64,000 nucleotides of DNA, from the NCBI GenBank assembly GCA_038046765.1, contig JBBSVN010000002.1:1-64000 (forward strand), given 5' to 3'. Position numbers and translations under genes: made by a program. Shown here one piece after another: positions 1-64,000 of the stretch. Origin of the DNA: Candidatus Micrarchaeota archaeon. Its GTDB lineage: Archaea; Micrarchaeota; Micrarchaeia; Anstonellales; Bilamarchaeaceae. How positions within the stretch are numbered: the first letter of the stretch is position 1; each line of letters begins with the position of its first letter. The notes beneath the pieces are model-generated. The model saw only the letters and a program-made list of their open reading frames with translations, did no database searches and was not told the origin of the DNA.

Positions 1-1
1 A

Positions 2-100
2 ATTGTTGCAGTAGCTGCATATTTCCTCTTCTTTAGAAAAGGAGGCGAAGGAGGATCAGCCGGCAAGGGAAAATTTAAGTTTAAAGATAATCAGAACTAG
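2..100 (+). CDS. 3' end of a membrane-anchored protein (partial, runs off window start)
   Basis: Open frame IVAVAAYFLFFRKGGEGGSAGKGKFKFKDNQN* (hydrophobic stretch plus basic tail), followed by a poly-T tract. Confidence 0.6.
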   Translation: MVAVAAYFLFFRKGGEGGSAGKGKFKFKDNQN

Positions 101-285
101 TTTTTTTTTATTTTTTCTCTTATTTTTTAGTTATCTTCTTTGTCCGAATCAATTGATTAGAAATCGAAAATGCTTAAATTCATATTAGACGTTAATTAAT
201 ATATTAAAATAGGCTTAGGAAGTATATCTCTAAGTTTTCCCTAGAAATGTGGTTGGAGTTCATTCTAAAGTTGGTGAAGATCCAT

Positions 286-1425
286 TTATATCTCAATCTT
301 CTCCATCTTAGAGATTGTTCTATCAATGATTTGATCTAAATTAATCATCTGGTCCAGCTTCTTGACATAATCTAATTTTGCTTTAGTTGATGGGTTCTTG
401 CTTGAAACTAGCGAGCAACAATCTTTGTACTCTTCTAAAGATGTCTCGTAAGTTCCGATTCTTTTTGCCAGGTCAATTATTTCCTTTTTATCATATGATA
501 TTAATGGCCTAAATATTGGCAAGTTTGTGCCATCTTCTGTAGCAAGTATATTTTCCAAAGTTTGGCTTGCCACTTGTGCGAGGTTATCTCCGTTTACTAT
601 TGCTAAGTAATTATTTTCTCTTGCAACTTTTTCTGCAAGTTTTGTTATAAATCTTTTAAATAGCACAACTTCTTCCCTTGCATTTATCTCAAAAGTTTTT
701 TTATAAAATTCATCGTATTCTGCGTTGTATAATTTACTTTTTGCTAGTGAATACTCATTTAGTTTTTCTATCAATTTCTTTATTTTATCAATATTCTTAT
801 TCACACTTATGTGTAAGTAATCTACATCACATCCTCTTTTCATCATTAAATAAGCAGCAGCAGGGGAATCAATGCCTCCCGAAAGTAATAACAATACTTT
901 TCCAGAGCAACCTACTGGTAAACCGCCTAAGCCATAATTCTTTTCAAAATAAATAATTGCTTTGTTTAGTAGCAATATCTCTATATAAACGGTTATATCT
1001 GGTTTATGAATATCAATTTTAAATCCATTGTCAAAAAGAGTCTTACCTACATCTTTGTTTATTTCTATTGATGTCTTTTCAAATTTTTTATCACTTCTTC
1101 TTGAGTCAACAACTACTGTTTTTTCTTTATTTTTTTCAAGTTTATCTCTTACAAATAGATTTATTTTTTCTAAGTCTTTTTCGATTTCATAAGCAAAACT
1201 AAACCAAACTATTCCAAAAACTTTATTTAGTGCGATAGTTATCTTATTTCGATCTATCTGCGTTTTAAAGTAGATATGTATCCTGCTTTCTTCTAAAATA
1301 ACCTGTTCGATCTGTTCATTTTCTAGTGCAATTTTTATGTTCTTTATAAGTAGCCTTTCAAAATCAGGTTTATTTTTTCCCTTTATCCCAATTTCCCCGT
1401 AATGTACTTTTACAAGTTCTTTCAT
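286..1425 (-). CDS. thiI: tRNA 4-thiouridine(8) synthase ThiI
   Basis: N-terminal HYGEIGIKGKN, THUMP domain, PP-loop LLSGGIDS, GDNLAQVASQT, RPL and DCC motifs; no rhodanese domain. Confidence 0.95.
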   Translation of the reverse strand: MKELVKVHYGEIGIKGKNKPDFERLLIKNIKIALENEQIEQVILEESRIHIYFKTQIDRNKITIALNKVFGIVWFSFAYEIEKDLEKINLFVRDKLEKNKEKTVVVDSRRSDKKFEKTSIEINKDVGKTLFDNGFKIDIHKPDITVYIEILLLNKAIIYFEKNYGLGGLPVGCSGKVLLLLSGGIDSPAAAYLMMKRGCDVDYLHISVNKNIDKIKKLIEKLNEYSLAKSKLYNAEYDEFYKKTFEINAREEVVLFKRFITKLAEKVARENNYLAIVNGDNLAQVASQTLENILATEDGTNLPIFRPLISYDKKEIIDLAKRIGTYETSLEEYKDCCSLVSSKNPSTKAKLDYVKKLDQMINLDQIIDRTISKMEKIEI

Positions 1426-1432
1426 AATAATC

Positions 1433-1474
1433 TAGCCTGTAGCTAGTAGCATGTGGCAAGTAGCCCGTAGCTTA
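1433..1474. repeat. Heptamer tandem array (TAGCNNN x6)
   Basis: TAGCCTG TAGCTAG TAGCATG TGGCAAG TAGCCCG TAGCTTA. Confidence 0.85.
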
Positions 1475-1507
1475 CTTTAAATAAATTAGAAATATGTTAA
1501 AAAAATT

Positions 1508-1663
1508 CAGTTTTTGTAAAAAATCTGATGATTGCGATTCACCATTTTTTTTTATTCCTGCTGAAAATAAAAATCTCGTGGTTGCTACCACGATCTTTAT
1601 TCTATAAGAATAAATCCAATGGCTGCTGCCACTATCTTTTTACTTTTGTTAAAGTAAAAAATC
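1508..1663 (-). other. Array of about 7 tandem hairpins with GAT linkers, 3' of tRNA-Ser
   Basis: Consecutive inverted repeats, most separated by ATC on + (GAT on -); three AGCA loops on -; G-U pairs favour the minus strand. Confidence 0.7.
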
Positions 1664-1839
1664 GCCGGGAATGAGATTTTCAATATCTTTGGTTCTAAGA
1701 AAAACCGTTAAGATTTTTTGCGAACCGTCCGCTTTTTGACCTATGTAAAACAAACATAAAAAGCGGTCGTTTGAACTCATGAACGCTTACGCGCAACAGG
1801 TTAGCAACCTGCCGCCCTACCGGACTAGGCGACCCCGGC
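1663..1839 (-). tRNA. tRNA-Ser(GCT) with a ~93-nt intron at 59/60 (about 1677-1769)
   Basis: Spliced: GCCGGGG TC GCCTAGTCCGGTAGGGC G GCAGG TT GCT AA CCTGT [long variable arm] ATGAG TTCAAA|T CTCAT TCCCGGC G; TTCA/TGAA central helix at the junction. Confidence 0.92.
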
Positions 1840-1918
1840 CTAAATATAATTTAATTTTTTTAATAGCAAATCGCTACTAGAAATATGTTATATATTATCT
1901 ATATTATAATTTTAATGT

Positions 1919-3109
1919 TTAAACTACTGTTCCCCATCCACCAAGTCTCCATCTATTTCCTATTCTTCTGCTAATCGCAATTCGCGACCCCTTTTCAGCT
2001 ACGAGTGCCTTTTTGGATTTTATTGTCGCAACTCCTCCTTTAGCTAGTTGCGCAATCACACCTAGGCTTGTTGCAGTATAGCAATTTATTGCCAATACCT
2101 CGCCATCTTTTAGCGGGGGATTTTGAATATCTACTCTCTTTAGTAATTCGACCTTTACATTAAATGTTGAAATTGCATCTGTTAATGCTCCTTTTAATCC
2201 TATGACTGAACCAACTAATGCGTCGCTTTTTGTCAGAGCCGGATCCAGGTTTGTTCCAACTGCAATTAAACCTCCCGGTGTTGCTTCTTCCAAACTCTCA
2301 CTTTCTTCCCTTAAACTTAATATTTCGCAATCTATTGGGGTCGCCTTTGCCCCCTCTTTTCTGACTATTCCTGGTTTTATTTCAATAATTTGGCCTATTT
2401 TTAATTTTCCTTTGATTATTGATCCACCTAGCACGCCGCCTCCAATATCTTTTATCTTGGCGCCTGGTTTATTGACATCAAATGATCTTGAAACATACAT
2501 GACTGGTGACGCGTTTAAATCTCGATTTACATTTGGGATATTTTCCTCGATTGCACCAACTAATGCGTCCATGTTTAATCCATAATTTGCCGCAACTGGG
2601 ATTATGGGTGCGTCTTGCGCAACACTCCCTTTTAGGAATGTTTTAATCTGTTTGTAGTTTTCAAGTGCCTTCTCTTTTGATACTAAATCTACCTTTGTTT
2701 GTACTATTACGATATTCTTTATTCCAGTTGAATTTAGAACAATTAAATGTTCTGCAGTTTGCGGTTGTGGGCAGACTTCATTTGCAGCTATTAAAAATAT
2801 CGCTCCATCTAATATTGAACTTGCTGCAATTACTGTAGTCATTAAAGTTTCGTGACCTGGTGCGTCTACAATAGAAATTTTTCTTTTTAATTCTGTTTTT
2901 CCTCCACAGGAGCACTTTTGGGTTAATACATACTTTTTGCATTTTGTGCATTTGTAAATAGTCGCATCAGCATAGCCTAATCTTATTGAAATTCCTCGTT
3001 TTATTTCTTCGCTGTGCGTATCTGTCCATTTGCCAGTTAACGCTTTAGTCAAAGTGGTTTTGCCGTGGTCAACGTGACCAAGCATTCCGATATTTACTTG
3101 TGCTTGTAT
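1919..3109 (-). CDS. eif2g: Translation initiation factor aIF2 gamma subunit; probable ATA start at 3109
   Basis: GHVDHGKTT, RGISI, zinc knuckle, DAPGHE, C-terminal RWRLGGWG; conserved QAQVNIG lies upstream of the ATG at 3085. Confidence 0.96.
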   Translation of the reverse strand: MQAQVNIGMLGHVDHGKTTLTKALTGKWTDTHSEEIKRGISIRLGYADATIYKCTKCKKYVLTQKCSCGGKTELKRKISIVDAPGHETLMTTVIAASSILDGAIFLIAANEVCPQPQTAEHLIVLNSTGIKNIVIVQTKVDLVSKEKALENYKQIKTFLKGSVAQDAPIIPVAANYGLNMDALVGAIEENIPNVNRDLNASPVMYVSRSFDVNKPGAKIKDIGGGVLGGSIIKGKLKIGQIIEIKPGIVRKEGAKATPIDCEILSLREESESLEEATPGGLIAVGTNLDPALTKSDALVGSVIGLKGALTDAISTFNVKVELLKRVDIQNPPLKDGEVLAINCYTATSLGVIAQLAKGGVATIKSKKALVAEKGSRIAISRRIGNRWRLGGWGTVV

Positions 3110-3122
3110 TTAAACCACCAAT

Positions 3123-3518
3123 TTATTTCTTCGCTTCTTCCTTCGCTTTAGGAGGGAATAATTGTTCTAGTGTTGCAGTACCATAATCGCTTACTACTAC
3201 GTTTACCTGCATAGTATCTAATGAGATTACATTTCCTCTTACTAGCTTTCTTTTTCTCTGGCCCTTTTCCGCATCTTGGTATCCAACTCCTTTTGTAAGT
3301 AGTATTCTTGCTTTTTTAGTTCCGCCAATATCCCTTCGCATTGGAAATCCGCTCTTATCACTGCCGCCTGTTACCTGGAATGAATACCCAGCTGCGCCAA
3401 CGATTCCGCCTTCTATTTGTTCACCAATTACCTTTCCGATAATTGAAGTTTCAGTTTCCTTTGCTACTTCGATATTATAACTTTTGCCTGTTTTTTTATC
3501 TGATACAACTATTCGCAT
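3123..3518 (-). CDS. rps6e: 30S ribosomal protein S6e (eS6)
   Basis: TGGSDKSGFPM and RKRKLVRGN motifs; typical neighbour of aIF2-gamma. Confidence 0.96.
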   Translation of the reverse strand: MRIVVSDKKTGKSYNIEVAKETETSIIGKVIGEQIEGGIVGAAGYSFQVTGGSDKSGFPMRRDIGGTKKARILLTKGVGYQDAEKGQRKRKLVRGNVISLDTMQVNVVVSDYGTATLEQLFPPKAKEEAKK

Positions 3519-3731
3519 AAGATTACCTCTATTTTTCTTTTTTTAAGTATTAACTTAAGTATTATCAGTAGGGTTTATTTTCTATTCTATTTTTTCTTCT
3601 TCAATTATTATTTATTATTATATGTCTGCATCTAAGATTATGATAAGATATATTTAAAAGCAGTACTTTACCTTCGAAATATGATAAAATCATAAAAAAA
3701 AAGAAATAAAAAAATTAAATTTATTTAAGAA

Positions 3732-3947
3732 TTATGCATTCTTTAATTTTGCCTTGCAGACATATCCTGTTTTGTCTACATAATACATATATCCAGATTG
3801 TTTAGCAATTTTTTCACTTCCTATTTTCTTCTTCTTTCCTTTTTTGTTATGTTTCATTGGTGCTGCCCAAACAAAACCGTCCTTACCGACGAAATAAAGA
3901 TAACCATCTTCTCTTACTATTTTTTCACTTCCTACTTTTTCTCCCAT
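3732..3947 (-). CDS. Small basic protein made of two internal repeats
   Basis: Repeats KVGSEKIVREDGYLYFVGKDGFV / KIGSEKIAKQSGYMYYVDKTGYV; GGTGA SD before the ATG at 3947; T-rich terminator. Confidence 0.85.
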   Translation of the reverse strand: MGEKVGSEKIVREDGYLYFVGKDGFVWAAPMKHNKKGKKKKIGSEKIAKQSGYMYYVDKTGYVCKAKLKNA

Positions 3948-4210
3948 AAAATTCACCTAAAAAGAGGCCAACATTTCCAGATTAGATTTTTCTCCCTCTG
4001 GATCAGAACCAAATATGGATCTGTATAATGACCTTATTTTTTCTTTTGCACTTATATTTACGACAGTATTTATAAATGTATCGTCGAATTCTACGTTTTT
4101 AACCTCGTGCAATAAGCTTAATAATGTTTGTTGCTCTTTTTTAGTCTTATCAAATTTCTAAACTCATCTCGTTGCAAATACAATTATATACCTTCTCTTA
4201 CATACTAATA

Positions 4211-4236
4211 TAATTGCGTAAAATAACTGCGTAAAA
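4211..4236 (+). promoter_or_regulatory. 13-bp tandem direct repeat upstream of ftsZ
   Basis: TAATTGCGTAAAA TAACTGCGTAAAA. Confidence 0.45.
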
Positions 4237-4268
4237 GTAATTACTATTAACTTGTTTTAGGTGATTCA

Positions 4269-5516
4269 TTGACTACTGATGATCAAAATGTTCTAGATAA
4301 GATTATTCAAGCTCCAGCTACTACATCTGTTGATTCAGTTACTGATATAGTTAATCCTGTAAAAATTACAAATACACCATCTACACCTGCCGCTAGTTCA
4401 CCAACCCCTGTGAATCCTTCAAATAATTATACCTATTCTCCAGCTGCAGAGCGAAAAATCGTTGAAGATCTTTCTCCTAAAAGCGATGATGAGGAAATTC
4501 TAAAGTTTTTAGAAGAAACAAAACAAAAAATATTTATTGTCGGTGCTGGTGGGAGTGGAACGAATACGCTCGATCGATTATTTGAATTAGGTGTTGAAGG
4601 GGTTACAACTGTTGCCATGAATACTGATGCTAAACACCTTCTAAGAATCAGGGCTAACAAGAAAATGATTCTAGGTAAAAAATTAACTGCCGGACGAGGA
4701 GCTGGAAGTAATCCTGTCATCGGGGAAGAAGCGGCTAAAGAAAGTCTGAACGAACTAAAACAAACTTTATCAAATGCGTCGCTTGTATTTATCACTTGTG
4801 GTATGGGCGGAGGAACTGGAACTGGAAGTGCACCAGTTATTGCCGAGCAGGCTAAACTCGCTGGCGCATTAACCGTTTGCGTTGTTACGTTGCCATTTAT
4901 AAGTGAAGGTCGAGTGCGACTAGAAAATGCATTAAAAGGCTTGGAAAAATTAAAGAAATTTAGTGATACTGTCATCGTTATAAAAAATGATAAGTTACTT
5001 AATCTTGTTCCTGATTTACCTCTTAACACTGCGTTTAAAGTTTGTGATGAAATCTTGGCTGGAAGCGTTAAAGGCGTAGCCGAATTAGTAACAAAATCCG
5101 GTTTAGTAAATGTTGATTTTGCCGATTTAAGAACAATTCTATCTAGTGGCGGTTATGCGGTAATTGGTTTAGGTGAAGCATCAGTTGATGCTAAGCACGA
5201 GGATCGCGCAAGAATCGCAGTTGAAGCTGCGCTAAACTCGCCATTACTAGATGCTGACATAAGTTCCGCAACCAAAGCATTAATAAATGTCGTGGGAGGA
5301 GAAGATATGACGCTAAAGGAGGCTGAATACGTAGTTGCTGAAACAGCAAGGCGCATAAATCCAAATGCTCATATTATCTGGGGAGCTAGGATAGAAAATC
5401 ATATTAAGAAATCTTCTATGCGTATATTAGTTGTTTTAGCCGGAGTAAAATTCCCGCGCTACGATCTGAATAATCCTAGTGCTATCGAGAATTTTGAACT
5501 TGATTTAATTGGTTAA
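4269..5516 (+). CDS. ftsZ: Cell division protein FtsZ (FtsZ1-type context)
   Basis: GAGGSG, AMNTD, GMGGGTGTG tubulin signature, NVDFAD; TTG start with GGTGA SD; ftsZ-secE-spt5 order. Confidence 0.97.
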   Translation: MTTDDQNVLDKIIQAPATTSVDSVTDIVNPVKITNTPSTPAASSPTPVNPSNNYTYSPAAERKIVEDLSPKSDDEEILKFLEETKQKIFIVGAGGSGTNTLDRLFELGVEGVTTVAMNTDAKHLLRIRANKKMILGKKLTAGRGAGSNPVIGEEAAKESLNELKQTLSNASLVFITCGMGGGTGTGSAPVIAEQAKLAGALTVCVVTLPFISEGRVRLENALKGLEKLKKFSDTVIVIKNDKLLNLVPDLPLNTAFKVCDEILAGSVKGVAELVTKSGLVNVDFADLRTILSSGGYAVIGLGEASVDAKHEDRARIAVEAALNSPLLDADISSATKALINVVGGEDMTLKEAEYVVAETARRINPNAHIIWGARIENHIKKSSMRILVVLAGVKFPRYDLNNPSAIENFELDLIG

Positions 5517-5546
5517 GGTCTAAACTACTAAGAAAAGGTTGTATTT

Positions 5547-5708
5547 ATGGAAATCGGAGAAATAATAAAAAGATGTTTAAGAGTATTTTACATTTCAAAA
5601 AAACCGACTGATGAAGACTTCAGAAAGGTTGCAAAGGTAACTGCTGTTGGCATAATTGTTATTGGTGTCATCGGACTTTTAATTTCATTAATAACTGCAT
5701 TATTTTAA
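5547..5708 (+). CDS. secE: Protein translocase SecE / Sec61-gamma (not in ORF track)
   Basis: MEIGEIIKRCLRVFYISKKPTDEDFRKVAKVTAVGIIVIGVIGLLISLITALF*; KP motif plus TM helix; between ftsZ and spt5. Confidence 0.93.
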   Translation: MEIGEIIKRCLRVFYISKKPTDEDFRKVAKVTAVGIIVIGVIGLLISLITALF

Positions 5709-5732
5709 TTATGAAAATTATAGGTAATTTAT

Positions 5733-6182
5733 ATGATATATACTATAAGAGTAACTTCGGGTCAGGAAAAAATCCTTTCGGAAATATTGCTTAAAAAAGC
5801 TAGAAGCGAAAAGTTAAATGTGTATTCTATCGTTTATCTTGAAAATGTAAAAGGTTACATCTTCGTTGAAAGCGATGATGAAAATACATCAGTTAAATTA
5901 ATTCAAAAAGTTAAACACGTAAAAGGTCTACTTAAAAAACCTCTTGCTGTTAGCGAAATTGAAAATTTGATAAAGGCAGTAAAGCAACCTGCTATGACTA
6001 TTGAAAATGGAGATATCATTGAAATGATTTAAGGTCCATTTAAATCAGAAAAAGCAAGGGTTACTAAAATTGACGAAGCTAAGGATGAAATTACTGTGGA
6101 GCTTATTGAAGTCGCAGTTCCGATTCCGGTTACTGTAAAAAGTAAGATGGCTCGTCTGTTCCAGAAAGCTGGAGCTGAGTAA
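5733..6182 (+). CDS. spt5: Transcription elongation factor Spt5/NusG with an internal TAA at 6030-6032
   Basis: NGN domain (GQE, KGYIFVE); after the TAA the frame continues [35 protein letters not shown] (KOW) to TAA at 6180-6182. Confidence 0.93.
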
Positions 6183-6251
6183 TTTTTTCTTAATTTTTTA
6201 TCTTATTTGTTTTTATTTTTTTACCTTTAATATTATTCTATTTCTAAATAT

Positions 6252-6411
6252 GCGTTAGTAGTCTAGAACTTTGTTTTAATTAATTAAAATAAGGTAGATA
6301 CTGGTAGGATTCGAGCTTCCCATTTTTTAAAAAGGAAAAAGCTCGCGACCCGGGTCCGAAACGAGTCTCCAGTCATGTGTCTGGTGTCTTGCGTATTTCC
6401 CGGCTGACGCA
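6252..6411 (+). tRNA. tRNA-Gly(CCC) with three introns (16/17: 6268-6300; 37/38: 6323-6339; 59/60: 6361-6397)
   Basis: Spliced: GCGTTAG TA GTCT AGA|CTGGTA GGAT T CGAGC TT CCC A|A GCTCG CGAC CCGGG TCCGAA|T CCCGG CTGACGC A; BHB-type pairing at each junction. Confidence 0.88.
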
Positions 6412-6414
6412 TTT

Positions 6415-6990
6415 TTACTTTTTAGCTATCTGTGTGTATTCTCCGTATAAATCATAATCAGTTGCAACTGGGAGCCTTACTTTGATTTCTAAACCTCGTG
6501 TATTTCTTATCCTAATTTCTTTTAATTTTTGGCCATAGTTTTGCATTATATCCATTTGACCCGAATTTACTATTGCAACAATCTCTTGTGGATTTCTTAA
6601 ATCGCGTATTTTATAAAAAAGAGCCCCCCTTTTTTCATCTTGATTTGTGAATACACCAAAAAATGGATCTAACTCTATATCCATTCTCCATGGTGCATGA
6701 GCTGGAGGCTTAAATCTTGGATCTGTTGATTGACAGTACATAACATTTTGATCATATATCGGTACGCCTCTTTCATGAAGTTTTTTAAGTAAGATATACA
6801 TTGAAGATCGTTTTGCCCAAGGTTCTTCTAATAACGGCTCCATATCTAATTTGGTAACTTTTTTGCATAGTTCCACTCCTAGAATAGGATTAAATGTATG
6901 GAACGCACAAAGACCCACCATTCCATAAGTCATAAGTGCAGGAAAATTTTCACTCAATCTTCTTAATTTTTTACTTATCATTTTGATCAC
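6415..6990 (-). CDS. Hypothetical protein, N-terminal hydrophobic segment
   Basis: 191-aa ORF overlapping the stop of the upstream ankyrin gene. Confidence 0.65.
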   Translation of the reverse strand: MIKMISKKLRRLSENFPALMTYGMVGLCAFHTFNPILGVELCKKVTKLDMEPLLEEPWAKRSSMYILLKKLHERGVPIYDQNVMYCQSTDPRFKPPAHAPWRMDIELDPFFGVFTNQDEKRGALFYKIRDLRNPQEIVAIVNSGQMDIMQNYGQKLKEIRIRNTRGLEIKVRLPVATDYDLYGEYTQIAKK

Positions 6991-7619
6991 TATTTTTTTG
7001 CTATAATAATTGCCTCCCCCATATTTTCTTCTGTTCTTGGGTTTAAATATAATTTCTGTTCGCTAAGCGTTTTAGCTATTGCAAGGTTTCTTCCAGCTAT
7101 AGCATAATATCTCGCATCATTACCATTTTGGTCAGTTGCAAAAACATCTGCACCTTTTTTTAATAGAGTGTTGACATTTCCAGCCCTACCATAAAATGCT
7201 GCAACCATGAGCATTGTGCGACCTTTTTCATCATTAATTTTATTAATATCTAATCCCCTTACTTTGAATTTGTCTATAAATCGGCCTAAGACAGGGTAAT
7301 TGTCCTGATACTGGGCTATTTCAAAAGCATCTTTTATTTCTTTAGTTTCTGCTTCTTTTTCGGTCATAATAAAAAGGTCCAATTTTCTAATTTCTAGCAC
7401 TTTTGGGTTTATGTTGAGTCTTTCATTTGTGTATTTCTTAGAAGCGGGTAATGTATAACTATCAACTATTTGATAATAATTTGTCATGGGGTTGTCTAAA
7501 TTCTTGTTAAATCTATTGCCAAATATTATTGTTGGAATTACTAAAGCACTACCTAAACCAATTATGGTTGTAATTCGAACTAGAGCTTTACGATCAAATG
7601 TTTGCCTCTTTAATTTCAT
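6990..7619 (-). CDS. Membrane-anchored ankyrin-repeat protein
   Basis: N-terminal TM; GRTMLMVAAFYGRAGNVNTLLKKGADVFATDQNGNDARYYA ankyrin repeats. Confidence 0.85.
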   Translation of the reverse strand: MKLKRQTFDRKALVRITTIIGLGSALVIPTIIFGNRFNKNLDNPMTNYYQIVDSYTLPASKKYTNERLNINPKVLEIRKLDLFIMTEKEAETKEIKDAFEIAQYQDNYPVLGRFIDKFKVRGLDINKINDEKGRTMLMVAAFYGRAGNVNTLLKKGADVFATDQNGNDARYYAIAGRNLAIAKTLSEQKLYLNPRTEENMGEAIIIAKK

Positions 7620-7741
7620 AACAAATTATCTGTTGCAATGTATATATAAGATATTTGGGTTGGACTTAATCTGCTACTTCTTTTTAAACATTTTTGTATA
7701 AGACTCAATTAACAATTAATAATAACTTTTTAGGTGATTAT

Positions 7742-8170
7742 TTGCATTTTCCAAAAATAAAAACCAGATTAATTAGTGCAGTACTATTATCCACTGTGTC
7801 TTTATCATGTAATTCTAAGCCTAAAACTTTTGATAGTAAAACACAGCTATTGGTTGAAGTTCTTTATTGTAATGATTCCAGAAACGATCCATCCAAATGC
7901 GTTGTAAAATACATAGATACTAAATTTTTTGAAGAAGGTACTAATCCAGCTATTTTAAACAATCAGATAAGGCAGGCGAATGAAAAAGTAAATTCTATTG
8001 TTGGTGCATGCGACATTGCTGGTTTCCACACACAAGATGGAATTAATCGATTCTATCCTGATGTAAGGGTTCGGGTTGAACTATTTAATTCATTTGACGA
8101 TGGGAAGTTTTTTATATATTCAAATAAAAAACAAACAAATCCAGTTTATCTTTGTCTGCAATCTCCTTAG
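7742..8170 (+). CDS. Hypothetical secreted/lipoprotein-like protein
   Basis: TTG at 7742 after GGTGA SD; signal-like LISAVLLSTVSLSC. Confidence 0.6.
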   Translation: MHFPKIKTRLISAVLLSTVSLSCNSKPKTFDSKTQLLVEVLYCNDSRNDPSKCVVKYIDTKFFEEGTNPAILNNQIRQANEKVNSIVGACDIAGFHTQDGINRFYPDVRVRVELFNSFDDGKFFIYSNKKQTNPVYLCLQSP

Positions 8171-8177
8171 GTTAAAG

Positions 8178-9431
8178 TTATTCGAGTTCAGGATAAATCG
8201 GAAACCCTTTACAAAATTCTTCAATGTCTTTCTTTATCTTTTCTTTAACTGTGGCGTCTTTGTAATTCTTTAAAACAATATCCATAAACTTCGCAACTTC
8301 TTTCATTTCGCTTTCTTTCATCCCCCTAGTTGTTAAACTTGGAGTTCCTAGTCTAATTCCGCTCGTAATAAATGGCTTTTGTGTATCATAAGGAACGGTA
8401 TTTCGGTTAAGTATAATTCCTGCCTCTTCTAAGGCGATTTGCGCTTCTTTCCCGTTTATCCCTTTATTTCGTAAGTCAACTAAAATTAAGTGCGACTCTG
8501 TTCCGTTTGCAACTAGTTTATATCCTAAAGTTTGTAGTTCATCAGCTAGAGCTTTAGCATTTGAAACAATCTGTTTTGCATAAACTTTAAACTCCGCTTG
8601 CATTGCTTCGTGGAAACAAACTGCTTTTCCAGCAATCATATTCTCTATTGGTCCACCTTGCAGTCCTGGAAAAACTGCTTTGTCTATTTTTTCAGAATAT
8701 TCTTTTTTTGCCATTATCATTGCGCCTCGAGGTCCTCTAAGCGTTTTATGGGTTGTTGTTGTAATAACATCTGCAAAAGCAGCTGGTGAATTATAAACTC
8801 CCCCTGCAATTAATCCTGAAATGTGAGAAATATCTGTCATCAAAATTGCACCTGTCTTATCACAAATTTCCCTAAATCGTTTAAAATCGATTTCCATCGG
8901 GTAAGCGGTGTATCCAGCAATAATTAGTTTTGGTTTTTCTTCAATTGCTTTTTTTTCTATTGCATCATAATCGAGCATTTCTGTTTGTTTATCTACGGCG
9001 TAAGAAGCTACCTTATACCATTTACCTGAAAAGTTAACTGGTGATCCGTGTGTTAAATGCCCTCCTTGGGACAATTCTAAACCCATATATTTGTCTCCGA
9101 TTTCTAAAAATGCATAAAATGCGGCGATATTTGCGCTAGCTCCAGCGTGTGGTTGCACATTCGCGTGGTCTACTCCAAATAGTTTTTTTGCCCTTTCTAT
9201 TGCGAGTGTTTCTATTTGATCGACGTACTGGTTTCCAGCGTAATATCTTTTACCTGGATAACCTTCAGCATACTTATTTGTTAAAACACTTCCCATCGCC
9301 TGGATAACGGCTAAACTCGTGTAATTTTCGCTTGCAATAAGTCGCAGCGTCGATTTCTGGTAAGCTACCTCTTTTTTTAATAAATCATAAATAGCTTTAT
9401 CCGTGTGCATTAAGTTTTCTAGGTTAGACAT
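8178..9431 (-). CDS. glyA: Serine hydroxymethyltransferase
   Basis: LIASEN, NKYAEGYPGKRYY, GGHLTHG, TTTHKTLRGPRG (PLP lysine), FPGLQGGP. Confidence 0.97.
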   Translation of the reverse strand: MSNLENLMHTDKAIYDLLKKEVAYQKSTLRLIASENYTSLAVIQAMGSVLTNKYAEGYPGKRYYAGNQYVDQIETLAIERAKKLFGVDHANVQPHAGASANIAAFYAFLEIGDKYMGLELSQGGHLTHGSPVNFSGKWYKVASYAVDKQTEMLDYDAIEKKAIEEKPKLIIAGYTAYPMEIDFKRFREICDKTGAILMTDISHISGLIAGGVYNSPAAFADVITTTTHKTLRGPRGAMIMAKKEYSEKIDKAVFPGLQGGPIENMIAGKAVCFHEAMQAEFKVYAKQIVSNAKALADELQTLGYKLVANGTESHLILVDLRNKGINGKEAQIALEEAGIILNRNTVPYDTQKPFITSGIRLGTPSLTTRGMKESEMKEVAKFMDIVLKNYKDATVKEKIKKDIEEFCKGFPIYPELE

Positions 9432-9505
9432 GAAACTCGACCCCAAGTAATTAGTAAAACAGGTATCTCACTAAACTTTAATAATTGTTTTGATAATTGT
9501 ATAAT

Positions 9506-9540
9506 TAGCAATTAGCATTTAGCTAGTAGCAAGTAGCAAA
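9506..9540. repeat. Heptamer tandem array (TAGCNNN x5)
   Basis: TAGCAAT TAGCATT TAGCTAG TAGCAAG TAGCAAA. Confidence 0.85.
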
Positions 9541-9713
9541 ATTGATAATACGTTAACGGCTGAAGCGACCGTTAACTTTTACTAAGTGTCGCTTCCTACT
9601 GGTTTGTAATTAGAAGATCTAGTGAATTTCATTCACTATCTCTCCAAAAGCATCTAGCTTTTGTAGAGCCTCTTTTCTATAAGTAAGCTAGTTTGCAATC
9701 AGCTAATACTAGT

Positions 9714-9943
9714 GCCGAGATCGCATAACCCGGTAGTGCGCACAGAAAAAGTTTTGAGTCTCGAGTTTCGAGTTCTGCCTTTTTCGCACAAGCCTGGAAA
9801 AGTTTTCATTCCTGTAAAAATAGGAAATTGAAAACCCTAAACTGGTTAGCGTGTCCCTCGTGGATTGGGAGTTCAAAGAGCCCTTTTCGGGTTGCCTAAA
9901 AGGGCTTCACCCCAAAATGGCATTGAAAATCTCTCTCTCGGCG
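9714..9943 (+). tRNA. tRNA-Ser(GGA) with three introns (29/30: 9744-9791; 37/38: 9800-9847; 59/60: 9878-9929)
   Basis: Spliced: GCCGAGA TC GCATAACCCGGTAGTGC G CAC|GC CT GGA A|A GCGTG TCCCTCGTGGATT GGGAG TTCAAA|T CTCTC TCTCGGC G; BHB-like junctions. Confidence 0.9.
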
Positions 9944-10062
9944 ATCTTTTTTCTTTTCTTACTTAATTCATTTTTCTAGTTCTTTCAAATAAAATTCCCT
10001 TTATTATCTTTTGCGTCTATATTTATCATACTAAATTTTCTACTTAGAAAGAGGTAATACCT

Positions 10063-11508
10063 ATGCAAATCAAAAAACAGGAAAATTTCTCAGAATGGTA
10101 TAATTCAATAATAAAAGACGCAGAACTATGCGATTTACGTTATAATCTTAAGGGATTTGTCGTCTTTATGCCATGGTCGGTAATGACGATGAAAAAAATG
10201 TACAAGTTCTACGAAGCAGAACTAGAAAAAAACAGCCATGTTCCCGCATTATTTCCTGCATTAATTCCTGAATCTTATTTAAAGAGCGAAAGTAATCACG
10301 TTGCTGGTTTTGTTCCAGAAGTTATGTGGGTAACTGAAGCGGGAAGCGAAAAACTAACTGAAAAATATGCGATGCGTCCAACTAGTGAAACTGCGATGTA
10401 TCCAATGTATGCTTTGTGGATTAACGGAAAAAGTGATTTGCCACTAAAAATCTACCAAAGCTGCCAGGTCTGGAGACACGAGACAAAAGCTACTAAGCCA
10501 TTCATTCGTTCAAGAGAATTTCACTGGATAGAAGCGCACGATGTCTTTGCTACTTACGATGAAGCTTTAGCTCAAGTGCATCAGGATATGCAAATGGCAG
10601 AAAATATGATCCATAAAAAATATGGGATTCCATTTATTTTTTTTAGAAGGCCGCAATGGGATAAATTTGCTGGAGCTGTTGATACTTACGCAGCTGACAC
10701 ATTAATGCCCGATGGAAAAACATTGCAACTCCCATCTACTCATATGCTAGGTCAAAACTTTTCCAAAGCATTTAACATTAAGTTTACTGATGATGATGGA
10801 CAAAGTAAATATGCCTGGCAAACAACTTATGGTCCAGCTATTTCAAGAATTTATGCCGCACTAATCGCAACCCACGGTGATGATAAGGGATTAATTTTAC
10901 CATTCGATTTAGCGCCAACACAAATCGTAATCGTTCCTATATGGAAAGGAGAAAATAAAGAATTAGTTACTAAAGAATGCGAAAAGATACGATTCGAGCT
11001 AGCAGACAAATTTAGTGTTAAATTAGATTCTACCGACAATACACCTGGTTTTAAGTTTAATCACTGGGAAAGCAAAGGTGTTCCAATTCGGTTAGAATTA
11101 GGTGAGCGGGATATTAATGAAGGAGTTTGCATACTTGTTCGAAGGGATAACCGAGAAAAAACAAAGGTAAAATTTAGCGACTTAGAAAAAAAGATTATTG
11201 AAATTAGTGAAAAATTCGATTGCTCAATTAAAGAAAAGGCAGACTCATTTTTTGCAAATCTTCTATCAAGCGCAAAGGATATAAAAGAACTAAATAAAAT
11301 CCTAGAAGAAAAAGGCGGTTTCGTATGCGTCCCGTTTTGTACTGATCAAATGGAAGGAAAAGCATGCGCTGAAAAAGTAAAAGAACAAACGCATGGGAAC
11401 ATGCGCGGAAGTATGTTCGGCAATGAAGAAAAACCAAGCGCGAAAGAAATATGTATCGCTTGTGGAAAGAATGCGAATGTTTATCTTTATGTGGCTAGGC
11501 AATACTAG
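10063..11508 (+). CDS. proS: Proline--tRNA ligase (archaeal/eukaryotic type)
   Basis: RPTSET, RSREFHWIEAH, HMLGQNF, C-terminal zinc-like domain ending ARQY. Confidence 0.97.
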   Translation: MQIKKQENFSEWYNSIIKDAELCDLRYNLKGFVVFMPWSVMTMKKMYKFYEAELEKNSHVPALFPALIPESYLKSESNHVAGFVPEVMWVTEAGSEKLTEKYAMRPTSETAMYPMYALWINGKSDLPLKIYQSCQVWRHETKATKPFIRSREFHWIEAHDVFATYDEALAQVHQDMQMAENMIHKKYGIPFIFFRRPQWDKFAGAVDTYAADTLMPDGKTLQLPSTHMLGQNFSKAFNIKFTDDDGQSKYAWQTTYGPAISRIYAALIATHGDDKGLILPFDLAPTQIVIVPIWKGENKELVTKECEKIRFELADKFSVKLDSTDNTPGFKFNHWESKGVPIRLELGERDINEGVCILVRRDNREKTKVKFSDLEKKIIEISEKFDCSIKEKADSFFANLLSSAKDIKELNKILEEKGGFVCVPFCTDQMEGKACAEKVKEQTHGNMRGSMFGNEEKPSAKEICIACGKNANVYLYVARQY

Positions 11509-11523
11509 AAAAGGTTAAACAAC

Positions 11524-12399
11524 ATGGAGTTTAAGGTTTTGGATAAGAAGGTTGGGATAACCGAAAAGCATCTAATTTCATATTTATATTCTTGGTTTGT
11601 TCTAATTCTTTTTAGTTCTGTCTTATCCTACGTGTCCCTTTTTTATATTAATTCATATCAAATTACGGATTTTTCAGATCCATCTCCTTTCCTTATTTTA
11701 GTTTATTCTACAATAAAAAGTTTAATCTTTCTTATTCCGTTTATCCTGTTTTTTATATCTAAATATCTAAAATATGATTTTTCTAAAGATGACGCATTAC
11801 CCCTTGCATTTTTACATTTTTGCTATCCAATTATAATTTTTATTTTCTGGGTAATATTTACATTTTCTCTATACTATTCATCTAGCTTTCCTTCGATCTC
11901 AGCATTATTTGTGGGGATTTTTGTTTTTCTTAGCTATCTGTTAGATTCTCTAGTCCCAAGTGCAATTTTTTATATTATTTTATATATCATCTACAATCAA
12001 AAAATTTTACTAGAAAAACAAATCGTATTCGCTGCACTTGCAATTACAATTATAAGAGAAATTTTTTCTAACTTTACTATTTACGTTGATTATGGTAAAT
12101 CTCTCTCAAATCCTTTTAGTTATCTAACTTATTACTTTAGTCCTTGGGCGCTTATCGCTCTGTTGCACATTCTAATTAATACCTTTTTTATCATTAATTA
12201 TTTTATCCTTTATAAAGGTAAGATTTCAAAATATTTTTATTATATCTTTCTAATGATTCTGGGTTTAAAATTTATTTTTATTTTAGGAGTTCTGAATTCT
12301 AAGTTTTCTTCTATTCTTCTTGCGGATTCACTGACTTTGATCTTGTATTATAGTACCTTATACTTAGTCGCAAAGCATCTATCCACAAAATCTAGTTGA
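11524..12399 (+). CDS. Polytopic membrane protein of unknown function
   Basis: About 8 hydrophobic segments. Confidence 0.7.
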   Translation: MEFKVLDKKVGITEKHLISYLYSWFVLILFSSVLSYVSLFYINSYQITDFSDPSPFLILVYSTIKSLIFLIPFILFFISKYLKYDFSKDDALPLAFLHFCYPIIIFIFWVIFTFSLYYSSSFPSISALFVGIFVFLSYLLDSLVPSAIFYIILYIIYNQKILLEKQIVFAALAITIIREIFSNFTIYVDYGKSLSNPFSYLTYYFSPWALIALLHILINTFFIINYFILYKGKISKYFYYIFLMILGLKFIFILGVLNSKFSSILLADSLTLILYYSTLYLVAKHLSTKSS

Positions 12400-13250
12400 T
12401 TTTTATGCTCGGCTTTCTTGCAATATTAATTAGTTCTGCACTAGGCGGTTTTGGAGAAGTTATTATCAAGAAAACAGTTGGCAAGAACGGTGTATATCGT
12501 GCAATTGCATATAATTATGTTGGTCTTTTATTTCTCCTAATTGTTGGTGCATTAATTTCAAAGCAAAGTTTTTCATTTCCTATTGCGCTTATTATTCCTT
12601 ATCTTATTCAGGTCCTAATCGGTGCGATTGCGATTCTCGCTCTCTTTAAGGCTTTTGAAAAAGGAAAACCAAGCATTCTTGTCTCATTTACTAATCTTTA
12701 TGTCCTAGTCGTGCTATTTATCTCAATATTTATCCTTGGTGAATCATTATCGATACTTCAGATTGTAGGTTCAATTGTTCTGATTATATCTGCTATAATC
12801 CTAATATTCGAAGATCTAAAAAGTTTCAAGCTCGAATCGGGAATTCTATTTGCAATAATCACTATTTTTGGTTGGGGCTATTATTATAGTTTCATCAAAG
12901 TTTTTGTTCCAGTCTTTGGTACGTATATGACAACTTTTTTCCTTGAAATGGGAGACGGGGTTTTAGTAATCCTATATGTATTAATCTTTAAAAGAGAAGA
13001 AATTTCACCACCTAGTAGAGAAGATGCAAAACTCATATATTTTAGGTCATCTATGGTTTTCTTCGCTTCTTTGCTATTTACCTATTCAGTTGGTTCAATC
13101 GGTTCAGCTCTTACTTCTGCAATAAATTCATCAAGCTCTATTTTTACTGCTATATCCTCTTATTTTCTGCTAAAAGAAAAACTGGATTTTATAAAATACG
13201 TTTCAATTGCGTTGATGGTTATTGGACTTATTTTAGTTTTTCTTGGATAA
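12396..13250 (+). CDS. EamA/DMT family transporter
   Basis: Two 5-TM halves with ILGESLS and LLKEKL motifs. Confidence 0.88.
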   Translation: MIFMLGFLAILISSALGGFGEVIIKKTVGKNGVYRAIAYNYVGLLFLLIVGALISKQSFSFPIALIIPYLIQVLIGAIAILALFKAFEKGKPSILVSFTNLYVLVVLFISIFILGESLSILQIVGSIVLIISAIILIFEDLKSFKLESGILFAIITIFGWGYYYSFIKVFVPVFGTYMTTFFLEMGDGVLVILYVLIFKREEISPPSREDAKLIYFRSSMVFFASLLFTYSVGSIGSALTSAINSSSSIFTAISSYFLLKEKLDFIKYVSIALMVIGLILVFLG

Positions 13251-13308
13251 AAAGAAAAATAATAGAAACCTTCTAAGCATTAAAACTTATCTTGCCATAT
13301 ATTATTAC

Positions 13309-14331
13309 ATGAAAATGCTTCATAATCGTCCTAATCCTGCTCATAAGGTTGCGCGAAGGGTTACACATCCTCCTTTATTCGAATCCTTTGCAAAACATAA
13401 TTCTAAGCGTCAGTTAACAACTGAAAGATTTTTTAGAATCGAAAACTTAGTCCAAGTAGAACTCACATATGGAAAAAATCTAGACCAAATAAAATTAGAT
13501 CATAAACTAAGTCAAACCGAACAAAAAATTGTTGATGCACTACTATCTGGTGCGAAAATATTTACCTTAGATCAGCTTGCGAGTGTAGCTAATATCAATG
13601 TCTTTACAGTAAGAGTAGCAATACTAACTCTTGAGAATAAACTTCATGATTTACCTAGAATGTATCATCTTCAGCTTCCTTATATTGGGTTGTCTAGTTC
13701 CCAGCTAATTCGTGCAATTAAAGAATCAAAAGCTAAATCTGTGCAAGACTTGAAATCAAAAAATTATGGTCTATACAGCGTAGCCGCAGACCTAAAGGTG
13801 CTTGACCATATTTATAAAAGAAAATCAAGAATTTCAAAGACACTTAAAAATCTAAGAAAAACTCTTAAAAAGAAATTAAAAGAAAAGTCACTTCGTTCTT
13901 TATGCAAGGATTTGTCTGATTTTGAAAAGGCAATTATAAAAAGAGTCGTGCTACTTAAAAATCCAGAGACTCCCTCTATCTTAGCCAAGGAGTTTAATGT
14001 GAAAGTGCATCAAGTAAAAGCCTGTGAAGAAAGATTATCTAGGAAATTTAGTGGAAAGCAAAAAGTCGGGGTAGAATCAGATAAGTTAAGACTATTTGTA
14101 TTTCTCTTATCAAATGATGACTTAACAATTATCTTTGCATTAGCTAACGAACGAGAACGTGCAATTTTGGAAGAGTGCGCGATGTCAGAAAAAGCCGCAG
14201 ATATGCAGTCTTTAGCTAAGAAATTTAATCAATCTAGAGAAAGATTAAGGCAAATACAAAAAGACTTGGTGCCAAAAATCAAATACTGGAAGCGAACTGG
14301 ATTCTGGCAGGAAACAAAGGAAAGAATATAA
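13309..14331 (+). CDS. Basic protein with repeated sigma70 region-4-like HTH domains
   Basis: C-terminal ERERAILE..MQSLAKKFNQSRERLRQIQ plus two earlier LS.xE..I..L-type HTH units. Confidence 0.7.
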   Translation: MKMLHNRPNPAHKVARRVTHPPLFESFAKHNSKRQLTTERFFRIENLVQVELTYGKNLDQIKLDHKLSQTEQKIVDALLSGAKIFTLDQLASVANINVFTVRVAILTLENKLHDLPRMYHLQLPYIGLSSSQLIRAIKESKAKSVQDLKSKNYGLYSVAADLKVLDHIYKRKSRISKTLKNLRKTLKKKLKEKSLRSLCKDLSDFEKAIIKRVVLLKNPETPSILAKEFNVKVHQVKACEERLSRKFSGKQKVGVESDKLRLFVFLLSNDDLTIIFALANERERAILEECAMSEKAADMQSLAKKFNQSRERLRQIQKDLVPKIKYWKRTGFWQETKERI

Positions 14332-14339
14332 ATAGAAAA

Positions 14340-14441
14340 TAGCCCCAACCGGATTCGAACCAGTGTAATCAGGTCCAAAGCCTGATATCCTTGACCGTTG
14401 TCCACAAACTTATTTCTAAGATTGCGCTAGACGATGGGGCT
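14340..14441 (-). tRNA. tRNA-Gln(TTG) with a D-loop intron at 15/16 (14398-14426)
   Basis: Spliced: AGCCCCA TC GTCT AG|CGGTCAA GGAT A TCAGG CT TTG GA CCTGA TTAC ACTGG TTCGAAT CCGGT TGGGGCT A. Confidence 0.93.
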
Positions 14442-14511
14442 ATAAATAGGTCACTTTAACTTACTATTTAATTAAATATATCTGGTAAAACATTTTATAT
14501 ATTCATATCTT

Positions 14512-14622
14512 GAGCACGTAGTCGAATTTTTTATGGAGATATAACTTTTTCATAAATGCGATACTGGTTAAGACGCCACTCTCACACAGTGGAGATTCGC
14601 GGTTCGATCCCGCGCGTGCTCA
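14512..14622 (+). tRNA. tRNA-Val(CAC) with a D-loop intron at 16/17 (14528-14563)
   Basis: Spliced: GAGCACG TA GTCG AAT|CTGGTTA AGAC G CCACT CT CAC AC AGTGG AGATT CGCGG TTCGATC CCGCG CGTGCTC A. Confidence 0.93.
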
Positions 14623-14674
14623 TTGTCCTTTATTCTTAAAATGTTTTATAAATTGTTTTATCTAGTTATTAATT

Positions 14675-15028
14675 ATGGCAAATAAACAAATTAATAATCG
14701 CGTGTCGAAAATAATTATTGGCATTTCTATTCTTACAATAATTGGATCTTTAGGTTCCATGTTAAGAACTCCAAAATCAAGACAGACCCCTAATTCACAA
14801 TATTCAGAAAATTTAGTAGTTCAAGAACCCGAACCTCCTGCTTCTAAATTGGTGTTTTCTAAAAAATTACCTTTAGTTGGTTACTCTGAAGTTAAAAAAA
14901 CTTTAAATAAAACGCTTGAACTAAACGCTAAAATATTTGAAGCAGAAACTCCCTATGTTCCAGATCAAGAAGGTGGTTCGTCTAATCTTAATTTATTAAC
15001 TCGACCGTCATCTGATCGTGGCGAATAA
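14675..15028 (+). CDS. Hypothetical single-TM protein
   Basis: N-terminal TM; TTTATAAA box about 25 nt upstream. Confidence 0.65.
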   Translation: MANKQINNRVSKIIIGISILTIIGSLGSMLRTPKSRQTPNSQYSENLVVQEPEPPASKLVFSKKLPLVGYSEVKKTLNKTLELNAKIFEAETPYVPDQEGGSSNLNLLTRPSSDRGE

Positions 15029-15030
15029 CT

Positions 15031-15981
15031 CTATTCATAAATTTTTATTCCAAGTTTATTTGATGCAATTGCAAAAAATAATTGAGGAGGAATAATTCCA
15101 GATTCGGTAATATATGCTCTAATATATTCATTAGCAGTTACTTCAAAAGCAGGATTTCTGATTATTAAATATTTACTTTTTGGTGCTTTATCCCAAACTT
15201 CTTTTGTATCTCTTTCTTCAACTTCTTCTCTTTGGCCAAAAAATGTTTTTGGCGAATACTTATACGTTTCAGCAGCACTGTAAAATGATATATCATGCAT
15301 TTTTGCTAAGTGGGCAATCATCGATGTTCCAATTTTATTAATTAAATCCCCTCTAGATGTAATTGCATCTGCTCCGACAATTACCATATCTGCTTTTTTC
15401 ATAAATAAATTTGCAGCGCCATCGACAATTTGTGTTGTTTTTATTCCATAATCTGACAATTCCTTAGCAGTAATCCTTCCTTGAAACCTTGGTCTTGTTT
15501 CGCAGGAAATCACATTAAACTCTTTTTTCAAGTCTTTCGCGTGTTTGAATATTTTTGTAGTTGTTGAGCTATGGCAATGAGTCATTACTGTTGCTCCATC
15601 TGGAATAAGTTTTGCACCGTATTCTACTAGTTTTCTTATGTCTATTTCGAAGCGGTCAAGTATTTCTTGTCCCTTCTTAGTAACTAGTTTTTTAGCATCA
15701 TCTACCTTTTTTATGCCTTTACTATTTACTTGCGTTTGAAGGTCGTTCAAAATCATTTCTATTGAGTTTCGCATCATTGGTTCAGTAGGTCTGGAAGAAG
15801 AAATGTTTTCTGCAGCAAAAGTTAAGTGTTTCTCAAATTCAGAAATTGTCTTTGCTTTGCTTGATTTAGCTTCAATAACTAGTGCCTTTATTGCTTCTTT
15901 TGCAATGTTTCTAGCTCCTTGTATCCTTAATGATTTAATGTCTGCGATTGTTTTTTTAACAGAAGGTTGTAAATTTGCCAT
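15031..15981 (-). CDS. Ribose-1,5-bisphosphate isomerase (eIF2B-related; AMP salvage)
   Basis: IQGARNIA, SRPTEP, THCHSS, ETRPRFQG, GADAI, NKIGT, RNPAFE. Confidence 0.88.
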   Translation of the reverse strand: MANLQPSVKKTIADIKSLRIQGARNIAKEAIKALVIEAKSSKAKTISEFEKHLTFAAENISSSRPTEPMMRNSIEMILNDLQTQVNSKGIKKVDDAKKLVTKKGQEILDRFEIDIRKLVEYGAKLIPDGATVMTHCHSSTTTKIFKHAKDLKKEFNVISCETRPRFQGRITAKELSDYGIKTTQIVDGAANLFMKKADMVIVGADAITSRGDLINKIGTSMIAHLAKMHDISFYSAAETYKYSPKTFFGQREEVEERDTKEVWDKAPKSKYLIIRNPAFEVTANEYIRAYITESGIIPPQLFFAIASNKLGIKIYE

Positions 15982-16050
15982 ATTCTTGAATGATAAGACT
16001 AGGTATAAATAAGTTTCTTCTTAGTTGGGGCGTGAAGTACGATCAACTAG

Positions 16051-16070
16051 TTATATCAAATTTGATATAA
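16051..16070. promoter_or_regulatory. Perfect 20-bp palindrome, putative operator
   Basis: TTATATCAAATTTGATATAA between divergent genes. Confidence 0.5.
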
Positions 16071-16156
16071 ATCGTAAATCAGGTATATTTTAAATTTCTT
16101 GTACATAAACTAACATAACTACTAATTGTTAAAGATCGCGTCAAGGTGTTCTGTTT

Positions 16157-17032
16157 ATGCAAAAAATTGTTTACGAAAGAAGAAATCCTAAAATTGTTCC
16201 GATTAAAGATAAACACGGAAAGGTAATAAAAGCAGATTATCTAACATCACATCATCTTACCGAGCCTTTTGGTGGACCACCATCTCACGTTTTATTGGAT
16301 GACGCGGTTTCAGATTCAATTACGTGTAAAAGATTGCGTGAAGAAGGTTATTTTTATGGCCGATCCAGAGAACTTCTTGTTTATCCTGACCTTATTGGGG
16401 GATTTAGGGAAGGAGCAGACATATCAGACCATAGTTCTGGATTAATTTTACCTTGGAGCGAAGTTCTCATACAAGTCCCACGAAGTGAACTTCGAGGCGG
16501 TAATAAAGTTTTGTTTGTTGATCCGTTTCAGATTGAAAATGGGTTTGTTCAAGTTGCTAGTCTTATTCTAATTAATCAATTCGCAAGAGATATCCATGGA
16601 TTAAAAGCGATAGGAAAAGTACATCCGCAAACAAGAGTTGCAATTGAAGCTTCAGAAGAAACACTTGCAGAACTTAGTTCGAACCAGATTAGATTTAATT
16701 TGACCGTTGATCATTCTGCATTAAGACCTGTGGTTCGTCGTATCGCAGAAGGAGACCAGAAAGTCGATGCGGAATATAAAATAACATTAGATTATGGAGT
16801 AGCATACGTCCAAGAAGAATTAGTACTTTATAACATTCCAACTGTTAGTCCCGTACAAGACTTAATTCTAAGACATATTAGTTTCTTTCGTTCAGGTGTG
16901 GGTGCGGGGGTTACTATTTTTCCAGCAAATTCCAGCAACGATCTAGTAATTCAGTCTGACCAGCTCAAAATAGATTCGATTGTTAAGTTTTTAGAATCAT
17001 TAAACGCATCGCAAGATACGTTTATTCAATAG
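16157..17032 (+). CDS. Hypothetical protein
   Basis: 291-aa ORF with AGGTG SD; no recognised motif. Confidence 0.7.
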   Translation: MQKIVYERRNPKIVPIKDKHGKVIKADYLTSHHLTEPFGGPPSHVLLDDAVSDSITCKRLREEGYFYGRSRELLVYPDLIGGFREGADISDHSSGLILPWSEVLIQVPRSELRGGNKVLFVDPFQIENGFVQVASLILINQFARDIHGLKAIGKVHPQTRVAIEASEETLAELSSNQIRFNLTVDHSALRPVVRRIAEGDQKVDAEYKITLDYGVAYVQEELVLYNIPTVSPVQDLILRHISFFRSGVGAGVTIFPANSSNDLVIQSDQLKIDSIVKFLESLNASQDTFIQ

Positions 17033-17064
17033 CAGTTATTAATTTTTTCTTCTTATTTTATTTT

Positions 17065-17451
17065 ATGCAATCAATTCCACAAATCTTAAAATCAGCAAAA
17101 GTTATTGCAGTAGTTGGTCTATCAGATAAACCAGATCGCCCAAGTTATGGTGTTGCATCTTATCTTCTAAATCATGGGTACAGAATAATTCCCGTAAATC
17201 CGAACATAAGTGAGTGGAAAGGAATACTTGCGAAAGCATCTCTACTTGAAATAACTGAACCAGTTGACATCGTAGATATCTTTAGAAAAAGCGAAGATGT
17301 CCTACCAATCGTCGAACAAGCAATAAAAATTAAACCTAAACTAATCTGGATGCAATTAGGTGTGATAAATGAAGAAGCTGCAAAATTGGCAGAAGCTAAT
17401 CGAATACTTGTTATTATGGATAAATGCATAAAAATTGTGCTAGAAAGTTAA
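17065..17451 (+). CDS. CoA-binding protein (YccU-like)
   Basis: IAVVGLSDKPDRPSY, IPVNP, VDIFR, WMQLG, VIMDKC. Confidence 0.92.
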   Translation: MQSIPQILKSAKVIAVVGLSDKPDRPSYGVASYLLNHGYRIIPVNPNISEWKGILAKASLLEITEPVDIVDIFRKSEDVLPIVEQAIKIKPKLIWMQLGVINEEAAKLAEANRILVIMDKCIKIVLES

Positions 17452-17582
17452 AAAGTAAGATAAAGTTTTACGTATGCTAATTACAAAGAAAGCTTTTACG
17501 AAACTTTTGATTTAAAAGGAGCCTTCGCAAACGTATTGTTCATCAAGTTTGATGGACAAAAAATAAACAGAAGGTGAGTCGT

Positions 17583-18302
17583 ATGGAATTCAAGTATCTT
17601 CTGTTGTTCGCTCTATTGGCAATACCAATAGCAAGCGCAGCAGATGGGCAGATATCTGATATACGTGGTAAAGCATATGGCTTCCACAATGATTGTATGT
17701 CTTCTATAGATAAGGAAGGGCAAAATAGGTCTGATATTAATAAATCTCAATTGCAAAACTGCAGATTTGGCGCAGGAAAAATTGTCGCAGAAGCTAGAGT
17801 AGATAAACTTGAAAGACAAGTGTCTAGCTATCAGGATAAAATTGATAAATTTGCAGACTCCGGCTTAGATATATCCGCATTACAAAGCGTAGTTGACGGA
17901 GCAAAAACACAGGTAATAGATCCATTAAAAGCTGCAATAAATAGCGCAACTGACTTTGCATCTCTTAAAGCAGCCCTAAAAGGCTACTGCTTGTTTGATG
18001 GTTGCAAAGATGGTGCAAACTATCACTTAGAAGCCAAATTTGAAGTACAAAGGCTCTTTGCTGTCTTAGATAACCTTGAAAATAAAACAAATGTGTCTAC
18101 TGCAAAAATCGCAGAAGCAAAAGGTTACCTAAACAATGCACAAGATGTTCTTGATGAAGTTGGCACCAGTCAATATACCAAGGATCAAAAACAAACCATT
18201 TCGTCAAATGTAAAATCCGCAGTAAAGGCAATTAGGGACATAAATAAAGGTTTACCCAAAGACAACAAAATTAGGCCTGTACCTAAAGGTCGGATGAAAT
18301 AA
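17583..18302 (+). CDS. Secreted helical hypothetical protein
   Basis: Signal peptide MEFKYLLLFALLAIPIASA; GGTGAG SD. Confidence 0.8.
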   Translation: MEFKYLLLFALLAIPIASAADGQISDIRGKAYGFHNDCMSSIDKEGQNRSDINKSQLQNCRFGAGKIVAEARVDKLERQVSSYQDKIDKFADSGLDISALQSVVDGAKTQVIDPLKAAINSATDFASLKAALKGYCLFDGCKDGANYHLEAKFEVQRLFAVLDNLENKTNVSTAKIAEAKGYLNNAQDVLDEVGTSQYTKDQKQTISSNVKSAVKAIRDINKGLPKDNKIRPVPKGRMK

Positions 18303-18318
18303 TTTTTTTTTATTTTTT

Positions 18319-19134
18319 TTAATTATAAAACTGTAGTTTTTGAATTAACTCTCTTCTATAAAGTACCCTATGAAGTTTTGAATCATGTTCCATCAGTTCA
18401 CATGTTGTCTTTATTTTATTTTCTACAATCAACCTTTGACCTAGGTCTAATATTTCTTCATTGCTTTTACTTTTCCATTGTTGGGGTCTTTTTGGTAATT
18501 CAAAATTTACCTCTTCTAATAAGTTTCTTCTCCACAGGGCAAAATATATGTCTGGGTATCGTTTCTGTAATGCTTTTATGCAAATAATTTTTCTTGTATC
18601 TACAATTTTCTGTGCAAAGCGAACTATTTGACTTTCATCCAAAGCAGACCAGTTACGGCGTTTTACAAATGTTAATTTACTTATAAATCCCCTTTCAAGA
18701 AGTTGATTATACAAGGCAAGATAAATATCTCTTATTTCTGTAGCCTTTGTTAATTGATTTTCATATATAAAATTCTGGGCATAAACTAAAATTTCTATAT
18801 CATTCATTTCTTTCCAATTTTGCTTTGTTTTTCTGCCTTCTTTAAATTTTATTTTGGAAAGCAACCTTCTTTCCCTTAGCTCCCTGTACAAACCATGGTA
18901 TCCTTTTTTTAATCGTGCCTTAGAGCATATGCTGTTTTGAGAAATAAAATCTTGTGCAAAGCTTAACAATTCGGTTTCATTTAGGCTGTGCCAATTAGTG
19001 TATCTTTTTTTCGTTTTAATTCTTTCCATGGGTGGTTCTGCCAAGCAAGGAATTTCCTTTATTAGTGAAGCTGAACATTGATTTTTTGCGGGGGTCACTC
19101 CTTTTCCATTCCTAAAATTAATCGCTTTCACCAC
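18319..19134 (-). CDS. Basic protein with four ~57-aa repeats
   Basis: Unit consensus W..(L/M)...E(I/L)+.+AQ.+I....I.....L......Y..L..R.L+..+.F, four copies. Confidence 0.8.
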   Translation of the reverse strand: MVKAINFRNGKGVTPAKNQCSASLIKEIPCLAEPPMERIKTKKRYTNWHSLNETELLSFAQDFISQNSICSKARLKKGYHGLYRELRERRLLSKIKFKEGRKTKQNWKEMNDIEILVYAQNFIYENQLTKATEIRDIYLALYNQLLERGFISKLTFVKRRNWSALDESQIVRFAQKIVDTRKIICIKALQKRYPDIYFALWRRNLLEEVNFELPKRPQQWKSKSNEEILDLGQRLIVENKIKTTCELMEHDSKLHRVLYRRELIQKLQFYN

Positions 19135-19158
19135 GGAGTTGTTTTTGTATTTTTTTAA

Positions 19159-19959
19159 TTAGAAGTGTCTCTCAACGCCTAAAATCCCCTTTATCGATTC
19201 AGGTTTCTCTTCTCTGAAAAACCCTATTCCTCTTACATATAATTCATATTTATCATTTATGTGCCAAGATAATTTTAGTTGTGCGCCTGGGTCTATTCCT
19301 CCTTTTTCATCAATTTCAAGGACCCCAGACGGGTTAATACTAAAGTATCCCGCGTGAAGATTATATCCTAAAGAGTAAAACTGTCTTTCGCCAATATCTA
19401 CTGCTGCTCTAATTCCAAAAATATCAACCCCTGCTAAAACTCCAAATTCCTGACCAAGAAAAATATCTCTATGGGCCCCCGTCACGATTTTTACTGGACT
19501 TAAGTTGATCTTAATTAATGTAGCCCATCCTTCAAATATCGGGTGTTTATTTGCAATCGCTGCTGCACCCACCAAAAGTAATTCTAACCTCTTTGTGACT
19601 GGTATTTCAATTTCAGCCTCTAATCCTGCAACCAATTCATTAGGTTCTCTCTTAAATCCGTAAGCTCCGCCAAATGCCGAAACATTTACTTTAATTTTGT
19701 GTTCTGTTTCTACTTTTTCTTGTTTTTTTAGTGTTGAATGATTTGAACTAACATCTGTTTGATCTGTCTTTGCTTTTGTATTTGCATTAGCACTAGCCAC
19801 GCTTGGTGCAATCATTAATCCACATGCAAGAACTGATGCAGTAATTCTTCTTGCGAATTTTTTAGCTGGTGCAGTAATTCTTTGATTATAAAAATTAGAA
19901 TCAGATAACTTTCTTTCTGTTGGCCTAATATCAGCTAAACCTTTAGCCACACTAACCAC
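19159..19959 (-). CDS. Secreted beta-strand-rich protein resembling an outer-membrane beta-barrel
   Basis: Signal-like RRITASVLACGLMIAPSVASA; about 12 amphipathic strands; ends GILGVERHF. Confidence 0.65.
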   Translation of the reverse strand: MVSVAKGLADIRPTERKLSDSNFYNQRITAPAKKFARRITASVLACGLMIAPSVASANANTKAKTDQTDVSSNHSTLKKQEKVETEHKIKVNVSAFGGAYGFKREPNELVAGLEAEIEIPVTKRLELLLVGAAAIANKHPIFEGWATLIKINLSPVKIVTGAHRDIFLGQEFGVLAGVDIFGIRAAVDIGERQFYSLGYNLHAGYFSINPSGVLEIDEKGGIDPGAQLKLSWHINDKYELYVRGIGFFREEKPESIKGILGVERHF

Positions 19960-20175
19960 CTAAAACATTTGTCTAGTTGCCTAATATACTAGTGCATAAA
20001 AGTGTTTATAAATGTATGTTTAATCACTTTTTTGCACAAAACAAAGTCTTCTCCAATTCATCTAAGACTAGGGGAAAATTTTGTTTTAAACTTTTCTATG
20101 TTAATTTATTATGAATATGGTTTATAAATAGATGTTAAAATTATACATCTGCTTAATAATTAATGGTGCCTAATT

Positions 20176-20901
20176 ATGGAAACTAAACAAAAAGTAAGAA
20201 AACCATCATTGCCTGCTTATGAAATCGTATTTCGGCCCAGAGTACCTGGTACAGTACCTTTGGGTAAATACCAACTTCCATTAATTGATAACGAAACTGT
20301 AGTACAAACTCTTCGACATCCTCAACATTATCCAAGCCTTATGGCTGGACCCGTATCTGAAATAGGATTTATCTTAGCTAAGCGAGCTTACTTTGTAGTT
20401 TTGAATGTAAAAGTTGATGATGCGAGTCATGCAAATAGCGGAATAAATAAACAAAAATTAGTTATTGGTTGGACAAAAAATCCTTTAGATTCTGAAGTTA
20501 GTATAAGATCTTCTAATTTAGGGGACATGGTATTCATGTTTGGAGTACATGCGAGGCAAGCTGAAATAATTTTTCCACCCAATTCTTTTTCTTCAATGAT
20601 TCTGTCCCTTTTGATTCCACTGCAATTAACTAGTTTTTATTTGCATCCGGAGTGTTCACCTGAATTACTTAAAGGACTTTTAACTTTAGCTCGTGACGTA
20701 GACGCTAGTCTAAGTCAAATTGTTAGCGTTGTCTTTGAATATAGTTATGCTAGAAAAAGTAAACGCCCAAAAATTCTTGGAGTTGCCTTAATTGAAGAAG
20801 GGGATTTAAATGCTGGGCAAGGTCGAGTAGCTAAGAGCATCGCACGAGTTTATAATTTGGGTACTGCCTCTTTTCATGAAGAATTAGCTCGGATGGAATA
20901 A
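20176..20901 (+). CDS. Hypothetical protein
   Basis: 241-aa ORF with upstream TTTATAAA and GGTG. Confidence 0.7.
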   Translation: METKQKVRKPSLPAYEIVFRPRVPGTVPLGKYQLPLIDNETVVQTLRHPQHYPSLMAGPVSEIGFILAKRAYFVVLNVKVDDASHANSGINKQKLVIGWTKNPLDSEVSIRSSNLGDMVFMFGVHARQAEIIFPPNSFSSMILSLLIPLQLTSFYLHPECSPELLKGLLTLARDVDASLSQIVSVVFEYSYARKSKRPKILGVALIEEGDLNAGQGRVAKSIARVYNLGTASFHEELARME

Positions 20902-20977
20902 AATTTCTAAAAAAATCTAAAACAAGAAAAACTCAAAAATAATAAAAATAAATAAAAAATAAAATTAAAAAAAGCGG

Positions 20978-21280
20978 TTAGCCAAATAAGCTTGCTAAAC
21001 CTTCTGCTGCTTCAGCTTCGGTTTTCTTTTCTTCTTTTGGTTCAGCTTTCTTTTCTGCTGCTGGTGCGGCTGCTGCTGGAGCTGCTGCGACCATTGTTGA
21101 TGCTTTTAACATTTCTTCAAAGTTCATGCCAGATACTGCATCTGCCAATACTTTTGCCCTTGCTTCATCAACTGCTACGCCTGCGCTTTTAACAACTGCA
21201 ACAATATTTGCTGCGCTTACTTCTTTTCCTGCACCGTGCAATAAAAGCACTGCGTGTAAATATGGGTCTACTTTAGTCAT
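20978..21280 (-). CDS. rpl12: 50S ribosomal stalk protein L12 (P1/P2)
   Basis: YLHAVLLLH, Ala-rich hinge, acidic tail GLASLFG. Confidence 0.96.
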   Translation of the reverse strand: MTKVDPYLHAVLLLHGAGKEVSAANIVAVVKSAGVAVDEARAKVLADAVSGMNFEEMLKASTMVAAAPAAAAPAAEKKAEPKEEKKTEAEAAEGLASLFG

Positions 21281-21317
21281 TATATATCACCTATCTTTTT
21301 TAATTAACATAATTTTC

Positions 21318-22163
21318 TTAACCCAGTTTGGTTAGAGCCGCACCTTGTCTTACTCCAGATGCGAGAAGCTGCTCTATTGTACTGGATGAGTATAATGCTC
21401 CGTTTACAGATAAGTCTATGCTTTGTCTGTATGCGTTTTGTAGCAACAAGTCAATATTTTGTTTTGTTGGGTAGTTCGTGTTAAGTGACATGTTAAATGC
21501 GTCACTTAGCGCACGTTGCATATCTACATTTAATGTTTCATCTATATTTAAGAGCGTTATATCATAAACATATTCCTTATCAGTAGCTGTTATAATTTTT
21601 GCAACTACTTCAAAAGGCATAACATTTAATTTTTGCATTGCCTTTGCTTTTGGCTCAGTTATTACTTCGCCAACTTTTGCTACGACACTATCTTTTATAA
21701 TTGCAATTTTACCTGCTCTTATCTGTACGTTTAATCCTGCGCTTTTTAGTTCACTTAACGCTGGACCCGCGGGTAAATCCGTTTCACCTTCTGGTATTAT
21801 TATTTCAAATGGTGCAACTTCTCCGACCTTTGCTGCCCTTCTTCTTTTATTTTCTTTTAAAAGTTTATTTAGCTTTATCGGAGATAAATCTGTTAATATT
21901 AATGCAATTGGTTTATCACATTCTTTTTCGTGTGTTGCAAGTTTCGTTTGCTTTATTACTCTTAACATAACTGGTTTTTTTGCAACAATTATTTTACCAT
22001 GTCCTCTTAGTTTTTTCCTAAGATTTTGTAGTAATGCATCAGGTAACTTAGTTAGTTCTAAAATTGCTACTGTTTTGCTTGAATTTATTTCTGATACTAT
22101 CTGTTTTATCTTTTCGACCTTCGTTTTTACGGAAGGTTTTTCGATATCGATTGTGTATGCCAT
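21318..22163 (-). CDS. rpl10: 50S ribosomal protein L10/P0 (uL10)
   Basis: LQNLRKKLRG, GETDLPAGP, GKIAIIKD; between L1 and L12. Confidence 0.93.
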   Translation of the reverse strand: MAYTIDIEKPSVKTKVEKIKQIVSEINSSKTVAILELTKLPDALLQNLRKKLRGHGKIIVAKKPVMLRVIKQTKLATHEKECDKPIALILTDLSPIKLNKLLKENKRRRAAKVGEVAPFEIIIPEGETDLPAGPALSELKSAGLNVQIRAGKIAIIKDSVVAKVGEVITEPKAKAMQKLNVMPFEVVAKIITATDKEYVYDITLLNIDETLNVDMQRALSDAFNMSLNTNYPTKQNIDLLLQNAYRQSIDLSVNGALYSSSTIEQLLASGVRQGAALTKLG

Positions 22164-22191
22164 TATAATTCACCTTTAGTAAGTATTAATT

Positions 22192-22827
22192 TCACTGGAT
22201 TTTTACGGGTTTACCCATGCTAAGCTTTACGTAAATGCTTTTTATGTTACCCTCGTTAACTTTGTTCTTTACTACATCATAAACACTTTCAAAATTTTCA
22301 AATAACTCTTCAGGAGCCATCTTTTCAGTTCCTATAAAAGCCTGGACAACAGGAAGAAATTTTCCTTTGGTAACTACTCTTACGCTTCTTCTTGTTTTTT
22401 CAATCATTTCTTTTAGATCTCCTATAATTGGTCTTGGGATTTTACCTCTAGCTCCTAGGTACTGACCTAAAGATTTAGCTGATTGAGCCATTAAGTTTGG
22501 CTGAACAAGAATAATATAATTTTTAGCTAATTCCTTTAATTTTGCTGGTGTAGCATAACTTTGAATTTCATTTGGAAGAATTACTAAATCTATCCCATGT
22601 TTTTTGGCTTCAGATGTTGTTGCTTCTTCAGCGATTATTGCAACTTTCTGTCTTTTTTCTCCTCTGCCTTTTGGGAGTGCAATGTCTAAGTTAAGTCTAT
22701 TTTCACTTTTTGAGAAATCGATACTTCTTGTATTAATCATTAATTCTGCGCTTTGAGTGAATTTCTTTTTTCCTGCGCCTTCTTCAAGTATCTTTTTTAT
22801 TGCGTCTATTGCCTTTTTTTTATCCAT
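22192..22827 (-). CDS. rpl1: 50S ribosomal protein L1 (uL1)
   Basis: KKFTQSAEL, LGARGKIP, IGTEKM, YVKLSMG. Confidence 0.95.
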   Translation of the reverse strand: MDKKKAIDAIKKILEEGAGKKKFTQSAELMINTRSIDFSKSENRLNLDIALPKGRGEKRQKVAIIAEEATTSEAKKHGIDLVILPNEIQSYATPAKLKELAKNYIILVQPNLMAQSAKSLGQYLGARGKIPRPIIGDLKEMIEKTRRSVRVVTKGKFLPVVQAFIGTEKMAPEELFENFESVYDVVKNKVNEGNIKSIYVKLSMGKPVKIQ

Positions 22828-22955
22828 AAAATCATCCCTCTCTGCCAATCTTACAAAACTCTTTTTTGAGCCATGTTGTTGGTCATATCGAGCTTAAATA
22901 AATGCTCTATTCTATAAACAAATTATTAATAAAAATAAAAAATTAAATTTTTAAT

Positions 22956-23069
22956 TTAGAGTTCACCTACTCTTCGTTTCTGTCTCCTTTTCATTCGCTT
23001 TCTTCTCTTTTTAACCCACTTCCATCGCATTCTGTTTTTCTTTTTCCATTTTCTTGGTTTACTTCCCAT
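22956..23069 (-). CDS. rpl41e: Ribosomal protein L41e (eL41/eS32), 37 aa, not in ORF track
   Basis: MGSKPRKWKKKNRMRWKWVKKRRKRMKRRQKRRVGEL*; MRWKW.KKR signature; GAGGT SD. Confidence 0.85.
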   Translation of the reverse strand: MGSKPRKWKKKNRMRWKWVKKRRKRMKRRQKRRVGEL

Positions 23070-23098
23070 GAATATACCTCGATCTTATCTTTGCTTAT

Positions 23099-23404
23099 CT
23101 AATTTAATGAAATTTTTACAAATACATCTGTTGGGACTCTTATTCTCATAATCTGTTTTATTGTTTTTTCATCCCCTTCAATATCTATTAGTCTTTTTGA
23201 TATTCTCTTTTCCCAGTGTTCGTATGTATCGCTTCCATCTCCACAAGGGGTTCTTCTAGTTGTTAAAAGATATCTTTTCTTTGGTAATGGTACTGGCCCT
23301 CTTATCTTCATGTTTAGCGTTCTTGCTAATTCGACAATTTGACCAATAACATCTTTTAAGTCACTTACGCTTTCAGCGCTCAGGGTAATTCTTGCTTTCG
23401 TCAT
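23099..23404 (-). CDS. rpsJ: 30S ribosomal protein S10 (uS10)
   Basis: GPVPLP, RRTPCGDGSDTYEHWE, KRLIDI. Confidence 0.96.
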   Translation of the reverse strand: MTKARITLSAESVSDLKDVIGQIVELARTLNMKIRGPVPLPKKRYLLTTRRTPCGDGSDTYEHWEKRISKRLIDIEGDEKTIKQIMRIRVPTDVFVKISLN

Positions 23405-23595
23405 AAAATCACATTATAAATCTTAATAAATTTTAAACTATTATTTTTCATTTTTTATAGAAGAATTAAACTAAGTTATAAGTTAATTTAAATCTATTTG
23501 CAAATCTATTTACCTAAGTTTCTAGTAATAAGATTTTATTTACTTTATCTATTTTTGTAGTGTTTCTTTTAAAAAACTTACTGTTCGTGTTTTCT

Positions 23596-24552
23596 TTAAG
23601 ATCGATCTTCTTTTTTGCTCCCACCTAGTAGTTTTTTTAATGCTTCCTCAACCTCATAATCAGCAGATGCTACTCCTTTATCGCATCTTTGTAAAAACAT
23701 AAGAATTCTTATAAGTACAGGAATTGCTTGCTTATAATCTATTTCTCCTAGTGCACCTGCTATGCCACAAATTGCATCTTCATGTTCCATACCAAAATCT
23801 TCTGAAAACCTCCATTTCGAACTGTTTACTTCCAAGTCTTCTAAATACTCCGTTATTAACTTTGCAAGTTCAACTAATTTTTCTCTATGGTTTTTTACGA
23901 CTGCATAAGAAATTTCAGCTAACATAAATGAATTTTCTTCAACCTCGTCTTTATTTCTTTCTCTAAAAATATTTTCTAATTCCGGGACAAGTTCAATTGC
24001 TTGTCTTACTACCTCTTCATTTTTCTCATTTGCCTTAATTGTTACACCTATTGCAAAACAAGAATCCTTACCCTTATACCATTCTTCGATTAAATTTGAT
24101 AAGAGGCGAACATCACGAACTATTTGTGACGCACATACTGCGTATGTAAATTCATCTTCATCCTCTTCGCTTTTTAGTGACTCTTTAATACTTCTTATTT
24201 GTGATTCATTTAGCTTTACCACATCAAAAACCGAGGTTAATTTGTCATCTAGAGATTCGCTATAATTGGAATTGTCAAATTCGAATTGGAATTTATATTT
24301 GGATGAATCTGTAGAATCCATTCTAATCATTTCCATTAGTTCGGGTATCGCGCTTTCATCCTTCGTCTTCTTTATTTCATCCAAAGTCTCATACAGTTCC
24401 TTTTCGCTTTTAGCTTCAACAAGTTTTTTCCTCCAGTCTATTTTATCTACCAAAGGCTCGTTTGTTTGTAGTGCGGTACCTATTTTTCTTCGTTCCACTG
24501 TGTTTGAAACTACTAATTTTAAGTGATCTAGTTTTCCTACTCTCTTTGACAT
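23596..24552 (-). CDS. Acidic HEAT/PBS-lyase-like repeat protein
   Basis: AIPELME and AGALGEIDYKQAIPVLIRIL helical repeats. Confidence 0.65.
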   Translation of the reverse strand: MSKRVGKLDHLKLVVSNTVERRKIGTALQTNEPLVDKIDWRKKLVEAKSEKELYETLDEIKKTKDESAIPELMEMIRMDSTDSSKYKFQFEFDNSNYSESLDDKLTSVFDVVKLNESQIRSIKESLKSEEDEDEFTYAVCASQIVRDVRLLSNLIEEWYKGKDSCFAIGVTIKANEKNEEVVRQAIELVPELENIFRERNKDEVEENSFMLAEISYAVVKNHREKLVELAKLITEYLEDLEVNSSKWRFSEDFGMEHEDAICGIAGALGEIDYKQAIPVLIRILMFLQRCDKGVASADYEVEEALKKLLGGSKKEDRS

Positions 24553-24611
24553 GTTATAATATATGCTAGAACAAGTTTAAATATGCTCGTGTTTCTCTTT
24601 TTACGCTTAAG

Positions 24612-25167
24612 TTAACTTTCACTGCTAAAAAATTCCAAGTCAAGATACTTAGATCCATCAAAGCTTAGTTTGCTTTTCTTAAGTACGAAGCCAGTAATTT
24701 TGAAACTGCCGAATTTATAATCTTTATACATACCTGCAAGTTCTTTTAAACTGTCATTTTTTACTTTTACTCTTGCAATGGTTAGATGTGCGCTAAATTC
24801 CTCGTATTTACATAAATTATTTTTTGTAAGTTCCTCATTTAATTTCTTACCTAAATTTTCCAAATCATTTGAGATTGCACCGACCCAAACTACCCTTATG
24901 TAATTTGCGCTTGGAAAAAAGCCAATACTTTCGAGTGAAATTATAAACGGCTTAAAATTTATACTTTTTGCAGTTTCAATTATTTTTACTCCACTATCTT
25001 TGCTCACTTTTCCTACGAATTTTAATGTTACATGTAATTTTTCTTTTTCTACAAGCTTTAATCCCGAAGGGTTCTCTGAAAATGCATTAGTCAATGTTTT
25101 ACTTGAAAAATCCCATATTTTTTCTTTTATACTATGAGGTATTTCTATTGCAAAAATAATCTTTCAT
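24612..25167 (-). CDS. thpR: RNA 2',3'-cyclic phosphodiesterase / 2'-5' RNA ligase (2H family); 5' end frameshifted
   Basis: LHVTLKF and AHLTIAR HxT motifs; in-frame IFAIEIP upstream, but the ATG at 25167 is out of frame by one base. Confidence 0.88.
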
Positions 25168-25257
25168 TTAATTTGTCCTGCTTTAAAATTGGCATATATA
25201 TTTTAAAACAGCATAATCTAAAATAGGTTTATCTACTGATCATTAGCGGTCATACTT

Positions 25258-26508
25258 ATGCCTATAAAATCAACAGAACACGAAATATTCTCACTTATTG
25301 AAACCGAGCTTTCGCTAAATTATGCAGAAGATAGCTTCAAAATGAGGAACTTTTCAACAGACTCTGGTTTTGGCGTTCGGGTGTTAAATGACAAAAAACT
25401 TGGGTTTTCATACTGTTCAGGCGAAGACGAAGTTAAAACTACAATTTCTAAAGCAAAATTACTTTCAAGGCATTCGGTAGAAAGTGATTTTTCCTTTGTA
25501 CCAAAATCCAGTTACCCGCATCTAAATACTTTTGATGAAAAAATTGCAGAAATGGATGAATCATTTTTAAGGGATATGTCTACTCAAATTAACGATCTGG
25601 TAAAAAAACAAGGTTGTAAAAGTAGGATTTATTCATCTTTATCTAATGAACAAGTTAAGCTCGAAAATACTTGCGGGTTTTTTGGCGAATACAAAAAAAC
25701 TTATGCTGATTTTTTTGTTGAAGCAATGTATGGGGAAGGTTATGGGTATAGCTCTTATAATGGGTGTCGTTTACCAAAAGATATCCCTGCATTGGCAGAT
25801 GAATCTATTCAGATGGCAAAACAGATGAAAAATGCAAAGAAACTTGAAACTGGCACCTACACAGTTGTATTTTCAGTTGAATCTATAAGCTCACTTTTTG
25901 AAGCGCTGATGCCCTCTCTTTCCGGCCACTGGAAAAGAAAAAAAATCAGTACCTTATGCGATAAACTCGGACAAAAAATCATAAGCGAAAAAATAACTGT
26001 TCATGACGACCCTCTAATCGAACTTTCTTCATGCGTACCTTTTGATGATGAAGGAACTAAATCCTCTAAACAAACAATTTTTGATAAAGGCGTACTCAAA
26101 CGTTTTCTTTTCGATCGTGAATCTGCTGCGCTTGACCATCAGAAAAGTTCTGGTTTCTGCTCGAGGGCAACTTATTCCTCAAGTCCTCAAGTTGGTACAA
26201 GCAACATTTCAATTGATTCTGGGAATTATACACGTTTCGAAGATGAACTTGGTGATTTTCTTTTCGTAAAAAGTCTTCATGGAACGCACACATCAAACAC
26301 GACTACTGGGGATTTTGGTGTTGAAATAAGTGCTTCAATATATAATACGAATAAAGGCAAGATTCAATCTCCTAAGCGTGGGTTTATAATAAGTGATAAC
26401 ATATTTAATTTACTAAATAAGGTAATTGGTTTAGAAAAGGAAAGGCAAATACACGCAGATTTTTTTTCTCCAAGAATTGCGTTTTCTAATATAAAGGTGG
26501 TATCCTAA
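25258..26508 (+). CDS. TldD/PmbA family protein (PmbA-like)
   Basis: [28 protein letters not shown]. Confidence 0.9.
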
Positions 26509-28499
26509 TGCTCAATTTTGTTACAACCAAAGATATTCCTGTTCCACAAAAACTAATCGACCAGATAATTGGCCAGGAAAAGGCAGTAGACATAATAAAA
26601 AAAGCCGCAAGGCAAAAGCGTCACGTACTTTTAATTGGTCAGCCGGGTACTGGGAAAAGTATGCTTGCTCAGGCTATGGCAGAATTAATGCCCGTAGAAA
26701 CTTTAGAAGATATTCTGGCATATCCAAATCCAAATAACGAAAACCAGCCGTTAATTCGGAGCGTTAGGACTTATCCTAATTTCGAATACTTAAAACAAAA
26801 TAAGCAGTTCTTGGAGTTTTACACACCCCAAGAACACCTGGTAATAAAACAATACTCCGATGCTAATCGTGCTGGCGATCTTCCCGCTATTTTAAAAGTC
26901 GGTCTAGGAAGACGAATTGTTAACTACAAAAAATTTAAGGAAGATATGCCTGCTAATAGTGGTAATCTATTATTCCTATTAATTGGTTTAATTTTGGTTG
27001 GGGTAATTTTTATTGTCCCTGTATCTGAAAGTGTAAAATGGTTTATTATTGCTGCTATTTTGGGACTTGGTTTTCTATATGTAATTTCAAATGCAACTGC
27101 TGGTTTATCCAGGCGATTTGCACCATCTGAGTCAATTCCACCAAAACTTATTGTTGATAATACTGAAAAATCTACTGCGCCTTTTGTTGATGCAACAGGA
27201 AGCCGTGCAGGTGCTTTACTTGGGGACTGTAAACACGATCCGCTTCAAAGCGGCGGGTTAGGAACACCCGCTCATTTAAGGGTTGAATCTGGTGCGATTC
27301 ACCGAAGTAATAAAGGCGTCCTGTTTGTAGATGAACTTGCATCGTTAAAACTTAACTGGCAACAGGAATTACTAACTGCAATGCAAGAAAAGAAGTATGC
27401 AATAACCGGTCAAAGCGAAATGTCTAGCGGTGCGCTTGTTAAAACCGAACCTGTTCCATCTGATTTTGTTTTAGTTGCAGCAGGTAATCTACCAGACATG
27501 CAACAATTGCATCCTGCCCTTAGGTCAAGAATTCGTGGTGGCGGATACGAAGTTTATGTTGAAGATAGTATAGAAGATAATGAACAAAATCAAGATAAAA
27601 TATTTCAGTTTATTGCTCAGGAAGTTACCAAAGATGGTAAAATTCCCCATTTCAGTTTCGAAGCTGCAAAAGAAATTCTTGAACAAGCTAGGCATTATTC
27701 AGGCCGAAGGAAAAAACTCACACTTAATCTTCGTGAACTAGGCGGATTAGTACGTGCTTCCGGAGATATTGCAAAAGAGAAAAATGCAACTGTAGTTGAA
27801 GTTGAACATATAATGGCTGCTAAAAAAATCTTTAACAGTATCGAAAGTCAATTAGGAAGGAAAATGATCGATGTCAAAAAAGAATACCAGACACTCCTGA
27901 CTACTGGTGCAAAAATTGGTCGGGTTAATGGTTTAGCAGTTCTTGGGGACAGTATGAGCGGTATTGTTTTACCTTTAGTAGCCGAAGTTACTCCTCCTGC
28001 TTCTAAACAAGAAGGAAAAGTTATTGCAACAGGTAAACTTGGAACTATTGCAAAAGAAGCTGTTGAAAATGTTTCCGCGATCGTTAAAAAATGCATCGGT
28101 GTTGAGATTGCAAGGAAGGATATCCATGTACAGTTCCTTCAAACTTATGAAGGTGTTGAAGGAGATAGTGCAAGCATAAGTATTGCTGTTGCAGTTCTTT
28201 CTGCGTTAGCTGATATCCCAGTTAATCAGCAGGTTGCAATGACTGGTTCACTTGATGTTCGGGGCAATGTTTTACCAATTGGCGGAGTTAATGCTAAAAT
28301 TGATGCTGCAATTGAGAGTGGTTTAAAGAAAGTAATAATTCCAGCTAGTAATGGTCAGGATGTTTATCTTTCAAAGTCCAACGAAGGCAAGATTGAAATT
28401 GTTCAAGCCCAAACGATTGTGGATGTTCTTCTGCATGCTTTAGAAGACGGGCCAAAGAAAAAGACGTTACTTGCTAAAATGGGAAAGATGGCTAGTTAG
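26508..28499 (+). CDS. lonB: Archaeal membrane ATP-dependent protease LonB
   Basis: GQPGTGKS, two TM helices, [17 protein letters not shown] (catalytic Ser), PIGGVNAKI (catalytic Lys). Confidence 0.96.
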
Positions 28500-28538
28500 T
28501 TCTATTTTTTATTTGTTTCTTTTCATTTACTCTTTTAT

Positions 28539-29339
28539 ATGTCAAACTCTAAAACTTCTCTAATTGTTCCGGTATTTAGCCTCGAGCGAATTAATACGCT
28601 GTCCTGTTCCAGGATTGGAAATCCCACAAAGGGTAAACCAATTCAATTCATTCTAAGAAAACCGGCTGCGGTCTTAAGTCACGTTTATCACCCTGTTTCT
28701 GAAGGATTAATTATCGATGCAAGAGAGGGTGAACGATACGAAATTTTTGGTCATAGTATGGGTGGTAAAAATGAAGCACCAGATTGTTCTTGCATTAGTG
28801 AATTAAGATTTGAAAAAGTAACTGATAAAGCCTCCACAATCACTGAAAAATATAAGAATGGTCATACTCAGGAAAACGAATTTCTTTCATCTTTATCTGT
28901 AACCGAACTACATGTCTTATCTAGTCCCGTTGATCATAATGTGAAAATTATTCATCCGATAGTTCGACTTTCAATTAATGTAAATGTTGAAGTAGTTTTT
29001 CCAGCAGTTGCTCATAGTGCTTATCGTATTGCATATGCTGACCATCGATCGTGTGGCCAGGCTGTTTTTGAAGTTGCAAGTTGTATCGTTAATCCAAATA
29101 ATTCTGATGAAATTCGTGTGGCTTTTCGTTCTGCAACACATGGGCTATCTACTGCGCAGATAAGTGACACACAAGTGACAATCGCACAAATGACTAAATC
29201 AGAAGCAATTGTACTTAGCGATGGTTCATCAGTCGCATTTCGAATAATTGGTTCTTATGAAAACGAGCATCCGCGTACTGTTTTATCTGGTACAAATTAC
29301 GAGTCATTTGGCAGGATGGCGTTTAATATCACTTTATAA
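28539..29339 (+). CDS. Hypothetical protein
   Basis: 266-aa ORF, no recognised motif. Confidence 0.65.
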   Translation: MSNSKTSLIVPVFSLERINTLSCSRIGNPTKGKPIQFILRKPAAVLSHVYHPVSEGLIIDAREGERYEIFGHSMGGKNEAPDCSCISELRFEKVTDKASTITEKYKNGHTQENEFLSSLSVTELHVLSSPVDHNVKIIHPIVRLSINVNVEVVFPAVAHSAYRIAYADHRSCGQAVFEVASCIVNPNNSDEIRVAFRSATHGLSTAQISDTQVTIAQMTKSEAIVLSDGSSVAFRIIGSYENEHPRTVLSGTNYESFGRMAFNITL

Positions 29340-29365
29340 TTTCCCAGAATTAATCTGTGCAATAT

Positions 29366-30601
29366 TTATTCCCGAATAACAACATTATTTCCAATGCTCT
29401 GGATCGAACCTAGCGGAACAGAATACTTTTTATCAAAAACCGATTCAATAACGATTGTCGAATCATTATTGCTCATACCAATAACCTTTCCTAAATAAGT
29501 TCCATGTGTATTTAATACTTCTTTTCCATCGAGTTTCATTTTAAGAAGTATCTCGGCTCGCATATCCTTTATTGTCCTTATCGCGGCATAACCAATAAAT
29601 ATCGCGCTTACAAGCGTAAGTAAAAAATCACCAAAATTTACATAAGGTGGCGAAACATTTGAGATCCAGTTTCCGCCTACTTTAAGTACTAGAACCGCTA
29701 GTGTAATTGCCACTGCATAAGTTGCGTACTTTGTGACTAAAAACTTTTTCTTTTCGTGTAATGCATCGATTACTTTTCCTGTAATTATTAATATTGCTGC
29801 AAGGAAAAATATCACAATCGAATTAGATAAAACATAAGCGGCAGTTTTTTCACCTCCAAATCCGTTTTCAATGGCGTTTAGAAAATTCTGGTAAGTTATA
29901 AGTATTCCGATTGCAATAAGCGCAAACCCGCCTATGTAACTAATTAAACTTGATTTTTCTACTGAAAACCTAAAGTCCTTTAATACTCTATAAATTGAGT
30001 CATCAATTCCAAAAATCCTAAGCATAAGTACTAATCCTGTCAAGATTCCTATCGGTTGCCAGCCTAAACCAAAAAAACTACTTAGTGAAGCTAATAAAAT
30101 TAACAAAGCCGGTATTCCGATTATTGTTTTGGCATAATGCGGGTCCTTTAGTTTTTCTATTAAAACAAAATACGTTTTTTCAAGTTCTTTTGCCTGTTTT
30201 ATAAAAATTATCTTTGTTGAATCAATCCTGATTCTGGATTTTATGATTGGTATTACTTCCTCCTCCCCAATCCCATCACTAATTAATATTGCTGAAACTG
30301 GTCTTAGTTCCCTTGAAATCTTATTTAGTTGGTTGCTCAATTCTACGTCTGCCTGATATCCTAAATTTTTGTGTCCTGATATTGTTACTATTTCAATGCT
30401 TTTGCCTTCTTTTTTGAACTGGTCATAAAGTTTTATCGCATAAAACATCGCATTGGAGTCTGGGTCTTCCGGATCAGCTAAAGCTAGTTTTATTGCAGCA
30501 TCAAGATTTTTTTCCCTGCCAATAATCGGACCTGGGACACCTCCCTTTTCGTAAACGTCATTATCGCGATCTACGCAGAGCAATACAATTGGTCTTTGCA
30601 T
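29366..30601 (-). CDS. DUF373 family membrane protein with C-terminal PRC-barrel-like domain
   Basis: LCVDRDND, ADPEDPDSNAMF, ISDG, KQAKELEKTY; C-terminal GKEVLNTHGTYLGKV. Confidence 0.85.
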   Translation of the reverse strand: MQRPIVLLCVDRDNDVYEKGGVPGPIIGREKNLDAAIKLALADPEDPDSNAMFYAIKLYDQFKKEGKSIEIVTISGHKNLGYQADVELSNQLNKISRELRPVSAILISDGIGEEEVIPIIKSRIRIDSTKIIFIKQAKELEKTYFVLIEKLKDPHYAKTIIGIPALLILLASLSSFFGLGWQPIGILTGLVLMLRIFGIDDSIYRVLKDFRFSVEKSSLISYIGGFALIAIGILITYQNFLNAIENGFGGEKTAAYVLSNSIVIFFLAAILIITGKVIDALHEKKKFLVTKYATYAVAITLAVLVLKVGGNWISNVSPPYVNFGDFLLTLVSAIFIGYAAIRTIKDMRAEILLKMKLDGKEVLNTHGTYLGKVIGMSNNDSTIVIESVFDKKYSVPLGSIQSIGNNVVIRE

Positions 30602-30692
30602 GGTATATAAAACGACGTACGCATTTAAAAATTGCACGATTCATATTATCTTTACGACTTTTACAAAATTAATACTAATTTAGGCGATTCAT

Positions 30693-31238
30693 TTGGATAA
30701 AAAAAATACTTTTATTGGACAAACCATTGCTAGTTGCGAGGAATATGTTCCTGGAAAAAATGCATTTGGCGAAGCAGATCAGATTTACTCTGCAGTAATT
30801 GGGAAAAGTCAGACGGATGGCCAAAGTATTTCTGTAATCCCAGAAGGTAAAAAAATAATCGATGTAGCAGTCGGATCCTTTGTTTATGGTCTAATTGCGG
30901 AAATCAGAGATACAAAAGCGATTGTTGATTGCATAATGGCAGAGGAATATCCAAATTCAAGGTTCTCAATGCCCTCATTTGGCAGTTCACTTCCTGTTCA
31001 AAACATACGAATTAATTCATATGTAAAAACTGTAAGGGACGAGCTTAAAATCGGGGACATAATAAAAGCAAAAGTTGTTGCAACAAGTCCTGCAATTTTA
31101 ATTAGCATTGCTGAACCTAGTTTAGGGGTAATGGTTGCATTTTGCTCTGCATGCCGGAATAGTATGTCTTTAAAAAATGATTTTGCAACTTGTAATAACT
31201 GCGAAAAAACAGAAAAAAGAAAAACCATAACTGGTTAA
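30693..31238 (+). CDS. csl4: Exosome RNA-binding protein Csl4
   Basis: EEYVPG, S1 domain GDIIKAKV, LGV..AFCSAC/CNNC zinc ribbon, EKRK. Confidence 0.92.
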   Translation: MDKKNTFIGQTIASCEEYVPGKNAFGEADQIYSAVIGKSQTDGQSISVIPEGKKIIDVAVGSFVYGLIAEIRDTKAIVDCIMAEEYPNSRFSMPSFGSSLPVQNIRINSYVKTVRDELKIGDIIKAKVVATSPAILISIAEPSLGVMVAFCSACRNSMSLKNDFATCNNCEKTEKRKTITG

Positions 31239-31268
31239 AAATTAATATTCATTAACGAGTGATTGAAG

Positions 31269-31544
31269 ATGGAAATCGAAATTATATCTGAAGAAAAGAA
31301 TGTTTTGGAATTCAAAATTGTTGGCTGTGACGAAGTTTTAGCAAGATTGCTTGCTGAAAAACTAACTGCTGATAAGGATGTTGAATTTGCAGCCTACAAA
31401 TTAGACCATCCACTGATAAAATCTCCTTGTGTTGTTGTAAAAACAAAAAAGAAAAAGGCTTATGATCTGGTTTTAGAAAAACTTGAAGAAATGAAGGATG
31501 AAATTGTCGAATTTAAAAAACAATTTAAACAAGCTTCAAACTGA
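31269..31544 (+). CDS. rpoL: RNA polymerase subunit Rpo11 (RpoL)
   Basis: VEFAAYKLDHPL; csl4-rpoL synteny. Confidence 0.92.
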   Translation: MEIEIISEEKNVLEFKIVGCDEVLARLLAEKLTADKDVEFAAYKLDHPLIKSPCVVVKTKKKKAYDLVLEKLEEMKDEIVEFKKQFKQASN

Positions 31545-31555
31545 GTTAAGATCCA

Positions 31556-32506
31556 ATGTCTCCCTTAAAGGAATTTGGTAAATTTCCAGTTCAGCTCTTT
31601 ATCCTATTCCTAACTTTATTGGCTTACGTACTTACGCAAAATCTTATTTTTGGAATTCTTGTTGCATTTGAATTTGTCGTATTTCTTGGTTTTGAATTTT
31701 CAGAAGGTACGAAGCAACATGGGCTTAAGCATGAAATTATTGATACTGTAATTGCGCTTGTTTTTGCGCTTTCGCTTTGGCTTGGTTTATCCCTGGCATT
31801 AAACACTTCATCTCCTTTATCTGCAGTTGTTTCATGCAGTATGCTGCCAAATCTTGACCGTGGGGATATGGTATTAATACAAGGAGCCACGATAAATTCC
31901 TTTGAACAAAATATCTCAAAATCAGAGATTGCCTCTCTAACTAGTGAAAATGTTGTTGCTTATTATGCTAACAATCTTTCGAGTTTTGCTGTTAAAGGTT
32001 CTATCTATGCTTATTGTTCTTTTAACGTAAACCCAGTATGTCTTGATTTTATTAAATCTCCTCAAAACTTTTATGAAATGCATGGAGACCTAAGATTTAA
32101 TTATAAAATCTGTGAAGTAAATACTGCTTCTGGGGTGCAAAAACAACCTTGCGTTTCAAGCGCGTCTTACAAAGGAACTCAAATCAACTTTGATAATTCC
32201 AGGGACATTATTGTTTTCCAGCCCGCTAAAGAAGATATCTATGCACGAAGTGGGGACATTATTCATCGGGCGCAGATAAAACTAAATGAAAATGGAAAAT
32301 ACTACTATCTTACAAAAGGAGATAATAATCCTGTTTTTGATATCCAGGTTTATGATTATCTTAATGGTGCTGGTAACTTACCTGTTGAACAATCCAGGGT
32401 AAAAGGAAAGACCTTGATTCGTGTTCCTTATTTGGGTTATTTCAAGTTGTTCTTATCTGGATTCTTTAATTCACCTGCCCAGTGTAAGACCCAACTAATT
32501 AACTAA
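31556..32506 (+). CDS. Signal peptidase I (Sec11/S26 type) with large insertion
   Basis: VVSCSMLP..RGD, GDIIHR, TKGDNN...D, GKTLIRVPYLGY. Confidence 0.88.
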   Translation: MSPLKEFGKFPVQLFILFLTLLAYVLTQNLIFGILVAFEFVVFLGFEFSEGTKQHGLKHEIIDTVIALVFALSLWLGLSLALNTSSPLSAVVSCSMLPNLDRGDMVLIQGATINSFEQNISKSEIASLTSENVVAYYANNLSSFAVKGSIYAYCSFNVNPVCLDFIKSPQNFYEMHGDLRFNYKICEVNTASGVQKQPCVSSASYKGTQINFDNSRDIIVFQPAKEDIYARSGDIIHRAQIKLNENGKYYYLTKGDNNPVFDIQVYDYLNGAGNLPVEQSRVKGKTLIRVPYLGYFKLFLSGFFNSPAQCKTQLIN

Positions 32507-32553
32507 ATTCGTGACATTGTTTTTTATTTTGTTTTTATTAATACTCATTTTAG

Positions 32554-33501
32554 GTGATGCTTATGATTAATGCTAGTACTAGAAAACATATCGAAAATAA
32601 AAAACCAGTTGAGATTCACACAGATTACAAATGTACCATAAAAAGTCCATTTGCTTTAAGACGCGAAAAAGAACTGGAAGCAAAAGCACAACTGGTTGCA
32701 GAACAAAAAGCAGCTGAACATAAAAAAGCAGTCTTGGAAGAAGAAAGGAAAAAAGCTGTTTGGGAAGAATTCGCTGCGACAACAAAAAAACAAAATGATT
32801 CTACCCTCTTATTTTTAGATGCAGTTAAAAGAAATCATTTGCCCGCTATGTGCAGTGCATTAGATAATGGTGCACGCATAAATGACCGAATTAACGGTGC
32901 TGGTGCCACTGCTTTAATATATGCCGCATATATGGGATACATTGATATAGTTAAATTACTTCTTGAAAAAGGGGCAGACAGGACACTCAAAGCTAAACAG
33001 GATTGGGGACCTTTAATTTGTGCTGCGGATAATGGTCATCTGGAATTAGTTAAATTTTTTGTTGAAAGAGGAGTTTACAAAGTTGATGAAAAAGATGAGT
33101 GCGGACAAACTCCTCTAATGATGGCATGCAATAAAAATCATCTTGAAATTATTCGTTTTCTTGTAGATCATGGTTCAAATGTAAATGAAAAAAGTAATGT
33201 CAGTAAAACTCCACTCATGACGGCAGTTATGGGGGATGCGAGTATACCTGTCTTCGAATTACTTTTATCAAAAGGTGCCAATATCGATGCTCAAAATATT
33301 GATGGACAAACTGCGCTTATGCTAGCTATAAATCATTTTCGTGTAGCTCATGTTCGTTTTCTTTTATCAAAAGGTGCAGACTTATATAAGCTGCGAGATC
33401 GACAGAATAAAACTGCTTCGGATTTAACCCCCCAGGAATCACGGATTAAAGATTCTTTGGTAAATGACATTCGAGAACTTATGTTAGAACGTATGCGTTA
33501 G
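32554..33501 (+). CDS. Ankyrin-repeat protein with N-terminal coiled coil
   Basis: About 6 ankyrin repeats (TALIYAA, TPLMMAC, TPLMTAV, TALMLAI). Confidence 0.92.
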   Translation: MMLMINASTRKHIENKKPVEIHTDYKCTIKSPFALRREKELEAKAQLVAEQKAAEHKKAVLEEERKKAVWEEFAATTKKQNDSTLLFLDAVKRNHLPAMCSALDNGARINDRINGAGATALIYAAYMGYIDIVKLLLEKGADRTLKAKQDWGPLICAADNGHLELVKFFVERGVYKVDEKDECGQTPLMMACNKNHLEIIRFLVDHGSNVNEKSNVSKTPLMTAVMGDASIPVFELLLSKGANIDAQNIDGQTALMLAINHFRVAHVRFLLSKGADLYKLRDRQNKTASDLTPQESRIKDSLVNDIRELMLERMR

Positions 33502-33542
33502 CTTAGTTATGAGATGCGGCGTCTTTGCGGAACAGATTAAAT

Positions 33543-34277
33543 CTATCCGTAATGTTTTCCGCCTAATTCCTGGGTTATGACTTCGCTTAAACTTTTCTTA
33601 AGTTCGTCCTTCTCATTCTTTGGAAGTTTCATCGACTCAAGTTTTTCATCCCATTTAATTATCGATGCACCGATTCTTTGAGCTAGCATTTCGCTATCAG
33701 AATATCTAGCATATCTTAACAAGCATTTTAATGCATAAGGGGCAGCAGAGTCTCCCAATGCTTCAATTACTGCGTTACGTAGAATATGCATACTTTCGAT
33801 TTCTATTCCAGAAAATACTGAAAAATGATATGTTAGTATTTTTGCAGCGTCTGTTCCAGGCAGTTCCCCAAGTATCTTGATCAGTTCAATAATTCCTTCA
33901 AGAGATGCCGTATAATTGAACATTCCCTTATAGACGTTCGCTCTTATCTGTGCAGTCTCTAAGTTAGGGGCTTTTTGTTTGTGGTATTCAAAATTTTGCA
34001 TTACTTTTAATTCATTTACCTTTGCCACATTTTCATGTATCATGTATAATACAATTTGCTTTATTGTCTCGTTTCCTTTGGTGTAAATTTCTTTTATTTT
34101 TTCCCGTGCTTCATTCATGTTTTCTTCTTTTGTTGCTACCGGGTAAAAATTAAGTGCAAAAAATGCCTGATCAAGAATTTTTACTTTTTCTTGTATCATC
34201 TGTTCTTCTGCTTTTTGATCTAATTTTGATTTATCATCTTTCTCGCTAATTTGTGTATCTTTTTTCATAGGTATCAA
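33543..34277 (-). CDS. Helical (HEAT-like) hypothetical protein
   Basis: LRNAVIEALGDS-type repeat. Confidence 0.7.
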   Translation of the reverse strand: MIPMKKDTQISEKDDKSKLDQKAEEQMIQEKVKILDQAFFALNFYPVATKEENMNEAREKIKEIYTKGNETIKQIVLYMIHENVAKVNELKVMQNFEYHKQKAPNLETAQIRANVYKGMFNYTASLEGIIELIKILGELPGTDAAKILTYHFSVFSGIEIESMHILRNAVIEALGDSAAPYALKCLLRYARYSDSEMLAQRIGASIIKWDEKLESMKLPKNEKDELKKSLSEVITQELGGKHYG

Positions 34278-34331
34278 CTTACATGACTACTAATCCGTTT
34301 GTTTTTATATTCTTTGCCATTATATTTTTTA

Positions 34332-34910
34332 ATGCAAGAAATTTATTTCGCTACAAGCAATTTACATAAATTTGAAGAAGCCACTAATATCCTTAAACAA
34401 TTCTGTCCCAATATAAACTTTATTCAGTTTCCTTTTAATCACATCGAAATTCGTTCTGATAATTTAGATGACGTTGCAAAAGAAGCAGCACAGTCAGCTT
34501 ATTGCGAAATAAAAAAGCCGGTTTTTGTTGATGATACAGGGTTTTTTATCAAATATCTTAATGGTTTTCCGGGTACTTATTCTGCGTGGGTTCTTAAAAA
34601 ACTAAGTAACACACTCATCTTAAAATTAATGGAAAACGTAAAAAATAGACGAGCGTCTTTTAAAACAGCAATTGCTTTTGCACGTCCTAGCAAAGAAGTT
34701 GGAGTTAAAATTGAGATTTTTACTGGTCAATGCAACGGTTCAATTTCGCTTGTTTTGCGTGGAAAAGATGGTTTTGGATATGACTCAATTTTTGTTCCTG
34801 CAATGCATAATAAGACATTTGCAGAAAGCATAATATTAAAAAACAAACTTTCCCATAGATATAAAGCATTAAGAGAATTTGCGAATTATCTAAATCGTAA
34901 TTTTCAATAA
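34332..34910 (+). CDS. rdgB: dITP/XTP pyrophosphatase (HAM1/RdgB)
   Basis: FATSNLHK, DDTG, GFPGTYS, GFGYD, SHR. Confidence 0.95.
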   Translation: MQEIYFATSNLHKFEEATNILKQFCPNINFIQFPFNHIEIRSDNLDDVAKEAAQSAYCEIKKPVFVDDTGFFIKYLNGFPGTYSAWVLKKLSNTLILKLMENVKNRRASFKTAIAFARPSKEVGVKIEIFTGQCNGSISLVLRGKDGFGYDSIFVPAMHNKTFAESIILKNKLSHRYKALREFANYLNRNFQ

Positions 34911-34961
34911 AACTTATTGAAGTATCTAAGCTCTTAACGTTAATATTTTGTGCTTAATTTT

Positions 34962-35016
34962 ATGACGACTTGCCTTCGCCCCGTCATTTAATTAAGACGA
35001 AATCGTATAAAATCGA
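34962..35016 (+). ncRNA. Candidate rps15 leader / C/D-box-like sRNA
   Basis: ATGACGA + CTTGCCTTCGCC (antisense to the conserved 16S GGCGAAGGC) + AAGACGA; ATGACG/CGTCAT stem. Confidence 0.35.
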
Positions 35017-35027
35017 GGTGTTTATTA

Positions 35028-35483
35028 GTGGCAAGATTACATTCGGGTAAGCACGGTAAATCCGGCAGAAAAAGACCCAAGGCAGAACTTTCACAAGTAA
35101 AGCCAACAATATCTGAAAAAGAAATAAAAGAAATCATTTTAAAAATGGCAAAAGAAGGTACAATGCCGTCTAAAATTGGCGTAACCTTAAGAGATAAATA
35201 TGCTGTTGGGAGTATTCGATCTGTTTTAGGGGTAACCTTATCAAGATTCTTAAAAGAGTCAAATATTTCTTCTGATTATCCGGAAGACATGTTCACTCTT
35301 ATAAAAAGGGCCTTAAATCTTAGAAAGCATTTAAAATCTTTCAAGAAAGATGTACATAATAATGTTAAACTTTCTCATATCGAGTCTAAAATTCAAAGAC
35401 TTGCAAAATATTATATCTCAAGAAAAAGGCTTCCTAGCGACTGGAAATACGATCCAGAAAAGGTAGCACTTGTTGTCAAATAA
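35028..35483 (+). CDS. rps15: 30S ribosomal protein S15 (uS15/S13e)
   Basis: MARLHSGKHGKSG, SKIGVTLRD, PED, ESKIQRLAKYY; GTG start. Confidence 0.97.
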   Translation: MARLHSGKHGKSGRKRPKAELSQVKPTISEKEIKEIILKMAKEGTMPSKIGVTLRDKYAVGSIRSVLGVTLSRFLKESNISSDYPEDMFTLIKRALNLRKHLKSFKKDVHNNVKLSHIESKIQRLAKYYISRKRLPSDWKYDPEKVALVVK

Positions 35484-35502
35484 ATTTTAATTAGGTGATT
35501 CT

Positions 35503-36090
35503 CTGGCAAAAAAGACAAAAATTGTTGATAAATGGAAAATGAAAAAATGGTACACTTTAGTTGCGCCACCGCTTTTTGACAACAAAGAAATTTTCGAAGT
35601 TGTAGCTGCTGATGATAAAATTTTAATAAACAGAATAATACGAGCAAATTTACTCGACCTTATATCTGTTTCATCCCAAGCTGCAATGCTTACATCTCTT
35701 AACTTTAGAATACATGAAGTAAAAGGGGCACAGGCATTCCTTAAGCTTATTGGGCATGAAGTATCTCCAACATATATAAAAACTTTCGCAAGAAGGGGCA
35801 AATCATTGATTCATGTAGTATGTGATATACATACAAAAGATGGCGAGCAGGTAAGGATTAAAAGTGTAGGTGTTACTTCTGGTAAAATAAGTAATACTAC
35901 TGCAACAAACCTAAGATTATCTCTCAAGGAAGAAGTAATCAAGAACTGCGATGGCCTTACTTATGATGAATTAATGCAAGAAATACTATATGGAAAACTT
36001 GTTTCAAAAATCTTTAATAAGCTTAAGCAGATTGCATCGATGCGAAGAGTTGAAATAAGAAAGACCGAACGAAAGGAAACTTTCAAGTAA
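35503..36090 (+). CDS. rps3ae: 30S ribosomal protein S3Ae (eS1); probable CTG start
   Basis: DKWKMKKWY..APPLF, RRGKS, RRVEIRK; GGTGA SD 4 nt before the in-frame CTG at 35503. Confidence 0.93.
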   Translation: MAKKTKIVDKWKMKKWYTLVAPPLFDNKEIFEVVAADDKILINRIIRANLLDLISVSSQAAMLTSLNFRIHEVKGAQAFLKLIGHEVSPTYIKTFARRGKSLIHVVCDIHTKDGEQVRIKSVGVTSGKISNTTATNLRLSLKEEVIKNCDGLTYDELMQEILYGKLVSKIFNKLKQIASMRRVEIRKTERKETFK

Positions 36091-36164
36091 CTATCTATTT
36101 TTTAATTTTCTTTTTATTTTTATATCCTTTTTCTAATATAAAATAATATTATTGGCTGATAATT

Positions 36165-36479
36165 ATGATGGATCCAAGGCAAATGGGAAAAATGATGAAA
36201 CAAATGGGTATTAATACAAATACCATCGCTGCAAGGCGGGTAATAATCGAAACTGATGATAAAAATATAATTATCTCTAATCCTGAAGTCACTGAAATTG
36301 CAATGCAGGGACAAAAATCCTATCAGATTGCAGGCACCATCTCTTATGAAGAAACAATAAAAGAAGAAGATGTGACCTTAGTTATTGAACAAACTTCATG
36401 TACCAAAGAGCAGGCAATTGAAGCATTAAAAAAATCCAATGGGGATATTGCAGAAGCGATAATTATACTTAAAGGCTAA
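36165..36479 (+). CDS. nac: Nascent polypeptide-associated complex protein
   Basis: DPRQMGKMMKQMGI, QGQKSYQIAG, UBA-like GDIAEAI. Confidence 0.95.
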   Translation: MMDPRQMGKMMKQMGINTNTIAARRVIIETDDKNIIISNPEVTEIAMQGQKSYQIAGTISYEETIKEEDVTLVIEQTSCTKEQAIEALKKSNGDIAEAIIILKG

Positions 36480-36559
36480 GTCCGGTTCCTGTTTCTTTTG
36501 ATTAGTCATTAAAAAACATTCGTTATACTGTATTACTATTATTTAATTTGGTTGTGTAT

Positions 36560-37117
36560 ATGGCAGTTAAACGTGAACTTACTTATATCGTTGCTCTAAT
36601 TGTTATTATTGCTATTCTTATAAGCGTAGTTAACTTTTTCAAAAAAGATGTTGAAGAAGCAGATGCAAAAAAGTTTATTCAGGAGGATTTAGCCAATAAA
36701 TATCCTGATGGCGATATTTCAATAATCGATGTAAAAGAAAATTTTAATTCTGCAGGTTCAAAATATTTTCAAGTAAAAGCAAAAGTTACACGAGATTACT
36801 ATTCTATCTGTCCCCAAAGAATTCATTTCTATTATAATTATCCTGAGCAAAATTTTGTACCTCAACCAGCTGAATACATAACAAATAATTGTCAGGTGTG
36901 CTTAACAGGAAACTGTGTTATTGCTTTTCCAGAGGAAGCAATAATTGCATCAAGGACATTAAACGGTAGTGCTGGTGCCTCTAGTTTCATTAATTCTACA
37001 AATGCAATACCTATGAGCGTAAACCTTTTGAATAATTCTTGGCAAGTTGTCTGGAAATCTATTCGTTCAAATGCGACTTATACTGTTTACGTAACAACAG
37101 ATGGAAAAATAAAATAA
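36560..37117 (+). CDS. Membrane-anchored Cys-containing hypothetical protein
   Basis: N-terminal TM; CPQR and CQVC...C. Confidence 0.75.
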   Translation: MAVKRELTYIVALIVIIAILISVVNFFKKDVEEADAKKFIQEDLANKYPDGDISIIDVKENFNSAGSKYFQVKAKVTRDYYSICPQRIHFYYNYPEQNFVPQPAEYITNNCQVCLTGNCVIAFPEEAIIASRTLNGSAGASSFINSTNAIPMSVNLLNNSWQVVWKSIRSNATYTVYVTTDGKIK

Positions 37118-37152
37118 AGACTTAACTAAACTACAAAAAGACTTTTTAGGAT

Positions 37153-38127
37153 TTAGAATATTTCTATCTGGTTATCTATAACTTCTATTTTTTTATCTAA
37201 AAATTTCTTTATTATTTCTATGTTTGTTTTTGTATGCTCAGTTATCTCGCTGGTTTTATAGCTTGTACTTTCGCTGGCTAACGCCCCATAAATAAGTAAT
37301 TGATCAGCTAAATGCAAATCAACATCACTGCCAGTTTCTTTCATTAGATTCTCGTATGCTTCTTGGCCTACTTCCTCTGATTTCTTTCCTCTTTCTCCTA
37401 AAACGTAAGCGCCTCTAAAACCAGAACAAGCAGTTACTGCATTTCCGGGGCTAGGTGTCTGTTCTTGGATTATTTTAACATAACTAATTTCATTTTCCAT
37501 GAAAATCTTTTTCTCTCTTATTGCAATTACTTCTGGTAAACTACCCACTCTTATTATTACTTTTGTCTGCTCGTTGTTAAACCAGCGCGTTCTACCTGCG
37601 AGCGTGGATGGTTTTATTTTTATTTCTATTTCTCCACCTCCTTTTGGGTAATAACCTGATCTAAACAGTTTAGTTTCAATTTCTACTCCAAATTCCTTTA
37701 TTGCCTTTATAAAAATTTCTTCAAAGTAGTCATAACTGGGAGACTTCATTACATGCGTTCCGCCAATTATTTTTATTATACTTTCCTTTTTTGCGAATAA
37801 TAATATTGGAATCACACTTTGCGCTACTAAAGTTACGCTTCCAGCGGTTCCAATATTAAAATCATATTTGCCCCCTATAATTTCTCCTGGTGTAAAACTT
37901 AGTTCCTTACTACCCAGTTCCGCTCCAATAAGCGTTCCCCTACAAACATTTCGAACTGCTTTAGCTGCCATTAAATGTTGCGGTTGTAAGCCTGGATTTG
38001 GCCTTTTAGCTCTTATATTAATTATCTTGAAAGGTTTTCCGGTTATTGAAGAAAGCGTTAAAGCTGTTCTTATAACTTGCCCGCCACCTTCACCCTCACT
38101 ACCATCGATTTCTATTATGTCTTGCAT
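37153..38127 (-). CDS. rtcA: RNA 3'-terminal phosphate cyclase
   Basis: DGSEGEGGGQVIR, RPNPGL, IGTAGS, GYYPKGGG, HLADQL, TEHTKTN. Confidence 0.96.
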   Translation of the reverse strand: MQDIIEIDGSEGEGGGQVIRTALTLSSITGKPFKIINIRAKRPNPGLQPQHLMAAKAVRNVCRGTLIGAELGSKELSFTPGEIIGGKYDFNIGTAGSVTLVAQSVIPILLFAKKESIIKIIGGTHVMKSPSYDYFEEIFIKAIKEFGVEIETKLFRSGYYPKGGGEIEIKIKPSTLAGRTRWFNNEQTKVIIRVGSLPEVIAIREKKIFMENEISYVKIIQEQTPSPGNAVTACSGFRGAYVLGERGKKSEEVGQEAYENLMKETGSDVDLHLADQLLIYGALASESTSYKTSEITEHTKTNIEIIKKFLDKKIEVIDNQIEIF

Positions 38128-38129
38128 GT

Positions 38130-38600
38130 TTATACCTTTGAAATGTCCTCTATTTTTGCATGATTTACCCTAATAATCTCTTTGGGGGATATTTTTGTTA
38201 ATGCGTTAGTTGATCCGCCACCACTATAAACGATTTCCTTTTCAAGTACCTCTTTATCGATAAAAAATGTTGTCCAATATCCAAAAGACGGAGTTCCGCC
38301 AGCTGGGTATCCGGTTTTTTCTAAAACTTCATCTGATCGCGCCAAGCGTAATTTTCTTGTTCTTAGTATATCTGCTAGTTTCCTTAAATCAAGTTTTTTA
38401 TTTCCGCCTATTATGCAAACAATTAATTTGCCAGATTCCTCGTTAATTACACAGACATTTTTAACAAAATCTTCAACCTTCGCATTAGCTGTTACTGCTG
38501 CTTCTTGCACGCTGTGGCAAGACGTTTGGAAAACTAGGTGTTCTGCCTGAACGTTATTTACTTTTATGTAGTCGATTAGTTTCTGGTTGTATTCGTTCAT
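38130..38600 (-). CDS. YbaK/EbsC aminoacyl-tRNA deacylase family
   Basis: FVKN, TGYPAGGTPSFG, SGGG. Confidence 0.9.
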   Translation of the reverse strand: MNEYNQKLIDYIKVNNVQAEHLVFQTSCHSVQEAAVTANAKVEDFVKNVCVINEESGKLIVCIIGGNKKLDLRKLADILRTRKLRLARSDEVLEKTGYPAGGTPSFGYWTTFFIDKEVLEKEIVYSGGGSTNALTKISPKEIIRVNHAKIEDISKV

Positions 38601-38825
38601 TATTAATATTAGTAAACTAGGGTATAAATAACGTTCACAAACAGAAATTTTTAACTTCGTAAATAGAACTAGGCCGATGGCACGATGTCCATCGGCAAGG
38701 CGACCAGTTATCCTCCCATGCACTCAAAATGAGCGTAAAATTCAATAATTAAATTCTTTATTAAATTATTTGCGTCTCCCAACACAAATATTTCTATTAG
38801 TATAACAACATCAACTATTTAAAGG

Positions 38826-39365
38826 TTATTGTTTAGTTTTGTTAATTGTCTTACCAAGTGGATTTGGTTCAAGTTTTATTTCTCCTTTAAAATTCTTATC
38901 AAATTCTCTGGTAAGTTCATTGCCTTCTACAATCCTGTCTAGTGTTATTGCTAAAGCAGCAACTTCGCTATGTGGCTGGCTGGTTATCGAAATATTAAAA
39001 TCAGCTAATTCGTAAACTTCACGTTCAACTTTTTCTGCCCCGACTATGACAAGTAGTTTATCTGCATTTTTTATCGCGTTCGTTTTTTCTGGTAAGGGCA
39101 TTCCGTACATCGTTAAGTGAACAATCGCAAACCCATCTTCTTTGTAACGCTTAATCAATTTAAGATATGTCTTCTCGTAAGTAATCGTAAAATTTCCGCC
39201 CCAAGCCTTAACGATCCCAGAAACACTCGTTTCTAAACTCTCATCATGCTGTCCAGAATAGAATATTTCGCTCGCTCCAAATGCTCGGGCGACTAAACAA
39301 ACATGCGTAGTAATTCGCTCATCACGGGGAAGACGGTGGCCTAAACGTAGAATTGAGATTTGCAT
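38826..39365 (-). CDS. trm56: tRNA (cytidine(56)-2'-O)-methyltransferase
   Basis: LRLGHR..RDERITTHV.LVARAFGA, VHLTMYG, GAEKV, QPHSEVAALA. Confidence 0.96.
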   Translation of the reverse strand: MQISILRLGHRLPRDERITTHVCLVARAFGASEIFYSGQHDESLETSVSGIVKAWGGNFTITYEKTYLKLIKRYKEDGFAIVHLTMYGMPLPEKTNAIKNADKLLVIVGAEKVEREVYELADFNISITSQPHSEVAALAITLDRIVEGNELTREFDKNFKGEIKLEPNPLGKTINKTKQ

Positions 39366-39388
39366 AAATAAACTTAGAGAACTAGTAA

Positions 39389-40144
39389 TTATAATCCTTC
39401 ATCAGGAGTCCATTCATATTCAACTCCTGCTTTCCTATAATCTGCATAAGATGGCTTTGCTGGATCTTTCAAATAAATTGCATTTACAAAATGATATTCT
39501 GGTATTCTTCGACCTATATCTAATATGTGTCCTAAGATTGTAGCATATCCCCAAGCTCCTCGTCTTTCTTCTTTTAATAGTTCGTCAACAGTTCGAACAA
39601 GTGTATGTCCTTCGTTTGAAACTTCCTCGCCCTTTGCAAGCGCTTCGCTAACTGCATCAAAAAGGTTTGAATCAATTCGGGAAGTAAAAATACTTGATAG
39701 ATAAGTAAGTGAACCTGTTCGGCCGATCGAAGCGCCTTCAACCGTAACTAGAAAATCAGAATATGCCATCGTACTTTCCAATATTGCATCTCTTAAACTA
39801 AAAATTAAATCTGTTGGAGCATAAACTCTGTCTTTTAGGTAACTTTGGGTATCTGCTTTAACCGTTGTAGCTCCAATGGTAGCACTTATTGACCCACCAA
39901 CCCCCTCCACAATAGGTGTTGCGCTCATTTCCTCATTAATCTCTCTTTTTAAAGTATCAAAAGGCGAAAAATCCGACGTTCGTTTACCATCTGCTTTTTT
40001 ACCTCCTGCATTTCCTCCTTTAAATGCGAAGTTTTTGGCAAAAACTCTAATCGCATACTCGTCATTATATCTAAAGATCATAAATCTTTCTTGTCCTGAT
40101 TTAGGTAAAATTAAAGTTGCTGCTGATTGGTGTCTAACTTTCAT
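39389..40144 (-). CDS. Divergent Nudix-like hydrolase
   Basis: FKGG...SPFDTLKREINEE Nudix-like box. Confidence 0.55.
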   Translation of the reverse strand: MKVRHQSAATLILPKSGQERFMIFRYNDEYAIRVFAKNFAFKGGNAGGKKADGKRTSDFSPFDTLKREINEEMSATPIVEGVGGSISATIGATTVKADTQSYLKDRVYAPTDLIFSLRDAILESTMAYSDFLVTVEGASIGRTGSLTYLSSIFTSRIDSNLFDAVSEALAKGEEVSNEGHTLVRTVDELLKEERRGAWGYATILGHILDIGRRIPEYHFVNAIYLKDPAKPSYADYRKAGVEYEWTPDEGL

Positions 40145-40249
40145 ACATTCATAATGTCAAAAACAGTTTATAAATATGGTGGTTTAAAGTAATTGATAGC
40201 GTACTTATAACCCCAAGCCTTTTAAATCAAACATTCCCGTTCTATATAT

Positions 40250-41104
40250 ATGTTATTAGACGGTATCCTTTTTTCAAGTACAAAGCTTAATGGCGAAGAA
40301 ATCAGAATCTTTATTTCATTCTTAGGTCTACTTGCAACAACTTACTATGATTTATTTAACAATAAAAATGTTCCAAACAAACTGCTTTATGCTTTTTTAG
40401 GCTTAGCAATTTTAACAAACATTCTTTTCTTTAATCAAGAATTGGTTGTTTTTGCATTAGTTCAAACCTTATTTTTTGGTGGTTTCTTTTATTTAATGTA
40501 CCGCCAAGGCCAGATGGGAGGAGCAGACGTTTTTGCATTAGTTTCTTTAATCCTGTTGCTTCCAATCCACCCTTCAATTACAAACATGACTTTAAATTAT
40601 CCTCTAGTAGTTTCACTCCTTGTATTTTCAGGGGTTCTTTTTGCGTTATATGCAATTATTTTTCTATTTTCTAAAGTTATAAAACTAAAAGGAACAAAAC
40701 CCAATCTGTTCGCGATCTTATATCTGATTCCTTACACTGCATTTGCTTATTTCTACCTAAATTCATTTCTTTTCTCACAATTATATTTCATCATAATTAG
40801 CGTGCTAGTTTTAGCTAGTACATTCTTTTTAATGTATAAAAAAGATATTACTAAAGCGCTAAGCGAAAAAATTAAATTATCAAAAGTTGAAGAAGAGGAC
40901 GTTGTTGTGTTAGAACCATACACCAAAGAAGAACTAGAAAAGTATAAATTACCTAGAGTTATTAGTTATACTGAATTAGATCGACTTAAAAAGTTGGGAC
41001 TAAATGAACTTTATATCTATACTAAGCTCCCACCTTTTCTACCATTTCTCTTGGTTGGTCTTCTATTGTCCATGCTATTTGCAAATAATTTGATTATGAT
41101 ATAA
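40250..41104 (+). CDS. A24 family prepilin/prearchaellin peptidase
   Basis: YYDL, MGGAD, C-terminal PFLPFL. Confidence 0.88.
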   Translation: MLLDGILFSSTKLNGEEIRIFISFLGLLATTYYDLFNNKNVPNKLLYAFLGLAILTNILFFNQELVVFALVQTLFFGGFFYLMYRQGQMGGADVFALVSLILLLPIHPSITNMTLNYPLVVSLLVFSGVLFALYAIIFLFSKVIKLKGTKPNLFAILYLIPYTAFAYFYLNSFLFSQLYFIIISVLVLASTFFLMYKKDITKALSEKIKLSKVEEEDVVVLEPYTKEELEKYKLPRVISYTELDRLKKLGLNELYIYTKLPPFLPFLLVGLLLSMLFANNLIMI

Positions 41105-41132
41105 ATTAATATGAGTACAATTGTGGATCATT

Positions 41133-42329
41133 ATGGTTAGTTTTTCAAATGCAATTGAATACCTCCTTACATTCTTTTTCTTGTATGCTACAGTGTTTTT
41201 TATGCTAATTGCAATAAAACATAGAAATGAACTAGAAAAAAAACCTGCCTTAGGTAAAAATCGGCCATATATCTCAATAATTATTCCGGCATACAATGAA
41301 GAAAAATCTATAAAAGATTGTATTATCACACTTCTAAAATCAAATTATCCAAAGGATAAATTAGAAGTAATTGTAGTTGATGATGGCTCAACTGATAAAA
41401 CTTATCAAAAGGCAAAAGAGATCAATGACTCTCGGTTAAAAGTTCTAACTAAACCAAATAGTGGAAAAGCTGCAAGTATTAATTTTGGAATTGACAAGTC
41501 ACGCGGGGAAATAATTGCTACTCTTGATGCTGATTCTTACGTTACTCCTGATGCCATAATAAACATGATTCCTTATTTTGATGAAGATAATGTTGCAGCC
41601 GTAACTGCAGCAGTTAAAGTAAAACAAAAAGATCAAACTAATCTTCTAAGGGATATGCAACGACTTGAATATTTGTTTATCATATTCACAAGAAAAATAT
41701 TAAATTTTGTAGATGCGGTTCCTGTTACTCCTGGTCCATTAAGTATGTTCAAAAGGGAGATTTTTGATAAAATTGGCAAATTTGATGAGAAAAATATAAT
41801 GGAAGATCAGGAAATTGCACTAAGAATACAAAGTCATAACTATAAAATAAAAAGTTCAATGGATGCCGAAGTTTATACTGATGTCCCAGAAAATTTTTCA
41901 GAACTATTAAAACAAAGAGTAAGGTGGCACAGGGGAGGTCTTAGGAATAACATCAAATACATGTATATGATTTCGCCCTTATATGGGGACTTTGGTCTTA
42001 TGATGATGCCTATGACCTTTATTGCAATAATTGCATTAGTCGGAGTCTTCCTTATTTCTTTCTTATATTATACTTCCAGTTCATTCTATTATTTCCAAAA
42101 ACTCGGTGTAGATGGATTTCTATTATCTTTATCTCCATTACACTTTATTGCAGGAGTACTTTTTATAATTAATCTCTCCTGGATTATTTGGGGGCTTATG
42201 ATATTCAAAAAAGAGAAAATAAGCATTGCTCAGGTTTTTATATATATGATTGCTTACTTTTATCTTGTTACGATCTACTGGGCAGTTGCCTTGTATAAAG
42301 AATTAAGGGCTCAAAAGCTCACATGGTGA
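41133..42329 (+). CDS. GT2 processive-type glycosyltransferase
   Basis: IPAYNEE, DDGSTD, GKA, DAD, ED, QRVRW. Confidence 0.93.
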   Translation: MVSFSNAIEYLLTFFFLYATVFFMLIAIKHRNELEKKPALGKNRPYISIIIPAYNEEKSIKDCIITLLKSNYPKDKLEVIVVDDGSTDKTYQKAKEINDSRLKVLTKPNSGKAASINFGIDKSRGEIIATLDADSYVTPDAIINMIPYFDEDNVAAVTAAVKVKQKDQTNLLRDMQRLEYLFIIFTRKILNFVDAVPVTPGPLSMFKREIFDKIGKFDEKNIMEDQEIALRIQSHNYKIKSSMDAEVYTDVPENFSELLKQRVRWHRGGLRNNIKYMYMISPLYGDFGLMMMPMTFIAIIALVGVFLISFLYYTSSSFYYFQKLGVDGFLLSLSPLHFIAGVLFIINLSWIIWGLMIFKKEKISIAQVFIYMIAYFYLVTIYWAVALYKELRAQKLTW

Positions 42330-42336
42330 AATAAAA

Positions 42337-42984
42337 ATGATTGAAAGAAAAATAAATTTACCGCTTTATGTGCTGGCGTTTGTCATAACTATAATTATTT
42401 TTGGTATTGGTGTTTATTTTGGTTCAGTAATTGATAATTCAAATAATCAGAACATAAAAAATGATGTGTCTGACCTATCAAACAAGATATATGCCACTCA
42501 AATGTTACTTTTAAGCGATGATAAGGAAATTGCATGCGTTGCACTTAAAGAACAATTAAATAGTTTTGATTCACAAATTAATGATGTTGGTCAAAAACTC
42601 TCTTACCTTGAAAATTCCAGATCGGCCGTTGATAATGAGCTAAAAAAGCAATATTTCATTCTCGAAACTAATTCCTATTTGTTATCAAAAAAACAAAACT
42701 CCAATTGCAACTTTACTAATTCCAAAAAAGATGTTTTGATACTTTATTTCTATTCAAATAAAAACTGCGAAAACTGTGTAAAGCAAGGAGTTGAGTTAAC
42801 TGAAGCAAGGACTTCTTTTAATGGTACTAGGACATACTCCTTTGATGGTGATTTAAATAGTCCAGTTGCTGATGCATTAAAAAATAAATATAATGTAACA
42901 AGTTATCCGACAATAGTAATTAACGACCGGGTGTTATCAGGTTACTACTCAAAAGATCAGCTGATATCTGAGTTTAAAAAGTAA
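42337..42984 (+). CDS. Membrane-anchored thioredoxin-fold protein
   Basis: TM, coiled coil, CENC, YPTIVIN. Confidence 0.8.
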   Translation: MIERKINLPLYVLAFVITIIIFGIGVYFGSVIDNSNNQNIKNDVSDLSNKIYATQMLLLSDDKEIACVALKEQLNSFDSQINDVGQKLSYLENSRSAVDNELKKQYFILETNSYLLSKKQNSNCNFTNSKKDVLILYFYSNKNCENCVKQGVELTEARTSFNGTRTYSFDGDLNSPVADALKNKYNVTSYPTIVINDRVLSGYYSKDQLISEFKK

Positions 42985-43024
42985 AACTTTTAATATAAGG
43001 TACGTTACTAAATTTTGCATAAAG

Positions 43025-43591
43025 GTGATTATTTTGGTATTTATGATTGTTTTAATTTGTCTCGGAGGCGCAATATTATTAGCGGGTTTATTCGCAATTT
43101 TAACTTTCAATAATTTAATTAGCCTCAAAAATCGTGTTGATAATGCATGGTCTCAGATCGATGTTCAGTTAAAAAGAAGATATGACCTGATACCTAACTT
43201 AATTGAAACAGTTAAAGGATATGCAAAACACGAGAAGGAAACTTTATCTGACATAACAAAATATCGTGCACAACTTGTTACTGGAACTACTGAACAAAAG
43301 GCACAGGCTAACAACATGTTAACTGGGGCATTAAAATCCTTATTCGCAGTAGCTGAAAACTACCCTCAACTTAAGGCCAATGAAAATTTTAAAATGCTTC
43401 AAGAAGAATTAGCCGGAACTGAAAATAAAATTGCATATGTTAGGACAGCTTACAATGATAATGTTCTATCATATAATAATGCGATTCAGATGTTTCCAAA
43501 CAGTATCTTTGCGAATATGTTTAACTTTGTACAAAAGACTTATTTCGAAGCACCTGCTGCAGAAAGGGAAAACATAAAGGTAAAGTTTTAG
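43025..43591 (+). CDS. lemA: LemA family protein
   Basis: QLKRRYDLIPNL, AVAENYPQLKA, ENKIAY.R..YN. Confidence 0.95.
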   Translation: MIILVFMIVLICLGGAILLAGLFAILTFNNLISLKNRVDNAWSQIDVQLKRRYDLIPNLIETVKGYAKHEKETLSDITKYRAQLVTGTTEQKAQANNMLTGALKSLFAVAENYPQLKANENFKMLQEELAGTENKIAYVRTAYNDNVLSYNNAIQMFPNSIFANMFNFVQKTYFEAPAAERENIKVKF

Positions 43592-43623
43592 CTTGTAGCT
43601 TTTAGCATGTAGCTGGTAGCAAT
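43589..43623. repeat. Heptamer tandem array (TAGCNNN x5)
   Basis: TAGCTTG TAGCTTT TAGCATG TAGCTGG TAGCAAT, spanning the lemA stop to the htpX start. Confidence 0.85.
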
Positions 43624-44515
43624 GACTTACGATAAAATCAGTTTCTTTGACGCTGCTGCAGCTAATAAAACAAAATCAGTTGTTCTTTTAGTTTTTTTAT
43701 TTTTATTTTATCTAGTCGTACTATTCGTTTTTTCTTATGTCTTTGAGCTAGGTGTGCTCGGCTTCATTTTGGGTGTTTTTTCTTTATTTTTCTATGCACT
43801 AATTACTTATTATGCGGGAGATCAAATTCTTCTATCATTAAGTGGCGCTAAAAAAATTGAACAAAAAGATTTTCCATATATATTCAATACTGTTGAAGGT
43901 TTGGCATTGGCTGCACAAATTTCAACTCCTCAAATTTATTTGATTAGTGATGATTCGCCAAATGCATTTGCAACTGGAAGAGACCCCGCACATTCTGCTT
44001 TGGCTATGACAACCGGATTGCTTCAGCTCCTAAATAGGGAAGAAATCGAAGGAGTAATTGCACATGAGATGTCTCACATTGCCAACTTCGATATTCGAAT
44101 GACTATGATCGCAACTGTTTTTGGAGCTTCTATTGCGCTTTTAAGCGGTATCGCTACAAGAATGCTCTGGTTTGGCGGAGGAAGGCGGGATCGAGACCGG
44201 GGTAGTGGCGGGTTAGCTCTGCTCGGTATACTATTCCTTATTCTAGCCCCCATATTTGCTCAACTAGCTCAATTAGCCCTTTCAAGACAAAGAGAATATC
44301 TCGCTGATACTACTGGTGCTAGGATGATTAGAAACCCAAATGCTTTAGCTAATGCATTAGAAAAGATTGGTAAATCCAATGTTCCTCTTGAGAACGTTAC
44401 TGATGCTACGGCTGGTTTATATTTTGCACTTCCTAAGGCAAATGGTTTTTTCCAGTTATTTGCTACGCATCCCCCAATTGAAGAACGGATTAAACGATTA
44501 AGGGGAATGTACTAG
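43622..44515 (+). CDS. htpX: Zinc metalloprotease HtpX (M48)
   Basis: PNAFATG, AHEMSH, SRQREYLAD, THPPIEERI. Confidence 0.95.
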   Translation: MTYDKISFFDAAAANKTKSVVLLVFLFLFYLVVLFVFSYVFELGVLGFILGVFSLFFYALITYYAGDQILLSLSGAKKIEQKDFPYIFNTVEGLALAAQISTPQIYLISDDSPNAFATGRDPAHSALAMTTGLLQLLNREEIEGVIAHEMSHIANFDIRMTMIATVFGASIALLSGIATRMLWFGGGRRDRDRGSGGLALLGILFLILAPIFAQLAQLALSRQREYLADTTGARMIRNPNALANALEKIGKSNVPLENVTDATAGLYFALPKANGFFQLFATHPPIEERIKRLRGMY

Positions 44516-44538
44516 TTATTGGCAATGAGCTGTGCGCA

Positions 44539-45072
44539 ATGAGCATTGAGCAAGTTTATGTCGTAAATGAAAAAGATGAAATCCTATATAAGCTACCTAG
44601 ATCAGAAGTCAACCAAAAAAATCTTATCACACGTGCAACAATCGTTCTTGTTTTTAATTCTAAAAAAGAAATTCTAATTACCAAACGCTCGAAAAACAAA
44701 AGATCGAATCCCAATTTATGGGAAATCGGACAAGGAGGCGTAGTAACTGCTGGAGAAACTTATGAACAGAATTCTATTCGAGAATTATTTGAAGAAACTG
44801 GTTTAAAAAGAAACGAAAGCGAATTAGTCTATTTGTTTGACTACAAATTCAGTTCAAACACTATGAGATACAATTCAAAAGTTTTTTCCTGTAAAATGAA
44901 TATTACTGAAAACATTTTTCTGCAAAAATCTGAAATAGAAAAAGGCGAATTTATTTCTTATGAAAAATTAAAAGAAAAAGTAGGGTTAACCCCGGAGTTA
45001 TTTACTCCGGACAGTTTAGAATTTATTAAAATTTATACTAGCTTTATTTCTTCTTCTTATCAAGCGGTGTAA
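44539..45072 (+). CDS. Nudix hydrolase (IDI/YfcD-like)
   Basis: GGVVTAGETYEQNSIRELFEETG. Confidence 0.9.
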   Translation: MSIEQVYVVNEKDEILYKLPRSEVNQKNLITRATIVLVFNSKKEILITKRSKNKRSNPNLWEIGQGGVVTAGETYEQNSIRELFEETGLKRNESELVYLFDYKFSSNTMRYNSKVFSCKMNITENIFLQKSEIEKGEFISYEKLKEKVGLTPELFTPDSLEFIKIYTSFISSSYQAV

Positions 45073-45919
45073 TTCCAGCTGCATCTGAAATTATAACTGA
45101 AACATCGGTGCCTTCTGGAATTACGTACTTTGTGTTTTGTGAAAGTGCCCGTTCTGCTACCTCAAGTTTCTTTAAAACCTGTGCATCTCCCTTGAAATAC
45201 TTTTGAGCTGACTCATTAACAATTCTAATTGCTTCTGCTTCTGCCTGAGCTCTTAATTCAACTGCCTTAGCTTGTCCTTCTGCTTCTTTAATTGATGCTC
45301 GCTTTGCACCATCTGCCTGTGTTTCAACCGCAGTAGCCAAATCAACTGCAGCTACTTTTTCATTTTTAGCCTTTACAACATTATTCATTGCTTGTTGAAC
45401 ATCTGCTGGCGGATCAATTCTTTGAAGTTCAACTCTAATAACATCGATCCCCCAAAGATTAGTTTCTTTGTCAAGTTGCTGCTCAAGCGCTTCGTTAATT
45501 TTTTGTCTGTTTTCATTAGCTTCTGATAATGTTAACGTGCCCATAATTGCACGTAAAGTTGTCTGGGCTAATGATGGTATTGCTGTTCTAAAATTATCGA
45601 TGTTATAAAGCGCTTTCACAACGTCATTTATTCGGTAATATACAATTGCGTCTACTTCTGTATTTAAGTTATCCTTTGTAATTACTGTTTGTTTTTCAAC
45701 ATCAAATCTGTTTTCAGTAGTCGGAACCAAAATAATTCTTTCAATAAATGGTATTATTATAACTAATCCTGGTTCAGAAACTCTGTTAAATTTACCAAAA
45801 TTTTCAATTATCGCCTTTTCAACTGGTCTTACAATTCTTATGCTTGAAAAAGCAAAAAATAATGCAACTAACAAAACTATAAAAAGCCAGAATCCATCTA
45901 TAAATAATATTTCGTACAT
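45044..45919 (-). CDS. SPFH/band-7 (stomatin-like) protein
   Basis: ITKDN, QTTLRAI, WGIDVIRVELQRIDPP, AEGQAKA. Confidence 0.93.
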   Translation of the reverse strand: MYEILFIDGFWLFIVLLVALFFAFSSIRIVRPVEKAIIENFGKFNRVSEPGLVIIIPFIERIILVPTTENRFDVEKQTVITKDNLNTEVDAIVYYRINDVVKALYNIDNFRTAIPSLAQTTLRAIMGTLTLSEANENRQKINEALEQQLDKETNLWGIDVIRVELQRIDPPADVQQAMNNVVKAKNEKVAAVDLATAVETQADGAKRASIKEAEGQAKAVELRAQAEAEAIRIVNESAQKYFKGDAQVLKKLEVAERALSQNTKYVIPEGTDVSVIISDAAGITPLDKKKK

Positions 45920-46159
45920 AATATTATTTACATCCGATCGTTTTAAAATATGTCCACTAAAATAAGTGTAATTCAATATTTCAGTAAATCTCAAAGTAAA
46001 TTCTGGCATGAGAAGGTCAAACACCTGCCGACATCGCCATCAGTATTTTTTAGTGCGATGTCTTACGGGTATAATCTATGAGCGATCTCTCACCACTTTG
46101 TTGGGGAGAATGTTAGGGATTATCGTATTACGTAAAACCGTCATCTTTATAACTATTAA

Positions 46160-46585
46160 ATGGGTATGTTTACTATGAATCAAACAGATTATGATCAACA
46201 ATTGGATAGTATTTACAAAAATCTCCCTGAAAAACTTACAAAAGGAGAACGGTTTGAACCACCTAAACTTGAATTTTTTACAGAAGGTAATAAAACTATT
46301 GTAAAAAATTTCTTTGTAATCTGCGATAAGTTAAGGCGAACCAAAGAGATGGTTTCAAAGTATTTTTCAAAAGAGCTTGCAGTTCCAGTTACTATCGAAG
46401 GTGACAGGCTTATTTTACAAAGAAAACTTATGTACGATACTTTAAATCGAAAGCTTGAAGAGTATATAACTAAATATGTCGTATGTAAAGAATGTAAAAG
46501 ACCCGACACTAACGTTGTTGAATTAGGTCATGGCTTACGCAAACTCGTTTGTGAAGCGTGCGGAGCAAGTACTCCGATAAATTAA
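46160..46585 (+). CDS. eif2b: Translation initiation factor aIF2 beta subunit
   Basis: ERFEPP, GNKT, CKECKRPDT, CEACGA. Confidence 0.95.
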   Translation: MGMFTMNQTDYDQQLDSIYKNLPEKLTKGERFEPPKLEFFTEGNKTIVKNFFVICDKLRRTKEMVSKYFSKELAVPVTIEGDRLILQRKLMYDTLNRKLEEYITKYVVCKECKRPDTNVVELGHGLRKLVCEACGASTPIN

Positions 46586-46607
46586 ATATATTAATTGAGG
46601 TCGTTTA

Positions 46608-46901
46608 ATGGAAGTACCAACTAGTGAACCTATAAGAATTAGAATGCCGCGTGAAAAAGATCGCGAAGTTTTAGGGGTTGTTATAGGTGTAATGGGCGGA
46701 AGCCGGATGCGTGTCGCCTGTAAAGATCAAAAAGAAAGAATGTGCCGGATACCTGGAAAATTAAAAAATACAATTTGGGTAAAAGATGGAGATGTAGTAA
46801 TAATTAAACCTTGGGAAATTCAAGGAGACATTAAAGGAGATATCGTTTGGAGATATAACCCTCACCAGGCAAGGATGTTAAAAGAGAAAGGGATGGTTTA
46901 G
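46608..46901 (+). CDS. eif1a: Translation initiation factor aIF1A
   Basis: RIPGKLKNTIWVKDGD, PWEIQ, DIVWRY. Confidence 0.96.
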   Translation: MEVPTSEPIRIRMPREKDREVLGVVIGVMGGSRMRVACKDQKERMCRIPGKLKNTIWVKDGDVVIIKPWEIQGDIKGDIVWRYNPHQARMLKEKGMV

Positions 46902-46918
46902 CTTTTAGGTGTAGGTTA

Positions 46919-47653
46919 ATGAAACCATCTAAGCGCCCATCAAAGGAAGATTTTGTTTTAACTGAAAGAGAAAAAGTTGAAAATGAGGTTTTTGACAAAG
47001 AAACTCTTAAGGTTTTATCTCGTATTATAAAAAAAGGGTTAGTAAGTTCAGTTGATTATCCTATTTCTACTGGTAAGGAAGCTAATGTTTTTCGAGCAAC
47101 AACCCCCTCGGGGGAATTTATAATTGTCAAGGTTTACAAAATCGATACCAGTCCTTTTTTTAGAAGAGAAGAATACCTTACTGGAGATCCAAGATTTGCT
47201 AAAATAAAACACAATAATAAGGACATTGTATTTACGTTTGCTAAAAAAGAATTCAAAAATCTGCAAATCTGTGAGAATGCGGGAGTAAATGCACCTCGGC
47301 CAATCTATATGGAAAAGAATGTCCTTCTAATGAGTTTTCTTGGTGTTGATGGGTTACCATACCCGACATTAAATCAGGTGGGGCCAAGAAGTGAAAAAGA
47401 TCTAGAAAGCGTACTTAAAGATATTAAAAAAATGTATTGCGCTGGTTTAGTTCACACCGACTTAAGCGAGTATAATCTTCTTTTGGGTGATTTTCCCTAT
47501 CTAATAGATTTTGGTCAAGGGGTTATTACAAGTACTCCTAATGCAGATAAATTCCTTCAAAGAGATGTTTTAAATGTTTTAAACTATTTTAGAAAAGCAG
47601 GTTATATAAGAGATTTTGAAAAAACTTTGGCGTTTATCAAAAATAAAAAGTAA
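46919..47653 (+). CDS. rio1: Serine/threonine kinase Rio1
   Basis: STGKEANVF, LVHTDLSEYN, IDFGQ; aIF1A-rio1 synteny. Confidence 0.95.
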   Translation: MKPSKRPSKEDFVLTEREKVENEVFDKETLKVLSRIIKKGLVSSVDYPISTGKEANVFRATTPSGEFIIVKVYKIDTSPFFRREEYLTGDPRFAKIKHNNKDIVFTFAKKEFKNLQICENAGVNAPRPIYMEKNVLLMSFLGVDGLPYPTLNQVGPRSEKDLESVLKDIKKMYCAGLVHTDLSEYNLLLGDFPYLIDFGQGVITSTPNADKFLQRDVLNVLNYFRKAGYIRDFEKTLAFIKNKK

Positions 47654-47926
47654 ACGCTTAAAAATCTACCCGCTAACGACGAAAAACATACGTTTATTTT
47701 ACTCCAAATTTGTTTTAGATATTTTTTAAACTGCTATAAAGTAAAATTCGTTCGTCGTGAAATTTTTTTAGTTTGCGAAAAAGTATGAAAATAAATATTT
47801 TTAATGGCGTAGCTGCGAATTTTTCATTTTGTTGGTCGCAACGATTTATGAGCTATCGAACGAACCGCCGTTCTGTGAGTCAGGGAAAAATCTTTTGCGC
47901 TTACAATAAAAAATAGTGTATTACTT

Positions 47927-49720
47927 TTAGTTATCTTTGTGCTTTATTTTTTCTTTTTTGGGTTGATTTAGGTCATAATAATCTAAGCTACCAATTACGT
48001 TTGTTCTTAGCAGGTTGATTGGATTAGTTTCTAGCATAAAGAATCCGCTTGATGCTGCTCTGATGCAATTCCATAAGAAGAATATCGATGCTAAACCAAA
48101 GATAATTGATATATTGTAAAATATCTTTGGTAGTCCGATTGTATTTACTAAAATATGGAAATTTGAAAATAACGAAAACGATAACCACGTCAAAAATAAG
48201 TTTCCAAGTATTGCCCCTTGTTTTGCTTCAGGAGTTGTTCTTGCAAATGCTTCATAAACCGTAGATAATACTCTTTTTAGCGATACAATTATTCTTGCCA
48301 TCGGTACAATACAAGTTACTAGAAGCATGAATAAAACTAGTTTATTGACTTCGATATCAAATGGTAATATGCTTACTGCATAACCTGAAAAGTAAGCGCT
48401 AAAGAACCAGCCAATTATAACTAGGGCGGATACGTGTTGAATATGCGATTTTACTTGTTCAAATTCACTAAAACATACTTTGTGGAAAACACCATCTGGT
48501 TCAAAAGTAGAAATTACATTTTTTAAATAACAAGATGCATCTGTTATTGTTCTTTTGAAATCTGCTGAAATACTTTTTCTTACAAATGAATGTATTTTTT
48601 CATATCTGTCCATTAAAAATGAACAAAGTAATGCTGTTATAAGTACGCTTCCACCTGCGATGCTTACGATATTTGGCCCGAATATCGGTGCGCCTTCTTT
48701 TGCTATAAGTAGTGAAAATTCTCCTAATGGTAACATCGCAAGGCCAGAAAATACTGCTGACCTGGAATTGGATGTTATAAGAAAAACAATTAACGCAGTT
48801 ATTGTAAAAACTACAATCACAAAAACAATTATGAGTACCAAAAGTATTGGTAGAGAAGATAAAACTATTTTTGGGTCAACAAGCATTCCTACAGATAAAA
48901 AGAAGAATGATGAGAAAACCAAACTAAATGGTCTTATCGCCTTTTCCATTTCACGTCCTTTTGGGAGTGTTGAGACTAAACTGCCTGCTAAAAATGCTCC
49001 GATTGATGCGCTAAAACCTAAAAAAGTCGCAAAAAGACTCATTACAATACAAAGTATAAATGAAAAAAGTATTGTTGTATCATCTGCCTGATATTTAAGG
49101 AAATCTTCAGAAAATCTTTCTAGGATTTTTTTGAATATATAGTAACCAAGTATAAGCATTCCAAAAGAAAGGAAAACTGCCCATGTAAATGATTCGGTTG
49201 TATATGCTGCTCTTTTTAAATTCGATAAGAATGTTAAAACAAAAATTGCAATTATGTCTTCTATAATTAGCATTGTAACTAGTACTGGAACTTCCTTTCT
49301 TCTTGAATATCCTTTTTGCTCTAATATTTTCATTATGATTGCAGTACTTCCCATCGAAAACATGGAAGCAAAAAATATTGCGTAAAGATTTTCAAAACCA
49401 AGTATGACTATTGCTTGGTGCATTACCATAAATGTTATAAAAACTAGTATGAAACTTCCTAATATTGCACGTATTCCTAAACTTAAAAGTTTTGAAATAC
49501 TAAATTCAATTCCTATTGTAAAAAGTAAAAGTACTGCGCCTATTTCCGCAAGCGTTTCAATCGATGCGTCACTAACCAGGCCTAACGCAAAGGGACCTAT
49601 AATTACTCCTGCAGCAAGTAGTCCTGCTACTGGTGGTAGCTTTAACCTTACAGAAAGTATTCCTGCTATTGCTGAGAAAAGTAAAACTAAACCGAATGAT
49701 ACTACGTCGATTCCTTGCAT
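47927..49720 (-). CDS. CPA2 cation:proton antiporter (KefB-like)
   Basis: LLFTIGIE, IIEDI, GAFLAG, FFLSVGM, PLGEFS. Confidence 0.9.
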   Translation of the reverse strand: MQGIDVVSFGLVLLFSAIAGILSVRLKLPPVAGLLAAGVIIGPFALGLVSDASIETLAEIGAVLLLFTIGIEFSISKLLSLGIRAILGSFILVFITFMVMHQAIVILGFENLYAIFFASMFSMGSTAIIMKILEQKGYSRRKEVPVLVTMLIIEDIIAIFVLTFLSNLKRAAYTTESFTWAVFLSFGMLILGYYIFKKILERFSEDFLKYQADDTTILFSFILCIVMSLFATFLGFSASIGAFLAGSLVSTLPKGREMEKAIRPFSLVFSSFFFLSVGMLVDPKIVLSSLPILLVLIIVFVIVVFTITALIVFLITSNSRSAVFSGLAMLPLGEFSLLIAKEGAPIFGPNIVSIAGGSVLITALLCSFLMDRYEKIHSFVRKSISADFKRTITDASCYLKNVISTFEPDGVFHKVCFSEFEQVKSHIQHVSALVIIGWFFSAYFSGYAVSILPFDIEVNKLVLFMLLVTCIVPMARIIVSLKRVLSTVYEAFARTTPEAKQGAILGNLFLTWLSFSLFSNFHILVNTIGLPKIFYNISIIFGLASIFFLWNCIRAASSGFFMLETNPINLLRTNVIGSLDYYDLNQPKKEKIKHKDN

Positions 49721-49922
49721 GGGATTACACTACTTTTATTTAATTATTTTATTAAATTAATTTTTGTGGGATGTTCAAAATCAAATCTATTTTTTGGATT
49801 ATCTTCATTTTACCTAGTTTGGTTTTGAACAGATCGAGCCAATATATATTGGCTTGGGATAACTGAAACTGAACTTTATACAAAGCGAATATATTAAAAG
49901 GTTTTTATAAAATCAGTAGCAT

Positions 49923-50171
49923 TTATTCATAAACATTTTTTCTGTGCCCTATTTTTAAGATTATTATCTGCTGATTCTGTTCATTTATATCTAGAATTAC
50001 TCTATAATCCCCTGCTCGTAACTTATACGCATTTGAACCTGTTAGTCTTATACAATAGTGGTGCGGTTGTAGTTGTATCCGCTCTAATACTGCAACGATT
50101 CTGTCTTGAATTTCCTTTTCAAGATTCAAAAATGCTTTTTTTGCAGTATCACTTATAATGATGTCGTACAT
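49923..50171 (-). CDS. RelE/ParE family toxin
   Basis: LRAGDYRVI, IGHRKNVYE. Confidence 0.92.
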   Translation of the reverse strand: MYDIIISDTAKKAFLNLEKEIQDRIVAVLERIQLQPHHYCIRLTGSNAYKLRAGDYRVILDINEQNQQIIILKIGHRKNVYE

Positions 50172-50386
50172 TATTTCATCTCTTTCTTCAAATCTGCAAG
50201 TCCTACAAATTTTCCTTTTCTAACCTCATTTCGTGATGCTTCTACTTCTTTTATAAAATTAGGGTTGAGCGCAAGTCTGTCTTCTATCATATCTTCTATA
50301 ACTTGCTCATAAGTTTCGTTGTAAGATAACTTCATTAGTTCAAGTTTCTTTCTTAGTTCTTCGGAAACCTTAATTGTAGTATACAT
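50171..50386 (-). CDS. Cognate antitoxin (RHH-like)
   Basis: TTIKVSEELRKKL..ETYEQVI; overlaps the toxin start. Confidence 0.85.
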   Translation of the reverse strand: MYTTIKVSEELRKKLELMKLSYNETYEQVIEDMIEDRLALNPNFIKEVEASRNEVRKGKFVGLADLKKEMK

Positions 50387-50434
50387 AAATATACTATGGT
50401 ATACAAAGGTATAAAAACTTGTTGTTATTGTATA

Positions 50435-50635
50435 TTAATTCTCCTTTCCAAAAATCTCAAGAACTTTAATCTCCTTTTTGCTAAAGCCATCTTTTTTGAG
50501 TTGCTCAATTATTTGTTCGTGCGCGTGTTCTTCTTTTAATTGGTGTTCATAAACTTCTCTAAGCAGATGATTCTTGTCTATATTCCGCAGCCAGGAAAGA
50601 GTCTTCTAGCAATCAAGAGCATAAAATTCCGTAAT
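50435..50635 (-). pseudogene. Possible ferritin-like gene remnant
   Basis: EFYALDC*KTLSWLRNIDKNHLLREVYEHQLKEEHAHEQII...; TAG at 50606-50608; no start codon. Confidence 0.35.
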
Positions 50636-50649
50636 AAATAAGGCTAATA

Positions 50650-51612
50650 TTACGTTTTTTGATACCATACTTCTATTTTGTCAATAAGTTTTGATACAAA
50701 GTATAAACAAATAATTGCGAATGTTGAGAATAAGACTCCTATTTTCCAGTTTATACCTAGGGGAAATGTGTTTGTTTTTAAAGCTACATAAAATGTTAAA
50801 GGGATTACGAAAACTAAAAAGAGTAGAATCCAGAATCTTAAAGGTTTTCTGCCGCAATATTCAAGAAAATTAAAGATCTTTTGTACCTGGATATTGCTAT
50901 TAATTCTTGAATTTATTTCGCTAATTACATAAAGACTTATTAGTGAAGCTACTATCGAAAGTGTCATAAAAGAGGGTGATCCCTTCATTTTATCTGGAAA
51001 AATCATTAATAATAATGCTACGTTTAGTGTTGCATAAACTAGAAGTATATCTGTAAAACCCCTTCTTTTAATTATTCTTTTACCGACAACTACCCCGCCT
51101 AGCATTACTGGCAAATAAAATATTGCTCCTTGGTATCCACCTAAATAATACTGATCAAAGAAGGTTTGCATATACGGGAATAATAAGAAATAAGAAAATA
51201 GAATGAACACAGATAGCCCTAACACTAGTTTCTCATCTTGTTCGGTTAATAATAATGCTGGTAAAAATAAAATTGTGTTTAGCATCATCTCGTCCATATA
51301 CAAAACTCCTCCTGCTGAAAATGGCGTTATTATTACTGATATTAATGTAAGTTTCCCCAATTTTTCTATTATATCTAAAATCATTTCTTTTGTTCCTTTC
51401 TCTTTACGCTTTTTGACAAAAAAAGGAAGCGATAACCCACTTGCAAAAAGAAACATTGGTAGTACAAAATCTCCAAAGTGCAATATGCCTTTTACATTGT
51501 GGGATAGAAAATCGGGTGTAATGCTTAATCTAATTAACAGAGTAAAAAAAATCATCAATATTATTGCTAAACCACGAAAAATATCTATTGATTTAATTCT
51601 TTGAAAATTCAT
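50650..51612 (-). CDS. HGSNAT-like (DUF1624/DUF5009) membrane acyltransferase
   Basis: RIKSIDIFRGLAI, DFVLPMFLFASG, K...SPSF. Confidence 0.85.
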   Translation of the reverse strand: MNFQRIKSIDIFRGLAIILMIFFTLLIRLSITPDFLSHNVKGILHFGDFVLPMFLFASGLSLPFFVKKRKEKGTKEMILDIIEKLGKLTLISVIITPFSAGGVLYMDEMMLNTILFLPALLLTEQDEKLVLGLSVFILFSYFLLFPYMQTFFDQYYLGGYQGAIFYLPVMLGGVVVGKRIIKRRGFTDILLVYATLNVALLLMIFPDKMKGSPSFMTLSIVASLISLYVISEINSRINSNIQVQKIFNFLEYCGRKPLRFWILLFLVFVIPLTFYVALKTNTFPLGINWKIGVLFSTFAIICLYFVSKLIDKIEVWYQKT

Positions 51613-51692
51613 AGAAATCCTTCGTTTTTAATAACCTAGAAATTAAAAATTAGAAAGATAATAAAAATATAAAAAAGGAAAAATAAATATAA

Positions 51693-52073
51693 TTATGCGC
51701 AATTGTTCAAAGTTAGTCCATTTACATTCCCGCTATTACTTACAATAGATGCAAGTATTGTCGGTATTATTATGTAAATTAATACACCAATAATTGCACC
51801 AGTAAACATTGCTGTAGCCCACACTGTTGCTCTTGCTCTTGTTTCAGCACCAAGTAATTGACCTACTGCATATATTACTGCTGACATAACTACAAGTAAA
51901 ACAACTGCTATTCCCAACATTGTTTTTGCAGACTTACATAACTCAAATAATGCTATGTTTACCCCCGTTAGTCCGCCTGCATAAGTAATTGTTGCAAAAC
52001 CCATTAAAAATAATAGAATTGTGAAAAGTTTACTAAATTTATTTAACTTTACTAATATACCCGACACGTTCAT
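51693..52073 (-). CDS. TrbC/VirB2-like pilin
   Basis: Signal peptide, then two hydrophobic helices separated by GAETRARA; GAGGTGA SD; own terminator. Confidence 0.65.
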   Translation of the reverse strand: MNVSGILVKLNKFSKLFTILLFLMGFATITYAGGLTGVNIALFELCKSAKTMLGIAVVLLVVMSAVIYAVGQLLGAETRARATVWATAMFTGAIIGVLIYIIIPTILASIVSNSGNVNGLTLNNCA

Positions 52074-52257
52074 TACTTCACCTCAATATTCATTATCTTG
52101 AGCTAAATTTGTTATTCAGCTCAATCTATCCAGAATCAAAAATATAAAACTCTATCATAATATAAGTTTACTTAGTTGATTCTGTATATAAATTAAATTG
52201 TTCGCTATTCTATATAATAAGAAAACATTTATAAACAATATTCTATTGGTGTTTTAT

Positions 52258-53754
52258 TTGTCGGGTTTTAAAAATTTCATAGAAAAACTTTCTGATAGAA
52301 GAATTATTATCATATTAGTTCTTCTTGCAATTATTACTAGATTACCTATCATAAGTTACTTTCCATTTCTGGTTGATGAAGCTACTTATAGCATAATGAT
52401 AAGTGAACAACTAGAAAAACCATCTCTAATCCCTAATTTTTTGGGGTATCCCACTTTTTGGAAACCAATTCTCTTTTACTGGGTTTATGCATTTTTTGTT
52501 GGTTTCCTAAAAAATTTTCCAATACCTATTGAAGCAGTTTATCGATTACCCACTGAATTATTTGGTTTAGCAAATATTATTATTCTATATATGTTTCTAC
52601 GAAATAATAAATTTAATAAAACATTTGCATTTTTGATGTTGTTAATTTATACATTAATTTTCCTTAATGTTTATGTTTCCAACACTCTTTTTGTCGATAC
52701 GATGCTTAATACATTCATTCTAGGTTCCTTATATTTTTACACAAAAGAAAATCCAAACAATAAAGACTATTTTTTAGCATTTGCTCTTTCTTTTGGTGCA
52801 TACTATGTAAAATTAATTACTGCATTTATCATCCCAGTTCTAGTAATTGGGTACTATTATTTCAAGGATAAGAAAATACTTACAAAAAAAGTATTTATTT
52901 TGTCTCTTCTAGCAGTTCCACTTGCCATGGTTTTACAGTATTTTATCTACGCTCAATTACTTACAACTCCAGTACTAGGTGATAGCTATTCCAAAGAGCT
53001 TTTTGATCGTTTAAATCCAGAAACGATATTATCTAAAATAAATGAAACATGGCGTATTTTCCAGTATATAAATATGTTCTTAATATTCGCAGTTGCAGGA
53101 TTCCTTAAATATTCCAAAGAAAACAAATTTATGTCTATCTGGTTTGTTATCTTTTTTTTAACCATATTAACTAATGTTGGCTATTTTTGGTATTATGTTA
53201 CCGTGTTACCACCTATAGCTTATTTTGCATTAATGTTCCTTTGCGAAGGAAAAAAAGAAAATTATGATCGTTTCTTTCAGCTAATGCTTATCGTTGCAAT
53301 TATTTTTAACCTAGTCGTTGGCTTTTTTGCTTCCAATGGTATTTACGAATACTACAATCCAGCACGTGTAGCTGGTCAAATGATTGTTGGAAAAAACAAT
53401 GTCGAAATCATTGGTTTACCCGCACTAACTACTGTTGCTTATAAGGTAATTGAAGAAAAAAGAATAGGGAATGCAACTGATTTTGGGTGGATTCTTTTTA
53501 CTGATTTAAATGTATCTTCTGATCAGGTAAATAATTTCATTAATAATTACGATTATAGCTCAAATAGTTTAAATATTTCCGATGGTTCCTTTTCAAGAAT
53601 GTACTGGGACTATAAAATATTTAGAAAAACAACATCTGTTAAGAAATTTGACTATTTAGTTTTACCTGGTTTTTCAGAGTACTACGAAAATATATCTATA
53701 AATGGTACAATTTTATACCAATATAAATATGCAACTGTTATAAAGATCAATTAA
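52258..53754 (+). CDS. GT-C fold (PMT/ArnT-like) glycosyltransferase
   Basis: VDEATY, WKPILF..., many TM helices. Confidence 0.85.
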   Translation: MSGFKNFIEKLSDRRIIIILVLLAIITRLPIISYFPFLVDEATYSIMISEQLEKPSLIPNFLGYPTFWKPILFYWVYAFFVGFLKNFPIPIEAVYRLPTELFGLANIIILYMFLRNNKFNKTFAFLMLLIYTLIFLNVYVSNTLFVDTMLNTFILGSLYFYTKENPNNKDYFLAFALSFGAYYVKLITAFIIPVLVIGYYYFKDKKILTKKVFILSLLAVPLAMVLQYFIYAQLLTTPVLGDSYSKELFDRLNPETILSKINETWRIFQYINMFLIFAVAGFLKYSKENKFMSIWFVIFFLTILTNVGYFWYYVTVLPPIAYFALMFLCEGKKENYDRFFQLMLIVAIIFNLVVGFFASNGIYEYYNPARVAGQMIVGKNNVEIIGLPALTTVAYKVIEEKRIGNATDFGWILFTDLNVSSDQVNNFINNYDYSSNSLNISDGSFSRMYWDYKIFRKTTSVKKFDYLVLPGFSEYYENISINGTILYQYKYATVIKIN

Positions 53755-53762
53755 TTTTTATT

Positions 53763-55202
53763 GTGAATATTATGAACCTTCAAAACAAACAAATTCTTCT
53801 CTTCGTCTTCCTAGCAGGATTTTGCAGTATGCTTGTTGAAATAGCTGGAGCAAGGTTAATTTCATCTTATCTGGGGAATACAATCTATACCTGGGCGGCA
53901 ACGATTGCATTAGTTTTAACTGCTCTTAGTATTGGTTATTACTGGGGCGGAAGTTACGCTGATCGATCAAAAGATCAAAAGAACTTCGCCCAGCTTTTCT
54001 TCTTTGCTTGCATTGCAACTCTTCTAGTTCCAGCTTTAGGAAATATACTTATTCCTGTAACTGTTTTCTTACCTCTTATGATTGCGAGCATAATCGCCGC
54101 ATTAGTGTTGATTCCAGCGGGTGTTTGCTTTGGTGCAATTCCACCTTATGCAATAAAACTATTATCAGAAAAAGATAAAGAAGGCGAGATTGCAGGAGAG
54201 ATATTTGCAGTCTCAACAGTTGGAAGTATAACCGGGGCGCTTGGGACGGGGTTTATCTTAATTCCTAATTTGAATCTTACGCACGTTTTCATACTCGGCT
54301 CGCTTTTAATGCTTGGGGTGTTCGCCTTTTTTGGAAAAATTAAACGACCGCATATTTTCAATATATTTCTGGTTTCTGCAATGTTGTTATTTTCTCAATT
54401 TTCAGTTGGAGCCTTTTTCCCAAATGCTAAGATACTGTACGAAAAAGATGATTTGTATTACAATATAAAAGTCGTGCAGATGGATTATAAGGGTCAACCA
54501 ATAAAAGTTCTTTTTTTAGATAGTGCGGCATCTTCTGGCGAAACCCTGGATGGTAAACCTGCCTTTGAATATGTAAAATCAGGTGAAATAGCCTATCAGT
54601 TAGTTGATGCAAAATCTGCGCTTCTTTTAGGTGTAGCTGGGGGGACACAAGTCGAACAGATAAAAAGTTATTATCCTAAAGCATCTGTTGATGGAGTTGA
54701 CATTGATCCAAATCTTGCAGAAATCGCCCAAAGGTATTTCTCATTGAAACTTGATAATCGAACAAACATAAGTACTAATGATGCAAGAATATTTGTTCAA
54801 ACTACAAATAAAAAATATGATTTAATTATTATGGACACTTTTAGAGGGGTAAGTATGCCACCTCATTTGGTAACTAATGAATATTTCTCTAGCCTAAAAA
54901 AACGTATTAATCCAAATGGCGTTCTTTTACTTAATGTCATCTCAGCAATAGAAGGAGATAAATCAAACAGGATTAACTATATGTATAACACAATTTCAAA
55001 TAATTTTGAAAATGTCATTCTACTTCCACTAGATGAAAATCAAAACAAATCAAATTCACAGAATATACTTGTTATCGCAAGTGATGCTGACATTCGCTCT
55101 TTTAAGCAAAAATACAAAGACAGAATATACTCTGGTTCAATTCCAAAAACAGAACTTTTAACTGATGAGAAAAATCCTTCAGAACTGTTTGTCTGGAGAT
55201 AG
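53763..55202 (+). CDS. Fused membrane domain / spermidine synthase-like SAM-dependent protein
   Basis: EIAGARL...GNT...W, GSITG..GTGFILIP, VDIDP, DAR, YDLIIMDTF, PPHLVT. Confidence 0.9.
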   Translation: MNIMNLQNKQILLFVFLAGFCSMLVEIAGARLISSYLGNTIYTWAATIALVLTALSIGYYWGGSYADRSKDQKNFAQLFFFACIATLLVPALGNILIPVTVFLPLMIASIIAALVLIPAGVCFGAIPPYAIKLLSEKDKEGEIAGEIFAVSTVGSITGALGTGFILIPNLNLTHVFILGSLLMLGVFAFFGKIKRPHIFNIFLVSAMLLFSQFSVGAFFPNAKILYEKDDLYYNIKVVQMDYKGQPIKVLFLDSAASSGETLDGKPAFEYVKSGEIAYQLVDAKSALLLGVAGGTQVEQIKSYYPKASVDGVDIDPNLAEIAQRYFSLKLDNRTNISTNDARIFVQTTNKKYDLIIMDTFRGVSMPPHLVTNEYFSSLKKRINPNGVLLLNVISAIEGDKSNRINYMYNTISNNFENVILLPLDENQNKSNSQNILVIASDADIRSFKQKYKDRIYSGSIPKTELLTDEKNPSELFVWR

Positions 55203-55232
55203 GTTTAAAATAAGTTAAGGAATAAGTAATCT

Positions 55233-55454
55233 ATGACGAAAACAGAAAAACAATTTAATGTAATTATTGAAGAAGGAGAAGATGGGTATTTGCTATCTGA
55301 AGTGCTAGAGTTGCCTGGATGTCATACACAGGCTAAAACTTTAGATGAATTGATGCAAAGGACAAAAGAAGCCATAGAATTGTGTTTAGAAGCAAATGAA
55401 GAATTAGTAAAAGAACGATTTGTAGGATTGCAAAAAATAATGGTTTCTGTATGA
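55233..55454 (+). CDS. hicB: HicB family antitoxin
   Basis: ELPGCHTQAKTLDEL..EAIELCL. Confidence 0.9.
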   Translation: MTKTEKQFNVIIEEGEDGYLLSEVLELPGCHTQAKTLDELMQRTKEAIELCLEANEELVKERFVGLQKIMVSV

Positions 55455-55678
55455 GTAAATTACCTCTTTTGTCAGCTAGAGAAATAATTCGAATTCTTGA
55501 AAAATTAGGTTTTGAATTTATGCGTCAAAAAGGAAGTCACATGTTTTTTAGGTACGCAGATGGTAGAACTACAACTATCCCAAACCATCCTGGTGAAGAT
55601 ATAGATCGTGGGCTTCTTAATAAAATAATTCGAAAGGATCTTGGAATTTCAAGAGAAGAATTTATGGAATTATTATAA
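55451..55678 (+). CDS. hicA: HicA family toxin
   Basis: LGF..RQKGSH, TTIPNH..EDI.RGLL. Confidence 0.92.
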   Translation: MSKLPLLSAREIIRILEKLGFEFMRQKGSHMFFRYADGRTTTIPNHPGEDIDRGLLNKIIRKDLGISREEFMELL

Positions 55679-55699
55679 TTACCTATCTTTGTGTTTTAT

Positions 55700-56464
55700 A
55701 TGCTACTCAAACTTCACATAAACAAATCCGTTCACGATAATGCTTCACTATACTATCAAGAGGCAAAGGAAACTAAAAAAAGAATCGAAGGAGTACACGC
55801 TGCAATTGAAGAAACAAAAAAAGAGATGCTTAAAAGCGAAAAAGAGTTTATTGCTAAAAAGAAAATTATAAAAGTTAAAAAAGAAAAAAAATGGTTTGAA
55901 AAGTTTCATTACTTTTACACAGAATCTGGCAAACTTGCTGTTGGCGGAAGAAACGCACAACAAAACGATATTGTCTATAATAAATACTTTGAAGAAGCCG
56001 ATTTATTTTTTCATTCAGATATACAAGGTGGAACTGCAATTGTTCTTAAGGATGGGTTAAATGCTAGTGAGGATGAACAAAAGGAAGTAGCTCAATTTGC
56101 AGCAAGCTTTAGCAATGCATGGAAAAATGCCAATGCATCTGTAGATGTTTATTCTGTTAAAAAAGAACAAGTATCTAAGCATTCTCCTGGTGGTTTTATT
56201 CCAACTGGTGCCTTTGCTATAATTGGGGAAAGAAAGTGGTTTAAAAGTACTAAACTGGGGCTTAAAATCGGGTTAGATTCTGGTGTTCCCGTAATTCTTC
56301 CTGAAGTTTCTATTAAACAAATAACTAGTGCGATACTTCTAGTTCCATCCAAAGCAGGCAAGGAAAAGGGAGAACTAACAAAAACAATTGCTAAACGATT
56401 TGCTGTTCACGCGGATTCTGTAATGGAAATACTTCCAAATGGAAGGACTAAGATTGTGCAGTAA
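55700..56464 (+). CDS. NFACT RNA-binding domain protein (short Rqc2/NEMF-like)
   Basis: NASLYY..AK coiled coil, WFEKFHYF, GGRNAQQND, FFHSD, GAFAIIGER. Confidence 0.88.
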   Translation: MLLKLHINKSVHDNASLYYQEAKETKKRIEGVHAAIEETKKEMLKSEKEFIAKKKIIKVKKEKKWFEKFHYFYTESGKLAVGGRNAQQNDIVYNKYFEEADLFFHSDIQGGTAIVLKDGLNASEDEQKEVAQFAASFSNAWKNANASVDVYSVKKEQVSKHSPGGFIPTGAFAIIGERKWFKSTKLGLKIGLDSGVPVILPEVSIKQITSAILLVPSKAGKEKGELTKTIAKRFAVHADSVMEILPNGRTKIVQ

Positions 56465-56469
56465 TCATT

Positions 56470-56530
56470 CTGATTTTATATAGGAACTAAGTAGGAACAA
56501 AAAATCAGTTCCTATGTTGTTCCTATGTTG
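56470..56530. terminator. Repeat/inverted-repeat element between convergent genes
   Basis: TAGGAAC x2 facing GTTCCTA x2 (GTTCCTATGTT duplicated). Confidence 0.45.
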
Positions 56531-56531
56531 T

Positions 56532-58919
56532 CTAAAATTCAACCTTAAATTCTCCTTTACTAGTTTCGACATTTTCAACTTTAGTAATTGACTTTAATTC
56601 TCCTATTAGTTCGTTTGAAAATTCTTTTTCAGTAGTTATAGTGCACTTTGGTATTGCCTGGTTTTGGGCAACTCGCGTGCTAGCTTTGTATCTTCTTATT
56701 TCCCCAATAACTTTATTGAACTCTTCAATTAGTTCAATTACTTGTTTGTTTATCTGTCCTGATTTTGGCCAGCTAGATCTATGAATTGTTTTATTAGATC
56801 TTGCATCATGTTCAAAAATCTGTTGATAAATCTCCTCGCTAATGTGCGGTGCAATTGGTGCAATTAATTTAATTGAGTTAAATAATATATAACAAAGAAC
56901 TTCCTGTGCTTCTGTCTTTAATTTCTCATCAGTTCCATAAATTCTGTGTTTTACATATTCAAGGTAATTATCACAAAAATCCTTCCAAAAGAAATTGTGG
57001 AACTTGTTTAATGCATAATGATACTCGAAACTTTCAAAGTGCTTTGTTGATTCTTCTATTAACTGGTTTAGCCTTGAAACAATCCAAATATCAAGTGGAT
57101 TTTTAGAAGAAATCTCACTAACTTCTCGTTTTCCTTTATAATCTGCAATCGATATTTCAACAAACTTCGCAGCGTTCCAAAGTTTATTCATAAAAGATTT
57201 TGAAAATTTTATATCTTCATAACTAAATGGTCTGTCTTTTGCCATTGCCCCTGAAAGTGCTGCCCATTGCCTAATCGCATCAGTTGGGTACTCTTTTAGA
57301 AGTTCGGCTGGAGCGATTATGTTGCCCAAACTTTTACTCATTTTTTTACCATCGGGTGCTAAAACATTGCCATTAAGCAAAATCTCTTTCCAGGGAGCTT
57401 TGCCAGTTAATCCGACTCCGCTTCGATAAATCGTATAAAACGCCCAAGTTCGGACAATTTCAACGCCTTGTGGTCTAAGTGAGATTGGGTAAAGTTTAGC
57501 GTGCATTTCCAAATTATCTGGCCAGCCTGAAATTATTAATGGAGTAATACTAGAATCTACCCAGCAGTCACATGTACTCGTTTCTGCCTTCATAACTGTG
57601 CCGCATTTGCATTTTTTTTCTTTTGCGTTTTCGGCATAATATGGAAGCTCGCTTAAATCTGCGGGCGTAGTAGAATCGCATTTTTCACAGTAGTAAAACG
57701 GAAGCGGAGTACCAAAAATTCTTTGTCTTGAGATAACCCAGTCCCAGTCCGCATTATCGACCCAATCAGTTAAATATGTTATTCCAAAATCAGGAATCCA
57801 TTTAACACCGTTTGCGAATTTTTTTATTTGGCTCGCACTTTCTTTTATGTTTGCAAACCATTGTTTGGAATTTAATAATTCGATTGGTGTGCCGCATCGA
57901 TCATGAACTTTAACTGTCTGTGTTAAGGGCTCTTGCTTAATTAAAAGTTCTTTTTCTTTTAAAAGTTCGATTACTTTCTTTCTTGCTTCTTCACATTTTA
58001 ACCCATCATAAATATTCGAATTGATTATTTTTCCGATGCTGCTTACTGCCTGCGTTAATTTTAATTTGTGTCTAAAGCACCAGACAACATCTGCCTTATC
58101 TCCGTAAGAACTAACCATTGCCATTCCAGTACCAAATGTTGCATCAACATCTTTATCTGCAATTATTGGAATTTCCTGATTGGTTACTGGTACTATCGCA
58201 ATGCCTCCAATAAGTTGTTTATTTTTCTCATCTGTCGGGTTTACGATTAAAGCATTTACTGCGTGAAATAATTCCGGACGAGTAGTTGCAATGGGTATTT
58301 CTTTACCTGTTTTTTTATCCTTGAATTTAACATAATTTAAACTTGTATTTCTGCTTAAATCATCGAGTTCTGCCTTAGCTATTGCTGAATTGCATTTAGT
58401 ACAAAAATAAACTGGGTACTCGCTTCGATAAACCATTTTTTTATTATACATTTCTATTAGTGAAAGTTGGACTTTTCTATGGTATTCTTTGTCCATTGTT
58501 CGATATTCATAAGTCCAGTCTGGCGAAAAACCCATTTCATTCATCTGGGTTTTCATCCTTGCAATCATTTCAACTGTCCATTCGATGCATTTTTGTCTAA
58601 ACTCTGTTGGTGGCAGTCTTCCATATTTTTTTTCAACTTTGACTTCGGTCGGAAATCCTTGGGTATCCCAGCCTTGGGGGTAAAAGACATTAAATCCTTT
58701 CATTCGTTTAAAACGTGCAATAAAATCAAAATAACTGTAGCTTAAAACATGGCCCATGTGAAGCTCTCCACTTGTAAATGGAGGAGGGGTATCGATTGAA
58801 TATATCTGTTTTGGGTCTAGCGTTTTGAGTTTTGCTTCATCAAACGCATAAATTTTATGTTCCGCCCAATATTCCTGCCATTTTTTCTCTGTTTCATGAG
58901 TAAAATTTTTATCAAGCAT
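56532..58919 (-). CDS. valS: Valine--tRNA ligase
   Basis: DTPPP, HMGH, ATTRPE, DWVISRQR, KMSKS, NKLWNA. Confidence 0.97.
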   Translation of the reverse strand: MLDKNFTHETEKKWQEYWAEHKIYAFDEAKLKTLDPKQIYSIDTPPPFTSGELHMGHVLSYSYFDFIARFKRMKGFNVFYPQGWDTQGFPTEVKVEKKYGRLPPTEFRQKCIEWTVEMIARMKTQMNEMGFSPDWTYEYRTMDKEYHRKVQLSLIEMYNKKMVYRSEYPVYFCTKCNSAIAKAELDDLSRNTSLNYVKFKDKKTGKEIPIATTRPELFHAVNALIVNPTDEKNKQLIGGIAIVPVTNQEIPIIADKDVDATFGTGMAMVSSYGDKADVVWCFRHKLKLTQAVSSIGKIINSNIYDGLKCEEARKKVIELLKEKELLIKQEPLTQTVKVHDRCGTPIELLNSKQWFANIKESASQIKKFANGVKWIPDFGITYLTDWVDNADWDWVISRQRIFGTPLPFYYCEKCDSTTPADLSELPYYAENAKEKKCKCGTVMKAETSTCDCWVDSSITPLIISGWPDNLEMHAKLYPISLRPQGVEIVRTWAFYTIYRSGVGLTGKAPWKEILLNGNVLAPDGKKMSKSLGNIIAPAELLKEYPTDAIRQWAALSGAMAKDRPFSYEDIKFSKSFMNKLWNAAKFVEISIADYKGKREVSEISSKNPLDIWIVSRLNQLIEESTKHFESFEYHYALNKFHNFFWKDFCDNYLEYVKHRIYGTDEKLKTEAQEVLCYILFNSIKLIAPIAPHISEEIYQQIFEHDARSNKTIHRSSWPKSGQINKQVIELIEEFNKVIGEIRRYKASTRVAQNQAIPKCTITTEKEFSNELIGELKSITKVENVETSKGEFKVEF

Positions 58920-59014
58920 AGTAATCACACATCAAATTAATACAAATTATCTGTTAGTTTAATACAAACTATTTACTGCAAATAATTTAAATCACGAACG
59001 GTCTAATAAAACTC

Positions 59015-59791
59015 ATGGAAATTATTTTTCTTGGTACTGGTGGGGGGCGGGTAAACCTTTTGAAGCAAATTCGATTAACTGGGGGTTTTAGGATAAATTC
59101 AAAATCTGCAAATATCCATGTTGACCCGGGTCCTGGTGCTCTAATTAATAGCATAAACGCAAACCAAAATCTTTTTGATTTAGATGTAGTTATTGTGAGT
59201 CATACTCATATTGATCATTCAAATGACGCAGGTCTTCTAATTGAAGCAATGAGCGATCATGCATTAAAAAATGGAGGAATACTTATTGCAAGTGATAACA
59301 GCTTAGGTACAACTACATCTGATCACGTAATATCTAAATTTCATCAAAAACTCGTTCTTGAAAATTATACTGCTAAATGGGGCGACAAAAAAACATTTAA
59401 AACAAAAAAGACAAATCGTTCTTTTGAAATTGAAATATTAAAAACTGATCATGGCGATTCTAGTGGATTTGGGTTTAAACTTTTTGTCGATGGAAAAATA
59501 ATTGGCTATACAAGCGATACTGGGCTCTTTGAAAATATGGGGAGTTTATACCAAGGTTGCGATGTTCTAGTTCTAAACTGTTTAAAATTAAAACCGGACA
59601 ATTTCAATAAGCATTTGTCAGTTGATGATTCAATCCAGTTGTTAAAAGTTGTAAAACCAAAACTCGCAATACTAAATCATATTGGAACGCACATAATCGA
59701 AGCTGGTCCGGAACTTATTGCAAAACGGATTGAAAAGGAAACTGGGGTTAAAACTGTTGCTGCGAAAGATTTTCAGATATTTCGCTTATAA
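59015..59791 (+). CDS. Metallo-beta-lactamase fold hydrolase
   Basis: LGTGGGR, VDPGPG, SHTHIDH, YTSDT. Confidence 0.92.
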   Translation: MEIIFLGTGGGRVNLLKQIRLTGGFRINSKSANIHVDPGPGALINSINANQNLFDLDVVIVSHTHIDHSNDAGLLIEAMSDHALKNGGILIASDNSLGTTTSDHVISKFHQKLVLENYTAKWGDKKTFKTKKTNRSFEIEILKTDHGDSSGFGFKLFVDGKIIGYTSDTGLFENMGSLYQGCDVLVLNCLKLKPDNFNKHLSVDDSIQLLKVVKPKLAILNHIGTHIIEAGPELIAKRIEKETGVKTVAAKDFQIFRL

Positions 59792-60299
59792 AAATCTAGC
59801 CTTAAGATATGGAGAAAAATAGTTCCCGTATTTTTTCTGCAAATCCTTCCTCATCCAGTCATCTGCTTTTATTATTTTTCTGCAGTTTTCGCTCTTACAA
59901 TTACATTTTAAGTCTTCCATGCTTGATTCACAAAATGCGTAGTCTAAAGTCAACTCTTCTCCCTTTTGTATATCTCTTATTGCAACTAAACGAAGCGATC
60001 CATTAAATCCGCAATTAGGCTCGCAAGAGTGATTGAAAGATGCTGTTTGTTTTATTTCTTCTTTTGAAGTTGGGACAATAAAAAATTCATCATCGTACTG
60101 TATTCCAATGTGGTACATTTTTTTCCAATAATCTTTTATTTGTGATTTATGTACTATACTTCCTCCAAAAACGCAAATAGTTTCATTTTTTTTTTATATT
60201 ATCTGTTGCAATCGCACCAAGACCTTGGATTTTTGAATCGATCGACCTTACTTTCGCGCTTATCCATCTATGAGGTATCGAAGAATGTAAATCTTGCAT
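59786..60299 (-). CDS. SET-domain lysine methyltransferase with post-SET; frameshift in an A10 run
   Basis: SKIQGLGAIAT..., NHSCEPN, GEELTLDY, CNCKSENCR; frame breaks at T10 60186-60195. Confidence 0.88.
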
Positions 60300-60520
60300 T
60301 ATTTTCTTACTCAACTTAAATTTTTAATGTTTCCTCATAATTTGCTATCATTTTTCCTAAATTCATGAATTGCCGGCAACACCAAGAGAGAATCATTTGT
60401 GTGTTGCCCTACTTGTTTGCAATTTGAAGAGCCGCTTTTTTCTTTGTAATAAGTTGATACTTAGCCTAGACTTAGCTTTTTAAATAACATACTCGTTAAT
60501 CTAAGAAAGGAGGATCAGTT

Positions 60521-61330
60521 ATGAATCAACAAAAAATGTTTATGTACGGAACAGTCGCAACTGCGTTACTAGGATTTATTATAATTATCACTAGTGGCGG
60601 AGCTGGTTTACTTGGTTTAATAGGTGGTCTTTTTGCCGCGATAGGTGCTGTTTTTGCAGTTCTTGTAATAAAATATGGATACTTAATCATCCCGTTAATA
60701 ACTCAAAGAACAAAAACAGTTATCTTAACTGATACGGGATATGAAATACCCTCTTCTCAAGATGTTATTGTAAAGAATGTTAACGGTGTTTACTACGCAT
60801 CCAGTTTCCTGGTAGTTAAAGTATATGAATCAACTACTGAAAAAACTACTGAAGAAACTCTGGCCTACAACGAATTTTTTGAAAGAGCAATTTCAAATAT
60901 GAAATACGTTACAAAAATTTCATTACTTTTATATGTTGAAGAAATTGGAGAGCGAAGAAAACTTTTGGAAGCAAAACGCGCTGAAGCACAATTAAGGTTA
61001 GCAAGAGAACGGGAAAAAGCAGAAGCTGATGTTCTTAAAGTAGATAAGTTGGAGCGTGAAGTAGCTTTTAGAAATGCACAACTTAACGAAATAATTAAAG
61101 GAGTAAAACCGATGGGTTTAGTTGCCTATGCAATGACAACTGCTGCTGAATTAAGTAAAGATGCTGCGATTGCAACAGTCAAATCCAGGGTCAATGAACT
61201 TAAATCGGTTCTTGCGAACTCGCTTAATGTTGAAGTAGATATCGTAACTGGAGATCAGATGATGAAATGCTTCGAATGGGAAACATTCCTTCCAACAAGT
61301 CCACAGGAGCTTGAAGAAGCAGTCAGTTAA
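60521..61330 (+). CDS. Membrane protein with coiled coil, upstream partner of the VirB4-like ATPase
   Basis: Two N-terminal TM helices, coiled coil RRKLLEAKRAEAQLRL; GGAGG SD. Confidence 0.8.
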   Translation: MNQQKMFMYGTVATALLGFIIIITSGGAGLLGLIGGLFAAIGAVFAVLVIKYGYLIIPLITQRTKTVILTDTGYEIPSSQDVIVKNVNGVYYASSFLVVKVYESTTEKTTEETLAYNEFFERAISNMKYVTKISLLLYVEEIGERRKLLEAKRAEAQLRLAREREKAEADVLKVDKLEREVAFRNAQLNEIIKGVKPMGLVAYAMTTAAELSKDAAIATVKSRVNELKSVLANSLNVEVDIVTGDQMMKCFEWETFLPTSPQELEEAVS

Positions 61331-61364
61331 TGTTAAATGGTTCAAAATTCAAAACGGGATAAAA

Positions 61365-62942
61365 ATGGTATTACCTCTAAAACTAAGTCGAATTTCAAAT
61401 AAAGAATTAGCTAAACGTAATCCGTTTATCTACCCGCCAGAGCCGCCCTTAGATGTAACTATGGGTGACCCCACCGATTCTATTTTTATCGGAAGAACTC
61501 AAATATTTAAGGCACCTTTTTACTGGTCATTTGAGAATGTCGCAAATCCGCACATTGCAGTTGTAGGAATCAGTGGATCTGGTAAAAGTTATTTTATTAA
61601 AACATTTCTTATTCGTGCGTCTTATGTGTGGAATTCAAATGCATTAATCATTGACTGGGCAGGAGAATACCGTGATTGGGTAAAAGAAACAGGAGGAAAA
61701 ATCATTTCACTTGGTAAAGGATCATACTTAAATTTACTCGATTTAGGTGGCATGGCGCCATACGACCGGATAAAACAAATTGTGCGTACATTAGAACTCT
61801 TAACTGATATAAAAAATTATCCCGAACAGCGAAGACTGACCGAGCAAGCAATCGAAAAAGCATATTTGGAAAATAAATTTAAACTAGATGTTGCTGAACA
61901 AAAAGATGAATTAGGAAAAACCAGGGCACCACCAACACTAAAAGATGTTGTAAAAATTCTGGAAGAACAAGCAAAACTTGGTTCATACGAATTTCCTGCG
62001 GAATTAGAAAATGCAATCTATCGATTAAAGCAATTTACAAAAAGCGGTCAGGATTATTTTGCACAGCAAAGTACTGTTAAACTTGATGACATTATAGATA
62101 GTGGTATGGTTGATCTTGATGTTTCGGGTTTACCAAGCGAGGAATTTCGTGCTTTAGCTGCTCTTACGATTCTACAATTTGTAAAAGAAAAAATGCGTGC
62201 AACAGGTTGGGCAAAAACTAAAGGTCTAAGACTTATTGTTGTTTTAGACGAAGCGTGGAAAATTGCAAAAGAAGATAACAGCGATGCAGTTATGATTGTC
62301 CGTGAAGGTAGAAAATACAACTTTGGGATAATTGTAGCAAGCCAGAACCCAACAGATATAAGTGAAGCAATATTTAGCAACGTTGGAACAACCTTTATTC
62401 TTAAGGTAAAATTTGAACGGTTTTTAGATTACTTGCAAGGTAGTCTTAACTTTAGTAACTACATGAGAAATGAAATCCAAAGGTTTGGGGTAGGTCAGGC
62501 TGCAGTAAACATGGCATTAACAACTCCGACTCCATACCCATCGACATTCATAGTTGAAAAAATCAAAGGCGAAGAACCAGTTAAGGAATATTTCCTTGAC
62601 CTATCGAGCGTTCTTACGCAAAAGCAACTGAGGGAGGTTTCTGTGTCACGAAGTATATCCTTTATAAAAGAAGATTTGAGAAAGAAACTAAGGCAGTATG
62701 GTGTTAGTGAGGAAAAAGTTGAAGAAACTACAAAACTTTTAGAAAAAAGCAACCGACACATAGATGTAGTTACATTTGTTATCCTTCTTGAGCGATATGG
62801 TCTAGCAAGAAGAAACATAACCGAGTTCCTTAAAGAAGCAGGTATTGACGATATTACGATTATTAATATATTTGGTAAGGTTGACTTAAAGAAAACCGAA
62901 TTTGGAGGTAAGGAAATAACTCAGGTTGTACTTGAAGATTAA
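61365..62942 (+). CDS. VirB4/HerA/FtsK-superfamily P-loop ATPase
   Basis: NPHIAVVGISGSGKS (Walker A), IID..GEY, VVLDEAW (Walker B), REGRKY, ASQNPTDI. Confidence 0.9.
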   Translation: MVLPLKLSRISNKELAKRNPFIYPPEPPLDVTMGDPTDSIFIGRTQIFKAPFYWSFENVANPHIAVVGISGSGKSYFIKTFLIRASYVWNSNALIIDWAGEYRDWVKETGGKIISLGKGSYLNLLDLGGMAPYDRIKQIVRTLELLTDIKNYPEQRRLTEQAIEKAYLENKFKLDVAEQKDELGKTRAPPTLKDVVKILEEQAKLGSYEFPAELENAIYRLKQFTKSGQDYFAQQSTVKLDDIIDSGMVDLDVSGLPSEEFRALAALTILQFVKEKMRATGWAKTKGLRLIVVLDEAWKIAKEDNSDAVMIVREGRKYNFGIIVASQNPTDISEAIFSNVGTTFILKVKFERFLDYLQGSLNFSNYMRNEIQRFGVGQAAVNMALTTPTPYPSTFIVEKIKGEEPVKEYFLDLSSVLTQKQLREVSVSRSISFIKEDLRKKLRQYGVSEEKVEETTKLLEKSNRHIDVVTFVILLERYGLARRNITEFLKEAGIDDITIINIFGKVDLKKTEFGGKEITQVVLED

Positions 62943-62956
62943 TCTTTTAAATAAAT

Positions 62957-63421
62957 ATGTCAGGTGAGTTTATTAAAAAATGCATAATCTGTCAAAAAGA
63001 TATTGAAAACGAAAATGCGGTAAAGGTAAAAGATGATAAGATAATTACTACTATTCGTGCGATAAAAACAAAATTAAATGCTGTAAAAGGAAATGAACTT
63101 TATGTTTGTGAAAAAGATTTAGAAGTTCACGCAAAAAAAAGAAAAACTTATGAAAAAGATACTTTTATTGCTATGGTAATTGCTGGTCTAGCCTTTTTAT
63201 TTTTACTACTTCTTCCAATTATTCAAGGTAGAATCGACATTCAGTTCATAATCGCATCACTAATCATTTGCCTTGCGATTGTTTTTATGGCAGTTATACT
63301 AAAATATGTTCCAGCTACGCAAGAAACAAAGCTAAAATCTTCGGTACAAGAATCTGTGTCTGTAGATCAATATCGAGTTTCAGATACAAAAAAGAAAAAA
63401 ACTCAACTAAATAAAAAATAA
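62957..63421 (+). CDS. Membrane protein with N-terminal CxxC...C motif
   Basis: CIICQK, YVC..D..H, two TM helices. Confidence 0.75.
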   Translation: MSGEFIKKCIICQKDIENENAVKVKDDKIITTIRAIKTKLNAVKGNELYVCEKDLEVHAKKRKTYEKDTFIAMVIAGLAFLFLLLLPIIQGRIDIQFIIASLIICLAIVFMAVILKYVPATQETKLKSSVQESVSVDQYRVSDTKKKKTQLNKK

Positions 63422-63455
63422 GTAAAATAATTCAAAATCATGAAATGTGGTATAT

Positions 63456-64000
63456 ATGGCAGTTACAAACCCCGCATCAAAACCAACACCGCAGTTAAAT
63501 AAATCTTCTCCGGGCGTTGATGGATTTAAATTGAAAGCTAGTCTAAAGGGAAAGATGGAAGATATTTCCTCTGCCTTACGTACCGTCTCATTTTTGGAAG
63601 TCGGTGCTGAAAGAGAGGCAGTTAATGCTGCATACATTGAAAGCAGGGACATTAACAAAATGCCATACCTGTTTAGTATATTGAAAATAAAAAATGACGA
63701 ACTGGAGATAGTATATACGATTCCATCGGAAATTTCACCTAAAAAAAGAAGACTTGACATGATTCGGTATTTGCTTAATATTCTTAGTCTTATTGAACCA
63801 TATTATAAAGTAGAAACTACCTCAATCTATCAATTGATTGAAAACGCTGTAAAAGAAATAAGTGAAATAGTTTCACTTGACTACAGTAAACTTTATACTT
63901 CGTATGATACTTTGAAAAAAGAACTTGATGATACAAAGAGGAAACTTGGTAGGTTTACTCAAGAAAATCAGAGCCTTACTAACAGAAATTTTGAACTGAA
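63456..64000 (+). CDS. Coiled-coil hypothetical protein (partial, runs off window end)
   Basis: MAVTNPASKPTPQLNKSSPGVDGFKLKASL... open to the end of the window. Confidence 0.75.
   Translation, partial: MAVTNPASKPTPQLNKSSPGVDGFKLKASLKGKMEDISSALRTVSFLEVGAEREAVNAAYIESRDINKMPYLFSILKIKNDELEIVYTIPSEISPKKRRLDMIRYLLNILSLIEPYYKVETTSIYQLIENAVKEISEIVSLDYSKLYTSYDTLKKELDDTKRKLGRFTQENQSLTNRNFEL

Follow-up and report, generated by a model that had tools for sequence, protein, structure and literature searches.

The closest described systems are the Ced DNA-import machinery of Sulfolobales (CedA, CedA1, CedA2, CedB, CedD and CedE) and the Ced-like operons of other Thermoproteota, all of them chromosomal. 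Deletion of CedA or CedB is reported to affect only import, and CedE also serves export (PMC11868833). A T4SS of Patescibacteria is described as essential for epibiotic growth in Southlakia (PMC12102498). A further archaeal system, Ted, is found in Thermoproteales (TedA, TedB and TedC).

The physical route by which DPANN symbionts take host material is still to be established, and no genes have been assigned to the structures observed where the cells meet. We analysed a 64,000-nucleotide stretch of a Candidatus Micrarchaeota archaeon genome (assembly GCA_038046765.1, contig JBBSVN010000002.1, positions 1 to 64,000; hereafter the window), the 3′ end of which carries an operon for a VirB4-like ATPase. 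Our literature search found no paper describing this system. The features discussed below are as follows.

51693..52073, − strand: VirB2-type pilin, with a signal-peptide-like N-terminus, a hydrophobic hairpin, Cys46 and Cys125
60477-60486, + strand: putative TATA-like box 5′ of gene A, read from the sequence
60507-60514, + strand: putative Shine-Dalgarno-like motif 5′ of gene A, likewise read
60521-61330, + strand: gene A, 269 amino acids (ORF call)
61365-62942, + strand: gene B, 525 amino acids, ATG start (ORF call)
62957-63421, + strand: gene C, 154 amino acids (ORF call)
63447 (GTG) or 63456 (ATG) to contig C2 64211, + strand: gene D, 251-254 amino acids, extending past the window
Contig C2 64237-66816: gene E, 3′ of D and wholly outside the window, 859 amino acids, two transmembrane (TM) segments

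The operon and its ATPase motor

A reading of the window made from its sequence alone (the sequence-only reading) had described four close, co-oriented genes of native composition. Indeed, four + strand ORFs lie 34, 14 and 25-34 bases apart (A-B, B-C and C-D, respectively), and the GC content of the operon, 33-35%, compares with 33.3-38.1% across contigs. Equally in keeping with that reading, the ORFs inspected between 38 and 90 kb included no integrase, relaxase, NurA, Mre11 or Rad50 gene, with 16 of the flanking ORFs covered by a Pfam scan. E is the fifth gene of the operon and is followed by TFIIE-alpha on the opposite strand. B could also start at a TTG at 61311, overlapping A; alignments with relatives begin at residue 1-7 of the shorter frame, which makes the ATG at 61365 the likely start.

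The product of B lacks TM segments and carries a Walker A motif at residues 68-75, Walker B at 292-298, REGRK at 313-317 and SQ at 326-327, followed by an extra C-terminal domain of ~107 amino acids (about residues 419-525), which gives positions to the VirB4/HerA motifs and the extra domain of ~110 amino acids recognized earlier. In 48 of the 77 loci surveyed this domain is encoded on its own, as gene b; it had no match in the fused Thermoproteota proteins described below. B matches the Pfam families DUF87, AAA_10 and P-loop_TraG, and its NCBIfam scores (VirB4_plasma, 78.8 bits; CedB, 77.2; HerA_Thermprot, 43.4) are all below cut-off; for CedB the cut-off is 700 bits, and B, as half of a split motor, is not a single-chain CedB either. 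The best-scoring outside relatives of B are Ced-type (E ~1e-55), with conjugative VirB4 at 1e-23 or weaker. For the fused Thermoproteota relatives the best NCBIfam model is CedB, over residues 41-640, and their genes stand in operons of CedA1, CedA, a small 2-TM gene and CedB.

In a 49-row tree B fell outside HerA and adjoined the Thermoproteota Ced-like clade (support 99/92). In a 26-row quick tree the Ced sister position failed (support 55), B falling outside Thermoproteota plus VirB4, and an AU test on the same 26-row set did not reject a grouping of B with conjugative VirB4 (p 0.30). Sulfolobales CedB and TedB sequences are absent from both trees. We treat the deep placement of B next to Ced-type ATPases as not robust.

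The trees bear more firmly on HerA, a grouping of B with which would have refuted the sequence-only reading: the HerA rows form a branch of their own without B (100/100 in the 49-row tree, 100 in the 26-row tree). Orthologues of B are named 'HerA' in databases and B does match DUF87, but that B is a repair HerA, or the locus a decayed mobile element, is hardly credible. This genome, in which only three DUF87 ATPases were found, has a separate HerA (C10:75291) and NurA (C20:5892) on other contigs. Walker A begins near residue 68 in B but only at about 162 in HerA, so that the N-terminus of B is too short to hold a HAS barrel, and the operon genes are intact, set among housekeeping genes and kept phylum-wide.

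Gene A encodes hydrophobic segments at residues 6-24 and 32-50 and a helical middle. Its profile matches the N-terminus of the fused Thermoproteota CedB-like proteins (hhalign 98%, E 3e-13, 243 columns), and its structure neighbours in the Atlas are N-terminal parts of DUF87/VirB4 ATPases and PF26593 (TM 0.44-0.55), both in support of the earlier suggestion that the upstream gene supplies the missing N-terminal or membrane part of VirB4. HMM matches to plasmid TrsD-like genes were weak (E 2e-4 and 0.02), as were comparisons with single plasmid proteins (17% and 4%); tblastn of A in plasmids gave no match, and a PDB profile search with A returned nothing useful. The name of its top Atlas cluster, 'SPFH/Band 7', is without Pfam support and was set aside. 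A second copy, A′, is common, A being duplicated in 37 of 67 loci. As far as their sequences tell, A consists of two TM segments and a TrsD/TraC-like domain that corresponds to the N-terminus of a CedB/VirB4 motor, detached from the rest, B is a VirB4/CedB-like P-loop ATPase without an N-terminal domain of its own, and A and B jointly equal one CedB/VirB4-type motor, split in two.

Accessory genes, pilin and channel family

The genes that follow the motor stay close to it: C adjoins B in 74 of 77 loci, and D and E are near B in 74 of 76 and 66 of 69, respectively. C had been read as a 2-TM protein with a Cys motif, and we located a CxxC near its N-terminus, one further Cys and TM segments at 71-89 and 97-115. 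The Cys motif is degenerate and may be a Zn site. Pfam and NCBIfam searches placed C in no known family, and the fused Thermoproteota proteins held no match to it.

D was expected to be a coiled-coil protein running past the window. The long helix is borne out, but the AlphaFold model (pLDDT 89.7) has more than a coiled coil, with an alpha/beta domain before the predicted 76-residue helix and a C-terminal winged helix after it. The top fold match of the winged helix is that of archaeal ESCRT-III, 2xvc (Z 8.6, rmsd 2.2, 55 aligned), which also leads its winged-helix matches in a sequence-profile search (E 0.0012). These matches might tie the machine to membrane remodelling or division, an idea that we consider very improbable: the fold match is tied with generic Lrp/AsnC-type and Z-alpha HTH domains, the D model has no ESCRT-III core, and the pilin and channel would be left unexplained. 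The N-terminal domain, cut from the full model, gave a middling match to YwmB (Z 8.0, rmsd 4.2, 95 aligned); Foldseek on D returned no match at E 0.001, and a complex prediction of B with D scored 0.00, which counts neither way.

E has TM segments at 67-85 and 613-631, between which an ectodomain with Ig-like and GATase-like folds is predicted, and a predicted cytoplasmic tail beyond the second. No Pfam family was found for E, and a PDB profile search gave nothing useful. The C-terminal tail of E compares with the C-tail of the fused Thermoproteota ATPases at 15-28% (E 6e-4 to 2e-3), which we take as a lead only; E-x-K-like residues are absent in this comparison.

The pilin at 51.7 kb had been associated with the operon from the window, and in relatives members of its family do stand directly before A or at the operon head. 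Two of the four relatives' pilins scanned, both adjoining A, passed the T4SS_pilin (PF18895) cut-off; the window's own pilin, although of the same family, gave no T4SS_pilin match at E 0.1. The family profile matches TrwL (8s6h) at E 0.025, and the flanking Cys pair is present in 22 of 27 pilins. Against CedA1-like pilins hhalign gave 1%, and NF041797 was matched by 0 of 27 at E 0.01.

Genes for CedA/VirB6-like polytopic membrane proteins, sought downstream at the suggestion of the sequence-only reading, do exist but lie elsewhere: other genomes have them upstream, and in this one a local search found 13, all away from the operon on different contigs. This V family matches the CedA-like neighbours of the Thermoproteota fused ATPases (94.5%, E 8e-8, 265 columns). 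The NCBIfam CedA model (NF041796) was matched by one of 57 V members (E 5e-6), and in this genome it has one weak match, below cut-off. The V N-terminus resembles the pilin (77%), as CedA is reported to resemble CedA1 (PMC9905601). Pfam held no family for the seven V proteins of this genome scanned, and a PDB profile search with V gave 0 hits. One V array in this genome is followed by a 1444-amino-acid, probably secreted protein.

Distribution and proposed function

B was found in 134 of the 151 genomes sampled, all Micrarchaeota, with its neighbours kept in the surveyed loci; conservation across the phylum was a check named in the sequence-only reading, which had also called the system chromosomal, as it is. 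B and V are present or absent together in 150 of 151 genomes (kin not being independent) and both absent in 16. The order in many relatives is pilin(s), six V paralogues, A′, A, B, b, C, D and E; this recurrence of C, D, E, pilin and V beside B is the opposite of the unconserved neighbourhood that would have spoken against the sequence-only reading. Among 53 loci for which 9.5 kb of upstream sequence was available, 23 have six V genes before A. V genes are linked to B on its upstream side in 30 of 62 loci (they are unlinked in this genome), and 2979 of 3600 comparisons gave a best match in the same position of the array. Across the taxonomic family and order to which this genome belongs, the components are dispersed and occur in multiple copies, suggesting that they have more than one role.

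The cultured strain Ca. Micrarchaeum A_DKE also has the system, and contigs from RNA runs of this strain cover 30, 30, 29 and 21 of 30 bins of the region in 4 of 14 listed runs; because neighbouring genes are covered too and the libraries may contain DNA, this coverage neither proves transcription nor ranks genes. In a published co-culture proteome of Microcaldus ARM-1, five proteins (within BCS90994-90999) correspond to B, b, C, D and E in mass and in the order of their accessions rather than by sequence (PMC11329633, supplement 1), and the same source reports these five as detected by MS/MS in all four 'M' samples.

On our reading these genes encode one half, the motor with its accessory proteins, of a Ced/T4SS-derived membrane machine that Micrarchaeota carry in the chromosome. 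We see an even chance that this machine imports nucleic acid from a contacted host or kin cell, the most probable of the functions weighed here. More broadly, it likely serves as a passage through which DNA or other material is taken from such a cell. A would anchor B at the membrane, B would form an ATP-driven ring, and the six V paralogues would combine into a mixed channel that serves as the base for assembly of the pilin, itself perhaps disulfide-closed; C and D may act as cytoplasmic adaptors and E as a collar beneath the S-layer. The direction is argued from analogy with Ced and from the missing coupling protein, as no VirD4/TrwB (PF10412) match above cut-off was found in this genome, which is 89.7% complete. 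The imported nucleic acid would probably be single-stranded DNA. The absence of a relaxase does not imply import, because Patescibacteria are described as keeping a relaxase-free T4SS of unknown cargo (PMC12102498). Gene transfer from host to Micrarchaeota has been reported (PMC5498576, PMC8975820); T4SS or HerA terms were not found in the available supplements of PMC8975820.

The same machine could instead serve attachment or export, with B assembling a docking pilus or secreting effectors or adhesins and no import of nucleic acid. We regard this as possible, if rather doubtful. Pilus biogenesis is among the established roles of VirB4 (PMC12102498), a related idea has been put forward for giant VirB4 proteins of nanohaloarchaea (PMC10266531), the pilin is VirB2-like, the predicted Ig folds make the E ectodomain adhesin-like, and the probably secreted protein after the V array would fit. 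Against it, the best-scoring relatives of B are the Ced-type ones, the coupling protein is missing, and no candidate effector gene is conserved beside the operon.

A cryo-ET study describes a tube of 68 nm and a barrel of 21 nm in the envelope of ARM-1 (PMC11329633), raising the idea that the machine is this Microcaldus-host junction and lets the symbiont feed through a wide opening on a mixture of host nucleotides, RNA, lipids and proteins. At 6.7 nm, the reported outer diameter comes close to that of conjugative pili (7.4-8.7 nm), and the inferred components are abundant in the ARM-1 culture, but the lumen of the tube measures 4.4 nm versus 1.6-2.6 nm for conjugative pili, the authors place the origin of the tube in the host (PMC11329633), and 16 sampled genomes lack both B and V; we judge this reading improbable. 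Somewhat less so, though still unlikely, is a host-tapping organelle of ~15 genes, with a six-subunit mixed channel, split motor, disulfide-closed pilin and Ig-domain collar, that would build the Microcaldus barrel, dock its own pilus or a host Ced pilus and pull host DNA or RNA in. If true, it would explain both feeding and host-to-symbiont gene transfer.

Comparison with known systems

These genes offer a defined candidate set, present in most sampled Micrarchaeota genomes, for the host-contact machinery. All core features of a T4SS are found, namely a VirB4-family ATPase with its N-terminal domain, a VirB6/CedA-like channel and a VirB2-like pilin. With repair HerA, B shares the ATPase superfamily (DUF87) but neither the HAS barrel, the NurA/Mre11/Rad50 linkage nor the branch, which corrects a widespread 'HerA' misannotation of its orthologues.

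The MPF_FATA T4SS and the domesticated T4SS of Patescibacteria (TrsD and VirB4), as described, likewise have beside the ATPase a TrsD-like gene of its own, with homology to the N-terminus of VirB4; VirB2-like pilins are a further common feature, and the Patescibacteria system is relaxase-free. However, FATA VirB4 retains its own N-terminal domain (Walker A at ~230-270), whereas B does not. Neither a PrgI gene nor a peptidoglycan hydrolase was seen, and V had no match to the one large plasmid membrane protein tested. Ted, compared by description only, shares a domesticated T4SS core of pilin, channel and ATPase and a pilin with a cleavable signal peptide (PMC9905601), but its loci contain HerA, ParA and Rad50 genes, of which the Micrarchaeota loci have none.

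Ced resembles the Micrarchaeota system in its VirB4-like ATPase with an N-terminal TM domain (here A plus B), in its CedA-like channel with a pilin-like N-terminus and in that no coupling protein is found. In Micrarchaeota, by contrast, the motor is split into A and B, six ordered channel paralogues stand in place of CedA and CedE, the pilin, with its signal peptide and Cys pair, is not CedA1-like but closer to VirB2, and b, C, D and E have no Ced counterpart. Moreover, the Micrarchaeota proteins miss the cut-offs of all curated Ced families, and among curated models bacterial ICE VirB4 scores slightly above CedB for B. With this unusual architecture of split motor and six fixed channel paralogues, the system would bring the number of chromosomal T4SS derivatives known from archaea to three, and it parallels that of Patescibacteria.

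A split ATPase motor in a native operon

The window spans positions 1-64000 of contig C2. The sequence-only reading had placed four tightly spaced genes, A to D, at its end. All are intact, and a fifth, E, follows D in the source genome (G000; 1.5 Mb, 89.7% complete):

60521-61330, + strand: gene A, intact, N-terminal part of a motor, with two transmembrane (TM) helices
61365-62942, + strand: gene B, intact, VirB4/CedB-like ATPase
62957-63421, + strand: gene C, intact
63447/63456-64211, + strand: gene D, intact, ending beyond the window
64237-66816, + strand: gene E, beyond the window

The composition of the locus proved native, as that reading had held. Housekeeping genes flank the operon (ValRS, a metallo-beta-lactamase fold protein, TFIIE-alpha and a glycosyltransferase, with topoisomerase VI and ribosomal proteins assigned by reading sequences), and relatives of B with informative labels come from Micrarchaeota almost throughout. 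A short SET-domain ORF (window 59786-60118, minus strand), whose start may be further upstream, lies just upstream of A. LAGLIDADG inteins sit inside B in several genomes (L060:8488-11628; P0277-P0285, P0287).

The proposal that the upstream gene supplies the N-terminal or membrane part missing from the VirB4-like ATPase was upheld. Searching for longer relatives of the B core, we found proteins of 850-880 aa with 34-35% identity, a family with Thermoproteota-labelled members whose best model score along their length is CedB. The A profile aligns at 98% with the first 250 residues of these fused proteins, TM segments included, and an Atlas structure search with A agreed, returning N-terminal parts of DUF87/VirB4 ATPases and PF26593. 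Judged from these alignments, A makes up the half of the motor that B lacks. The fused proteins are encoded in operons alongside a small 2-TM gene and genes resembling CedA1 and CedA; Ced-like operons on Thermoproteota-type contigs outside Sulfolobales (L180-L201) comprise CedA1, CedA, the small 2-TM gene and a fused CedB extended by a winged-helix and nuclease-like tail.

B could instead have been the repair ATPase HerA, which the sequence-only reading had named as the case against it. B scores 70-79 bits against VirB4 and CedB/CedD models and 43 against HerA, all far below cut-offs; its Walker A motif starts at about residue 68, while that of the HerA encoded by G000 on contig C10 starts at about 162, and NurA is on C20, both genes apart from B. 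HerA forms a separate branch, with B outside it, in both trees that we built. The model scores, Walker A position, separate branch and own HerA together rule out a repair HerA.

In the 49-row tree, from which twelve rows were left out and four more omitted since their motif pattern failed, the Micrarchaeota B clade (100/98) grouped with the Ced-like Thermoproteota clade at 99/92; conjugative VirB4 (99/92) and HerA (100/100) stood apart. The Ced placement was lost in a quick tree of 26 rows (support 55), where B fell outside Thermoproteota plus VirB4, and an AU test did not reject grouping B with VirB4 (p 0.30). The case for kinship with Ced, the Sulfolobales DNA-import system, is thus made by similarity scores together with the homologies of A and of V, a family of CedA/VirB6-like channel paralogues, rather than by the tree.

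Conservation, channel genes and pilin

Conservation across Micrarchaeota, one of the proposed checks, was found: of 151 phylum genomes searched for both, 134 have B and 135 have V (both in 134, neither in 16, V alone in one that is 89% complete). The 16 span six family-level groups, which points to few independent events, and a lower threshold in five of them gave weak ATPase pieces only. One of the 16 has three open frames, of 3404, 2942 and 450 aa, that match ATPases weakly (G122:C1:781266-794951); these recall giant VirB4-bearing nanohaloarchaeal proteins and may possibly be an alternative host-contact system. In G174 and G176, whose family mostly lacks the system, a single V match accompanies a more distant B (E about 1e-110), which may represent a minimal version or one that was regained.

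The neighbours are conserved as well. Among the best 80 of 490 confirmed candidate loci, A adjoins B in 65 of the 70 that extend far enough upstream (four of the other five still have A within the locus), C adjoins B in 74/77, and D and E are near B in 74/76 and 66/69. A longer operon is present in many genomes, among them those of Fermentimicrarchaeum (L108) and the cultured Ca. Micrarchaeum A_DKE (L115); it consists of pilin(s), six multi-pass V genes, an extra A copy, A, B, b (a separate equivalent of B's C-terminal domain), C, D and E, often ending against topoisomerase VI B on the opposite strand. In many loci (for example, L077:6147-6875) a conserved multi-pass membrane protein of 243 aa separates pilin and V array. 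C, which has two TM helices and a variable Cys motif, D and E belong to no known family. D is modelled as an alpha/beta domain followed by a long helix and then a winged helix; the top match of the last, the archaeal ESCRT-III winged helix, is level with generic HTH domains. In the model of E, two TM helices surround Ig-like and GATase-like domains, and the C-terminal tail is folded.

VirB6/CedA-like genes, sought downstream in the sequence-only reading, lie upstream of A in other genomes and on unlinked contigs in G000. By profile comparison, V aligns with CedA-like proteins over 265 columns, at 94.5%. Where 9.5 kb of upstream sequence was available (53 loci), 23 loci have six V genes, four have five, one has one and 25 have none. 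Across 25 arrays the best match was the same array position in 2979/3600 comparisons (chance, one in six): the six positions behave as separate orthologous groups. The two G000 arrays fit poorly (39/144 and 36/144). The 13 V genes of G000, and its scattered second set, are:

C4:20308-28872: six-gene V array, two genes having an N-terminal pilin-like domain, interrupted by an unrelated 136-aa gene
C10:32268-40296: separate six-gene V array
C4:102725-103768: single V gene, within the second set below
C4:73226-75649, C4:101849-103768 and C12:34649-34906: smaller second set of short pilin (on C12), single V, A2, B2 and D2

The second set is contiguous in L071-L073, L073 being without D2. A 1444-aa Cys-containing, probably secreted protein follows the C10 array (C10:41225-45559). 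Split reverse-transcriptase-like ORFs beside possible variable-protein genes (C4:12214-14492 and C4:70753-73197, the latter just upstream of B2) presumably resemble diversity-generating retroelement cassettes.

The window pilin (51693-52073, minus strand) has a signal-peptide-like start, and two Cys flank a hairpin in 22/27 family members, this one included. Some family members pass the Pfam T4SS_pilin cut-off; the family gave no match to CedA1. ParE-type and HicA/HicB toxin-antitoxin pairs (49923-50386 and 55233-55678) lie one on each side of the pilin region.

Expression, function and relation to known systems

The available part of PMC11329633 (supplement 1) lists, for the co-cultured Microcaldus strain ARM-1, an accession run of 'HerA' (56.5 kDa) and hypotheticals of 12.6, 15.1, 28.3 and 90.9 kDa, with topoisomerase VI B and then a KH protein next. 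By accession order and mass, the run is consistent with B, b, C, D, E and neighbours as in L115. All were identified there by MS/MS in four M samples, which we take as co-culture since cytoplasmic ARM-1 proteins appear almost solely in M; by iBAQ the ATPase stood at 2.3e9, topoisomerase VI B at 1.5e9 and SecY at 0.7e9. Glycosyltransferases precede the ATPase in that table, so A is elsewhere in that genome or was missed.

With parts list, homologies, linkage and co-occurrence established, A would tether the B ring beneath a six-subunit V channel on which the pilin would polymerize, C and D serving as putative adaptors and E as a putative collar. What VirB2, VirB4 and VirB6 do, where it goes further than the passages cited, is general background, as is the size of the HAS-barrel. 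Our best guess, an even bet, is that the machine would import nucleic acid from a contacted cell; the analogy with Ced and the failure to find a coupling protein in G000 favour this. That the same machine serves attachment or export is the less probable reading, and a general feeding conduit is improbable.

No description of the system in Micrarchaeota appeared in the literature searched, which took in few subscription papers; the available parts of PMC10266531, PMC12102498, PMC13705601, PMC8975820, PMC11329633 and bioRxiv 10.1101/2021.04.28.441871 hold no Micrarchaeota version, those of PMC9905601 and PMC11868833 have 0 mentions of DPANN or Micrarchae, and that of PMC5498576 has 0 of VirB. 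The Micrarchaeota variant is apparently undescribed before. The accessible text of PMC11329633 reports a 21-nm barrel in the symbiont envelope and a tube, traced by its authors to the host, of 6.7 nm outer diameter with a 4.4 nm lumen. For conjugative pili the outer diameter is 7.4-8.7 nm and the inner one 1.6-2.6 nm, so the tube is near them in outer size but not in lumen. The system itself is a real, conserved variant of the T4SS/Ced family.
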